This document shows positions 1 to 64,000 of a stretch of DNA of 64,000 nt, piece after piece (positions within the stretch are counted from its first letter, which is position 1; the number at the start of each line of letters is the position of its first letter). Below the pieces are notes generated by a model. It did not search any database, was not told the DNA's origin, and saw only the letters and a list, made by a program, of their open reading frames with translations. The DNA is from Neoconidiobolus thromboides FSU 785 (lineage: Eukaryota > Fungi > Entomophthoromycota). The stretch spans positions 1-64,000 of the forward strand of contig MU626341.1 of NCBI GenBank assembly GCA_025603075.1, given 5' to 3'. Position numbers and translations under genes: made by a program.

Positions 1-10
1 TTTATTTACA

Positions 11-1333
11 ATGTCTATTCAATTCGATCATTTACCTATTGTTTTATTAGAAGATATATTCAAATTACTGGATCCAACTAAACTATTTGACTTACGCTTT
101 TTAAACAAATACTTATTTAATATTGCAAATAATACAATTAAATATAATTTATCTTATTCAATTTATTGTTATTATGGGAGTAATCAATATAGTATATACC
201 AAAAAAACTTTATTGAACAAAATGGAACAATGATGAGGCATTTACATTTATATGATGGTAACCTCAAATTATTAAATAAATGTCCTAATATAACATCGTT
301 AGAGATTGATGATCAAGGCGATGACTTTGATTATGATGAAGGTATTGATGAACATACTGGATTTAGTATTAAAACAAATCTAACAAAACTAAAAAAGTTA
401 GTTATTTATAACAACAATATCGGTTATCTAAAGCTATTTAGTAGTTATCTCAATCAAATTGAAGTAATTGAATTAATGGAAATAAATGAAGAGGATGTAT
501 TTGTAATGAGTATCACTAATATAGTTAAACATCTTATTCCTAATAAACTAAAGTCACTAACATTAGATATTAATAAATTAAGTCTTGATGGATTAGATAT
601 AATAAAAACAAAGTTTGTTAATCTAAAAGAGTTAAATTTAATAAACTGTAATTTTCATGATACCCTGATTAGCCTCAACCCTAATGTCAACTTTGCATCT
701 CATTTAAAATTAAAAATTGAAGGATGTTTTAGCAATAATTTTAATATCAAATTCCTTGGTAACCTGAGTTGTTTGAAGCAAATAGAATTGAAAGATACAT
801 CCACTTATTTGTTTGATATGTGTAGTGATACTGAAATAATTGAAAAAGACAATTTATTTATTTCGGGACGTTCAGACTTCAACATGCCAATTGATTATTA
901 TTTAATGAAACTGGCTGACTTAAAACAACTGTATGTTTATAATCTATCTACAGGTTTGTTTAATATACTTTCGTTATTACCAAATATACAACATCTTTTT
1001 ATTTATTCTTCACCAATCAGTACATGGGACCCGAATAAAAAGTTTGATTTAAATGAAACTGGTAAATATAAAATTGAGTTTATAAAACAAATTACAATTG
1101 ATTTCTTAATCCTTTACCTAGATGAATTTCTTTCGTTTTTATCATTTTTTCCAAATCTTCAAGTTATTAAAGTCCCATACTTTGCTTTGAAAATGAGAGA
1201 ATCGACTGTTGTCTACAATCCACCTACTTCTTTACTTCTTATTGCCTCTATCCCGTATAATTGTGATCCAGAACTCTATCAAGCATTAGACCAGATTTTT
1301 AAAATGAATTGGATAAAGTATGGGGTTGTCTGA
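11..1333 (+). CDS. F-box/leucine-rich-repeat (RNI-like) protein, paralog 1
   Basis: Intronless 440-aa ORF; N-terminal F-box-like FDHLPIVLLEDIFKLL, then LxxLxL repeats; close paralog at 4763-6082. Confidence 0.8.
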   Translation: MSIQFDHLPIVLLEDIFKLLDPTKLFDLRFLNKYLFNIANNTIKYNLSYSIYCYYGSNQYSIYQKNFIEQNGTMMRHLHLYDGNLKLLNKCPNITSLEIDDQGDDFDYDEGIDEHTGFSIKTNLTKLKKLVIYNNNIGYLKLFSSYLNQIEVIELMEINEEDVFVMSITNIVKHLIPNKLKSLTLDINKLSLDGLDIIKTKFVNLKELNLINCNFHDTLISLNPNVNFASHLKLKIEGCFSNNFNIKFLGNLSCLKQIELKDTSTYLFDMCSDTEIIEKDNLFISGRSDFNMPIDYYLMKLADLKQLYVYNLSTGLFNILSLLPNIQHLFIYSSPISTWDPNKKFDLNETGKYKIEFIKQITIDFLILYLDEFLSFLSFFPNLQVIKVPYFALKMRESTVVYNPPTSLLLIASIPYNCDPELYQALDQIFKMNWIKYGVV

Positions 1334-2169
1334 ATTAGTTTCATTATTTTATCCAATTTTTGAAAAATTCTGTATTTTAAAAACTTCGCTTAAAATTCTA
1401 TAAAATCATATCTTTTATTAAAACAAAAGTACCCGAACATAGTTCTAAATCATTCTATTGTAGCTCATAATGTAAGTTAGTTGAATTTCTACTAGATCTT
1501 AAATACATGTTCTTATAAAATTTAATTGAGAAATATTTATTATCAACTGCTTTATAACCAACATTGTAGATTTATTATCAAACAAATAAACTACTTTAAT
1601 GTTATAATTACATTATTAATATATTGCCAAGTTAATAAATAGCTGCATGGGAGGGAGTGGTTAGCCCCAAAACTATAATCAACCATCCCTAGATAGTACA
1701 AGTAATAATAGTCTTTACATATTATTACAGTTACTTGTTCTTTGACTATTTATTAACTTAGATATTAATAACTTAAGTAATCTTAACATTTAGCAACCTA
1801 TTTCTATCATTCAGCAAACTACTTACTTGCTTAGTAAATATCGAAATTTTTAAATTCTCTGTTATCTTCGTAAGGTAAACTGGGATCCATCTTTTGATTT
1901 TTCTGTTTTCTAGACTCTATAACTCTAATTGGAACTATATCGCTTTTTTTTTGATGTATCAGATACTGGATAACAATGTAGTTTATTGTTATGTTTAATA
2001 AAGTGTAAATACTTCTTAATGCCTTGTATCTCTATTATTCTTTTTGTATTTTTATTTCTTTTATACTTTTTAAAAATTATATCTGTTTTCCCATTATTAT
2101 TAGTCGAGTTATTAATTTTATTATGCTCACAAATAAAAGCTTCAAGCCTTGAAATTAATTGATTGATAT

Positions 2170-2268
2170 GGTGATGTTTTTTTTAGCTTCATTATTTTTT
2201 CCATCTTTTAAGCGCTATTTGAGCGGAAAGATTGCTAATAAAATTCTTAAACACAAAAATACATCCCC
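2170..2268 (-). mobile_element. MITE copy inside transposase
   Basis: GGTGATG...CATCCCC ends, ATAT on both flanks. Confidence 0.9.
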
Positions 2269-2422
2269 ATATCTTCTATTTTACCTAACGCTTTAAAACT
2301 ACTTTCCCATTCTGAAAGGTTTCCAAAATGTCCATCAACTATATTTTTTCCATGATGCTCAGCAAAAAAATTAAGATTAACGTTCAAACTGCTGTTTATT
2401 TTATGAATTCCTTTAAACATAT

Positions 2423-2521
2423 GGGGATGTATTTTTGTATTTAAGAATTTTACTAATAATTTTTCCACTCAAATAGCGCTTAAAAGATGGAAAAAGTAAT
2501 GAAGTTAAAAAAAACACTCCC
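2423..2521 (+). mobile_element. MITE copy inside transposase
   Basis: GGGGATG...CACTCCC ends, ATAT duplication; removal restores the reading frame. Confidence 0.92.
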
Positions 2522-2884
2522 ATATAGTGTAGAAACTCTTAGGATCTAAAATGATTTCCTGTATCTGCCCATATATTAACTTTTGTAAACTTTTTAAATA
2601 AAAGCTCTGTAGAGATCAAATTGATTAAACAATCTCTTGCATATGCTGAATCATGATTCAATATTTCAGATAAATAATCAAAGTAAACTTTGCCTATTGT
2701 TTTATCATCTTTTAAATATAAAACACCAAAATACAATACTGATATAGCTTGTTTATTATAATGATCTAAATTTATTGAATCTGGTCTTGTCCCTATTTCC
2801 ATATTTTGTTTAAAATCTAAAATTATCATACAACTTTTATTATTTAATTTTTTAACATTTTCATTAAATGTGTTTTTTTGAGTA

Positions 2885-3348
2885 TGTGAAATATCACTTT
2901 GTCAGTCCCATGGTTAATTATAGCATAACAATCGCCTAAGCTGTTGTGTTCTCGAGTTTAGAGAAAATCAATCCCACATTCTTAGTTTGATTTGCTATGA
3001 GAATTTCTAGCTTCACCCCAAATAATATCATCCTCTCGTTTTGATGTTTATACTTATCGGAGTATAAAAGAGATTCTAAAACATAATAGCTCGAGGCTTT
3101 TTAACTGAATTACTCCCTGATATCTCATACATTCAATAAAACCACTAAGTTTACTTAATAGTATTTTACGTAGATTTTACATTATTATCGTCTAGTCTAT
3201 TTGTCTTGTATAGTCTGTAGCCTATTATGTACCATTCTTCATAATTCAAGCCTATCTTAGTCACATAAATTAAGACTTTTTGACTTATGGTGCAGTCAAC
3301 CAGGCAACAACTGTTTTTGACTCCAATCACTGAGTGCCAGATTTCACA
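2885..3348 (+). mobile_element. Solo LTR, family 1 copy A
   Basis: TGTGAAAT...ATTTCACA ends, internal TATAAAA and AATAAA, colinear with 31898-32365; flanks AGTA/AGTG. Confidence 0.85.
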
Positions 3349-3619
3349 AGTGTCAACACAGAATTTACATAATTTGTATAATTTTTCTTCTTCATTGAAA
3401 ATTTCTTGTATCTCTGCTTTGTTTTTTGTTGTATTTATTTTATTTTCAAATAACTTTTTTCTAACTATATACTGGTTACATGTATTACATAGATCTGTTT
3501 TTCTTGCTGCATTTTCGAAATTACTTCGTGTATATTTAATGTTGACCTAGCTACTACTTTATCTTTTAGATCATTCAAATATTTACTATATACCATTCTT
3601 CTACTTTTATTTAATATAT

Positions 3620-3718
3620 GGGAGTGTTTTTTTTAACTTCATTATTTTTTCCATTTTTTAAGTGCTATTTGAGCGGAAATTTTCTTAGTAAAATTCTTAA
3701 ATACAAAAATACATCCCC
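3620..3718 (-). mobile_element. MITE copy
   Basis: GGGAGTG...CATCCCC ends, ATAT duplication. Confidence 0.9.
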
Positions 3719-3954
3719 ATATATATTATCTGACGAATATTTAGTATCATTATTTTTTTAATTAAATCTTAATGAAATAGTTGAATTATTTAGTGAATGT
3801 TATACAATAGTTTCAATTTGCTCATCTAGTTTTTTTTATATTTTTAATAATAGGTTTTAATGTTGATATTTTATTATTATTAGTTGTTCTTGAATAATCA
3901 TATTGATTTCTGTTTATGTTAAACCTAAAACTTTCAGATTCATCAAAAGAATAT

Positions 3955-4052
3955 GGAGATGTTTTTTTTTATTTAAGAATTTTACTAACAATCTTTCCAC
4001 TTAAATAGCACTTAAAAAATGGAAAAGTAATGAAATCAAAAAAAACGTCCCC
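3955..4052 (+). mobile_element. MITE copy
   Basis: GGAGATG...CGTCCCC ends, ATAT duplication. Confidence 0.9.
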
Positions 4053-4762
4053 ATATACTGAAGCTATATTTGATAATAACACTACTTGTTGATTTTTATT
4101 TGCTGTTTCTCTCAAAGTACTAGTTTTATACATTACTTGATTGAGTTTATTATTATCAATAGTAAACTTTGATAATAGATCTTTTCTTTGTTTTGTTTTA
4201 TTATAAAATTCCATTTCGAAGTTTAGTAATGAAAGTTTAGTTTCCATTTTATTCCTATTTTGACAAAAAATAAAGTCAAATAACCCTATTCATATAATTA
4301 TACAGTTATGTATTATATATTTGTTAAATATTTAACAGAAATAACATAAAATGTATAGTTAGAGAAATCAGCTATTTAAAAAAAGGAGACAATTAAAATG
4401 TTTTTAAAGTCAAATAGAGAGATTTAATTTTAACCTTTTCAGATTTAACCATCACATTAAGAACTTACAAATTTAAATGGTTAAAATTTGGATTAATTTG
4501 CAAATTCTGAAATCAGTTCCGGACAACCTTGTATTATGTTATTAAAGAGGATACTTTGGTACATTTGCTTGATTAAATAAAACTATTGGAAAAGAGTAAG
4601 ATAGAAGCTTTTTAGATGTTATGTTGATATTTAAAGTATTTATTTTAATTGATAGTGTTAAATTTAAACATTAAAATCCCTTCATTTAAAAACTATTATT
4701 AATATTAAAGAATTCATTATTTCACTATTATAACTACAATAATACCAAGTAAAACAATTCAA

Positions 4763-6082
4763 TTAGACTCCATACTTTATCCAATTTATTTTAAAAATTT
4801 GGTCTAATGCTTGATAGAGTTCTGGATCACAATTATATGGGATAGGGGCAATAAGAAGTAAAGAAGTAGGTGGATTGTAGACAACAGTCGATTCTCTCAT
4901 TCTCAAAGCAAAGTATGGGACTTTAATAACTTGAAGATTTGGAAAAAATGATAAAAACGAAAGAAATTCATCTAGGTAAAGGATTAAGAAATCAACTGTA
5001 ATTTGTTTTATAAACTCAAATTTATATTTATCAGTTTCACTTAAATCAGACTTTTGAAATAAACTATCATTATCAATTGATAAACGGCCAATAAAAAGAT
5101 GTTGTATATTTGGTAATAATGAAAGTATGTTAAAAAAGCCTGTAGATAGAGTATAAATATAAAATTGTTTTGAGTAGGCTAATTTTGTTAGATAATGATC
5201 AATTGGCATGTTGAAATCTGAACGTCCCGAAACAAATAAATTGTCTTTTTCGATTAGCTTAGTATCGCTACATATATCAAATAAATAAGTGGATGTATCT
5301 CTCAATTCTATTTGTCTTAAACAATTCAAATTACCAAGGAGCTTAATATTAAAATCATCATGAAAGTATCCTTCAATGTTTAATTTTAAATGAGATGCAA
5401 AATTGACATTAGAGTTAAGGTTAATTGATCTACTAGTAAAATCACAGTTTATTAAATTTAACTCTTTTAGATTAACAAACTTTGTTTTTATTATATCTAA
5501 TCCATCAAGATTTAATTCCTCAATATCTAATGTTAATGACTTTAGTTTATTAGGAATAAGATGTTTAACTATATTATTGATACTTATTACAAATACATGC
5601 TCTTCATTTATTTCCCTTAATTCAATTGTTTCAATTTGATTGAGATAACTACTAAATAACTTTAAATAACCAATAATATTGTTGTTATAAATGACTAACT
5701 TTTTTAGTTTTGTTAGATTTTTTTTAATACTAAATCCAATATGTTGATCAATACCTTCATCATAACCAAAGTCATCGCCTTGACCAATAATTTGTAACGA
5801 TGTTATATTAGGACAACTATTTAATAATTCAAGGTTGTTGTTACTTAAATATATATGCTTCATCATTGTTCCATTTTGTTCAATAAAGTTTTGTTGGTAT
5901 ATTCTATACTGATCACTCCCATAATAACAAACTGAATAAGATAAATTATATTTAATTGTATTATTTGCAATATTAAATAAGTATTTGTTTAAAAAGCGTA
6001 AGTCAAATAGTTCAGTTGGTCCTAATAATTTGAATATATCTTCTAATAAAACAATAGGTAAATGATCGAATTGAATAGACAT
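4763..6082 (-). CDS. F-box/leucine-rich-repeat protein, paralog 2
   Basis: 439-aa intronless ORF, colinear with 11-1333 and convergent with it. Confidence 0.8.
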   Translation of the reverse strand: MSIQFDHLPIVLLEDIFKLLGPTELFDLRFLNKYLFNIANNTIKYNLSYSVCYYGSDQYRIYQQNFIEQNGTMMKHIYLSNNNLELLNSCPNITSLQIIGQGDDFGYDEGIDQHIGFSIKKNLTKLKKLVIYNNNIIGYLKLFSSYLNQIETIELREINEEHVFVISINNIVKHLIPNKLKSLTLDIEELNLDGLDIIKTKFVNLKELNLINCDFTSRSINLNSNVNFASHLKLNIEGYFHDDFNIKLLGNLNCLRQIELRDTSTYLFDICSDTKLIEKDNLFVSGRSDFNMPIDHYLTKLAYSKQFYIYTLSTGFFNILSLLPNIQHLFIGRLSIDNDSLFQKSDLSETDKYKFEFIKQITVDFLILYLDEFLSFLSFFPNLQVIKVPYFALRMRESTVVYNPPTSLLLIAPIPYNCDPELYQALDQIFKINWIKYGV

Positions 6083-6831
6083 TGTAAATAAAATCTATAA
6101 AACAACTTATTTTTTTATTTTATATATTTTTGAAGTTGATTTATTTGGTAAATTATGTAACTTTGGACCTTAATTGGTTACTTTTTATTTAATCCAATTA
6201 AAATTAGTAATGTGTGTAAAAATGTTCTTATATATTTTACTTTTATTCTGTATATAGTAAATTAATTTTATATGTTGATTTATTTAGTAAATACAAGAAT
6301 AATATTATATTATTATTTGATATTTTATTCGAGTTCTAAATTTACTCCACTTTATAAGGACCACATGTTTTTTATATTTTATTATCATTTTATTATTTTA
6401 TAAATGTTTATTTTAAGCCAGTAAGTCAATGTTGTAAAATCGATCAAATATAAAGATATGGGTGAATATTGTTTTATTGCTTCAAGCTTATGAATGTTAA
6501 GATCTATTTCGATATTAATTATCTATCAAACTCTTTAATATTTTATTTGATATTTTTATTATTACTTGAATTATCAATCAAAGTTATATTATTTAACATT
6601 TAAAACTCAAAGTAATAAACATAATAAAGATACTTACTATTGAGATCATTTGGTTATATTTTACTATCGCTTTATTTGTTTATTCAAATTAGTATATTAA
6701 AAACAATGATAGGTTGCATTTGTTCTTTAAGAATTAAAAGTTAAAGTTTGAGCCTTATAAAATATTAATGAATATAAATAGAATATTACAAAAGTTACAA
6801 AATATTTGTTTTTTAATTAAAGAAATATAAA

Positions 6832-7650
6832 ATGATTGAACTTTACGATTTGGTAAACAAGAAAGATGGCAATCATTTTAGTCCATTTTCATGGCGTAGT
6901 ATAATGGCTTTAAAACACAAAGTAAATCGATTTGTTGTATGTTGTTAATGATTTTAATATTGACTTGAATTATTATAGGGGATCGAATTCACTCAACATG
7001 GCCTTACATTTACTGAAATTAATGAACAAATACCAAAACTAAGGTAAGTAAATAGTTAGTTTTTAATATTTATTAACTTACATTACATTAATTAATATTA
7101 TAAAAGTAATGGAGAGTGGGATAAAGTACCATTTATAAAATTTGATAATAATAATATTGTTTATGATTCCACTAAGATAGCTGATTATCTTGAAGAAAGA
7201 TACCCTGGAAACCCATTATTCCCAAATGGTCGTTATTTTTCCAGTTTTTTGGAGAATCATGCTAACATCTTTGCACCTTTATTTCAATCTATTATATTAA
7301 ATGTTTATGATTCTTTATTACCAAAAGATCAAGAATATTTTCGTAAAACTAGAGAAGCTTGGTTTGGAATGACATTGGAGGAGTTTGCTGGTAAAAAAGA
7401 AGGTCACAAAGAAGCAATAGAAAAGCTATTCTTACCTTTTCGTATGAGTTTAGTTAATATTAAATATTTAGAAGGAGACAAACCAAGTTATTCTGACTAT
7501 GTTCTGTTTGGTCACCTCAAATTTGTTCAAATGACTTCCATTTCTACCTTCGATATGATTGTTACTAATCATCAAGATCAATCTTTAAAAGACTGGTGGG
7601 ATTCTATTCAAAGTCTTAATGATGGCTTTGCTGCTTCTTTTAAACCTTAG
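6832..7650 (+). CDS. Glutathione S-transferase, LigE beta-etherase/GSTFuA-like; 3 exons
   Basis: Spliced reading MIELYDL...SPFSWRSIMALKHK|GIEF...KVPFI...VYDSTKIADYLEERYP...EYFRKTREAWFGMTLEE; two GT-AG introns near 6922-6978 and 7044-7106. Confidence 0.8.
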
Positions 7651-7811
7651 TTTGATAATATTAAGATAAACTGAAAATAAAAATATACTTAATATATTAT
7701 CATGTATAACTATATATAATTTATTATAATTTGAGATAAGACGGAGGACCTTTTTGAGGTGATGATAATGTATTTCAAGTAATTTAGTATTTATTTGCCT
7801 AGACACAATGT

Positions 7812-7908
7812 GGAAATGTGTTTTTTTGTTTAAGAATTTTACTAACAATCTTTCTGCTCAAATAGCGCTTAAAAAATGGAAAAGTAATGAAATAAAAAAA
7901 ACATCCCC
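7812..7908 (+). mobile_element. MITE copy (first of inverted pair)
   Basis: Matches consensus, ends CATCCCC; flanks ATGT/ATAT. Confidence 0.88.
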
Positions 7909-7925
7909 ATATAGTTATAATATTT

Positions 7926-8022
7926 GAGGATGTTTTTTTGGCTTCATCACTTTTTCCCTTTTAGGCACCATTTGAGTGAGAAAAATCATTAGTAAAATTC
8001 TCAAACACAAAAATACATTCTT
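7926..8022 (-). mobile_element. MITE copy (second of inverted pair)
   Basis: GAGGATG...CATTCTT ends, ATTT on both flanks. Confidence 0.85.
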
Positions 8023-8562
8023 ATTTCTATTAAATGTTAAACAAGTAAAAAGTAATAAAAATTGTTATACATATCATTTTTTATGTTGTATTTTAAAATT
8101 TAGGCTATGGCTTAAATTATTCATTACTATTTTATACTTCAGAAGATTCGATAAGCTGTTTAATGGAAAAACTTTATAGCTACTGTATCATACCTTAATC
8201 AAAGCATTTACACATCTGTCCAAGTGGGCTACATTTTGTTTAAAATTGAGTCACAGTTTCTACAACTCTATTGTGACTTAAATAATCATTCATTAAAAAA
8301 TAAAATTTAATAAAATCAGAATAAGTTATAAATACTTGGACATTAAAAAACTAAAAAAATAAACATTTGACTCTAGAAATTACTGCAAGTCATAATATAG
8401 TTGCAGGAGTATTTAAGATAAAATTACATATTTCAAAAGTAACAATTAAATTCATTTAAGATTGTTATAAAAAAATCAATATTAATGGATGATCTAACAG
8501 TAAAGAAAGATATATAAATATAAAATAGAAATCAATCGAAATTAGCTTCAAAATTATAAAAA

Positions 8563-8826
8563 ATGAGAAATTTCAATCTACTCTGTCTAATACTATTCTT
8601 TTTTATATTTATACTCAGTAACAGTAGTGAAAAGTTAATATCTAGTGGAAAAATAAGCAAAGGTAGTAGACATTTACTATCTTTATTTGGTTTTGGTTTT
8701 GGATCTCAAGCTATTGCAGGTGCTTTTGTTTTTATTATTAGTAAAGCTATAGAGACAATTACTCGAAAGATATTCAAAACAGTTACTACTCCACTTTTAA
8801 AAGCTAAAAAGAAACTAATCAAATAG
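8563..8826 (+). CDS. Small secreted cationic amphipathic peptide precursor A1
   Basis: 87 aa; signal peptide; Lys-rich Cys-free mature part; ungapped paralog at 9145; TATATAAA at 8511. Confidence 0.8.
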   Translation: MRNFNLLCLILFFFIFILSNSSEKLISSGKISKGSRHLLSLFGFGFGSQAIAGAFVFIISKAIETITRKIFKTVTTPLLKAKKKLIK

Positions 8827-9144
8827 AGTCTTATCACTCAATAAACTATTTATCTTTTTGTGAATAGAATTTATGTTATCATGTTGACTTTTAAGCTATT
8901 CCAAAAACTTCCTTGAAGAAATTTATAGAGATTTTATATAGCATTTTTAATGTAATATAAACAGTTGTATTTAAGGTAATTTATATTTATAAAGCATTTT
9001 TTTAATATTTTGAAAGGTATAAATTAATTTAAAAAGACAATTTGGGAAAATTAATAAAAATCAATATTAAACTTTGGATGATCAGAAAATAAAAAAAGTA
9101 TATAAAAAAGATAATCAATAAATACAGGCTTAATATTACAAAAA

Positions 9145-9408
9145 ATGAGGAATTTTAATTTGATATATTTGACAGTAGTCCTTTTAATTCTTATACTTAG
9201 TAGTTATGGTAAAGAGCTGATTGATAGTAGAAAAGTAAGTAAGGGTAGTGGAAAAGTATTATCATTTTTAGGCGTTGATTTTAAATATCAAGTTGCTGCA
9301 AGTGTTGCTGTATTTGTAGCTAGTAAAGTTGCACAAGGAGTGGTTATAAAATCTGCTAAAAAAATTACATCCCCGCTTTTAAAAGCTAAAAGTAAATTAA
9401 TTAACTAA
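9145..9408 (+). CDS. Small secreted cationic amphipathic peptide precursor A2
   Basis: 87 aa; 41/87 identical to A1 by hand alignment; duplicated promoter. Confidence 0.8.
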   Translation: MRNFNLIYLTVVLLILILSSYGKELIDSRKVSKGSGKVLSFLGVDFKYQVAASVAVFVASKVAQGVVIKSAKKITSPLLKAKSKLIN

Positions 9409-9924
9409 GTTAAATCGATTTGTCAATTTCTTTTATTTTATCATTATTAATTTTTAAAATAAACTGGTTTACTATTAAGTGCTGTTAATTTCTTTTATAT
9501 TTTATGTAACTTTGTTGATTATTTGGTTCCCATCATCATACAGATTAGAATAGTAGATCTAGAGAGTTTATAGAAGATATAGGCTAATTTTATTATAAAC
9601 TGTTGAAAGTATTGCTCAAATAGATGTCGCGTTATTATTAAAATAAAGAGAGTACCCAAATTAAGAGATATAGTATCAAAAACCTCAAGATCCTTTAAAT
9701 CTGTTTGAAACGTTAACTTTAACTCATACTTTTTTATAATTTGATGTTAATTTATACAAAAAATAGAAATGATAGGAGCAGTAATTTAGGAAATCGTAAA
9801 TGTATTTTTTGAGGTGCTTCTTTAGTTTGGGAACTCAAAACAATAGAATACTTTTTTTTTGAAAATTTTAATTTTTACAAGCATTAGTTGTTGGAATGGT
9901 AACAAAAAATTTAATTAAATATAT

Positions 9925-10023
9925 GGGTATATTTTTTTTTGGTTTCTTTGCTTTTTCTATTCTTTAAACACTATTTGAGTGGAAAATTATTAGCAAAATT
10001 CTCAAACACAAAAATATATCCCC
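9925..10023 (-). mobile_element. MITE copy
   Basis: Matches consensus; flanks ATAT/ATGT. Confidence 0.85.
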
Positions 10024-10467
10024 ATGTTTTTTGTTAAAAATTCACAACTTAACTTCGTACTACTCAAAAAGTGGACAAAATATTAAGGAAAAAAGGTAGT
10101 TTCATATGCTAAATCATTACTATTCTAATACAACCGTTAAAGTACAAATGGGCAATGACTAGTGGTAGCTTTTGTAACCAATAGTTTGTATTATTGTGCT
10201 TATTTACATCCAAATATTGGAATTTTGTTTTGAAATGAGAAGTAATTTATTATGATTAATACTTTACCAGCAATACTACCGATTAAAATCAAACTCTAAA
10301 AAGGTAGATCGTTTGATCAATGAGGCAGAATTGAAAGTAGTGAGAAGATCAATAATAAACAAAATAAAAAATATATAAGATTTTACATTTGATAAATTAA
10401 AGAAAAGATACATTTTCAAAAACAGATTCAACAAAAGTAAAAGTTATTTATAAACCAATATAAACAA

Positions 10468-10791
10468 ATGAAAGTGATAACTATAATTTTAATAATGGTT
10501 TGTTTGGTCCTATTTTACAATTGTAACCGTGTTTCTAAACTGCAATTAATAAGAAGGAGTATCAATCAAAACCCAAAGCCTTTGATTAGAAAGTTAATTA
10601 GAAGGAATCATAAGTCCATTAATTTCATCAAAAACAATTTAGTTGACTTGAATACAAATGGCGTGTTTAGCAGAAATAAAGACAATGAAGACAAAAAGGA
10701 CAAAAAAGAAAAAAAACCACTATTTGCTTGCTCATTCAACCTACCTTTCCTAAAAAAATCATCATCAAGTTTTGAGGATGACTTAATATAA
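10468..10791 (+). CDS. Small secreted basic protein E with repeated LIRR/LIRK dibasic sites
   Basis: Signal peptide MKVITIILIMVCLVLFYNC; LIRR|S and LIRR|N; TATATAA at 10372. Confidence 0.7.
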   Translation: MKVITIILIMVCLVLFYNCNRVSKLQLIRRSINQNPKPLIRKLIRRNHKSINFIKNNLVDLNTNGVFSRNKDNEDKKDKKEKKPLFACSFNLPFLKKSSSSFEDDLI

Positions 10792-11067
10792 ATAAAGTAC
10801 AATAAATATAGTAATTCATTTTGAATTTTAAAAAATAGAATAAATTGTACTTCATTGTTACTCTTTTAATTAAAATAAGATTTCTCTTATAACTCGAAGC
10901 TTTATAAATTATAAAAACATGTAACTGTAGTTTCTTTATTATAGTGCTATCTATTAATTTATGATAATTTCAAGCTATATAAGAAAAATCAAATCTAAAT
11001 CACATCAGTGGTAACTTGAATAAGTGGCTGATAAAAGGTTTATAGTTTATTTATTACTGTTTTAAGT

Positions 11068-11523
11068 TTAGAGTTTATCATCCTCGTAGTCCACGGGCTT
11101 ACTCATATCGACAGGCACACTTCCAGTTTGCGGTTCTTTTGGTTTAGGGACCTCACCATTTGTGATAGTTTTTACTGTTTTACCGAGTGCTTTACCAACA
11201 GCCAACCCTGCAACTCCTCCAGCAATTTCTCCTTTATTAATATCATCAGCATCTTTATTTCTAGTAGCATCTGTAACTCCTTTTCCAATTGCTCCAATCC
11301 CTACCCCAAGTCCACCGGCGACATTATTAAGTGGATTATAAATACCCTTTTCCTCTTTTTTGGTAACAGTGGAGCCAAAAGAAGTGCCTAGTGAGCTTAT
11401 AGTTGAACCAAGGGTACCACCAAGGAAGTTAAATGCGTTACCTTCTCCAGGATAAGCAGGAAGAGCAAGTAAACTATTATTAGATATCAATGCTAAGCAG
11501 ATTAAACTATTTGTTAATTTCAT
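11068..11523 (-). CDS. Secreted glycine-rich amphipathic (glycine-zipper) protein B1
   Basis: Signal peptide, three Gly/Ala-rich helices, ends DYEDDKL; paralog at 12411. Confidence 0.8.
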   Translation of the reverse strand: MKLTNSLICLALISNNSLLALPAYPGEGNAFNFLGGTLGSTISSLGTSFGSTVTKKEEKGIYNPLNNVAGGLGVGIGAIGKGVTDATRNKDADDINKGEIAGGVAGLAVGKALGKTVKTITNGEVPKPKEPQTGSVPVDMSKPVDYEDDKL

Positions 11524-12410
11524 TTTTGATTTATATAGTTTCTATAGTTAAATTGCTGACTATTTATAATGTTATTAGCCATTATTTAATAGATCGATTA
11601 TCATGATAAACATATTTTATTATTTATTTTAACCAATTCTAACATTAAACTGCATTAATGAAATCAAACTTATGCGACTGTATTGTAATATTGAAGTTTA
11701 AAAACTTAATTTTAGCCAGGCGGTAAACAATAATTTAAATTGTTATGTCTGTTTTATTGCAATGTATTGTTAATGCTTATCAATTGGCCTATTATCCTTA
11801 AAAATCAGTGTTTTTGATATCGAAAGCTTTTTTCATGTAATGGAAAAAGCTGAATGAACTATAAAATGATTTATGTCAAAGTTGCCCTTTATCTAATCAA
11901 TATCAGAATATTCACTTAAGTGCTGTGTTCGTTCAACGAAAAAAGAGTTATGACTGTTTACGGTATTAAAGATTATCCTTAAATCAACCAAAAAACTATT
12001 ATTAAATACTTCATTGACCTTATTGTATAAGTTTATGGAAAGTGGTGAATTCTTTTCGAAAAGTTCAGTCATTATACTCACTTTTTCACTCTCTTGTTAT
12101 TTTATATTTAGATTCCTTACCAGCCTTTGATCTAGTATGAATATGTGGTAAAACTCGCATTTGAAAAAATGAAGGGAAATAAAACATCGTTATTTTTATT
12201 AACATATTACTGATTGATATAAATGCAAAAGCCATACTTGAGAAAGGTAGAGACAAAGGTAAGACAAGATAGTAGTAAAAAAGCAATTACTCGTTTGTTC
12301 ATTTACCTAACTCAATTTCTTTGAGAAATCAGATGAAATAGGTGATAGTAATTATTAGATAAAAATCTTATTAACTTACCTTGAACCTTTAGTTTTTGAT
12401 AAATTTAACT

Positions 12411-12920
12411 CTAAAGTTTATCATCATCATAATCTATCGCACCATCTTTCACAATGACATTTTCTTTAGGTTTGGGTGTAGATTGTTTAGTTACTTCTCC
12501 ATTTATAATCGTTTTTAGTGTTTTTCCTGCTGCTGTTCCAAAAGCTACACCTGCAACACCACCTACAACCTCAGCTTTAGTAGCTTTCTCATTACCAAAT
12601 TTGGCTTTTGTTGCTGCTGTTACTGATTTTCCAACGGCACCGAAGGCAGATCCAAGACCACCAGCAATAATATTGACTGGATTATCTTTATCTGTTTCTT
12701 TCTCTTTTTTCGTAATTGCAGAATCAAATGAAGTGCCTATAGAGCTCATAACGGAACCTGCCGCAATTCCAAGGAAACCAACTGGATTGACTTTGTCAAA
12801 GTCTTTTGATTTAACTTGACCAAAACTAAATGATTTACCTTGTCCAAATTTAATTGGAAATGAATATAGAATGTTATTTAATACTAACGCTAACCCGATT
12901 ACATTAGTGAACAGTCTCAT
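12411..12920 (-). CDS. Secreted glycine-rich amphipathic protein B2 (start moved to MRLFTN)
   Basis: Paralog of B1, ends DYDDDKL; ATG at 12920 aligns with the B1 start; upstream TATCATGA and TATAAATAGTCA shared with B1. Confidence 0.8.
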   Translation of the reverse strand: MRLFTNVIGLALVLNNILYSFPIKFGQGKSFSFGQVKSKDFDKVNPVGFLGIAAGSVMSSIGTSFDSAITKKEKETDKDNPVNIIAGGLGSAFGAVGKSVTAATKAKFGNEKATKAEVVGGVAGVAFGTAAGKTLKTIINGEVTKQSTPKPKENVIVKDGAIDYDDDKL

Positions 12921-13057
12921 TTTCAATCTATACAAAGCTGTAAACAATTTGTTTTTGACTATTTATAGTATAGAGTAGCATACATAAATGATTTTCATGA
13001 TAGCCCTTTTTAAGAAAAAATTTAAATCTGGCGTACAAATCTAATTTTTTTTTATAT

Positions 13058-13151
13058 GGATATCTTTTCTGATTTCACTGTTTTTCCATTTTCTAAATGC
13101 TATTGAATCGAAAAATTATTAATAAATTGTTAAACAAGCATACTCATGCTC
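13058..13151 (-). mobile_element. Degenerate MITE copy
   Basis: Internal TTTTTCCATTTTCTAAATGCTATTGAATCGAAAAATTATT matches consensus; ends eroded. Confidence 0.7.
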
Positions 13152-13394
13152 ATGTTTCGTAAATTTAGCAGTTCCCTTTTAACAATTTTAAAGTTCTCTC
13201 AAAGTCCAAATCTCATAAAATGATATATTTTATCTGATTAGATTAAATGTATACCTTTAGTCAATAAAAAAATAAAATTTCTATTACTACATTTTTATTA
13301 TATTGAAAGAATTAGATTACAAAATGATTGATGGTGTATAAATGGGCACAAGGTTAAAGTAGAAAAACAATACTATATAGTTACATACTAGTGT

Positions 13395-13470
13395 AGTAAT
13401 ATCTCATTTGGCTTCATTACTTTCTCTGTTTTTTAAGCGCTATTAAGTAAAAAAAAAAGGTAGTAGATTA
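13395..13470 (-). mobile_element. Partial MITE copy
   Basis: TTTGGCTTCATTACTTTCTCTGTTTTTTAAGCGCTATTAAGT matches consensus core; boundaries approximate. Confidence 0.55.
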
Positions 13471-14285
13471 GATAAAAAAGATATTTACATGTGTATTTCT
13501 AAAAAATCATTTTATCAACTAATGTTTTAAAATTTATATCAAAATTCTAATAAACTATAAGTTAAAACACTGCCAAATAAAATATTACAATTTAAGCTTG
13601 AATCATCAGTCTATTATGAAATTTCGAAGAGTACATATTACTTTTAAATTGCAAAATTTGAAAAATCTATTTATCTAGTGTTCAATAAAAATTGAAAATT
13701 TCAAAATAAACTAGAATCTAAGCTTGTATAATTTTAATAGATTCACTAAAATGACAAATGAAATGCTATAAATGGATATTGATGTTAATTTTCAAGTTTG
13801 AAAACTAAAAAACATATTTATTGAAAAATTAGCTTAAAATTAAGACAATAATAGCTAAATGCCAATAATTGAGCTTCTATGATCTTTAAGTATAATAAGA
13901 ATATTCACTAGTAAAGTATAAATCATAAATGATAAGAACCGTCTATTTCTTTATTTATAAAAATCCAAAGACCAACAAAAAGGATCCTTTTTAATGCTTT
14001 CATTATTGTAGTTAATTTCCAGGGGGGAGTAGTTACCCAAATTAATTGGTTAAATTAAATTAAAGCCACCAATTGAGAAGCTATGATTGGTTGAAAATTC
14101 AGTTCTTAATAAAGTTGTTCAATTTTCCACCCATTTAAGCTTAAAAAAGACAAATTGAACTGCTTTTTTTTAATTAATTTAAATTATTCAATCAACTAAA
14201 TAACTTTTATTGAAAGTTATTTATTTTATATAACTATTAGTCTTTTTTTATCATCATTAACATAAAGCGATAATTTTATTCTATC

Positions 14286-17200
14286 ATGTTATCACCAACA
14301 TCAACCGATCGACCATCCAGTAGGATTTCAATTAATTCAACAGCTTCACAAAGTACCTCAGTTAAAGTAGCAGTAAGGGTACGTCCATCCGCGAATAAAG
14401 CAAGAAAAGGTACACCAATGAATCATGAAAATATAGCAATACAAGTGTCCATGCCATTAAAAACTATATTTTTACCAACATCCAAACAAAGCTATGTATT
14501 TGATTATGTATTTGATGATACTATTACTCAACCTACTATTTATGAAACAGCTATTGATCCCATGGTTGCTACTTTTATGTCTGGTTTTAATGTTACCGTA
14601 CTTGCTTATGGTCAAACTTCATCAGGTAAAACTTATACTATTGGGACATCTGGGGTAGAGGATTCTGACTCAGAAGGTATTATTCCAAGAGCTGTGCGAA
14701 GCATCTTTGAAAAATGTAATCAATTGGTATCATCTGAAGAAGAAGTGGAACTGGAACTTAAAGTATCTTATTTAGAACTTTATAATGAAGATTTATTTGA
14801 TCTTTTAAATGGCGGTGTTGGAGCTGGTAAATCCAATGTAGCTATTAGAGAAGATAAAAAAGGTCGAATTATTTGGTCTGGTGCTAAAGAAGTAATAGTT
14901 GCCTCTTCACAAGATGTTTGGAAGTAAGTTTTTTTAAGTTGAAATTTCTTTTGTTATTAACTCCTATTTTAGCTTATTACAAGAAGGATCTACAAGGAGA
15001 AGTGTAGCTAGTACTAAAATGAATCAAAATTCTTCACGTTCTCATGCTATTTTTTCAATTAATTTAATTCAAACTAAAACTAAAAATCAAATGAAGACCC
15101 AATTAAGGTCCAAGTTCCATTTTGTGGATCTTGCTGGTTCAGAAAGTGTAAGTTTAAATTATTATTTAAAAAATGGACTTTACTTAGTGTAAATTTTTTA
15201 GTTGAAAAAAACCGATGCAAGTGGTGATCGAGCTAAGGAAGGTATCAACATTAATTCCGGTTTATCCGCTTTAGGGAATGTGATAAGTGCTCTAGCTGAT
15301 CCAGAATTAACCCATATTCCATATCGTAATTCCAAATTAACCCGATTATTACAAGACTCAATTGGTGGTAATAGTTATACCGTAATGATAGCTTGTGTAT
15401 CACCCAATTTAGCGGATATTTATGAAAGTCAAAGTACTTTGAGTTATGCTCATCGAGCGCGTAATATCAAAATTAAAGCAAAAAAGAATCAAGAGGATGT
15501 AACGGATGTTAAAGCATTAAGAAATATAATATTTAGTTTAGAACAACAATTAAAAAATTCCAAAGATGTTAAAGATGAAGTAACACAAGAAGAAATTATG
15601 AGAAAAAATATGATGATATTTTCATTAACAAAAGATAGTTTAAAATATCGTGCTACCGTAGATAAATTAAAAAAACAATATAGTGATTTAATTGAAAAAG
15701 TTAGTTCTCGTCGTTCCTTGACTTCTATTTCTAGAGAAGATTTATCAAAGTCATTTATCAGTGAAGATATTTCAGTGACTTCAGATGCAACCGCAGATAC
15801 CAATCCTTATATGAATTTTATGTCCATTCTTGAAGGTTATGAAGAAGAACAAAATAAATTAAAGGAAGAAATTGATAACTTGAATAAAAAATATTCAAAT
15901 CAAAAGGAAGAACTTATAGAAGCTCTTACCCAACTGGTTGACGTGGAAACAGAAAACGAAAAGGAAAAGAAAACTGCTCAAGAACAAAAAGATCAATTAA
16001 GTAACTTGGAAAATAAATATCAATCTCTCTTTAAGGTTGTTACTAGTCTTAATGAACCAATAACTAATTTATTATCTTATGATAACTTGGAGTTTGATTC
16101 TACTAAGCTTATTGAACTGTCTGAAGAAGAATTAGAGTTAAAATTAAAAAAAATTCAAGAACAAGCTTTATTAATCAATCTAGAAAAACAAGAGATGTCC
16201 AATAAACTACAAACCTTAATTAATGAAAATACTGAATTACGTAAAGACATAGGAACTTATTCCAATTCCTTATCATTACAATTTAATAATCCAGAGTTAT
16301 CAAAATTACAAGTTAATCACACAAAAGATGCAAACGGCGATTCAAGCCTTAATGGTTCACCAGCTACTAACCCAGATATTAATGTACCTACCGGTACTAT
16401 TAGTAGCTTAAATTCAGATATGGTATCTGAATTTAATTATTTAGAATTAAAAGAAAAGTATGAATTGATTCAGAGAGAAGCTGATACTTTTCGTCAACAA
16501 TTGGTAGCATATGGTCATTTTAATAGTGATGAGAGTAATCAACATACCATTCAAAAACTTGAAGAAGAAATTATTAGTTTGGAAAAGAATGGAATGGAAG
16601 CGAATGTAAAGGAGATTAATGGGACTGAAATAAAGGAGAAAAAAGTCGATGGAGATATAGATATGGAGGAGTATAAAGTAAATGAATTGGAGTTGATGAA
16701 AGAGATAGCCGATTTACAACATTTGCTGGCAAATAAGAATGATATTTTGATAGACGCAGAGAGTAAAACTCAACAAGTGGAACTTGGATTTAGTAAGTTT
16801 AAATTCGAAATGGAAAGGGAGATATTAATTTCTAAAGAAAAAATTCAAAGTTTAATGAGTCAAATCGATATATTAAAAGAGAAGTCTGATGAGGATGATA
16901 AATTGAAGTTGGAATTAAATCATCAAATTGAAACTTATAAACAAAAAATTAACGAATTGGAATATCAATTTAATAATGAGGATAAGTTAAAAAGTGATTT
17001 AAATCAAGAAATTGAGACGTATAAATCCAAAATAAGCGAATTGACTAATCATATTGAAGAATTGGAAGTTAAAGGTACTACTGACGATAAGTTAAAATCC
17101 GATATGAATCAAGAAATTAATAGTTATAAACAAGAAATTGACAATCTAAGTAATCAAATTGAAGAATTGAAACTTAAATCAATAGAAATTGAAGAATCTT

Positions 17201-18636
17201 TTAATCAATCTAAAGAAGAAGAAATTGAAAATATAAAGAAAGAATGTGAAAATAAATTAAAATTAAGCGATATTAAAATCCAAGAATTAGAAGATATTTT
17301 TAATCTTCAACTTAATGAATATAAAACATTAACAAGTGATAAAAAGATACTTGAGGAAGAATTGAACTCCAAAATTAGTGAAATTGATGACTTAACAGAA
17401 CAATATAATCAGGCTTATTCAGCTTTACAATTAGATTTTAAAATGAGTAATGATTTTACGGATTCTTTGAAAAAAGAATTGATCCAAAAGGAACAAGAGA
17501 TTGATAATAAAAACGAAGAAATCAATTTGATTCAAGAAAAGTTACAAATTTATGAAAATGAATTAAAAATAATGGATCAAAAAAAGAAAGAAATTGATGG
17601 ATTAAATACAAAAATTGAACAACTTCATAATGATATTCAAATTCAAGAGAAAAACTATTCCTCAGCATCCACAAGAAATAGTCAATTATTAATGGATTTT
17701 GATCAACAACAAGAAGAAGTTAAGGTATTAAGTATTAAATTAAGTGAAACAAGTAAAGAGTTGGAAGAATTTAAACAAAAATATGAACAAGAAGCGATTG
17801 AAGTTAAACAAACAAAATCCAAAATTGAACAATTAAAACTTGAAAAAGATCAGCAAGTTCAATTACTTCAACAATCATCTGATGAAATTCAACTTCAATA
17901 TGAACAAAAACTAAAAGAATCAGAATCCGTGATTAAAAATATGGATTCTATCAAATTCGAATTAGGTTTGGCATTAAAACAAATTGGAGAACACAAAGAA
18001 ATAATTCAATCTCATGAATCGAATAATCAAGCTTTAAAACTAGAAATTGAAGCTAAAAAAGAAATTATTAATCAATTAAGTAATGAAGAATCCCTATTAA
18101 AACAGGAACTAAATCAATTAGAATCTATGATGAAAGAGAAAGATATGGAAAATCATGAATTACAAAGTTTAAAAAGTAATAGTCCCAGTATTACTAATGA
18201 TGAATTACAAACTATTTTACAAGAAAACAAAAAATTACGTATAACAATCGACGAATTAAGAGCTGAAATTCAATCGAATAATGAATTAGTAGAAATATTT
18301 GAAATCGAAATTCAAAAAAGCGATAAAGAAAAAGAGACACATATGACTCAAATCAATGATTTAAAATCACTTGTTTCTGAAAGAGAAAACAAATTAAGTC
18401 AAATCATGGAAGAGTTACAAACTCAAAGAAGAGAAAGTAAATTAACTATTGAAGATTTGGAAGTGAAGCTACAAACATTAAGTAGAAAGAGCTCTTATCT
18501 TACTAGAAATCATTTAAATTCAAATAGTAATGTAGATGATTCCAGTTCGAGGACAGAATCGGTTAGGAATTCGATTTCTCCTACACCTTCTCATACTGGG
18601 TCCCGTAGGAGCAAGAAAAAATTTATGTGTATTTAA
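14286..18636 (+). CDS. Kinesin-4 (KIF4/KIF21-like) motor with long coiled-coil tail; introns 14924-14972 and 15148-15201
   Basis: P-loop [10 protein letters not shown], switch I SSRSHAIF, switch [32 protein letters not shown], then about 1000 aa of coiled coil. Confidence 0.92.
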
Positions 18637-18853
18637 AAAAAAGGAAGTTGGTAATTTTCTAGTGGGTTAATGCTTATTAACTACGTTATTCTTTTTTAAT
18701 AGCAATTATTTTCAATTAATAAAAAAAATTATTTTTATGTTTTTATTTTTTCATTAAATTGGATTTTGAAACAGCTTAAATTGAAGATTATGAATTTTAA
18801 TGAAATTGAAATCAAAATTGCATTTTTTAATCATTTTAATTTCTATATAAAAC

Positions 18854-20056
18854 ATGAGTTGGTTTCCGTCTTACAAACCCCAAAATTTAGATGATGATTA
18901 TAGTAGTATTGAAGAATTTAGTAGCGATTTAGAAGGTTGGTGTATTAATTCCAAAAAGATTAAACTGAAAGAAGAGGTAGAACAAGTTACTCAACAACAA
19001 GTAATTCAACAAGAAGTGATTGAAAACAAACGTTTTAATGCAGAAGAGGAGTCGAAGGAAGAGGAAACTGAAATATTGGAAGATATTGAAGAATTTAGTA
19101 GCGATATTGAAGCTAGAAATCAAAATAATAATAAGCTTAAAGTAATGAATGTTGATAGTTTAAATCAGCAATTTAATATTAGTAATGATTCGATTGAGTA
19201 TAATAGTATTTCAGAGACTTTTGAAGAACAAGATTCAATATTACAAGGACTTGATTTCAATGATAAAGTACAAGATCCATTACCTGAAGAACAAAATAAA
19301 GAGATGGAAATATTTGAAACTGCTTGTATTTCCGATTTTATTCATGAAAGTTATGTGAAAATTTTGAATGCTGAAAAACAAAATGATCCTCAATTAGCTA
19401 TTGATGTATTTACTAAAAATAATAAGGAAGAAAAGGTATATTTTAGTAATGAGTAAGTTGATTTTTTTTATTTAAATTTGTAATTATCAATTTTTAATAA
19501 AGCAATTAGAAAAAATAGTCTGGCTTTTCGATGTCAAAAAGTATATCAAGAATGTGAAATGGATCATAAATTATTCGATTATTTGAGATTTACTAAAGGT
19601 AATATTTAAGATACTCTATTAAAAGATATTTAAATAATATAACAGAATTAATTGATATTAATTTTAGATTTTAATCCAAAACAAAGTATTAAAGTGAAAA
19701 TAATATCAATTGAAAATCAACCTCAAACTAAAGATTTGAATTTATTTGAAGAAAATGTTATAAACTTTAATATAGTTTTAACGGAGATAATACAACTTCA
19801 TGATACTTCAAACAACAATAGTAAACAACATCAACTTCAAATTGGTCAACAAATAATAGTTATATTAATTAATTCTTTTATTGATTTTGAGATAAAAGAT
19901 TATACAAAATTAAAATTAATTGAATTAAAAAATCAATTGTTAAAAGAAGATTCATATTTGAATATCTATCACCCTTTTTTTATTAAAGATTGGAAATTAA
20001 ATCATATTAAGGAATGTCCAGTTGTTATTACTTATAAATTCAATTTGTGTAATTGA
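18854..20056 (+). CDS. Hypothetical multi-exon protein, acidic N-terminus and possible OB-fold C-terminus
   Basis: ORFs 18854-19456 and 19652-20056 linked by a short exon (IRKNSLAFRCQKVYQECEMDHKLFDYLRFTK) with GT-AG junctions; exact splicing uncertain. Confidence 0.6.
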
Positions 20057-20479
20057 TATAGGAATAGTCAATAAAATGAGACATTGAAGTTGATAATGGT
20101 AGCAAGTGATAAAATTGAAAGAAGAAGAATCGGTAAATTAATTTTTATTTATTAAAAGTTTAAAACTTATTGATATTTTACTATTTCATTTCATTTTTAT
20201 TATAGTTTATAATTGTATTTTGTATATATTTTTCTTAGCCTTTAATAATTTTCAAAGCCAAGCTTCGCTTTGAAACTTCTATTTTTAGTAAATACCAATA
20301 TAAATTTGGATTTTGATTTACAATTATGAAGATTAAATTTTTTATTTCAAATGTTAATAAATTGTAAAATATTAAATTAAATTCAACTAAAAGTAGTTTA
20401 TGTATATAAATAATATAAATTCAATCATCTGATATATCTTTGATCTTTATTTTTATTTTCTTTTATTTTAATAATAAAA

Positions 20480-20770
20480 ATGAAATTAATATTTATAACA
20501 ACTTTTATGCTTACCATCAACATTATTTCCACTCTTCATGTCCGTAACTTTCCATCACGACATCGACATGAATTAATTAAACGAGATGATTTTAATCCAT
20601 TTAATCTATTTGGTATAGTAGTGAATAACTTATCTAAAGCAATCACAGAAACTACCTCAAAAGTTACTGGGACTATTGCAGTAGGTGCTCATTTATTATC
20701 AAAACAAGATGTGGTACCTATGATTCCTAAAGCTGAAGAAAAGGTCAATCCAGACCAAGATAAAATTTAA
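20480..20770 (+). CDS. Small secreted prepro-peptide D with Kex2-type KR site
   Basis: Signal peptide, pro-segment ending ELIKR, then DDFNPFNLFGIVVNNLSKAITETTSK...DQDKI. Confidence 0.78.
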   Translation: MKLIFITTFMLTINIISTLHVRNFPSRHRHELIKRDDFNPFNLFGIVVNNLSKAITETTSKVTGTIAVGAHLLSKQDVVPMIPKAEEKVNPDQDKI

Positions 20771-20961
20771 TTAAGCTACAACTGGTTGAGCATATAATTT
20801 TGTTTTTTATATAATATAAACAGAAATAAATAAAAACATTCAAATTAATAGTAAATAATAATAATAATGAATTAGATTAAGTTTAATTGAATATATTTTA
20901 TTTTATAAATTAAAGAAAGAATAAGAAGATAAGAGAAATATCAAAAATAAATTAAACAAGA

Positions 20962-21555
20962 TTAAAGTTCATCATATTGGTTAGAACTATTAATAGATGA
21001 ATTGTTATCATTGTCAATTCCCATTTCTTTATTTATACTATTAAAATAATTGTTTAAATTGTTTTCCATATTATCGTCCATTAATTCATCTTCATTCTCT
21101 TCGTCTTTATTTTTATCCCTTCCTATTACCTCTTGTGATAAGTTATCTTTCATCAATTGTTGATTTCTATTACCCATTAACGCCATTGCCATAAATTTCA
21201 TTTCATCTAATGAATATTTGTTCCCTGGTATTAACACTTCTTTATTACTATTTAAATATTGCATTAAACTCTTTAAATCACTAATAGTAATAGCCTCAAA
21301 ATCCGGATTGTTTCTTAATCCATTAAATAAAACTTGTTTTTTATTATAAATATCAGCTACTTTTTTAGTACCCATAGATTTCAATGTAGATAATTGAGAT
21401 TTAAGTACAGGTTTATTACCATACTTCCCAAGTTTTTTAAAATTAATTTGATTTTTTGCTGTTAGTATACCCTGTGCTATAAACTCCCGGTCCACTTTAA
21501 GACACTCAATAAAAAGAGGTAAGGTTAATAGTAAAAACCAAGGGTAATATTGCAT
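20962..21555 (-). CDS. Signal-peptide protein F ending in YDEL (possibly ER-retained)
   Basis: MQYYPWFLLLTLPLFIEC leader; basic N-half, Asn/Asp-rich C-half; C-terminal QYDEL. Confidence 0.72.
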   Translation of the reverse strand: MQYYPWFLLLTLPLFIECLKVDREFIAQGILTAKNQINFKKLGKYGNKPVLKSQLSTLKSMGTKKVADIYNKKQVLFNGLRNNPDFEAITISDLKSLMQYLNSNKEVLIPGNKYSLDEMKFMAMALMGNRNQQLMKDNLSQEVIGRDKNKDEENEDELMDDNMENNLNNYFNSINKEMGIDNDNNSSINSSNQYDEL

Positions 21556-21559
21556 TGTA

Positions 21560-21588
21560 TTCTATTTTCTATTTTCTATTTTCTATTT
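21560..21588 (+). repeat. (CTATTTT)n microsatellite just upstream of the F start
   Basis: About four copies of ctatttt. Confidence 0.8.
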
Positions 21589-22281
21589 ATTGATTACTGT
21601 TAATTAATATTATTAGTTGCTGTTGATGATAAAGAAATATAATTCAATTCTTGTCCTTGCTTTTTGTTATTTGTTATTTCTTTTTTCTATTTTCATTCTT
21701 TGTTTCATCTTAGATTATCTTTTGATAAATTTGGTCTATCAGACATCAAGTTTTCAGCAATTAAATTGAAATGTTTGAAATTAATAAATTTAGTTTTAAA
21801 TGTTAGAGCAGTTTAGATTACATTTAGATTTTCTTTGTTGCTTTTAATTTGACGCCAAATTCTTTTAATATGAATGTAAAGATATATAAAAAGTTGTATC
21901 TTTTAAATTCAATTTAAGAAAATTAGCATCAAATTAAAAATAATAAAAGAGATCTAAATGTAAGTTGCTTTAAAATTGATTAATAAAAATAAATATTTCA
22001 AATTAAAGTTAATAAAAAAACAATAAGTTTCAATGTCTTATTTATTAAAATAAAGAAGTATACATATAAATGAGGATAAAAACAATATAAAGAGAAGCTT
22101 TGTATAATCGATATAGAATTTTTTTAATAATTACTTTTTCTTATCTTCAACAAAATCTAATTTATTTTAATATAATAACTAGAATTTACTAAATAAAAAC
22201 ATTAATCGATGATCTACGTAACTTTCAATTATAAAAATAGCTATCTCATTTGATTTTTTCAAATATTTACTTCTTTTCAAT

Positions 22282-22551
22282 ATGAGGTTTAAAACTTATC
22301 ATTTGATATGTATAAGCTTACTTTTATTAATCTCAATAGCCAGTGCTCACCCATTAGAATCTGAAAAATTAGATGATGAAGTTAATAATGAAAAGAAAGC
22401 GAACAAGAATATATTTTCAGTAGTGGGCACAGGTATCAAAAATGCATTTATTGGCAATACTCCTATACTATTAATTAGTAAAGTCATTCAATCCAACTTT
22501 AGAAAATTAGGTAGGAAATCGTCCGCTTTGTATGTTACTCCTAAGGATTAA
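22282..22551 (+). CDS. Small secreted peptide precursor C1 (acidic pro-region, cationic core)
   Basis: Signal ending ASA|HP, acidic ESEKLDDEVNNEKK, then cationic amphipathic segment; paralog at 24089. Confidence 0.8.
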   Translation: MRFKTYHLICISLLLLISIASAHPLESEKLDDEVNNEKKANKNIFSVVGTGIKNAFIGNTPILLISKVIQSNFRKLGRKSSALYVTPKD

Positions 22552-22658
22552 GAGAATTATTGAAAAAATAAAAAAATTCTTACTTTTTTTACTTAATATT
22601 GATATTAACATTGATGTTGATATCGAACTTATTCATAAAATCAAATTTATAATTAAAT

Positions 22659-22758
22659 TATGATGTTCTTTTTGGTTTCATCACTTTTTCCATTTTCTAA
22701 ATGCTATTTGAGTAGAAAGATTATTAGTAAAACTCTTAAACAAAAAATGTATCCTTTT
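22659..22758 (-). mobile_element. Degenerate MITE copy
   Basis: Core matches consensus; ends eroded. Confidence 0.75.
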
Positions 22759-22979
22759 ATGTTTTCATTATTTTAAGAACTTTATTTTATTTTATTTTAT
22801 TTTATTTTATAATATCATTTATTAAAAAAATAAGTAATTTGTTTTAATATTTGATCTTATATCAATTTATTAGTATTTACAATTATCTTTTAATAACTCA
22901 ATCTTTAACATTACAACATAAAATTAAATTTAAAATAAATTAATATAAAATCAACTTGAATTAAATACTACCTTAATAT

Positions 22980-23078
22980 AGGGATGTATTTTTAGGTTCA
23001 AGAATTTTACTAATAAAATTTCCGCTCAAATAGTGCTTAAAGGATAGAAAAAGGAATGAAGCCAGAAAAAACATTCCC
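22980..23078 (+). mobile_element. MITE copy (first of inverted pair)
   Basis: AGGGATG...CATTCCC ends, ATAT duplication. Confidence 0.88.
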
Positions 23079-23096
23079 ATATAGTGATTCCCATAT

Positions 23097-23190
23097 AGTG
23101 ATGTTTTGATTTTATCACTTTTTTTGTCTTTTAAGCACTATTTAAGTAGAAAGATTGTTAATAAAAAGTTTAAACAAAAAATACATCCCC
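23097..23190 (-). mobile_element. MITE copy (second of inverted pair)
   Basis: AGTGATG...CATCCCC ends, ATAT duplication. Confidence 0.85.
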
Positions 23191-24088
23191 ATATGACGGT
23201 TATATCTTTATTGTTGAAGGTTTTTTAATAGTTTATCTAATCAATAGTGTCTAAAAAATGTGAAAATAATTGAAACTTGAAAAGACATTCCACATGAATT
23301 GAAAAATCATAAATATTCAATCTCACTAACAAAAAATAAAAGTATAAAGATTAAATTTAATTTAAAACTAAGCTTTGAAACTTGTAAGATTTACTAACAC
23401 CAAAAGTCATAGTTTATTTTACTAACCTTTTCCCTTTTTTTCTAATAAATTGCCATAGTACAGCCTGTGAGTAGATGCCTTTCACTGTTTTTGATATAAG
23501 CTATGCGATACATCCTCTTTCAGATCTTTAATTTTCTATTATAATTTAACGCTAAATTAAAAACAAAAAAAGACATTTAACTATAAATTGCTTTAATAAA
23601 CTTTATAAACAAAAAAACAAGTTCTGAATACTGTATTAAAATCGTTTTAAAAAGCTCACTCCAAACTAGGACTTTATCCTAACTCATGTATAACTTTTAC
23701 TCTATTTATTAAAAGTAGCCAAATAATACCCAGTAGACTATCTTCAACCATTCATTTCAAATAGTCTCGTGACAAATTTCTTAAAACAAGATAAGACATT
23801 GAAAGTGATTGTAAGAAAAAAGTGTTATTAAAAACTCTTCTTCTTCATTCCAATCCGCTCCATCCTAACTTTCCTTTCATTGACGTTTTTATCAAATGAA
23901 TGTCAAAACGTTTTTCTTGAATTTCAAAAGAAAAAAGTAGATAAATATAGTAAATGGGTTATCATACCAATCTCCAAGTTCCAGTCAATCCCAATATTCA
24001 AGGATGTTTATCAAAACTAAAAACGTATATAAACTACACATAAACTCAAAAAAAAACAAGATTCAACTAATATAAAAACAAGCTCTAA

Positions 24089-24334
24089 ATGAAATATCAT
24101 CTAAATTATCTTAGAATTATTTTTTTAATATTTATCGCTAATAGTCAATGTAAACAAACGAATGCTAATGGAATCAATAATAACGATAAGTCTATATTAG
24201 CTTCATTTGGTACTAAATTTAAAGAGCAGTTATTTAAAAGCACTATATTGTTGGTAGTTTATAAAGTAGCTCAATCTAACTTTCGAAAATGGAGTAGAAG
24301 CTCATCTGCATTTTATGTTAAACCCAAAGAATAA
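24089..24334 (+). CDS. Small secreted cationic peptide precursor C2
   Basis: Signal peptide; C-terminal KVAQSNFRKWSRSSSAFYVKPKE matches C1 KVIQSNFRKLGRKSSALYVTPKD. Confidence 0.8.
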   Translation: MKYHLNYLRIIFLIFIANSQCKQTNANGINNNDKSILASFGTKFKEQLFKSTILLVVYKVAQSNFRKWSRSSSAFYVKPKE

Positions 24335-24816
24335 AATAAAAATCGAAATTTGAGTTTAAATTTAAATATTGTACTATTCCAGTATGGATTAATATTTGTT
24401 TCATACTTCAAACCTTATTTTCTAATATAATAATCTGTTATTATAAATTTATGTTCACTTTTATTTTTATAATAGATAATCTACTATTTTAATTAGTAAT
24501 GTCAATATAGTATAAAATTATATATAAAAAAGAGAGTTTATCTTCTTGAACTTATTGTAACTTTTTACTATTTAATAAACTCTTTAGTGTTTTTTTTAAA
24601 AAATTCAAAACACTATGCTATCAATAGACCTCAAGCATTATATAAAAACGTTGTATAAACGAATGAGCACTTTTCTTCAAAATCTAGAAATAATAGAGCT
24701 AAAGATCCTACCCTCAAATTCATTTATAACATGCAATTAATTATTAATATGTAAACATACTTATTTCATTGTAATCTTTGCAATAAAGATTTAAATCCTA
24801 TTAATAAGATCAATAT

Positions 24817-24912
24817 GGGGATTTATTTTTATTTAAGGATTTTACTAATAATTTCTTCACTCAAATAGCACTTAAAAGATAGAAAAAGTGATCAAGCCAA
24901 AAAAACACTTTC
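24817..24912 (+). mobile_element. MITE copy
   Basis: GGGGATT...CACTTTC ends, ATAT duplication. Confidence 0.88.
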
Positions 24913-25956
24913 ATATCCTCTAATTTATTTTCGAAATACGAGTAATTGAAAATAAATTAATAAGTCACATCCTATTTATAAACAACATTATCATATCTTA
25001 TGTTTACATATTACTTTCCAATTAAAAATTAATTAGCAAGCATTATGATATCAACTGCCAACAATATTAAGCTATAGCATCTACTTGTACATTACTACTT
25101 CATAGTCAAAATTCCAGAATTTTGATGTGTTTAGTGTAGCAGCTTATTTGTTAATTAAAATTTATCAGTTTTTGTACCAATCTGAACTTCATTTATTGAT
25201 TAAAATTCAATTTATTGAAATTTGGATTGATACTTTTATTGCCAAATAAGTTTAATAGAATTTTACCAGACTCCAATTTATTGAGTATACTAAAAAGTAT
25301 CCTTCCGTTAGGTAATACAAATTCTTTTTAATAGTAGCCGATAGTTCTTATTATCTCAAAATTAATTAAAAGTGAGATAGTTTTAGAAGTCCATAATAAC
25401 GCCATTCTATGGACAATTGTTAATCTTAGTCTTTTTAATATTAGAATTACTTTGGTATTGATGATTGTATTCATCTAAATAAATGGAAAGTCAGAAATAA
25501 AAGACAAATTTCATCAAAAGCTTTTGTATCTATTTTGTTTAAAAGTAACTTGATTAAGTAACTTTAGAGTTTAAGAATGATGTTAACAGTGTTTATAGAA
25601 TATCATAATAATACCTTTTAAAAATAAATTATTTGAAAAAAGATGCCAACCTTTATTCTATTACCCTATTATGTAGTTAAGTTTGTCCAATTTTGTGCCA
25701 ATGAAATTTAAAGATATTGACTATTATTATATTAAGTTAAAGGTAATACCGAATTTATGAAAGTAAATCAAGGATAACTACTAGCTATTTTGATCTATTA
25801 ATATATTGAAGTAGAATTAAATCAAATAATTTATGATTAGAACTAAGATTAGAAAATAGAATCCAAGATTTAGGAATGGCTCTAAGAATTTAAATAAACA
25901 TAGGGAAGGTCTTAATTTGATTTTGTCTCAAACTTATAAAACTTCATATCTTATAT

Positions 25957-26140
25957 GAAGTGTTTTGTTTAATTTTATCACTTTTTCTACCTTCTAAGCG
26001 CTATTTAAGTGGAGAAATTATTAGTAAAATTCTTAAACATAAAAATACATCTCCCATTTTTCGGTTTCATTATTTTTTCAATTTTTAAGTATTATTGAAT
26101 ATAAAAAAAGGTTAATGAATTAAATAATAATATCATCCCC
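25957..26140 (-). mobile_element. MITE copy (25957-26055) abutting an older degenerate copy (to 26140)
   Basis: Two consecutive minus-orientation matches, the second ending CATCCCC-ATAT. Confidence 0.8.
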
Positions 26141-26651
26141 ATATTTTATTTCACTTTACGCTATCTCAACTTTACTTGTCTAAATCAACTTATACAAAAC
26201 AATATAAAGCAATAAGTACAACTCGATTTATTTTAAAGCAGATATTCTCCAATTAATGCATCTTCCACATATCACTTAATTAATCTTTACCTCTTTTCTA
26301 AGCCTCCTTTTTCACACTGTATCACAACTTATTTGTCTATTATTTCACTTTTATCATTATTTTTAATTTATTAGTATAATACTTGGTAGTTACTTTTTCA
26401 ATGTAAAAAAATAAAGCTTGTTCTTAGATTCAAAACTTTTTTTAGTACTTATGCATTATACGACTGTTTAAGTTTAATTACCAATATGTAACTGTTTATT
26501 TAAGAATAAATTTTTAGTCACAAATTTTCAAAGAGTAAGGACTAGGTCATGAAAAAACCAATTAAATAAATAGAAGTTAAAGTTTTTTCATAAACAAACA
26601 TATTTGAATTTAAAAACTGTAACTAATAAATTCAACTCAGAAAAAGTAAAT

Positions 26652-26749
26652 GAGGATGTATTTTTGTGTTTAAGAATTTTACTAACAAATTTTCCACTCA
26701 AATAGTGCTTAAAAAACGGAAAAATAATGAAATCAAAAAAAACAGCCCC
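26652..26749 (+). mobile_element. MITE copy
   Basis: GAGGATG...CAGCCCC ends, AAAT on both flanks. Confidence 0.92.
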
Positions 26750-27242
26750 AAATCATAAAATTCAAAACTAGTCACACTTTTTTAGTGGGTCCAAAATTAA
26801 TTAAGGGGTTTATTAAAATAAAAAGATGTCTATAAAAAATTTTGTTTTTTATTTTAAAATATTAATTAAATACTTTTAAATATTTAACTATATTTAAAAT
26901 AAATTAAAATTAACATAAAATTTAAAAATAAATTAATTTTAGTTAAAGAATTTAATAATATTATATGGCTGACTTATTCTTTAAACTAAAAATAAAATGG
27001 AGTAATAATGCAATGTACTAAGAATCCTAAATGCTATAATAAACTTAATAAACTTTTTGAAAAATATGGAAGGATACAAAAAAGGTAACATAAACCATAA
27101 CTAATAATTTATTAAACATAATATTTGATTATAATAAATTTTTCATTATAATAAAATTTTTATTATACGTTTAAAAAAATTAAAATTAAACCTAAAATAT
27201 ACAAATACACGATACAAAAGTCACAACTAGTTACGTAAAACT

Positions 27243-28598
27243 CTATGATAATGGGGAATAAGAGTTGAGATTATTAGTTTGAAACAATTCTTGGAAGTGT
27301 TCCTCTGAATTGAAGTCAATCTGGGCTATTTCTTCAGTATTATCTCCTTCTTTTTTCATTGAAAATTTCATAAGATCTTCTGGAAGTTTGGCCATATTCC
27401 TTAGATTAATATCTTTAGATGTCAAAGCTACCATATCTTCCATAAGTAAATTTAATGGCCCATATAATGTATGTTTAAAAAATCGAGTGGCTTGCATATT
27501 TTCAGTAAAATCATTACATGGTGCCCACATCAATTGACCTTGTACATTGGCTTCCATAAAAAAAGAGGGTACTTGGTTAGTATCAAAGATTGCATTTGCT
27601 TGATTATAACCATCATCAATTGGCTTAATTGTAATCGATACAATTGCTGAAAATGGAATTTCCATCTTAAACTTCATACCACCATCTGCGATGTGCCAAG
27701 TTAATACACGTTGTGATAAGTTATAGATACATTGTAAATCCCCTTTTTGTACTGTACGACGACGCCAGCTTCCAATGCTCAAGACATCACATCGAATTTC
27801 ACCCATTATACTATTAGGATCATTTTGTTTGTTAACTGAGCCTAAAAATGGTGAAGAGATACTTCCAAGGCTTAATGATCTAGGTTGAATAGTAGCTTTA
27901 CCATTAAAAGTAGCAGGGTAAGAAAGATTAGGATTATCTAAAGCTTGAGAAGCAGTGACAAAAGGATCAATATGATTATTGTTCATTATACTGAATCCAT
28001 TGTTATAATGGACATTGAAAGGAGAAGAATGATAGCTCATATTATTTAAGTAATTATTGTTATACATTTGATGTTTCATAGCCTCTTCTTGAAGCATATA
28101 GTTACGCTTTTGCATCAATTTTACCTTAGCACGTCGGTTTTGGAACCAGATCTGAACTGAGCGTTCACTCATATTGACTTTTTCAGCTAAGATTTCTCTA
28201 GCTCTACTATTTGGTGAACTATTATGAGAAAAAGCTTCTTCGAGAATAGATAATTGATCTGCATTAGCTCGAGTTCTTTTTCTTTGATTTGAAGAAGATG
28301 AGTCAAGTTTTTCTCTTTGTATTGGAGAGCTGGCTGCTTTATCTTTCATTTCACTGGATCGAGAAATCCCACAAGATTTATTGGAGCCAAATACATGGTC
28401 TAAGCTACTTGCTTTCATATCAAGATCTATCATTGGCGATTTTGTAAAGTTTATAGAGTTTACTAAGTCATTTGAGGGGTAAGACATGATGTTAGAAGTG
28501 GAGCGAGCTAACGTAGACAGGTTATAAGAGTAATGATGGTTTGGATTTTCGGGACCAAAATTAACAGTTGGGAAATGTAAGTTTAAATTATTTTCCAT
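27243..28598 (-). CDS. Homeodomain transcription factor (Pho2/Pah1-like)
   Basis: RKRTRANADQLSILE...RSVQIWFQNRRAK homeodomain plus the fungal C-terminal region CDVLSIGSWRR...FKMEIPFSAI. Confidence 0.9.
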   Translation of the reverse strand: MENNLNLHFPTVNFGPENPNHHYSYNLSTLARSTSNIMSYPSNDLVNSINFTKSPMIDLDMKASSLDHVFGSNKSCGISRSSEMKDKAASSPIQREKLDSSSSNQRKRTRANADQLSILEEAFSHNSSPNSRAREILAEKVNMSERSVQIWFQNRRAKVKLMQKRNYMLQEEAMKHQMYNNNYLNNMSYHSSPFNVHYNNGFSIMNNNHIDPFVTASQALDNPNLSYPATFNGKATIQPRSLSLGSISSPFLGSVNKQNDPNSIMGEIRCDVLSIGSWRRRTVQKGDLQCIYNLSQRVLTWHIADGGMKFKMEIPFSAIVSITIKPIDDGYNQANAIFDTNQVPSFFMEANVQGQLMWAPCNDFTENMQATRFFKHTLYGPLNLLMEDMVALTSKDINLRNMAKLPEDLMKFSMKKEGDNTEEIAQIDFNSEEHFQELFQTNNLNSYSPLS

Positions 28599-30213
28599 AA
28601 GGACTTGGAAGTAAAATTAGGTAATATATAATTAAAAAAGAAAAGTTTAATAAACTTTGAATAGTGGTAAGTGAGAATAAAATGGTAGAAAGAGAAGAAC
28701 GATGAATTTTTATAGGAGTTGCTAACTCCAATTCTTGCGTTAAAAAGTGGAATTAGTGGTGAAATTTTTCCCCCTTTGCTTACCAGATTGGTGGCTAAAA
28801 CAGGAATAGATTCTTGAATATTAAGCCCTCGAATTATGCTATGAAGTTACTTGAGTTAAATTTGGTGAATACTTAGGCCAGACTTGAGCTTGCTCTAGAA
28901 AAGTGGAAATAAATGACATAATCCTAATTCTTTCATTGTCATTGAGATAAGTTAAAGCTCAAATTGAATACAATATTCTTATACTTTCATTGGTTTATCT
29001 TAAGAAAATTAATAATTAATTTAGTTGAATTTTAGTTGGAAATTATGCTTTAAGATACTTTATTTAGAATTTATTAGTGTTTATAGATTCAGCGGGGTTA
29101 TTCATTTTTTCAAACTAACCGCGAATTGGGTAGAAATATTGATATTTAACATTTGTTAATATTCTAGACAAATTTAAGTTTAGAGCTATATAAAATATGA
29201 ATAAAACAGAAAAGAAGTTTAATAATAACTTGTATAGAATATATTGTACTGAAAACTACTACAAAACGCTACTAAAATCTGAAGCAAAAGTTGAGCATAA
29301 TATCTCATTACTTTAACAATCTTTATTTAAGATCAAATCAAATGTTGATGACAATTGCATAAACGTTAGTTTTAAAACATTAATTTATTATGTATTCATT
29401 CTTTTATAAACAATTTAACCTCTCTTTACTCCGAGATTAATATGAAACAATTCCTTTTTATAAGTACCAATTTTAAATTTAAACTAAACTACCATTTTAA
29501 TGTTGTATAACAAAATGATAATTTTGCTTTAATATTATATTAATAATACACTTAATTCAGAGCATTTATAATAGCAAATACTATACAATCAATATAATAA
29601 GATAGAAATGAATTTTTAAAATAGTTAAATTGGTATTATTTTTTTACAGTTACTTTTAAAACCTGGTCTGTGGATGATTTAATTATTAATTATTTAGATT
29701 AATATACAGCTGGACCCTTTTTTTATTTAAAAAAATATAATAACTAGACAAAACATAGGATACTATGTCTTGTAACTGAGAATTGTTTAAAAAATTGTTT
29801 ACCGCAAAACTTGATCTTGTTATTTTTTTAAATCTATCAATATTTTTGCCTTAATTTTTACAAACAGTAAAATGATACATATTCGAGGTACATTTTGTTA
29901 AAAGTTAAAAGATCAAGCAACTATCTATTTATACCAAGTGTTCTAAAATCATTGATTAAATTATTTACTAAAATTAAACAACTAATTGTTAAATAATAGG
30001 CTTATTTAACTCAATTGTTATAATTCATAATTTGCAAATAGTGACAACCAATTAAATGTTTAAATTCATACTATTTGCAAACTCAATTGGAGTAGTTAGT
30101 TTCTATTTTCAAATAGAAACTTATACCAATTAGGAAGTTAAATGTACCTGCTATTTCGCACTTATATTTTCATTTGTTATCAATTGGTTTATTTTATTAG
30201 TGTTTGATAAGTT

Positions 30214-30305
30214 AGAGATGTATTTTTCAAAAAAATTACTAATAGCCTTTCCACTCAAATAACGGTCAAAAATAGAAGAAATGATGAAATCAAAAAAACA
30301 CCCTC
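30214..30305 (+). mobile_element. Degenerate MITE copy
   Basis: TTTCCACTCAAATAAC...AAAAAAACACCCTC matches consensus. Confidence 0.75.
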
Positions 30306-31055
30306 AATGAGTAAGATAAAATTGTAATAACATAATAATATATAATGGTATGTGTATTAAAACTAAAGTAGAAGATGGCTTGAAATTATTAAAAGTAATT
30401 CTGGATGTTTTCTAAATTTACTAGGATTTTACATAATTTATTTTTTTATGAAAAGATAAAAATAAATTTTACATGTGTCAGAGTATGTTAATTCAACTTT
30501 AAATTAGACAATTTTGAACTAACTTTAAATTTCTCATATTTAATTTTACACTTTTAATGTCTAGAAAACTTATACTTGATTTTTTTGCAAAAAACCAAAG
30601 TTAATTATGGCCAAGTCTAACAAGTAATGGTTTTTTTTAATTTTAAGTTGCCTAGAAAATGAACAGAACACCAAAATGAAAAAAGAGTTCACATCTGAAT
30701 TTTGCTTTTAAACAGTTTCACCTATTTAGTCGGGTTTTTATCAGGGTTGGTTCCTCTCTTAGTTCTTTTTTACAACGAATCCACTACTAATTACTTAACT
30801 TATTTTATATTTTAAAAAAAATCAGCATCTTGTTTATTTTGAAGATTATGAAAGATAAGTTTGGTTACAAATACTTAAGCCATCATTATTGTTTGATTTT
30901 TTTCAATTGGTTTTTTATACAAAGGATTTGTAATAGCAAATTATTACTCCTTTTTAGTATCAACTACATATTAAGGTTTCTTTTATATAACTAATAATCA
31001 AACAGATCAAGTATAGTATGTATGTTAATCTTTAATTGTTTTATATTTTACATAT

Positions 31056-31128
31056 GGAGGATGTCTTTTTTGATTTTATTATTTTATTATTTTACATATG
31101 TTTTTAATAAATTTCTTAAGACACCCCC
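31056..31128. mobile_element. Short, internally deleted MITE derivative
   Basis: GGAGGATG...CACCCCC ends with ATAT flanks; 73 bp. Confidence 0.6.
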
Positions 31129-31214
31129 ATATCTACTTTTTATATTAAAACTTTTTATGTTAATGGAATCTAATGAGTATGCTAATCAATAACTTTTAAT
31201 TTAAAATATGGTTC

Positions 31215-31311
31215 GGGGATGTTTCTTTGACTTCATCACTTTTCCATTTTTTAGGTCCTGTTTGGGTGGAAAAACTATCACTAAAATTCTTAAACATAAA
31301 AATACATCTCT
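31215..31311 (-). mobile_element. MITE copy
   Basis: GGGGATG...CATCTCT ends; flanks GTTC/ATTC. Confidence 0.82.
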
Positions 31312-31897
31312 ATTCGTTAAAGTTTTATACTTAAAAATTTTAACCTATTTATTTTGTTTAAATAAAGTTAGATGATTTTACATTTTACATTTTACAGCCC
31401 GTTATATGTTAATGATTACATTGTCATTTTTACTATCCTATTTAACTTTAATGGACAAGATTCTTAATATAATACATAGTCATAATTTATATACTTAGAT
31501 CTTGAATTTATTTTTAAATAAAAATTGTGATCTTCTAAATTGTGGTTAAAAACTTGAAGTTATTTTATCAATGGATGTAAAATGAGATAAAACTATGTAA
31601 TTAGGGGATATAACTTAAAAGTAAAAGAGTTTAAGGGGTGAGGTGGAAAGGCAGGAAGTAGTATAATTAAGCAATCAGTAGGAGGTACTGAAGTTCAAGA
31701 GTACTCACTTTAGATCTGAAGAGAACAGATTTAGCTGCTTTAAGCTCGTGTTTGTAAACTTATACAAATAGTAAATAAGGTAATGATAGCTTTGGCCGAG
31801 CAGAAGTAAAGTCAACTGATAACTCTGAATAGCAAAAATCAATGGCCAAAGTTTCAGTAGCCAGAACGAACGCCAAGGAAAAGGGCATGAAGACCTT

Positions 31898-32365
31898 TGT
31901 GAAATATTGCCTTGTCAGCTCCACGATTGATTATAGCATAATAATCACTTAAGCTGTTATGTTCTCGAGTTCAGAGACAATTGATCCCATGCTCTTATTT
32001 TGATTTGCTAAGAGAATTTCTGCCATATGACTCCGAAGGATATTATCTCCCCCCCGTTTTAATATCCATACTTATTGGAGTATAAAAGAGACTCTAGAAC
32101 ATAGTTACTCTAGGCCTTTTAACTGAATTATTCCCTGATATCTCCTATACTTAATAAAGCTACTAAGTTTACTTAATAGTATTTTACGTAGATTTTACAT
32201 TAGTATATCTATTCTATTTGTCTTACATAGTCCGTAGCATATTACGTGCTATTCTTCATAATTCAAGTCTATCTTAGTCACATAAACTAAGACCTTTCGA
32301 CTTATAGTGTAGTCAACCCAGCAATAGCTGTTCTTGACTCCAAACCCTGAGTACCAGATTTCACA
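31898..32365 (+). mobile_element. Solo LTR, family 1 copy B
   Basis: TGTGAAAT...ATTTCACA ends, perfect CCTT duplication, colinear with 2885-3348. Confidence 0.88.
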
Positions 32366-32451
32366 CCTTAAAGGATTTAGTGAGTTGAATAGAACAAGGT
32401 TTGAGGTAGTTAGATACAAATCTGATTTAATTCAATAAACGAAAACTATAT

Positions 32452-32550
32452 GGGGATGTACTTTTTTGTTTAAGGATTTTACTAACAATCTTTTCACTCA
32501 AATAGCGTTTAAGAGATGGAGAAAATAATGAAACTAAAAAAGCCATCCTC
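32452..32550 (+). mobile_element. MITE copy
   Basis: GGGGATG...CATCCTC ends, ATAT duplication. Confidence 0.9.
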
Positions 32551-33520
32551 ATATATTAGAATTGAATTTTCGAATTTACTAATCTAAGATATTTAATTCA
32601 ATACTATATTAAACACATTTTGAAGTTCTTCGCTTATTCAATATATCAGAAGTTTTTCTTTCATATTTTGACACCATTAACTTGAATCAAATTATTATTC
32701 ACATACAATACATACCATCTTGCTTCAACCTCAATTACCTTACTTTGAATTTATCTTGAATCAAATAATTTCCCGTCATAATAACACTATATAGAGTTTA
32801 TTAGGCTTAAAGCTTATTAACTTTTATAATTAATCCTGTTAAAAATGATTTTAATGCGAAGAAAAAGTTCAACTATTGTGGTCATAGCTTTAATTAAATT
32901 ATCATATATTTTACTTTCCAAATTAATAATTAAAATTTAATACTTTGAATCATGTTTTTTCCCATACTTTAAGATTTTATGTCTGAGTTGTCTAAGGTTG
33001 TATGCATGGCGTTAAATCGTAATTATTTTCTCATAATACATTTTAAATTTGGCTATGCTAATATTTTATTTAAAACTACTGCTCGTTCTGTTATGGACTA
33101 TATATTTGAAATAATAATTGTATTTTTTTAACTCAAATGTAAATATTCCTTTCAGGCTGAATTTTTTAACGATTTGGTTCCAACAATCCTATTGGTGAAT
33201 TACAAGTATTGAAAGCTATTTTCAGTTCTTCAATTCTTCTATGTTTAATATCAAGTTCTATTGCTATTTATGTCAATTAATTTATTATTTAGTCTTTTTG
33301 CTCTGATTGTTTGCAATTTTAGGACAGTAAAATTGAGTGGTTTCCTATTTTGTATTGGCTAATAACATTATTACAAAATGTGCTATATAAAATTAATATA
33401 ATTCTTGTATTAATAATAAGGAATTAATTATAAATTTTTTGAAATTACTAAATGGGTGAAATAACTTTGTAATATATAAAGAAGCGAAGTGAAATTTATT
33501 TTTGTTTTTTAATTTAAAAA

Positions 33521-34489
33521 ATGACTGGAGAACAATATATGGCAGGGGTAAAACCCTTATCTCCTAATGAGATACCTGGATGGACTGCTCCAGTTTTATT
33601 TACTTTACTCATAATTGAATTGTTTGCTATAGCACTAAACGTTATTACTTTTTTCTTGATAAGAAAGCAAGGCTTTAAAACGGTAGACATGTGGATAGCG
33701 GCTATTCTTACAGTTGGAGATACTATTTATTTGATATATAAAATTGTACAATCTGCTTTAGTTACAACTTACGACATTCAAACGATATTAATGGGAAGTG
33801 ACGCTTATATGCAATTTGATGGGGCATTTGAGACTTTTATATTGTTGACTTCAATTAACTGTATGGGGGTTTTAGCTGCAATAAGGTTCTGGGGACTATA
33901 CTTGAAAAAGCCTATTGTATCAAAATATTGGATACTGGCTTTTACTGTCGAAGAGATACTTATTTTGGTTGGTCTGATAGTTGCAGCCATATATAAAGAA
34001 TTTGTTTTAGCTCCTGGGCAGCTTTATAATTGTATATATACTATCTCTACATCTGGAATCACGAAATTTGTTATAACTTTACAAATTTTATATTTTCTAT
34101 TAAACTGGGCTATTATAAATATTAGCTACCCACTTTTATGTAAAGGGTATTTAGAGCAACTTAGATATTATGATGTAGAGCAGGCTGCCAATCTTTATTC
34201 AATGAAACGATTCAGTAATGGGAAAAAAACGAGATTAATCGCAAAGACTGTGATTCTTCTACTTTTATATAATTTTTGCATGGTGCCTAGTATAGTTGTT
34301 TTTTTCAAAGAGCAAATAACTGGGAATTTCAGAAGTTATAGTGAAGATTTTGTCTTCTCTTGTCCCTTATTTTTAGTGGCTCTTGTAAACCCATTAACTC
34401 TTTTGGTTCTTCACGACAATACTACCAAAATTTTCAAAGCTTCATTTGCTTCATTCATTAACTCAATTAAATCTTACATATCAAAATAA
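33521..34489 (+). CDS. Class-A (rhodopsin-fold)-like 7TM receptor, paralog 1
   Basis: 322 aa, intronless, seven hydrophobic segments; DMWIA in TM2, LAAIRFW at the TM3 end, VNPLTLLVLH in TM7. Confidence 0.8.
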   Translation: MTGEQYMAGVKPLSPNEIPGWTAPVLFTLLIIELFAIALNVITFFLIRKQGFKTVDMWIAAILTVGDTIYLIYKIVQSALVTTYDIQTILMGSDAYMQFDGAFETFILLTSINCMGVLAAIRFWGLYLKKPIVSKYWILAFTVEEILILVGLIVAAIYKEFVLAPGQLYNCIYTISTSGITKFVITLQILYFLLNWAIINISYPLLCKGYLEQLRYYDVEQAANLYSMKRFSNGKKTRLIAKTVILLLLYNFCMVPSIVVFFKEQITGNFRSYSEDFVFSCPLFLVALVNPLTLLVLHDNTTKIFKASFASFINSIKSYISK

Positions 34490-36069
34490 ATCAATATTTC
34501 AATCACCATATACTTTAATATATCCTTACTATTAAACTTATTTGAATATCTTTAACTTTTATTTTTCTTGGAATATTAACATTAATGTTTATCCCGTATA
34601 TAACCAAATGTTCCAGTTATTTGTTACTACCAAATAACTTCTTTTTAGAAAATAAATCAATTATGCTATTACTTTTAAAAACCGGTCATACAAATAGAAT
34701 ATAATCATCTAAAACAATAACATGTAAATGTATTTATTTCCTATTTAGGTAGTTTCATAAAGATGTCTTTATGAATATCATATTTGAATATTTATAACTA
34801 AAATTCAACTTTCATAAAGCAATTGAATCAAATATACATACTTAATGCTGCCTAATTGTTATAAGCTATGAATTGTAACTATTTATATCATTTCGATTTT
34901 ATAATTTGCTATCTTACGCAAATTATAAAAAAAATTATATTTTATTATAAAAGGGAAATATATTCAAAAACTGTTCCTTATTGAATTCTTTAACTCATCT
35001 TTCTATATTAAGAAGTGAATGATCAATTATATTACCTAATTAAAATAACATTACCATGGAAAAAGTTTGAAAAATACAACTCTCAAATATGTTAATGTAG
35101 CATCAAAGTGAAGCTAGTAAAAGCTCATATTATTTACTCAAAAACGGGGGGTATGACAAGTACTAATATCAAATATAATAGTTTTAGGCTACATTTGATA
35201 TCTTATAAGATTTTATTATTATAATTTTATAAATCACCTTTTCACATACATAAACTTATTTTTAAGTCCCTTAGTTTATCAAGATTTTTAACTTATTTTA
35301 GCCAATAAATTTCTAACTAATTTGAATAATATATTATTTAAGTAGCAATATTAGTAACCAATAACCTAAACTAATAGATTAGAAGTTCTATCCAAAATGT
35401 AACATTGAACAAAAAGGCCTATTTGTTAGTTATTAATTGGTAGTATTTTAAGATCGTCACTACATTATTATAGTTTACACATATTATTACTTAATATAAT
35501 AACAACAACTTTTATAATAAATTTTTAACATTTGATTTATCAATTGTCAATGTTATATTTTCTGGTAAGTAACTTAAAACATCCTTTTGAAATAAAGTAA
35601 TTTTATTCATATAAATTAATATCAATGTTGAATTTTTATTGATAAAAACATTAATAAAAATAGTTTTGATGACTATAATTATGTTTCATAAGTCGCTTTA
35701 CTATCAGCTTTTAATGTTTGTTTAAAAAACTATGAATTTAATGATAGTTTAATAATGTTAAATTTTAAATTTTAATTTTTAAGCTTCTTTTTTATATTTA
35801 GTACATTTTATGAATAATGTATTATCAAAAAAGCTAGTTCAACCCTTATTCAATTAAAAATCATATTTTTAATTATTAAGTTGAATTGCTTAATAACTAT
35901 AATATATTAAGCTACTTAATTAAGTTGAAATAAAAAACTCGTAATACGAATAATCTCAAATACTAAAATATGTTCACAAACTAAACAAATACTTGGTATA
36001 GTTATTAGATATTACTATAAGATTAATACAAAATTAAAATTAAACTTTGTTATATTTAAATAAAATAGA

Positions 36070-37764
36070 TCATTTATCGACCGCAAGACGCACAATATGA
36101 GCAATAGAAATGTCAATTAAATTTTCAATATGGTGCCGAATTTCTGGATGGAATTTAAGGGTCATAGCAATATTAGCAAGTAGTTCTGAAATAACTTTCG
36201 AGTAATTTTCAAAATAGTCAGGAAACTGTTTAGTAACTTGTAAAAGGTGATAACTAACAAAGGAGTTATTGGAATCTAGTAAATCAAATTTTAGCCAATA
36301 GCCAGGTATTCGATGCGTAAAAATAGAAAAAAACTCTTGAAGTTCTTCAATCCGTTGATCCATGTCCTTATAATAACCTTGATTGTTTAATTTAATGGAC
36401 ACCAAAAGTGACATTACTCTATTTAAGCCAACTACTAATTTGAGATTACGATAATTTAAAATAGTTGGGTCTTGCTCAATCGTCGTGTTAAAAAAATATT
36501 CTTTATCAAAATGTGCTGGGAATAGTTTTTTAGCTTTAGTTTCTTCATTTTGATAGTCCTCTCGTAAGGTATTAAGGTCAAGTGATTTGTCATAAAATTT
36601 TTGCCTAAGGAGCATTAATGTACTCATGTATTTAGATGTTCCATAGTACAAAGCACATACTCTAAAATTTTCTAAATGGGGTTCCAATCTTACTTTGGCC
36701 ATTTCTTTGTAAAACTGTCACTGTTAAAAATAAATTTAATTTTTAAATAATAATACCTTGTCACTATTGTCGCCTAAAAACGGTTAGTATAAGTATAAAT
36801 AAATAAAAACAAACAAATACCATCCATATGATAGGTCATAATGTAAGGTTTTCCAAGAAGAATAGCGTTATTTGAGTCTATGTAATAACAAATTGCCCAA
36901 GTTGCTGCCCCTTCAAACTTTTCTTCCGTATGTGTGGAAGGATCCGAAAAATACCAACTTTGGTCATGAAGACCAAGGATTTTAGCGATACTATTTATAA
37001 ATTGATTTATTTTATCATGAATAAAAGTGGTATTTCTTTACCTAATTGCAGAAGCTAATTTTTTTAGTCAATACTAACAAAAAAGAAGAATTTACCTAAA
37101 TAAGAGTCCGATTTTTCGTTAAGACAAAAAGAAGACATATATGATGAGAGTATTAAATAACTTTGAACTAATTCTATAGAGCTTTCGTACTTCCCACTAG
37201 ATAAAATTCCAATGGCCCTTTCATAAAACACACTGTTACAATTACTGGGAGTTTGAGGTTGAATGAGAGAATTGAGCGAGTTTGAATATTTATACGCAAT
37301 ACAACATATACTATTTATCAAAGGGGATTTTTCTGGGTCTGAGTTTAATTCCTTATTTATCCTTGTTAAAGATATGAACGGTTTGAGTTTTTGGACTGTA
37401 TTTAAATAACAGTCTACCAGATGATAGTAAATTGGTTTTATAACTATAAACTCAGTTACTCATACTTTTAATGATAAATTATTATTTTACTTAAGCTATT
37501 AAGGTTAAAACTAGATTCAATTAAAGGTTCAGAGCCACTTCTATTTACAGACTCTGGGCTTGGTAGCTTTTGGAACTCCAACTCTAGCTCTTGTAACTTT
37601 TCTGAAATTTCTATCAATCTTTTATTTTTTTTTCGTTCCTCTGGGATAAAGCATTCTATCTTCTTTAATTGGCATGATTCGCATGGCGGTGGCCCCCCAC
37701 TACATTTCTTTTTGTTCTTTCTACATTGGTCACACGCTACTACTACTTTCTTGTTCTCGTCCAT
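36070..37764 (-). CDS. Zn(II)2Cys6 transcription factor with fungal TF middle domain; multi-exon
   Basis: ACDQCRKNKKKCSGGPPPCESCQLKKIEC binuclear cluster; downstream ORF pieces 37064-37321 and 36070-36702 separated by GT-AG introns. Confidence 0.85.
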
Positions 37765-37775
37765 TGGAATTTAAG

Positions 37776-37810
37776 AAAAATCGAGTATAGAATAACTATA
37801 CTCGATTTTT
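37776..37810. promoter_or_regulatory. Perfect 15-bp inverted repeat just upstream of the Zn2Cys6 start
   Basis: AAAAATCGAGTATAG-aataa-CTATACTCGATTTTT. Confidence 0.55.
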
Positions 37811-38201
37811 ATGTTGATTACATCAACCAAATTAAATAAATCCTGAAGTTTGAAGAGCTGCAATTTTTGCTTTTAACATTTGAAATTATTATCAAACTAA
37901 TTTGCTTAAATGTAGTCTGATAATAATGATTTATGTTTATTTTAACAAAGTTTCTTAGGGTTATTTATATATGATCACTAATGATAATGTTTATATTACA
38001 AAAATAAATTTTGTTTAGAAAAATCCAAATTTAATATTAATTTTAGATTTCAAACTGAGAAATATAAGGCTTTTACCAGAAAACTGAAAATTTAAGAACA
38101 TTTTATTTGGTCGTTTTAAGGACATTTAAAATAAAATTTACTTTCATATAAAAACAATTAATTCAATTTATTAAGTAAAATTATACAATTTATAATATTA
38201 T

Positions 38202-39191
38202 TTAAGATGAAGACTTGTAACTAAATCCACGATCTTTCTTTTTAAATTTTTCCACAATAGAATCAAACATTAATTTTAAATCCATATAAATACCATCATG
38301 TAAAACCATTAACATCATTGGGTTGACCACAGTAAAAAGCATTACAGTAACTGCTACTATGGAATCTTCAAGGCTACTTCTTAAGTGTGTCAATACTTGC
38401 TCCCTAACACTAATCACTAAATAAGGTACCATACACAAGTTATAAAGTAACAACATGATACCTGTTTTGATATACGTACTACGCTTCTGCTTTCTTACAC
38501 TTGCATTTAATGTATAAAATGAGCCGTTTATTTCACTATCCCCATTATCTTCAAGCAAATGGATAAATCGTTTAGCTAATAAAGGATAGCAAAAATTTAC
38601 CAAAAATAAGCAAACAAAACTAAACAGTATGATATAGCATGCAGTAAATCTTGTTAAAACAACAACAGAAATGGTGTTAGGAAAATAGTACCTTTGGAAC
38701 GGCATAAGTATAAAGTCCGTATTAACGAAGACGCCTATCAATAATAATATATGAACAAATTGAAGAAATATAAATACAGCAACCCATATCCTTATCTTTA
38801 GGTCCTTTTTTAGATATAGAGCCCAATACCTTAGCAAAGCCAAATATCCGACACAACTTATTGAAAATAGTACAAAGAACACTTCAATGAGGCCATCATA
38901 TTGGCCATAATATACATTTAAAAATATTTTTTCAATCCCTAACATATTAAACGCTATCAATTGACAAAGTTTATAGCTGACAAATATAGCATCTCCAATC
39001 GATAAAAAACTGGCTATCCACATATCAAACGTTATGAATCCTTGTCTTTTCACTAGATAGAAAGTGAATAAGTTAAAAAGGATAGATAAAGCTTCAAGTG
39101 CAATAGTCAAGTTGCCGCTAAATGCACGTTCGGAAGTAAAACTAGCGACTGGCTGCAAGGACAACTTGTCCATATATAATGTTGAATTCAT
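38202..39191 (-). CDS. Class-A-like 7TM receptor, paralog 2
   Basis: 329 aa; GFITFDMWIA, LALLRYW, VNPMMLMVLH. Confidence 0.8.
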   Translation of the reverse strand: MNSTLYMDKLSLQPVASFTSERAFSGNLTIALEALSILFNLFTFYLVKRQGFITFDMWIASFLSIGDAIFVSYKLCQLIAFNMLGIEKIFLNVYYGQYDGLIEVFFVLFSISCVGYLALLRYWALYLKKDLKIRIWVAVFIFLQFVHILLLIGVFVNTDFILMPFQRYYFPNTISVVVLTRFTACYIILFSFVCLFLVNFCYPLLAKRFIHLLEDNGDSEINGSFYTLNASVRKQKRSTYIKTGIMLLLYNLCMVPYLVISVREQVLTHLRSSLEDSIVAVTVMLFTVVNPMMLMVLHDGIYMDLKLMFDSIVEKFKKKDRGFSYKSSS

Positions 39192-39750
39192 GGTAAATCA
39201 AGTAATGAAATTAAATTGGGATAGACTTCATCTCTTATTAATTTATACCTTTTAATTAGTTATCTAAAACTAGTTTCTCCCTATGATCAGAAATTAGCGG
39301 GTTTGTTTACTTTTGGTTTATTATTTTTTTATTGCAAAGTATAAAATGATTCAATTATTTTTGGATTTAAGGAAATTTCAACCAATTAATTTTAACCAAA
39401 AATAAAGTTAAGAATTGTTTAAGAAAGAAGAATTAAACAAGGTTTTTCATTAAATATAAGTTGTCTTATGCAACCCATATTTTTTATAAATCAACCTTAT
39501 TTAGTGTGTTAGTGACCATAAATAATTGTATTTCTATTATATAGCAGTAAATACAACTTATGATACTAAAATAGTATAGGCATCCAACTACTTCTATTCC
39601 GCTTTATAATTTTTCTACTTTAAAGTAACAATCTATTTATTGATGGTTGATTTGAGATGAGCGGCTAACTTGTATCTAAGCCTTATTTTTAAACTTTGTT
39701 GATTTAACCTGAGTTATATTAGATTAAAACATGTAAATAGAACAACAATA

Positions 39751-39841
39751 GGGGATGTATTTTTTTAAGAATTTTACTAACAATCTTTTTACTCAAATAG
39801 CGCTTAAAAAAATGGAAAAGTAATGAATTCAAAGATGCTTT
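39751..39841 (+). mobile_element. MITE copy with eroded right end
   Basis: GGGGATGTATTTT start and full consensus core. Confidence 0.8.
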
Positions 39842-40640
39842 TAGGAATATGAGGAGTGGTTATGTTGGTATTTTAAAAAATATATTAAACTGCTTATTGC
39901 TACAATTAATAGTTTGAAATTAAAGTTTAACTACAACATTAAATAACAAACACCTGTTATATTCTTTGATTGAGTGATGATAGAACATGGTTTTGTTTGA
40001 TAAGTAACTATAATTTTTTTACTAAAAATATTACTTTTATTAAAATTAGTTAAAATTTTCTTTTAATCTTATTTTTATATCTGCTTCTAATATCGTTTTA
40101 TTGACTAATAAACTAAAAATTAATGTTAGTAATAGAAGTTATTAATTCTATATATTTAAATATGTATAGTAGAATATGTGTAATTGAATGTGTACAAAAT
40201 TATAAAGATATACACTTTTATAATAAACTCATTAAAGTAAAGAGATAGAAAACAGGTGACTAAATGCTAATTAAAAAAAGAATCAATAATCCCATTTATT
40301 TATTAAAAATATAATAATACGACAATTTTTTTTGCACTTTCAAAAAGTTTTTAACAAGTTTTAATCAGGTCAAAATAACAATTTTATAAAACAGTCTTAA
40401 TTTTATAACTAAAAACAACTCAAAGCTAAAATCACTGTACTATATTTTCAAAAATTATATATTTTTTTCTAATTATTATTATCATTTTTAAAGGAGCTAA
40501 GTATAACTTAAAAAAAAGTATGCTACTAAAAGTTAAGCTATTTATATTATATAAGCAAACACTCCTTATATTTTATTTATTTATCCCATTATCCATTATC
40601 AGGTTCTGAATTGGAGGGATTGAACTATGGTCTCAGAAAA

Positions 40641-41007
40641 TGTAACTAGGATTTGATTAACTAGACTATAGTTATGACTATGAAGGACATAGTGAATAAA
40701 TATTTGTATAGCAGTGAGAGCGGTATAGCATTCTAGAGACTTGAGGAGGACAGTCTTCCTGAAAACATACAATATATAGTATTGACGTATATTATTTGGT
40801 ATATAAAAGACTCAGAAAGGAAATTTAATAAAACATTCAAAGTCTCAATGATCCATATTCAAAAATGATAATTTTATAGCTGAATTATAGTTTATAATTC
40901 AGTGTTTAAGCACTAATGATTTTCAGATTTGAAGTTTAAGGAACATAGGAAAGGGGTATTCTTAAGGAAATCAGGATAAGGAGAAAGTAAGGATAGAACA
41001 TATGACA
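40641..41007 (+). mobile_element. Possible solo LTR, second family
   Basis: Locally GC-richer; TGT...ACA ends, TATATAAAA (~40800) then AATAAA (~40826); flanks AAAA/AAAG; single copy, boundaries tentative. Confidence 0.35.
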
Positions 41008-41471
41008 AAAGAGATTCTAACTCAACATTTTAGTGAATGTTAGAGCGATTCATGATACTCATTTAATTAAATTTTACCAATTTATTTTTTGCTAAATAAC
41101 ACATTGCTAATCTTTGAAAATTCCTATTCATAAAAAATAATAATTTAGCTTTAAATTATATTCTAATGACAATAGCTATTATACATGCTGATATATTGAG
41201 GTACTAAATAATTCTAAGTTGCTAATAATTTAAATCTAATATATCAATTTTTACCAATTAGTTTATAACACAATAATGCTACTACCAAAGTTATAATTTT
41301 ATAATATAAAAAACCTGATTTTTAAAAAACCAGCTTATTAGCTAAGTATTCACTATCCTAAATTGATTGTCAAAGTTAGCTGAGGTACTCCAAATAAGTA
41401 CAAAATAACAAAAGTAGAGATATACACATTGAATAATTAGAACAAATGGTATAAATACTACTTAACGTTAA

Positions 41472-42470
41472 ATGGTATACAAATTCTTTTTTTTCGTCAT
41501 GGACTCGAGTGAATACATGAAACATTTAGTCATCCAACCTGTGGATAAGGAGGATTTGAACCGGATCATAAGCGGCTATATAATAATAAGTATTGAAATT
41601 TTAGCCTTTTTATTCAATGCTTTGACCTTTTATCTGATCAAAAAACAGGGGTTTAAAACTTTAGATATGTGGATAGCAAGTTGTTTAGCATTTGGTGATA
41701 TCTTATTTGTAGCTTATAAACTGGCCCAATTAGTGGTATTTAGAGTTTTAGGTGTTGATAGTGTTTATTTAAACATTGAGTATGGCCAAGTGGATGGTTG
41801 CTTTGAAGTTTTTATGATGCTGTTTTCAGCCAATTGTGTTGGTGCGTTGGCTCTATTAAGATTTTGGGCACTGTATCTTAAAAGGCCAATCGTCAATGGT
41901 TATTGGATAACTATCTTTGTTCTTCAAAACATGATTTGTTTAACATTGCTTCTAATAGCTGCAGTAAAAAAAGAGTTTATCTTAATGCCATTACAACGAT
42001 ACTATTTTCTTAATACAGTATCCAACGTACTCTCAACAAGAATAGGAGCTTGGTTTATTATTATAACTAATATCTTTAATTTCATTATTGTAAACGTGTG
42101 TTATCCACTACTATATTATAATTTTAGTAATCGAATGGAAACCATAGATCAGGAGCGGGAGATTATTTTTGATAGCATTAAAACACGCTACAATAAGAAA
42201 AAACGGAGTATTTTAATCAAAACCTCAATCACGTTGTTACTATATAATACTTGCTTATTACCTATTTTAATTATCAGTATACGAGAACAGTTAAATGGAT
42301 TCATAAAGTCATATAACCAAGATGTTATAGTTTCTTCCACTGTTATGCTTTTATGCTTTGTAAATCCATTAATTTTATTAATCCTTCATGATGATATCAA
42401 TAGGTCTTTAAAAGATATTTTGAAAGCAGTAGTAAGATTTATTAAGGGAGCATTCAAGAGATGTCGGTAA
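41472..42470 (+). CDS. Class-A-like 7TM receptor, paralog 3
   Basis: 332 aa (true start may be the second Met, MDSSEY); GFKTLDMWIA, LALLRFW, VNPLILLILH. Confidence 0.8.
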   Translation: MVYKFFFFVMDSSEYMKHLVIQPVDKEDLNRIISGYIIISIEILAFLFNALTFYLIKKQGFKTLDMWIASCLAFGDILFVAYKLAQLVVFRVLGVDSVYLNIEYGQVDGCFEVFMMLFSANCVGALALLRFWALYLKRPIVNGYWITIFVLQNMICLTLLLIAAVKKEFILMPLQRYYFLNTVSNVLSTRIGAWFIIITNIFNFIIVNVCYPLLYYNFSNRMETIDQEREIIFDSIKTRYNKKKRSILIKTSITLLLYNTCLLPILIISIREQLNGFIKSYNQDVIVSSTVMLLCFVNPLILLILHDDINRSLKDILKAVVRFIKGAFKRCR

Positions 42471-42925
42471 AAACAATGATTCCTCAGAATCCAAGGATAT
42501 TTTATTAATCTTAGGGAAATATTAAGTTAAAAAGGTAAATATACCTCCAGAACAGTGTGTAATTAAGATACTTTTGTAAAGTCTTTTAAACAATGTTATA
42601 TATTCGAAATATTTATTTATATTCGTTAAATAAATAGTGGCTATAAGTTTTTTTTGTCAATAGATTCATTGAAATACGATAGTTTTAATTATTTTTATCT
42701 TATATAATAAAATAGTAATACTTTGATTAACTTAAATATTATACCGTTTTTATTAGTAAAGCTAATAATAGTAGTCACGCTTTTCAAATGTATAATTCTT
42801 TTGGATGAAATACTGTAAAGTACTAAAAAACATTGATTATGGTACAGCTTCTACTACTCTAAAACTGAAAAAAGAGACTGTGTATCCAAGTAATTGAATT
42901 CTTGTATATATAAAAAACAATATAT

Positions 42926-43024
42926 AGGTATATATTTTTGTATTTAAGAATTTTACTAACAGTTTTTCCACTTAAATAGTGCTTAAAAGATAGAAAAAGT
43001 GATGAAGCCAAAAAAAACATCCCC
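42926..43024 (+). mobile_element. MITE copy
   Basis: Consensus core, right end CATCCCC. Confidence 0.85.
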
Positions 43025-43393
43025 ATGTCATTTTAATTTTTAAAAAGCTTGCTGTATATAAACCACCTTTAGTTAAATAGTTTCTAAAACTCTTAATATT
43101 AAAAATACTTTTTTATTAAATTTCAAATAAATTTAATATTATTGGAAATAATTTTTCTTTTTTTAGGAGGTTTAAAATCTTCAAGACCTTTACTTGTTAA
43201 AATAATATAATCGTTTTCAATTATTAATTCTTCTATATAAATACTTGTAAAAAAATCACTTTCAATCATACGAGTCGATATCTGAAATTTCAGGTATTTA
43301 ATTGTAAAATATTAAACTACAAACTTCATAGCAAAAGATAAAAATGTTGGTAATAAGCTACAATTGGCATTAACATTTACTAAAATAGTATAA

Positions 43394-44298
43394 TTAAACT
43401 AATTTCTTAGTGACAAAGAAGCGGCGAAGATGGGTAACTTGCCAATAGCAGACACCAACCATAACAGCGATTTGAAGGATAATCCAATAAGTAAGTTTAG
43501 AGTTAATGGATTCGGATAAACTTAAGAATTGGTGTTCTTTTTCCTATTCAAAACTTTAGCAACTTTTTAAATAAACTTAAAACAATATTACTCTTTGGTA
43601 TTCTTGCTCATAAAGGATATCATGTAACCAAGAGTTGACTACATGAATACGGTCCTGAAGTTCTATATCAAATATTAACATTTTAAATTATAAAGTTATT
43701 CGTTCTTTACTTGTAACTTTATCTGGCATATATTTCTCATCAATAGCATCAGATCCAATAAAAAGATTTAAAGAGAATTTCTAAAAAACTATTAGATAAA
43801 AACAAAATACAAGAAACTATAAATTACTATCTTATAATTATGGAACCAACCACCGTCTGGGTTACCAACGGCAATACACAATCTATGTTCGCCATATTCA
43901 TGGGTAGTGAAAGTGAATTGTCCGCTAGTTTTTAATTTTTGAGTTACTACTAAGTTACCAGTGTTTTTTTCCTACTTGAATTAATCATGCATTTATTGCT
44001 TTTATGAATAAAACTTACAATAACATCAATTGAAACAGTGTATTTTTGGCTTTCTTGATAAGTTTGACTCTCTTCTATATACCCTTCGGCTTTGAATTTT
44101 CCTAATCAATTAGTCTTAAATTTACATTTTTCCGCTTTGTTTATTATTATTACCAACTACGACGGTATCATTTGGCAAGTCTTCAATAAAACATTTAGTT
44201 TCGGATCCGTTTAAATAAAAGTGAATGGAGTTGACTCCTGTTAAAAATAGTCCACAGGATAAAGCGGCAATCGAAGTTAAATACTTGCTAAACTTCAT
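43394..44298 (-). CDS. p24/emp24-gp25L family cargo receptor, alpha type (Erp1/TMED9-like); about 6 exons, absent from the ORF track
   Basis: Spliced reading MKFSKYL...IHFYLNGSETKCFIEDLP...SGQFTFTTHEYGEHRLC...ILYEQEYQR|EKEHQFLSLSESINSKLTYWIILQIAVMVGVCYWQVTHLRRFFVTKKLV*. Confidence 0.88.
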
Positions 44299-44463
44299 TT
44301 TAATTTTAAAAAAGTTGGTAACTTAAATTTGTTCATTCTACATTATAAATTTAACTTAAGGATGGTGGCAATTTTGATTGGTGCAATTGGCTGGATTAAA
44401 TTATAAGCATCCCATAAAGTTCTATCAAAATCAAAATCAAAGCCATTTTTTTAATAAATTACA

Positions 44464-44895
44464 ATGAGCAACAAGATAAGCAAATTAAAATTAATAGTTC
44501 CAGCAGGTAAAGCTTCACCCTCACCACCAGTAGGGCCTGCATTAGGTCAAAGGGGTATAAAATCAATGGACTTTTGTAAACAATTTAATGACCGAACCAA
44601 AGATTTCGAAACTGGGGTACCTATTCCAGTAGTAATTAGTGTAAAACCAGACCGTACATTCAGTTTTATAAATAAAAGCCCACCAACATCATTTTTACTA
44701 AAAAGAGCAGCTGGAGTTGAAAAAGGGGCTTCTACCCCAGGCACTCAAGTTGTTGGCCAAGTGTCTTTGAAACATATCTATGAAATTGCCTTGATCAAAC
44801 AACAAGATCCAAACCTAGCATCACTTTCATTAAGAAATATTTGTTCCGCTATTATAGGATCTGCCAAATCTGCCGGAATCAAGGTGGTTCATTAA
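44464..44895 (+). CDS. MRPL11: Mitochondrial ribosomal protein uL11m
   Basis: [23 protein letters not shown]...[12 protein letters not shown]11 signature. Confidence 0.95.
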
Positions 44896-45604
44896 ATAGC
44901 TCTTTTTTTAGAATAAATAGAAGTAATTTATTAGGTTTTTTGAATTTAATTATAAGAATCAGTTATTTTTAAAGATTAAGTAGTTTTAATAGCATTGGAT
45001 ACCATTTTTAAATTGAATATTAGTCGATCAACGAACTATTGAACATTTAAAACATAAATAGATAATAAATTATTAATTTCTCAATTTGTTTGACCACTTT
45101 AGAATTACCGTTTATATATAGCTTTATTTATAATAATGAAAAGCCTGGATCATGTATAATACTGCAGAACACAATTTATTTTAAATAAACTAGAAACACA
45201 TATGACCATTAAAATTCAAATATTTAAGCTTTAAAAGCTATGACTTATAAACAATACTATAGACTTGCTTTTTAGATTTACAATTATTAAATAATTGCTA
45301 AAATTAAGGTGAGTTTTGAATAATTAGCCAATCATTACAGAAGCTTGCCAGTTTTAAATGAAATTTAATAAAAAAATTAGTAAATAACATTAGGAAACAG
45401 CTAAATTTTAGTCTATAAACTTAAATCATTGGTTCTAATTTAGGCCAATTAAAGAGGATTGAATCAGATAACAACTTCAAACAATCTATGGGCTTTAAGT
45501 TATAATTCAATTTAGCAACATATAATTTTAAAAGTAAAAGGTAAAATATAACAATAAATTGCAACTTAAATAGCTAATGCTTTTTATAAGATATACAAAA
45601 AAGA

Positions 45605-46505
45605 ATGGCCCAAAATATCGACCAAGCACAAAGTCCAAGTATTGCAGTAAATAATGATACTGAAGTTTCCATTGAAAAACAAGCTCCTGTTGAAAAACAA
45701 GTCACATTCGAAAAAGAGGTCGAATCAACAAAGCAAGAAGATCAAGAAGAAGATATAGACACAATAGAAGACCCAGTTACTATATTTAGTAACCCCAATA
45801 ATTTTAATATTAAGCATCCTTTGCAAAACGCATGGAGTTTTTGGTATGATTCACCATCAAAGAAGAAAAGTTTAGCTTCTTGGTCTCAAAATTTAAAAAA
45901 AATCATTACCGTAGATACTGTAGAGGACTTTTGGGGGTATTGTTAGTTTTTCAGCATTTTGGTTTATTTTTAATATAATTTAACTAGAGTGTTTAATAAC
46001 ATTAGCAAAGCTAGTGAGCTTGCCAATGGGGCCAACTACCATCTTTTCAGGGAAGGAGTCAAGCCAGAGTGGGAAGACAAGGCTAACTCACAAGGTGGAA
46101 AGTGGGTGTTTCAAGCCAAAAAAGGCAAATATGATATGGATAATTTATGGTTATATACAGTAATTTATCTATTAAATTCATTTTAATTTTCTAAAATAAA
46201 TAATATAGCTACTGGCATGTATTGGTGAAGCGTTTGATATCAATGACGAGCTAAATGGTGTAATTTTCTCAGCTCGTAGAGAGCTCTATAGAATATCGAT
46301 ATGGACCCGTAACTGTGATAACCAGGATTTAGTTACCGAGTTAGGGTAAGTATAAGTAAACAAAGTAATAAATTATCACGTACTTAACATTCTTAGCCAC
46401 AAATTCAAAGAGGTGTTAGGCATCAAGAGTGAGACTATCGACTATACTTCTCATTCAGATGGTGGGCTTAAGTATGCCAATAAAAATGGAAAATATACTA
46501 TTTAA
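45605..46505 (+). CDS. TIF45: Translation initiation factor eIF4E; 4 exons
   Basis: KHPLQNAWSFWY, TVEDFWG, YHLFREGVKPEWED, GGKW, RISIWTR; GT-AG introns. Confidence 0.93.
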
Positions 46506-47299
46506 TAGGAGATAGTAAATTAAAGTATGGATTAAAAAGGTTTCAATTTAACTAAGTGTTTGTTTAGAATCGACTGTTTTTTATTATTGCATTTCCATAG
46601 CGAGACTCTTGTTTTCAGTACCCTTTTTTTCTTTTATTATCTTTTCTTCTCTTTTATAGAGCTTTTTTAATAAATTTTCAGCAAAAGTACTTGAATCAGA
46701 AACTTTTATAGATAACAATTTTGTCTTGCTTTGTAATATTACATCAAAGTTGTGTCTTTTTTCATTTACATTTTAAAAACCAAAATTAAACTATCATCTA
46801 CTATAGAAACTATGCTTTAAGTTTCAACATAGTTAAAGGATAAGTTGCTGCATAGAACTTAGAAACTTGATTTAGCAAGTGCTGTTTGATGATTATACTG
46901 ACTTTACATTGAGTAATTAACACTTAAGCCATATAAGATTTGGATAAACATTGTATGGACTTGTTTCATTTGAGCCTTTATTATTTTCTTTTAATACTAT
47001 TAACTAAAATGTGTAAAGAATTGAGGTCATATAATAACAGTAAATCTAATATACTTTCGTGTTGATAAAAAAGATAAATTAATATATTAACTTTGATTAA
47101 ATGGCATAATACTAATTACATGATTTTAATATAGTAATAAATTTATGCTCGCTCTATCAATTAGAATTCATTAATATATAGCAACCATATCAATTTAAAT
47201 CTATCAGCTATGTAACTATACGATATAAAGTTTGATAAAAAATAAACTTTATTTAGGATATTTATGATCTTCTATAAACTAGGATTCTATAATGCTCTA

Positions 47300-48960
47300 T
47301 TAAGATTGATTGAGGTTGTTAGGTAACACTTTGAACAGCCTTAAGTTGGAATCTTCACCCCCGGAAGCGAGAATATCATCATACCAATCCATAGAAAGAA
47401 CTTTGTTTTCAAATACCGGATGTTCATTAGATACAGTACGTGGATCAAACTTCTTGATTTCGGTGTCTGAATGACTTAATGAAAATTGTGGGGTTCTAGA
47501 TCTTAAATCCCAGATCTTTAAGCTACCATCGTAACTACTACTAGCCAAGCGGAAACTATCGCTGTTATGGAATTTTACAGAGCTAACGAAATTTAAATGG
47601 CCCGATAAAGTCAATTTTACAACATTAGATTCTAAGAAATAATTTTAAAAAAAGCTATAATATAAGTTTGACTATTACCTTTAACTCTAGGATCCCAAAT
47701 TCTGATAATAGAATCAGTATGGCCAGATGCAAGTAAAGAATCACTACCAGAAGCTTGGGACAAGGAAAGGAATGGCTTTTCACAAGTTTTGGAATGAATG
47801 TTAGTAGCTGTAATGAGGTCCCATATCTTCAAAGAATGATCGAAGCCACCACTGTACAATATGTTTGAATCTTGATTACAATATTCAAGGCATTGAACCG
47901 GACCAAAATGACCATTCAAAGTTAATTTGGAACCTTTAAAAGCCATCTCACTATTCTTTCTTTTCTTGTTTCCACTGTTTATAACTTCTTGTACTATTAC
48001 ATGCTCTGGATCTTCCTCTAAACTTGCTAAAGACCATATTTGGATTGTGCTATCACTTGAAGCAGTTGCAAACTAGATGATCATAAATATAAACACTAAA
48101 TTTCTATTATTATTCCTTACGTTTTTGTTATTTGCTGATATAGATACGGATTCTATACTTTTCTTATGCCCTTTAGCAGTATAGAAGGGGGCATAATTAT
48201 CTTTTTCATCTTTCTATTTATAAACTAAGTAAAATAAGATAAACGTAAAAACTCAACTTACTTTCCAAGCAATTACTGTTTGGTCTTGAGATGCAGTTAA
48301 AAAGCTGATCTCTCCTTTAGAAAAAGTTAATAAATGGAAATAAATAGAAGATTCCAAAATTACCATTTTCAACCCATTTCACCGATTTAATAGTAGAATT
48401 ATGGCCTTTCAATGTTGCTATGCATTGGCTGCTTTTATCCCATACTCTTACTAGATTATCGTAAGATCCTGTTAAAATCAAACTAAAAAAAATAAGCAAT
48501 AAAGTAAGCTAAAAACCGATTTACCCTTGAGAAGAAATATTGATAGAAGAAACCCAATCGTCATGTTTATAATCGTTAAGTTGGCTTGGAGGTAAAGTAG
48601 ATTCAATCACTTCAATTTCTAATAATGCTTCCTAAAACTATAAGTTTGGATGCCAGTTTTTAAATTATTAGCTTACGGTTGATAGGTTCTTTATTGACAT
48701 GAAAGTGGACAAGCTCGACTTAATAAAGTCTCCTTGGTATAAGAATTCGAAGGGCACAGGGCGCTCTATAAATTGTTAACAAGTTAAACTGATCTCTTTT
48801 TGAAATTACCTAACGCTAGTAAATGATTTACAATCTCTGATAAACCATATCTTTTCAAGTTGGTTGGCAAAAATAATGGGGCATCGGGTAAAGGATACTT
48901 TTCATTTCTAGTAAATAGCTTTACTTGGACTTTAGAAATATTTTCCTCATTTGATGCCAT
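47300..48960 (-). CDS. YTM1: Ribosome biogenesis WD40 protein Ytm1/WDR12; multi-exon
   Basis: NLE domain (KRYGLSEIVNHLL, FDFHV), HDDWVSSI, WD repeats ending LASGGEDSNL; true start MASNEEN at 48960. Confidence 0.9.
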
Positions 48961-49310
48961 CTTTGCTATCTTATTATTTAGAAAAAGTTGAATTAATTTA
49001 TCAAAAGATGATTTTAATTGAATTTCTATTTTTATTTTTTTGTGATTCCTAAGTTTTGGCTTGAAAATTTGGTTTTTTCGAAGAGTGTTTTTCACTATGC
49101 CATATTACAGAAAAGTTAAAATATCAGTTATACCTGAAGGTAAATGTTTTTAATGCATATTCATGTAAGACATATAAAGTTTTTATTTTTAAAAAACATA
49201 GGGAAGTGGGAAATCAAAAAACCACCACAATAAGTAAGATCGAAGTCTGGTCTTAGAGTAAAAGCTCAAAGATAACAATAAAAAATACAACATAGCTTTA
49301 TTAATAAATA

Positions 49311-49736
49311 TTAGTTTTTCTTCTTTACAACAATCTTCAAAACATTATCGTTCATTTCATAAGTAAATCCATCATAAATGTATTTGTTAGGCAACTCCAT
49401 ACTCCTTGAAAAAGCATTAGAGGATGAAGAAAAAGCATTACCAAATGAACTGGCCGATTGGGAGTTCATATTAGAGTTTCCAGAAACTGATAGATGATTA
49501 GCTAACAAGCTTACTTTCAGGTCATCTTTAGTAAACCCAGATACTTTTAGTGTAACTAATAGTTCGTTATCTTTATCTTCGGTTTCAAAGTTAGGTTGAA
49601 AGCCAGTGTTGAAAGAGCTAAAGCTGTCAAAATTTTGTTGAGCATCTGAAAAAGAGTTCATATTCTGTTGTATCATGTTCTTTACTTTGCCGTGAATATC
49701 AGTAGAAAATTGGTTAAAAAAGTTAGGATTTGACAT
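49311..49736 (-). CDS. Small heat-shock protein (Hsp20/alpha-crystallin)
   Basis: ETEDKDNELLVTLKVSGFTKDDLKVSL...SVSG...FSRSMELP...NVLKIVVKK; start taken at MSNPNF. Confidence 0.85.
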   Translation of the reverse strand: MSNPNFFNQFSTDIHGKVKNMIQQNMNSFSDAQQNFDSFSSFNTGFQPNFETEDKDNELLVTLKVSGFTKDDLKVSLLANHLSVSGNSNMNSQSASSFGNAFSSSSNAFSRSMELPNKYIYDGFTYEMNDNVLKIVVKKKN

Positions 49737-50979
49737 CTTAATTTGAAAGAGTAAAAAATTGACTCTCTTATATACTTTTCTTATCAATTCTGGTTTGGTA
49801 ACACCCCCAATTCATTAAATTACCAAGCTTTAAGTTTCAAAATTCATTTTCATAAATTTGATAAATCTGATAAATTAACTAATTTTTTCATATAAGTTGC
49901 CATTATTAAATGTAAATTCTTTTAGTTTGTTATGTTTAGATATGTTTTGAGCCAAAATTCGACCAACTTCTGCTTTAAAACATTATAAGTAGCGAATGAT
50001 ATTTTTACAGAATAATGTCTAGGGCAGAAAAAAGGCGCCTCTAATCAAATAAATCAGAGTGAGTGACCCCTTTTATTAGTGAAAAACTGGTTGAGATTAG
50101 CAATAACAATTAAGGTTTTTACACCTTTAGGATTGTTAAAGTATATTAGATAAATAGTCATCTAACTCGATTTCTTTTGAAGTGCCAAGTTGCTCTATTG
50201 AGCCATAGTAATGCGAGCCATATCTGGTTATATCTTAGTTTCAACATAAACTTGTTATAGTGACTATCCAAAAACTGTAATCTTCTGTTTTGTTTTGTAT
50301 TTTAAATGATCTTTTAATACTTTAAATGTAATATATCGATTTTTAAAAGGTCTAAAAACAAGCTTCAAGATAATATATATATTTCAAATTACAAACAATA
50401 TATTAATACTAAAATCTTGTTTGTATTTTTAATAAGCTCTATAATACTAATGTATGAACCATGGGTTTTAATCATCATAAAAGGTAAACTATTCCTCCTC
50501 AACAAAATGGTACAATTTAGATCCTACTGAATGAAATATAAAAGACAAAACAGAACTCCTATAGATTTTTGTACTCATGGTATGGAAAGTTTTTCGGATG
50601 TTTTGATTATTGACATTTTTACATGATTTTCATTTGCTTAACATTTCATTTTCGTTAAGGATACTTTAATCTGTTAAGGGAGTATGTAAATTTTTCCTAA
50701 ATTTCCAAACCTCTACATAACTTTACTGTCTTGCTTATTATATAGCTAATATTATGGACCAATATTAAATACAATTTATCAAATCAACTAATGAAAGTAA
50801 CAACAAAGACAGAAATACTTACCGTGCCTAACTGAAGGTTAATTTATATGGCTATTATAGGATCTATAAAGTTAATACATTTTCAAATATATTTATATAC
50901 TTATTCTATAAATATCTGCTATCAGTATACAAATTGAATAATTTTCGAAATATATAGTATCTAGCATATTAGACTTATT

Positions 50980-51620
50980 TGAATTAAAATTGAGACAACA
51001 CTGGTAAAGTCAATTTTATTTTAAATAATAAAAAGCGTAGATCTAATACTATGTTTCGTAAATAACAGATTGGTAACATAGCAATCCTATTGTAACTATG
51101 ATCGATCAAGGATAAACATCCTGATAAGAGATATCGGCTCATATTGTATCATCGGATCTCATAATGTTAGGAATTAATCAACCACTAAAAAACACAGGAG
51201 CATTTGACATCATGTATTTTTCAACATTGGCTTTTCTGATAGAGATAGTAACAATAGTTTGTATATCGTTTCCAAATATACAAGAAATTAAAATAATAAC
51301 TGAAAAAGGGTAGCTCCCTGATATATTTCACTCCAGACAGTTACTAACCCTAAAATAGTACTCAGTGAATCAAATATTATTCTTCCCCAACCTAAAAGTT
51401 TATGGATTTTTCTACAAATTGGTCCATGGGATGGTATATGCAATAAATTCAATATAAAAATCCCTGGAATTAATATATTACTAATCAGATGAACAATAAG
51501 AAATGATACAATCCCTTTATCAAAACAGTATGAACCACGAGAACAAATAAATATTAAAGAATAAATTACCCCGAACATGAGCCATATGTTAAAACTTAAT
51601 TTCTATATTGGAAGATTCTC
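50980..51620 (-). pseudogene. Disrupted multi-pass membrane protein gene (weak DUF2306-like)
   Basis: 96-aa hydrophobic ORF (HKLLGWGRIIF) continues after a frameshift as ISCIFGNDIQTIVTISIRKANVEK..., with in-frame stops. Confidence 0.4.
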
Positions 51621-53154
51621 TGAGTTTGATAGATTTCTATAAGTTCGAATTTATCGGAACATGTACAAACAAATATACATTATTTTTGCTTATCTTCTTT
51701 AGTAATACTTCTATTTTCAAAAATTAAATCTTCATCAAAATCTTTATTTTCTATGTTTTAATTTAGAGTCTAGTTTAAGCTTAGTTTAACTTAAAATAAT
51801 CTTTTCATAAATCAACTAACCCACCTTGAATATTCATAATACATGAATACTTTACATTGTACATTCTTCGCTTTTATTTAATCATATATTGATATTTAAA
51901 TAGGATTCATAGTGGTTTGAGTGAATTATATAAATAACAAAGAATACAAAGAATACAAAGAATATATATAGTATACAATATGGAGGATTTGCTACAGTGT
52001 GATCATTTTTAAATATTCGAAGACCTTTTGTAGCCTTTATATTTATTAGGGTGTTAGGATAAACTTTTCTTGCTTCAATTAGAATTTTAGGTTTTTTATG
52101 TAGTATTATTTCTGGGGATTGATCTTTTAAGTAGTATACTTAGTCTAAAATTCCATAATATTACGGCTCACTTATCTAGAAGCATCCATTTAAAAATTGT
52201 CCAGATGCCATATTAACAACTTTTAACTATATGTAGTTTTTTTACTCCCAAATACTATGATTACTTTATTTTGTTTTACGTCTCAAATGCAATCCCCCCT
52301 GTCTTTATAAACTGTTTTACAGCTACAGCAGCTCTATTGTGACACAATTTGTGGTAACTTTTAGTATCAGCTATATGCTTGTTTGATTTATTAGACCTCG
52401 ATATTTAGACTCTAGTATCATTCTAGAAGAGCTTTCTTCTTAAATGAAAGGTTAGCTAGGCCGCAATAGGATTGCAGTAGCTGTAAGCTAAAAAAAATAA
52501 CAATTGAAAACAAGTCAAGATCAAATCATAATTTAACACTAAATAAATTAATATGAATGTAGTTAACCTTGGTGTGAATAAATACATTAAAAATTATAAA
52601 TATTTTTTAACCCCAAATTAAACTTACCTCAATTTCTCCCTTTGATCGCTAATTAACTAACTACTTTCAAAAATTCCTTTAGAAATTAAATATTTGAGTT
52701 TTCACTTTGCACGATTTTAAATAAAAATAATTAAAGTTAATAAATTATCTAAAGATGGGTAAAATTCAATAAATTAGCAACTAAAATTAAAATTATATAG
52801 TTTGAGAAAATGATTAAAATAAATTAAGTCATTAATCGACTTTTATGTTTAACTTTATGTTTTATAAATGCTATTAAAACATTAAACGTTATGCTATTAT
52901 GACTATAGCAAATTTAATTTAAACAGCATGTAGGGCAATTTGTTTTAGTGTTTTAAACTTATCATTTCTAGTTTGAGGTACTAAAACTAATTGCTCTAAA
53001 CATTGTTTAAATTTGATTTGTAGTAACAAAGCCTTTCACCCAACATGAGTGAAACCAGTATAAGGAAGAAACGAAACTATTCTGTCATTCAAATAATAAT
53101 AGTATAAATAGCCCCAAAATTCTAACTCTCTTACAGCTTTATCCTATTTTAAAT

Positions 53155-53403
53155 ATGAAATTTTTATCAATTATTACTTTTGCCACTGCTACTATTTTAG
53201 CTGATACTGGCGCTTCTTCTGCCTCTTCAGCTGCTTCAGCTGTTTCTTCAGCTATTTCTTCAGCTATTTCTTCAGCTGCTTCTGCAGGCTCCGTTTCTGG
53301 TTCCAAAGCTGCTTCCAAAGCTACTTCCTTTGGTATGGCTGCTTCTACTAATCCTTGGGTATATGCTGGTTTAGCTGGTATTTCAGCTTATTGTTTCCCT
53401 TAA
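53155..53403 (+). CDS. Small Ser/Ala-rich, probably GPI-anchored surface protein
   Basis: Signal peptide, SSAxS repeats, hydrophobic tail; TATAAA at ~53103. Confidence 0.8.
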   Translation: MKFLSIITFATATILADTGASSASSAASAVSSAISSAISSAASAGSVSGSKAASKATSFGMAASTNPWVYAGLAGISAYCFP

Positions 53404-53737
53404 GTATTTTAGATTATTAAGTTAATAAAAATGTTAATATACTAATTACTATGTTCTTGGTTTTGTATATCTGAATTTAATTTTGTGGATAGTTGGATTT
53501 TAATCATCCTTTTATATTACGCTTTTATAACTATCAGCTTTTTTAAATTAACAGTAATAAAACAAGTGGCAGGTTATTATCAAAGAGTGATGGCGTTGTA
53601 AAGTTGAAATATCGAATATTAGTAAATGACTGGTTATTACCCAGTGCTATGATTGATAACTATTTGCAAAACCTGATAATAGTAGGATCAAAGGAAATTC
53701 TACTTTTGTAATGATTAATACAGTATTTTCATTAAAT

Positions 53738-53835
53738 GGGGATGTATTTTTGTGTTTAAGAATTTTACTAATAATTTTTCCGCCTAAATAGCGCTTAAAA
53801 ATCGAAAAAATAATGAAGTCAAAAAAAACACTCCC
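53738..53835 (+). mobile_element. MITE copy
   Basis: GGGGATG...CACTCCC ends, AAAT duplication. Confidence 0.92.
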
Positions 53836-54329
53836 AAATAGTAGTTATAAAAAAGTAAAGTGTAACTTAAACAGTTATTTAGAAAGTCAACAATTTTTCA
53901 AAAAATATCCCATACTTTAGATTATATAAAAATTAATAGCTAATAAAGCCTAGTTGAGTATAAATAAACAAAATAGAATATCCTCAAAAAGTATTTTTAT
54001 ATAAATTAATAAAAACTAGTACCTATTTAAGTAATAATTCTTGAAAATAACTTGAGAATGACTAATATAATATATTTACTAATTATATCACTACCACTTC
54101 TAGAAAATATAATTGAACTTATATTTTTAAAATAGGATAACACAAAATTAACAAGATAGACTGAATTTATACAAAACTGATTATTCTAAATGACATTATC
54201 TACTAGGTTAGATTGAGCACCCGATTCTTTATAATTGCCAGCTGTATTATCGATATCAAAATTACAACCAGTAAATTTCAAGTTATTTAGTTAGACATAA
54301 TATAGGTAAAACTCGAAAAACTTAGTATC

Positions 54330-55568
54330 TGATATAACATTTATCAAGTTTTAATATGATTGAATTAGCTTTTTTGAGGATAATTTTCTTTTATCAGTAG
54401 CAATAAATTATTCCCCCTTTTAATATCTAAATAGACAAGTGCTATCGTATTTGATATGTAATAAAAGATGTGCTGTAATATAATTATAAAGTCTACATGT
54501 TAAATACTTTTAAAAACAATTGATTGTTAATTTTTATTCTTATCAAATGGGGATGTGTTTTTTTAAGTATTTTTCCATTTTTTAAGCGCTATTTGAGTGG
54601 AAAGATTGTAGTAAAATTATGAAACTAAAAAAACAGCCCCAAATAGTTTATTTGATTCTAGTTTTTTTAAATTAAATATTCCATAAAATAATACTGTAGA
54701 GCTATAAGCAATATAAAGTATGTTAAGCTTTGAATAACTATATAAATTAAAACAAATACCTCCTGAACACTCTTCATTAATATATTTAACAAGTAATTGA
54801 TTTAAGTTTGGAAATAATTTGTCCAGTAGACGATCAAGTCTACAATCTCTGGTATTAATATGAATCAACAGCTTTTTTGAATCACTAAATCTGTTGAAGA
54901 GATTTCCAAAATATACTTATATACCAATATGGCATTTTCAATATACTTAAGTAATAGTCAATGGTAAACTGGATGGTACTACACTTGTAAAGTAACTGTA
55001 TACTTCATGAACATCTAAATAGTTTGTTTTTCAATCATTCTTTTATATAAATCTTATGACTCAAAATATAGTCTTTCATTGTCCTATTGTCAATTACAAT
55101 TATATAATATAAATTTATTAATATATTATATTTTAAATCAAGTTGATTTTTTATATAATAAGTTAGAAATAAACAAAGCTTCTTGCAATTCGAATACATC
55201 AATGAAGAGATTGATAAATCCAATCAACTGCTAAAGTTTATAGATTTGACATAATATCCATATTTCTTAAAGTCATTATATAACTGTTTTTTATAACGAT
55301 AGTGGCAATATTCATAGTTCGATATCATATCTTCCCATAATATTGGGAATATTATTTTATTCTTTACAGCAAACAAGTAAGTTGAGTCTATCTTTACTTG
55401 AATAAAGATGCTTGAGTTCTTTAAGTACCTTGATTCCAAGTTTTGAGTTGAGACTTTGTAGTCATATTTTCTTAAAGTAAAAAAGACAGTAGCTTCATCA
55501 TTTGTTAAACTTATACCCTTCAAGTCAATAGAGTTCTTATAAACTAAAATAATAAACTGAAGTTGCAA
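54330..55568 (-). pseudogene. Decayed F-box/LRR-like gene with a MITE insertion
   Basis: ORF pieces 55224-55568 and 55035-55223 are in one frame split by a stop; KKYGYYVKSI and LFPNLNQL are LRR-like; MITE at 54549. Boundaries approximate. Confidence 0.5.
54549..54640 (+). mobile_element. MITE copy with inverted core
   Basis: Plus-orientation ends, minus-orientation middle; AAAT duplication. Confidence 0.88.
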
Positions 55569-56280
55569 TTTATAATTTGTTTATGATTTGTTTAAAGTTA
55601 TTAGTATGAATGATAGGTTTTGTATTTAGTATAAAGATAAAAAGGTATATGTGTCTATACTGGATTCAATGGTTAGGGGGCTTTGTGCTTTGTTAGTCTA
55701 AAATAAGATGTTAAGGGTAGAAGACATTAAGGTGGGACAAATTATATAGTGGGCGGGTTTTACAAGAGTTAATGAAAGCCACCATAAAACCAGCAACAAC
55801 AGTCATAAAAGTAGGTACCAAGAATTTAATAGTATTGTTTTTGTTGTGGGAAAGTCTATTTTACATAGATTTTAAGATTATTAAGTTTTGCCAACAAAAT
55901 GAAAACTTAATGAAGAAAAGTGACAATACAAATTGTTCCATTAGTTACAGCTGCATAAGTTCACATATGCGTTGGGTAATTACTCATTTAAGAATAAAGC
56001 TTTGAAATTAACTAGTAAATTTAAGGAATAAGCGACTTATTGGTTATATAATTTAATATAACCTAATGCACAATCGAACTTTAGCAGTTAGAATTGAATT
56101 CCAATTTATAAAGTAGCGAAATTAGATTATAAAAAGGGAAAGAACATGATTTAGTGATGAAAATAAAAAATTGATTAAATAAAGTGGAGAAATTTAAATT
56201 AAAAGACGGATAAAAAAAACAACACTATTTATCTTTTATATTTTATTTTATTGTTGTTATTCCATATATTATCTACCAAG

Positions 56281-58881
56281 ATGACAAAAACAAAACAAGG
56301 TTTGTTTATTAACAGCTTTCCATCGACTTATTATAGATTACTCATATTTCATCTTATAGATTACATTGTAACTTCATTACCTTATGTTAATGATTATTTT
56401 ATTTCCGATAATAAACAATATGCTGGTGAAATTGAGTTATTTAATAAAGTAAATTATTTCTTTTGGTTATTTACAAAAAACAAACCTAGAGGAAAATTGG
56501 TAAGTTATTAGTATTATTTCTATAATATAAAGAGATTAATTTGGTCTTCTCTTTTTTTTGCTAATATTAAATAGTTGATTTGGTTAAACGGTGGTATGTT
56601 TTAAATTATTTTTTACTTAAAGAAAAAGTTTTTAATGATGATAAATTTTTTATTAGGTCCTGGTTGGTAAACTTACAATATACTGCAGCAATTCAAAAAA
56701 CTTACTAAATTTTTACAATCATTTCAACTTAATCAAAATAATAGTACAAGGTAAATTTCATTACCTTGGCTCGTATTTATCCTCACTCCTCTAATCCTCT
56801 TAATTTTAGTGCTGATGGGCCCTTATTAGAAAAAGGTATTTTTGATATGGAACCTAGTTTAAAAGGCGAAAATTATAAAATCAAAACAAGAGAAAATGGA
56901 TGGCATTCTTTTGTAGATGTATTGGCAATTGATCAACCTTTAGGCACTGGCTATTCTAATGGTTTAGACCAATTTTATTCAAAGACAATTGATGAGGTAA
57001 GTTAATTTTTTAAAATAGAAACATCGATATATGATTTGAGATTATTAGAAGGGTCTAATTATTTTTTGTTGGTATTTAGGCAGCATATTATTTTGAGACA
57101 TTTTTGACTAAATTTTTATATTTATTTCCAGAATATCAAAATAGTGAGGTAAAAATAATACTGTAATAGTAGTTTTAATGTTTTATTTATTTTATTTGTT
57201 AGATTTATATTGGTGGTGAATCTTATGCTGGTGTTTGGATACCTGCTTTTAGTCATCGATTATTAAATAGGGAGGATAATAAGGTAAACAATGTAATAAA
57301 TCACAATATTAGCACATTGTTAATATTTTTTAACTATTGTTAGTTAAATATTAAAGGTTTAATGATTGGGAATGGGTGGATGGATTCTAAGAATCAAGTA
57401 AATAATAATATATTATAATATAGAGCATATTTTAATATAATACAATAATAACCAGTATCCAGGAATATTAGATTATGTCAAAAAATATAATGTATTAGAT
57501 GAAAGAGATATGGTAATCATTATTTAATTTAATGTAAATATAATAGTACGTTTTGATTTTAATATTTCATTTATCTTAGTTAAAATTTGAAGAAATAAGT
57601 TATACCTGTTTTAAACATTTAAAGTCACTTACTATGAACCCAATTTCAATACCAGTTTGCGATACTATGTTAAATACTGTTACAGAATTAAGTGATACAG
57701 CGTAAGTTATATTGTACTATAACATAAAATATCAGATAGGCATATAATAATAACAAATAACAATACAATACTAATAAGATAGTAACACTAACATGATGAC
57801 TTTATTTTAATTAGTAAAATGGAGGGCTCCAAGACATGCATAAATTTATATGACAGACGATTAATTGATAATTATCCGGATTGTGGTATGGGTTGGCCGC
57901 CTAATGTTAATGCATTTCATAGTTATATGTCAGTAAGTAAAAACAAAACAATGATACTAGTATAATAACGCATACATTAATATATTATAATATACATTTT
58001 ATTAGGAAAAAAAAGTATCTAAAGCATTAAATACTCATCAACCAAAAGGAGGATGGACCGAATGTAATAATGATGTTATGAAATATTTAAAAACAGAAAA
58101 TATCAATTCAACTATTGATTATTTGCCCAGTTTATTAGATAAATTAGAAATATTATTATTTGTGTAAATTTATTAATACAAAAATAATATCTATCTACAA
58201 TACTAATATATTAACAATTTTATTTAATATAGCGGAGATCAAGATATTATGGTGAACTATATAGGGGTAGAATATATGATAAACAATCTAACTAACAGTA
58301 ATATTAATCAACAAGATAAAAAATATATTGGTAACAATAATAATATAATGGATGGAGAATTATTACAAAATGAAAGTTTATACTATGTTAAATTATTTAA
58401 TGGTAGTCATATGGTATCCTATGATTTACCAGAACAAACTAGTAATTTATTTAATTGGTTTATTAATCGTAATGAAAATCAACAATTTTTGACAGAGGAG
58501 AAAGGAGGTAAGCAATTGTTTAATACGTTTTAATATGCTCAATGTTTATTTTCACTTTATTTTTAGGTAATAATTTATTAAGATCAATTAAAAATTTCAA
58601 TTCAAATAACAATAATAATAACGAAGATGGTAGTTTATCAACAATGGATATAAGGTAACTAAGTCATACTCTAAGCCAATCTATTATTTATTAATATATT
58701 TCATTATTATAGTATTATTAGTATCAGTAGTGTCACTGTATTATTATTATTACTATTTTTAATCTTTTGGAAATGGAATACCAATCGAAAACAAAGTCAG
58801 GATAAAGAATTGTTATTACAAAGAGAAGCGGAAAGTAATTTATCTGAGGATCCAATGGAAGAAGACATTGAATTAAGATGA
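56281..58881 (+). CDS. KEX1: Kex1-like serine carboxypeptidase (S10), type I membrane protein; many introns
   Basis: Spliced WLNGGPGCTS, IDQPLGTGYS, GESYAG (Ser), GDQDIMVN (Asp), GSHMVSYDLP (His), TM helix and acidic tail. Confidence 0.85.
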
Positions 58882-58963
58882 CCATAAATTAAAATAAAAT
58901 AAACCAAATGTAAGAATAAAAACACGTTGATTTTCAATTACATATTTCATTATATTTTATTCT

Positions 58964-60045
58964 TTATATTTCTCTATACTCATTATAAATAAAAACAAAA
59001 AAGATCATAACAAAACCAAGATATTGCTGAAGAAAATGATTTTCTTAAACAACGTAATAAAAATCCTTTATAAAACGTATTTATAAATGTCAGCTTATTT
59101 CCATTACTTGATTGATAAATATATCTTATTCCCTTTAAGAAATTAGGATATTGCTTTGGTTCTAATTGGACTTTAGTTTTTAAATAATCAAAAGGTTGAG
59201 TAATTCCATTTGCTAATAGCCCACTTGTTATACCTAATTAATTATTAATGTATGCTCTATATAGTACTATAATAATAATATTTTACCAGCCAATAAATTA
59301 ATTTTAAAATTAGGTGTTTTTCCTTCTCTTTCTTTTTCCCCAAACAATTTCCCAAACGCCACTTTATTATTAAAATAAAAATGAGTATATAATCCAGCAT
59401 ATGGTGCATCTCGAATAAAAGTGACTAAAAATCCATTAAAAAATCCCTTAACTCCATTTAATTGATAAATATTTTTGACTGCTCCACGTATCGTTTTAAC
59501 TGTTGAATATTGTTCACTTTCAATTCTTAATTTGACCATAGTAATTGGATTGAGTAAGAGTCCTATGCTACCTCGGGCTAAACCCCCGGCAGCAAGATTT
59601 TGATAAGAAGATAAAGTAGTGGGGAGTAACATGTGTTTTTTTAAGTATTCAAAAGTGTAAAAGTACAAACCCATACCAGGTACATTTCTATTATTAGATG
59701 ATGGATTAGTTATGGTAAGTTGATATTTAATAGAAAATTACCTTAGTAAAGTAGCACTTGTACCAGACCATAAACCTAATACACCTTCCATTTTTAAAAC
59801 TCTACGTAAGCTATGGAAGATACGTCTAAAAAGACAAAATGATTAATTATTTATTGAATAGTTTAAATTAGTATGAGTACTTACTTATCTTTATAATAAA
59901 CATCATTTTGTATTCTTGTTTTTAGTAAATCTAAAGGTTGAAATAAAATACAAGTAATAAAACCAGATAAACTACCAATTAATAAAGTTTTGTTTTTATT
60001 AATAGGTTTGATTGTTGTTGTTGAAGTTGTTGTTGTAGCTGCCAT
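58964..60045 (-). CDS. HEM25: Mitochondrial carrier, SLC25A38/Hem25 glycine-carrier-like; multi-exon
   Basis: GSLSG...FQPLDLLKTRIQ, RNVPGMGLYF, NPITMVKLRIE, RDAPYAGLY, TQPFDYLKTK, LRCLRKSFSSAISW. Confidence 0.82.
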
Positions 60046-60305
60046 GATTTATTCTATATCTTTTTTTTTGAATTGATTTTGCGATTGAGATGGAATTTGA
60101 TTTTATTAACTTTAAGGGATAAGCGAAATTTAGAAATTAAATTTTCAATAAAATTCTATTTTTAAATCAAACTCTCAGTTCGATTCCAATAAAAATTCGT
60201 CATGCTTGAATAATTTGAAATAAAAGCGAAATCTATCGATTGACATAAAACTACAAAAATTCAAAACAAATCGATTTTATTTTAATTTAAATTCAATTTA
60301 GTAAT

Positions 60306-62659
60306 ATGTCAACCCAAGAAAAACCAACCAAAACGGTCGCTATTATAGGGGCTGGACTAGTGGGTAGTTTAGCCTCGGTTTATTTTGCTATTCATGGTTA
60401 TCAAGTAAACATCTATGATAAAAGACCAGGTAAAATGAATTATCCGTTTATTCCCTTTTTTATTTAAAACCTTACTGATCTTCGTTTCTTCTTTAGATAT
60501 TCGTAACAAAGCGAATGCTGATAAACTCAACAAGCGCTCTATTAATTTAGCTTTATCTCATCGCGGTATTTCTGCGTTGAAAAAAAGTGGTTTAAATTTA
60601 GATAAATTAATTTTAAAAAATTGTATACCAATGAAAGGACGAATGATTCATGACCTTAATGGTAATCAAACAAGTCAAGCTTATGGAACGGAAGAGCAGG
60701 TAAGTATATGATTTTTTATTTTATTTTATTTTATTTTATTTTATTTAAAAAAGAAAAAGAAAAGAAAGTATTAATATTTATTAAATAATTTTTAGTTTAT
60801 TAATTCTGTTGATCGTGGTTTATTAAATGAAAAATTATTAACGGAGGCATTAAATTTTGATAACGTTCAAGTTTATTTTGAATATCAATTAGTATCTATG
60901 GATTTAGATAATACTGAATTAAAATTTAAAGTGTAAGTTTATCCTCTTTTCTCTTCTCCTTAATAACCCCTTCTATTTAGTAATGATAATTTTGAACATG
61001 TGAAAGCTGATTTTATCATTGGTTGTGATGGTGCCTATTCTAAAATTCGACAAGAAATGATGAAAAAAGTGAACTTAAATTATTCCCAAGAATACATTGA
61101 ACATGTTTATTGTGAATTAACGATACCGCCTCAAATACTAGAAGATAACACAAAAGAATACAAAATGAACCCTAATCATTTACATATTTGGCCAAGACAT
61201 TCGTATATGATGATTGCATTACCTAATTTAGTAAGTTATTAAGACTATTAATAGTTTAAATTAGGATGATTTAACAATGTATTGACTTTTACTTATTTAA
61301 ATATAGGATAAATCATTTACTTGTACCTTATTTGGACCTAAACAACAAATTGATGCTATTAAAACGGAAACTCAATTATTTAGTTTATTTTCCAAAGATT
61401 TAGCTGATTCCATTGGTTTAATTGGTTGGAATAATTTAGCTAAAGAATATTTTCAAAATCCAAAGGGTAGTTTATTGAGCGTTAAAGTAAGTATTATTAA
61501 TATTATAAATTTATTCAATTAGTTTATTTATTTATTTTTACTTACACTCTCTATCTTTTAGTGTAGCCCTCACCATTACAAAGAAAAGTGTATTTTATTG
61601 GGTGATTCTGCTCATTGTATGGTACCTTTTTATGGTCAAGGTATGAATTGTGGTTTTGAAGATGTAGAAACTTTATTTAGTATCATGGATGAATTTGATT
61701 TACATGATAAATCTCTCACTTCTAGTGAATTTTGTAGTAAGTTAGAAAAGGTATTTAATACATATAGTGAAACCCGGGTAAAAGATACCCATGCTATCTG
61801 TGATTTAGCTTTATATAATTATACTGAAATGCGTTCCTCAGTAACCTCTTATGGTTATTTAATACGCAAAAAAGTAGAAGCTTGGTTACATAAATTGATT
61901 CCTGATAGTGTTATTCCATTATATACCATGGTTTCATTTTCTTCTATTCCTTATTCTCAAGCCATCAAAAAATGGAAATTCCAAACAAAATTATTAAAAT
62001 GGTTAGGATATGTTGTGAGTGCAGCTATCATATTAGTTGTTTATCTTAATAGAAATCGATTATTGGACTGGTCACCATTAAGGGGATTATTAGCCGCTAA
62101 TCAACCAAAGCCTTTACCTCGAAGTTCAATTAAACCTATTAAAGAAGGACTAGATTCCATCGTTGGTGGATCTATTAAACCAATTAAAGAAGGGTTAGAT
62201 TCATTGGTTGGCGTTGATGTAGTCAAAACAGCAGAAAAAGCTTATCAATCCATTTTTGATTATATTAAATCCTATTCCCCTTATTTTTATTTATGTTTGA
62301 TTATGGATTATTTTTATCAACTGAAGTTGAGAGAGTATTTTTTAAAGTCTATTTCAAATATCAAGAGTTCTTTTTTTTATTTTAAGAGCTCTATTATTAA
62401 CTATTATAATGTTTTTTATTCTATGATAAAAAGACCAAACGGGATCAGAGTAATTAATTATGGCTATTTAAATATCAAGAGAAGTGTAAGAGAAACACTG
62501 AAGTATTTGAAATTATCAAAAACTTTAAAAAATAGAATTATTAGTATAAAAGTTAAATTAAATTTATTTATAAGATATATTGGATTATTTAAAAGATTAG
62601 CTCAATTACAATTATTAGTTAAAAATCGTTTAAAAAGTTTCAAAGGATACATTTATTAA
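60306..62659 (+). CDS. BNA4: Kynurenine 3-monooxygenase with long C-terminal extension; 6 exons
   Basis: VAIIGAGLVG, RSINLALSHRG, IPMKGRMIH, IGCDGAYS, LHIWPRHSYMMIALPN, GDSAHCMVPFYGQGMNCGFED. Confidence 0.93.
62126..62215 (+). repeat. Tandem 45-bp coding repeat (SIKPIKEGLDS[IL]VG[GV]) x2
   Basis: The two units differ mostly at synonymous positions. Confidence 0.9.
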
Positions 62660-64000
62660 AGAACAAATAATGTCAGTTTACTCAAAGTTTTCAAGAAAGT
62701 AAGTGTGAATGTAAATGGTTTTATAGAAAAGGGAAATTATTTTGTTTATATAACGTTGAATAAGCTTGGTTTAATTAAAGGTTTATGGAAGAGCTATGAT
62801 TTGAGTGTTATTTGAAAGTAATAGGAGTTTATATTTTTACATTAAGTACTAGATTTAGTGTATTTATTCTAAGCTATATTAAAGTATTATATTCATATAT
62901 TCAATTATTATTAATTAAATTGAATTTGTCAACTTGTCTACAACAGGATTGTGTTTTTATTCAAAGCTATGTAAAAAGGTTATTTTCATCTCTAAATTTG
63001 TTTTTAATAAGATATGGTTTATTAGGACGTTCAAGTCAATTTCTATTATTTACTCAAAGTTATTTCAATACAGTTATTACCTATATTTACTCAATAGTAA
63101 ACAAATCTAACCTATTAAGGCATATAATTAATGGCTATGTCTATATACAAAGTTTTATTATAAACACATTCATTCGATATCTTTACTAAGTGATAATAAG
63201 CTTAATATTTTTAACTCATTTATTCAATTATAATTATTAATATTAAGTTATATTAAATTATTAAATCAATTTATTATTAATGCTCAAAGTTATTTAAGTC
63301 CACCTTATTAGTATTTTCGTTAATATTAAATGATATCAAATTATTTCAATAATTGTATCATATAATTGAACTTATGAAGAATTCTATAAATGGGCCAATT
63401 TGTTATATTTCTTATATGTTAAAGTTGGTAGATAAATTGGAAGTGAATATCAGGAGAGAGTACTAAGTATAAGTTTATTAACGAATAGATTCTTTGGAAT
63501 TTTACTTTAATAAAATAATATGAAATGTAATCTCAAATTGGCTGGTGTATTTTTTTAAATCCTTATGATTTTTTTTAAATGAGATTTAGATTACGATTTA
63601 CCTTATTTAATCATTTCAGTATTCTTATTTTAAAATTCCATGTCAGGATCAAAAATTGAAAATTTCAATATGTTTAAAAAAATTAATTTTTTCTTTAATT
63701 TTTAATTTTTAATAATTTTATGAAATGAAAAGGATCAAAAGTAAAAGGGAATTGATATTGAAATGGAAATCAAATCAGGTATATTTAACTATATTGTATT
63801 GTTTTTAGTTGATATTAAGAATAGTATTTTTTAGAATAAAGGATTAGGTTTGGATTTAAAGAGTATAGAAGAGAGGGGACTTGAAATAAAAAAAGAAAAC
63901 GAGAAAAAGGAAAATAATAATGAGAATTTTATTGATTTAAATCTCAAAGAACATAATAAGAAGACAATAGAAGGGGAGAATATTATCAATAAAAGAAATG

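Follow-up and report, generated by a model that had tools for sequence, protein, structure and literature searches.

A tandemly amplified orphan family of small, cysteine-free basic proteins with predicted signal peptides in Neoconidiobolus thromboides, a candidate for membrane activity

The window analyzed here, a 64,000-nucleotide stretch of AT-rich Neoconidiobolus thromboides FSU 785 DNA, carries two pairs of small open reading frames (ORFs) on its forward strand. A1 (8563-8826) and A2 (9145-9408) encode 87 amino acids (aa) each and are 47% identical; C1 (22282-22551) encodes 89 aa and has a paralogue, C2 (24089-24334, 81 aa), with ~40% identity over the mature part. All four were proposed in a preliminary description of this DNA and were recovered at the same positions as single-unit frames of 81 to 89 aa, none of which contains a KR or RR dipeptide. 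A1 consists of a predicted signal peptide (aa 1 to ~22), a polar stretch, a 24-aa uncharged hydrophobic run, and a basic tail, while in C1 the predicted signal peptide precedes an acidic stretch with a terminal KK and a part of net charge +7 that includes a GNTP kink. C2 lacks the acidic pro-region. Other small signal-peptide ORFs cluster nearby, namely, E (10468-10791), B1, B2, and D; the last three resemble the family by eye and carry an FLG/LFG motif, and they were rejected as members on hhalign probabilities of only 0.1 to 2.4%.

The four proteins share an ungapped 32-residue block in which a hexamer of the form xxS/AxxG is followed, after 16 residues, by [SY]K[AV][IA][EQ]xxx[RI]K. The block spans aa 38 to 69 of both A1 (8674-8769) and A2 (9256-9351), aa 44 to 75 of C1 (22411-22506), and aa 36 to 67 of C2 (24194-24289), in each case on the forward strand. 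As first described, the hexamers LLSLFG, VLSFLG, IFSVVG, and ILASFG stand exactly 16 residues from the second motif in all four members (SKAIETITRK in A1, SKVAQGVVIK in A2, SKVIQSNFRK in C1, and YKVAQSNFRK in C2). Every A-versus-C pair scores z = 4.1 to 5.2 over the ungapped block, with 0 or 1 of 20,000 shuffles, confined within segments, scoring as high, and a pooled column permutation gives z = 5.8. Local alignments reach z = 6.9 to 11.9 at full length and 3.4 to 7.6 without the signal peptide. The proposed gap-free alignment of the A pair with the C pair is thus borne out (A-versus-C similarity, z = 4 to 12), and the block and the local alignments, both far above chance, place the four proteins in one family.

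A1 and A2 lie together in a 1,363-bp duplication module (8412-9774, forward strand), of which contig C366 carries two further copies at 98 to 99% identity. Across the three copies, only 3 sites vary in 528 coding bp, compared with 22 in 835 noncoding bp. Stop codons line up within the A1/A2 and C1/C2 pairs, indels comprise whole codons, and pairwise dN/dS is 0.43 (A1/A2) and 0.25 (C1/C2), values that lend no support to the earlier characterization of the family as diversifying. A profile search of the genome itself (E up to 10) found no members beyond the A1-A2 copies, C1, and C2. Its remaining matches were discarded: one on C357 (E = 0.016) contains a TAG stop and falls in a repeat region that has no frame, and those on C20 (E = 1) and C176 (E = 4.45) lie inside large unrelated ORFs.

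A common upstream module precedes three of the four genes. The pattern GATGATC-N15-30-TATAWAWA matches three times in the window, against 0.12 matches expected, and all three matches lie on the forward strand upstream of A1, A2, and C1. Upstream of A1 (8488-8520), GATGATC is followed after 18 nt by TATATAAATA, with the ATG ~45 nt further on; the corresponding elements are GATGATC and TATATAAAAA for A2 (9077-9108) and GATGATC and TATAAAAA for C1 (22208-22237), while C2 lacks the GATGATC module. The TATA boxes of A1, A2, and C1 are at 8511, 9099, and 22229, respectively. The GGATGATC version of the module occurs seven times genome-wide, five of these belonging to A1/A2 copies. The other two GGATGATC-TATA matches (on C9 and C26) are within unrelated ORFs, not upstream of any small signal-peptide gene, and were rejected. 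A1, A2, and C1 are probably coregulated through this GATGATC-TATA module. A scan for bacterial promoters and terminators was set aside because the organism is eukaryotic.

Predicted signal peptides, aligned stops, codon-wise indels, dN/dS below 1, the promoter module, and a divergence that is lower inside the ORFs than in their flanks all argue that these are genes. We therefore conclude with considerable confidence that A1, A2, C1, C2, and the near-identical A1-A2 modules on C366, of which there are at least two, are genuine genes without introns, paralogous to one another, and that their family is restricted to its lineage. The codon-usage log-likelihood does not separate the four from other short open frames and is therefore uninformative.

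Transcript data touch the C1-C2 region in one run, X1, where coverage is confined to 22426-22690 at a depth of 2 to 4, with a few contigs over the C1 3′ end and no coverage of C2. One X1 contig skips a 58-nt stretch (22526-22583) that on the minus strand has the form of a GT..AG intron, and antisense RNA across the C1 3′ end is possible; the minus strand has no usable ORF. Run X2 gave matches to repeats only.

Signal peptides, predicted by eye and with a crude filter, reach KD values of 3.4 to 3.6 over 10 aa in A1, A2, and C1, and the h-region of C2 is shorter. A strict filter passes only 4 of the 54 ATG-initiated ORFs of 50 to 400 aa in the window, and 3 of these are A1, A2, and C1. After the predicted cleavage sites, all four mature parts (58 to 67 aa) are free of Cys, as had been noted, and the net charges counted by hand were reproduced (A1, +11; A2, +10; C1 after the KK, +7). 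The whole mature part of C1 has a net charge of +4, and that of C2 +7 or +8. Since a net charge of +7 or more within 60 residues occurs in only 3.5% of windows of other proteins in the 64-kb window, the charge of the family is not a mere product of AT-rich codon bias.

Two features named in the preliminary description are limited in extent. Amphipathicity is present in the basic C-terminal third (muH = 0.46 to 0.58; by the same computation, melittin, magainin, and candidalysin give 0.52 to 0.56 and reference peptides 0.52 to 0.78), but the 16-residue core is simply hydrophobic (muH = 0.03 to 0.2). Likewise, the layout of signal peptide, acidic pro-region, and dibasic site applies to C1 alone, through its acidic stretch (net −3) and KK, whereas A1, A2, and C2 lack it and KR or RR occurs nowhere. 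The hydrophobic stretch also differs among members. The 24-aa uncharged run of A1 (KD, 1.84) leads into a +7 tail, and A2 has a 19-aa window with a KD of 1.91; charges break the stretch in A2 (D, K), C1 (K, plus N and P), and C2 (K, K, E, K), and the longest uncharged runs are 13 aa in A2 and C1 and 10 aa in C2. An uncharged span of at least ~19 aa after the signal peptide is found in A1 only and is not conserved family-wide. Rough translocon insertion energies are +2.2 kcal/mol for A1, +5 for A2, +8 for C1, and +11 for C2; given the charged cores and these energies, stop-transfer anchoring is unlikely for A2, C1, and C2, which would be expected to be released. AlphaFold models each show a single long helix with no tertiary fold, at low confidence from an input of four sequences (pLDDT of 67 for A1 and 64 for C1).

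Searches beyond this genome returned no relatives. Profile searches gave no match to a known non-toxic family, and Pfam at E values up to 10 yielded nothing but noise, with no match to Bombinin (PF05298). The family alignment, searched against a word index of 5.8 billion proteins, retrieved no relative; nor did exhaustive HMMER against 1.84 billion representatives or a PDB profile search, and a scan of JGI metagenome contigs produced 164 pattern matches, none of which was confirmed. The ESM Atlas gave no usable match for A1. For C1, the atlas matches (0.78 to 0.83, including a C5orf46 antimicrobial-peptide-like cluster at 0.81 and Bombinin at 0.78) were rejected as inside the noise range of shuffled proteins, which reach the range of the Bombinin match a third of the time. 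Look-ups of the exact products found none on record, and a literature search found nothing on a family of such proteins.

Among cytolytic peptide toxins of fungi, only the candidalysins are, to our knowledge, well characterized so far. They are Ece1-derived peptides of Candida (PMC5784256, PMC8787473), and the candidalysin sequence compared here was confirmed to be present in PMC5784256. Homology to candidalysin or melittin was rejected because there is no sequence similarity; candidalysin aligned locally with A1, A2, C1, and C2 scores z = −0.9 to 1.2 against composition shuffles. The resemblance is one of design: like candidalysin, the family is fungal, ribosomally made, Cys-free, and predicted to be helical and exported, with a hydrophobic N-part leading to a Lys-rich C terminus, and the mid-helix GN-x-P kink of C1 recalls candidalysin's GNIP. 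Unlike candidalysin, each gene encodes one product and not a polyprotein, KR Kex2 sites are absent, and the mature products, at 58 to 67 aa, are twice the length of candidalysin (31 aa).

Spider cyto-insectotoxins, at ~69 aa, are comparable in size to the family. With these, melittin, magainin, and bombinin, the family shares a signal peptide (here predicted), lack of Cys, positive charge, helical propensity, and tandem multigene loci, and its C-terminal muH is close to that of melittin and magainin (0.52 to 0.55). It departs from linear host-defense and venom peptides in its non-amphipathic conserved core, in having an acidic pro-piece in C1 only, and in the lack of KR sites, Pfam match, or homology. 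Fungal lineage-specific families of small secreted proteins (candidate effectors) are likewise orphan, small, clustered, tandemly duplicated, and rapidly divergent, with signal peptides such as are predicted here, but the effector families described so far mostly have a fold or many Cys residues, whereas this one is Cys-free, strongly basic, and predicted to form a single helix. A1 resembles small, basic-tailed type I membrane proteolipids, such as yeast Pmp1, in that a single hydrophobic helix stands between a short N-terminal lead and a basic juxtamembrane tail; A2, C1, and C2, unlike them, have no conserved uncharged hydrophobic span, and no homology was detected.

The explanation that we favor, tentatively and with a mechanism that we infer, is that the family comprises secreted, membrane-binding helical proteins. 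Each gene would specify a cleavable signal peptide and a 58- to 67-aa Cys-free, Lys-rich polypeptide, predicted to be helical and without a globular fold. The mature part may be divided into four: a short lead that is polar (acidic in C1 only), a conserved small-residue/Gly hinge, the hydrophobic 16-residue stretch that lacks amphipathicity, and a cationic segment, conserved and amphipathic, that carries the basic tail. Once the protein is exported, its basic C-terminal helix would dock onto the surface of anionic membranes, and its hydrophobic stretch would be buried in the bilayer. This polarity, with a hydrophobic N-part and a basic C-part, would be that of melittin and candidalysin, and the proteins would therefore perturb or permeabilize foreign membranes, whether microbial or host. 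Such membrane activity is suggested by the net charge of +4 to +11, unusual for the genome, and the absence of Cys; by C-terminal muH near the values of melittin, magainin, and candidalysin; by the long predicted helix without tertiary fold in A1 and C1; by the charged cores of A2, C1, and C2, which point to release and not anchoring; and by tandem amplification, fast divergence, and lack of relatives, which are typical of effector and defense peptides. Against it stand the low muH of the conserved core, a length of 58 to 67 aa that exceeds most linear cytolytic peptides, the lack of a KR/RR processing site, the low confidence of AlphaFold models built from four sequences, the 24-aa uncharged run of A1, which could be a membrane anchor, an X1 run whose sole spliced contig points to the minus strand and which leaves C2 uncovered, and atlas look-alikes of C1 whose scores are below a level that shuffled proteins also reach.

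Somewhat unlikely, in our judgment, is that these small basic products are secreted without being lytic and bind a target of the host or the cell wall, such as polyanions, nucleic acids, or a receptor, either as effectors specific to the lineage or as surface or matrix proteins. An orphan family amid other small signal-peptide ORFs (E, B1, B2, and D), basic proteins without a fold, only moderate amphipathicity, and a sequence constrained according to dN/dS would all fit, but the best-conserved part includes the 16-residue stretch with its many Ile, Val, Leu, and Phe residues, which, lacking a membrane or partner, would be difficult to maintain in solution. We hold it improbable that these are type I single-pass membrane microproteins of the fungus itself, small regulatory or structural subunits that, after cleavage of the signal peptide, would consist of a short stub in the lumen, a transmembrane helix, and a basic tail in the cytosol. 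The uncharged run and +7 tail of A1 do obey the positive-inside rule, and the 19-aa window of A2 and the single AlphaFold helix agree with it; the interrupted stretches and high insertion energies of A2, C1, and C2 (+5 to +11 kcal/mol, against +2.2 for A1), however, argue that a membrane anchor is not a conserved family feature, and housekeeping microproteins are rarely orphan, tandemly amplified, and so divergent.

Precursors of the venom or frog-skin type, which would release short cationic amphipathic cytolysins after a signal, an acidic pro-piece, and dibasic cleavage, are very unlikely. C1 does run from an acidic stretch to KK and a +7 remainder, and its language-model features are weakly Bombinin-like (0.78), but its three relatives lack both pro-piece and KK, no member has KR or RR, Pfam Bombinin and other families do not match, shuffled proteins reach the atlas score one-third of the time, and the core is non-amphipathic. 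Least probable is that the ORFs do not function as protein genes, being chance or decaying frames or noncoding or antisense transcription units. No annotated product is on record, a minus-strand splice is among the sole RNA-like contigs, the codon-usage score does not set the ORFs apart, and an estimated ~0.75 chance ORFs of such length are expected per window at 25% GC. Set against this are four homologous open frames with predicted signal peptides, aligned stops, whole-codon indels, and dN/dS below 1, lower divergence in ORFs than in flanks, the common promoter module, and a minus strand without a usable ORF.

The gene family is well supported, and membrane activity is put forward as a candidate function that is plausible short of probable. 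A bolder version, which we regard as doubtful, would make it an independently evolved, linear, Cys-free membrane-permeabilizing protein family of an early-diverging insect-associated fungus, a second and unrelated origin of candidalysin-like toxins or antimicrobials deployed as a coregulated tandem battery against competing microbes or the cells of a host. Little is known of the factors that entomophthoralean fungi use for virulence and competition. If validated, an unrelated linear cationic membrane-active family would open a class of effectors or antimicrobials new to fungi, and its peptides would form a synthesizable, tractable set for testing. Even if non-lytic, it offers a clean case of a tandemly amplified orphan gene family with its own promoter module, at a locus useful for studies of gene birth and coregulation in an AT-rich fungal genome. 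As a separate observation on this genome, its homeodomain/HOY1-PH protein resembles Mucoromycota clusters.

Four small forward-strand ORFs, A1 (8563-8826, 87 aa), A2 (9145-9408, 87 aa), C1 (22282-22551, 89 aa), and C2 (24089-24334, 81 aa), lie exactly where the preliminary description had placed a family of cationic peptides, and the ungapped register that it proposed (a G-terminated hexamer separated by 16 residues from [SY]K[AV][IA][EQ]xxx[RI]K) is exact in all four. Their MAFFT alignment contains a few small gaps. Local alignment scores against composition shuffles are high within pairs (A1/A2, z = 29.7; C1/C2, z = 21.8) and extend to the four A-versus-C pairs (z = 6.9 to 11.9, or 3.4 to 7.6 after removal of the first 24 residues). 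For the 32-aa block spanned by the register, we shuffled within each of its three segments, a stricter null because it preserves the hydrophobic-then-basic layout; A-versus-C pairs reached z = 4.1 to 5.2 (0 to 1 of 20,000 shuffles), and the pooled column-permutation z was 5.8. The four ORFs are one family, and neither layout nor composition explains their resemblance.

Several independent signs agree in identifying these ORFs as genes, as judged from sequence. Alignment gaps are whole codons, and stop codons are in register within the A1/A2 pair and within the C1/C2 pair. Nei-Gojobori dN/dS is below 1 (0.43 for A1/A2, 0.25 for C1/C2; rough values, because dS is as large as 0.9 and 1.9, respectively), which leaves the earlier characterization of the family as diversifying unsupported at the level of pairwise comparison. 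A strict signal-peptide filter passes 4 of the 54 ATG ORFs of 50 to 400 aa in the window, three of which are A1, A2, and C1. Searching the whole assembly (24.6 Mb, 799 contigs) with a family profile recovered the four ORFs plus additional copies on contig C366, with no other members at E up to 10; weaker matches on contigs C357, C20, and C176 were attributed to chance. C366 carries two further copies of the 1363-bp A1-A2 module (8412-9774 in the window), with 98 to 99% identity and ∼11.1 kb apart, each followed by sequence matching window positions 1316-2095, which places the A1-A2 pair in a tandemly repeated unit of ∼8.5 to 11 kb. The start of contig C84 appears to fall inside this array. Module copies vary at 3 sites in 528 coding bases versus 22 in 835 non-coding bases; two of their ORF copies are identical and one has a single synonymous change. 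C366 begins with an incomplete A1 copy, in which two amino acids are changed (A63V and T76A).

Three of the genes also share a candidate family-specific cis-element. In 64 kb, GATGATC with a TATA box 15 to 30 nt further on is found at three places, where 0.12 are expected, each on the forward strand and 45 to 75 nt upstream of an ATG: at 8488-8520 before A1, 9077-9108 before A2, and 22208-22237 before C1. Within the window GATGATC stands at a fixed distance upstream of a TATA box only before these three genes, and C2 lacks the module. Of the 7 GGATGATC versions in the genome, 5 are part of A1/A2 copies; the remaining two lie inside unrelated ORFs and were set aside. Evidence for transcription is weak. 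In X1, a small sequencing run presumed to be RNA (its kind is guessed), three exact contigs cover 22426-22690 at depth 2 to 4, that is, the 3′ half of C1 plus ∼140 nt downstream; none covers C2. One of them skips 58 nt (22526-22583); on the minus strand this stretch has the sequence GTAAGA...GTAAC...AG and matches the introns of this genome in length and form, and so at least part of the signal over the C1 3′ end may be spliced antisense RNA. No minus-strand ORF is present in this region.

The family is an orphan with respect to the databases searched, although protein databases would not show small ORFs that are left unannotated in related fungi. Pfam gave only noise, and no relative was found in a word-indexed search of 5.8 billion proteins, in the PDB, or in metagenome contigs; an exhaustive profile search with HMMER, covering 1.84 billion representatives, returned 0 matches at E ≤0.001. 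Querying the atlas with A1 yielded no relative, and the weak look-alikes of C1 (C5orf46 cluster, 0.81; Bombinin, 0.78) were rejected, as shuffled proteins reach that score range one third of the time. The safest statement is that these are a real, orphan, tandemly amplified family of small proteins, Cys-free, strongly basic, and predicted to be helical and to enter the secretory pathway, with a private promoter module common to three of the genes.

That the four ORFs are not genes at all is the most improbable reading in view of the agreeing signs described here; the codon-usage score was uninformative on coding status. Each N terminus looks like a typical n/h/c signal sequence, with no Cys beyond it, and computed net charges (A1, +11; A2, +10; C2, +7 or +8; C1, +4, or +7 after its KK) reproduce those counted by hand for A1, A2, and processed C1. 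Only ∼2 to 3.5% of 60-aa windows in other proteins of the window reach comparable charge, so that AT-rich codons do not account for it. Of the layout of signal, acidic pro-region, and dibasic site that had suggested processed, venom-like precursors, the acidic pro-region followed by KK is found only in C1 and is absent from A1, A2, and C2, and KR and RR sites are lacking throughout the family; the analogy with frog-skin and scorpion precursors is therefore no family feature, such processing is very unlikely, and the products are likely the entire 58- to 67-aa chains. A role as type I micro-proteins of the fungus's own membrane is unlikely and draws mainly on A1, which could be so anchored by an uncharged run of 24 residues (KD, 1.84) preceding its basic tail. 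The corresponding columns hold D, K, E, N, or P in the other members, whose longest uncharged runs are short (A2, 13; C1, 13; C2, 10 residues), and a rough, position-independent Hessa sum rises from +2.2 kcal/mol in A1 to +5.0 (A2), +8.0 (C1), and +11.4 (C2); an anchor is thus not conserved, and most members are more likely to be released from the cell.

As the most likely mechanism we tentatively favor, at somewhat less than even likelihood, export followed by membrane perturbation, in which a C-terminal cationic amphipathic helix would dock on anionic membranes and the hydrophobic stretch ahead of it would insert. Amphipathicity had been attributed to the peptides generally; it holds only from the SK motif onward (maximum muH, 0.58 in A1 and 0.46 to 0.47 in A2, C1, and C2), and the conserved 16-residue stretch is hydrophobic without being amphipathic (muH, 0.03 to 0.2 in single sequences, ∼0.1 in the family profile). 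The same computation gives 0.52 to 0.56 for melittin, magainin 2, and candidalysin and 0.78 for LL-37. AlphaFold models from four-sequence alignments show, at low confidence, one long helix without tertiary contacts (pLDDT, 67 for A1 and 64 for C1). Melittin and candidalysin, the latter so far the one well-studied cytolytic peptide of fungi (PMC5784256, PMC8787473), have the same polarity, a hydrophobic stretch and then a cationic C-terminal helix; none of the four proteins has sequence similarity to candidalysin (z ≤1.2) or to melittin. Non-lytic secreted effectors or surface proteins are a less probable, though not negligible, alternative to membrane perturbation. Support for this new gene family is good, and the proposed membrane activity is an attractive, testable hypothesis.

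The window (GC content, 23 to 30%) is eukaryotic, with an F-box gene, a homeodomain/HOY1-PH gene whose closest atlas clusters are fungal (Mucoromycota most frequent), and a kinesin gene (14286-18636, forward strand) that sits amid the cluster of small, putatively secreted proteins. The kinesin reading frame is interrupted by short GTAAGT...TAG introns, at least two in number (∼14925-14972 and ∼15148-15201; GTAAGT...TTTTAG). Four neighboring small ORFs have signal-peptide-like starts: two Gly/Ala-rich paralogues on the reverse strand (11068-11523 and 12411-12947, both ending in DDKL), a forward-strand ORF of 96 aa (20480-20770, ending in DQDKI), and a reverse-strand ORF of 197 aa (20962-21555, ending in YDEL), with C termini that resemble ER-retrieval tails. 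All four lack a Pfam match and detectable kinship with the A/C family, and the glycine-rich B1 and B2 and peptide D were accordingly rejected as members. Between C1 and C2 lie MITE-like short dispersed repeats (22612-22765 and 22920-23227; copies at 2168-2521, 26651-26750, and 53737-53835), with summed contig depth hundreds-fold in sequencing runs X1 and X2 at 90 to 95% identity; they account for most of the C1-C2 spacing in excess of that between A1 and A2.
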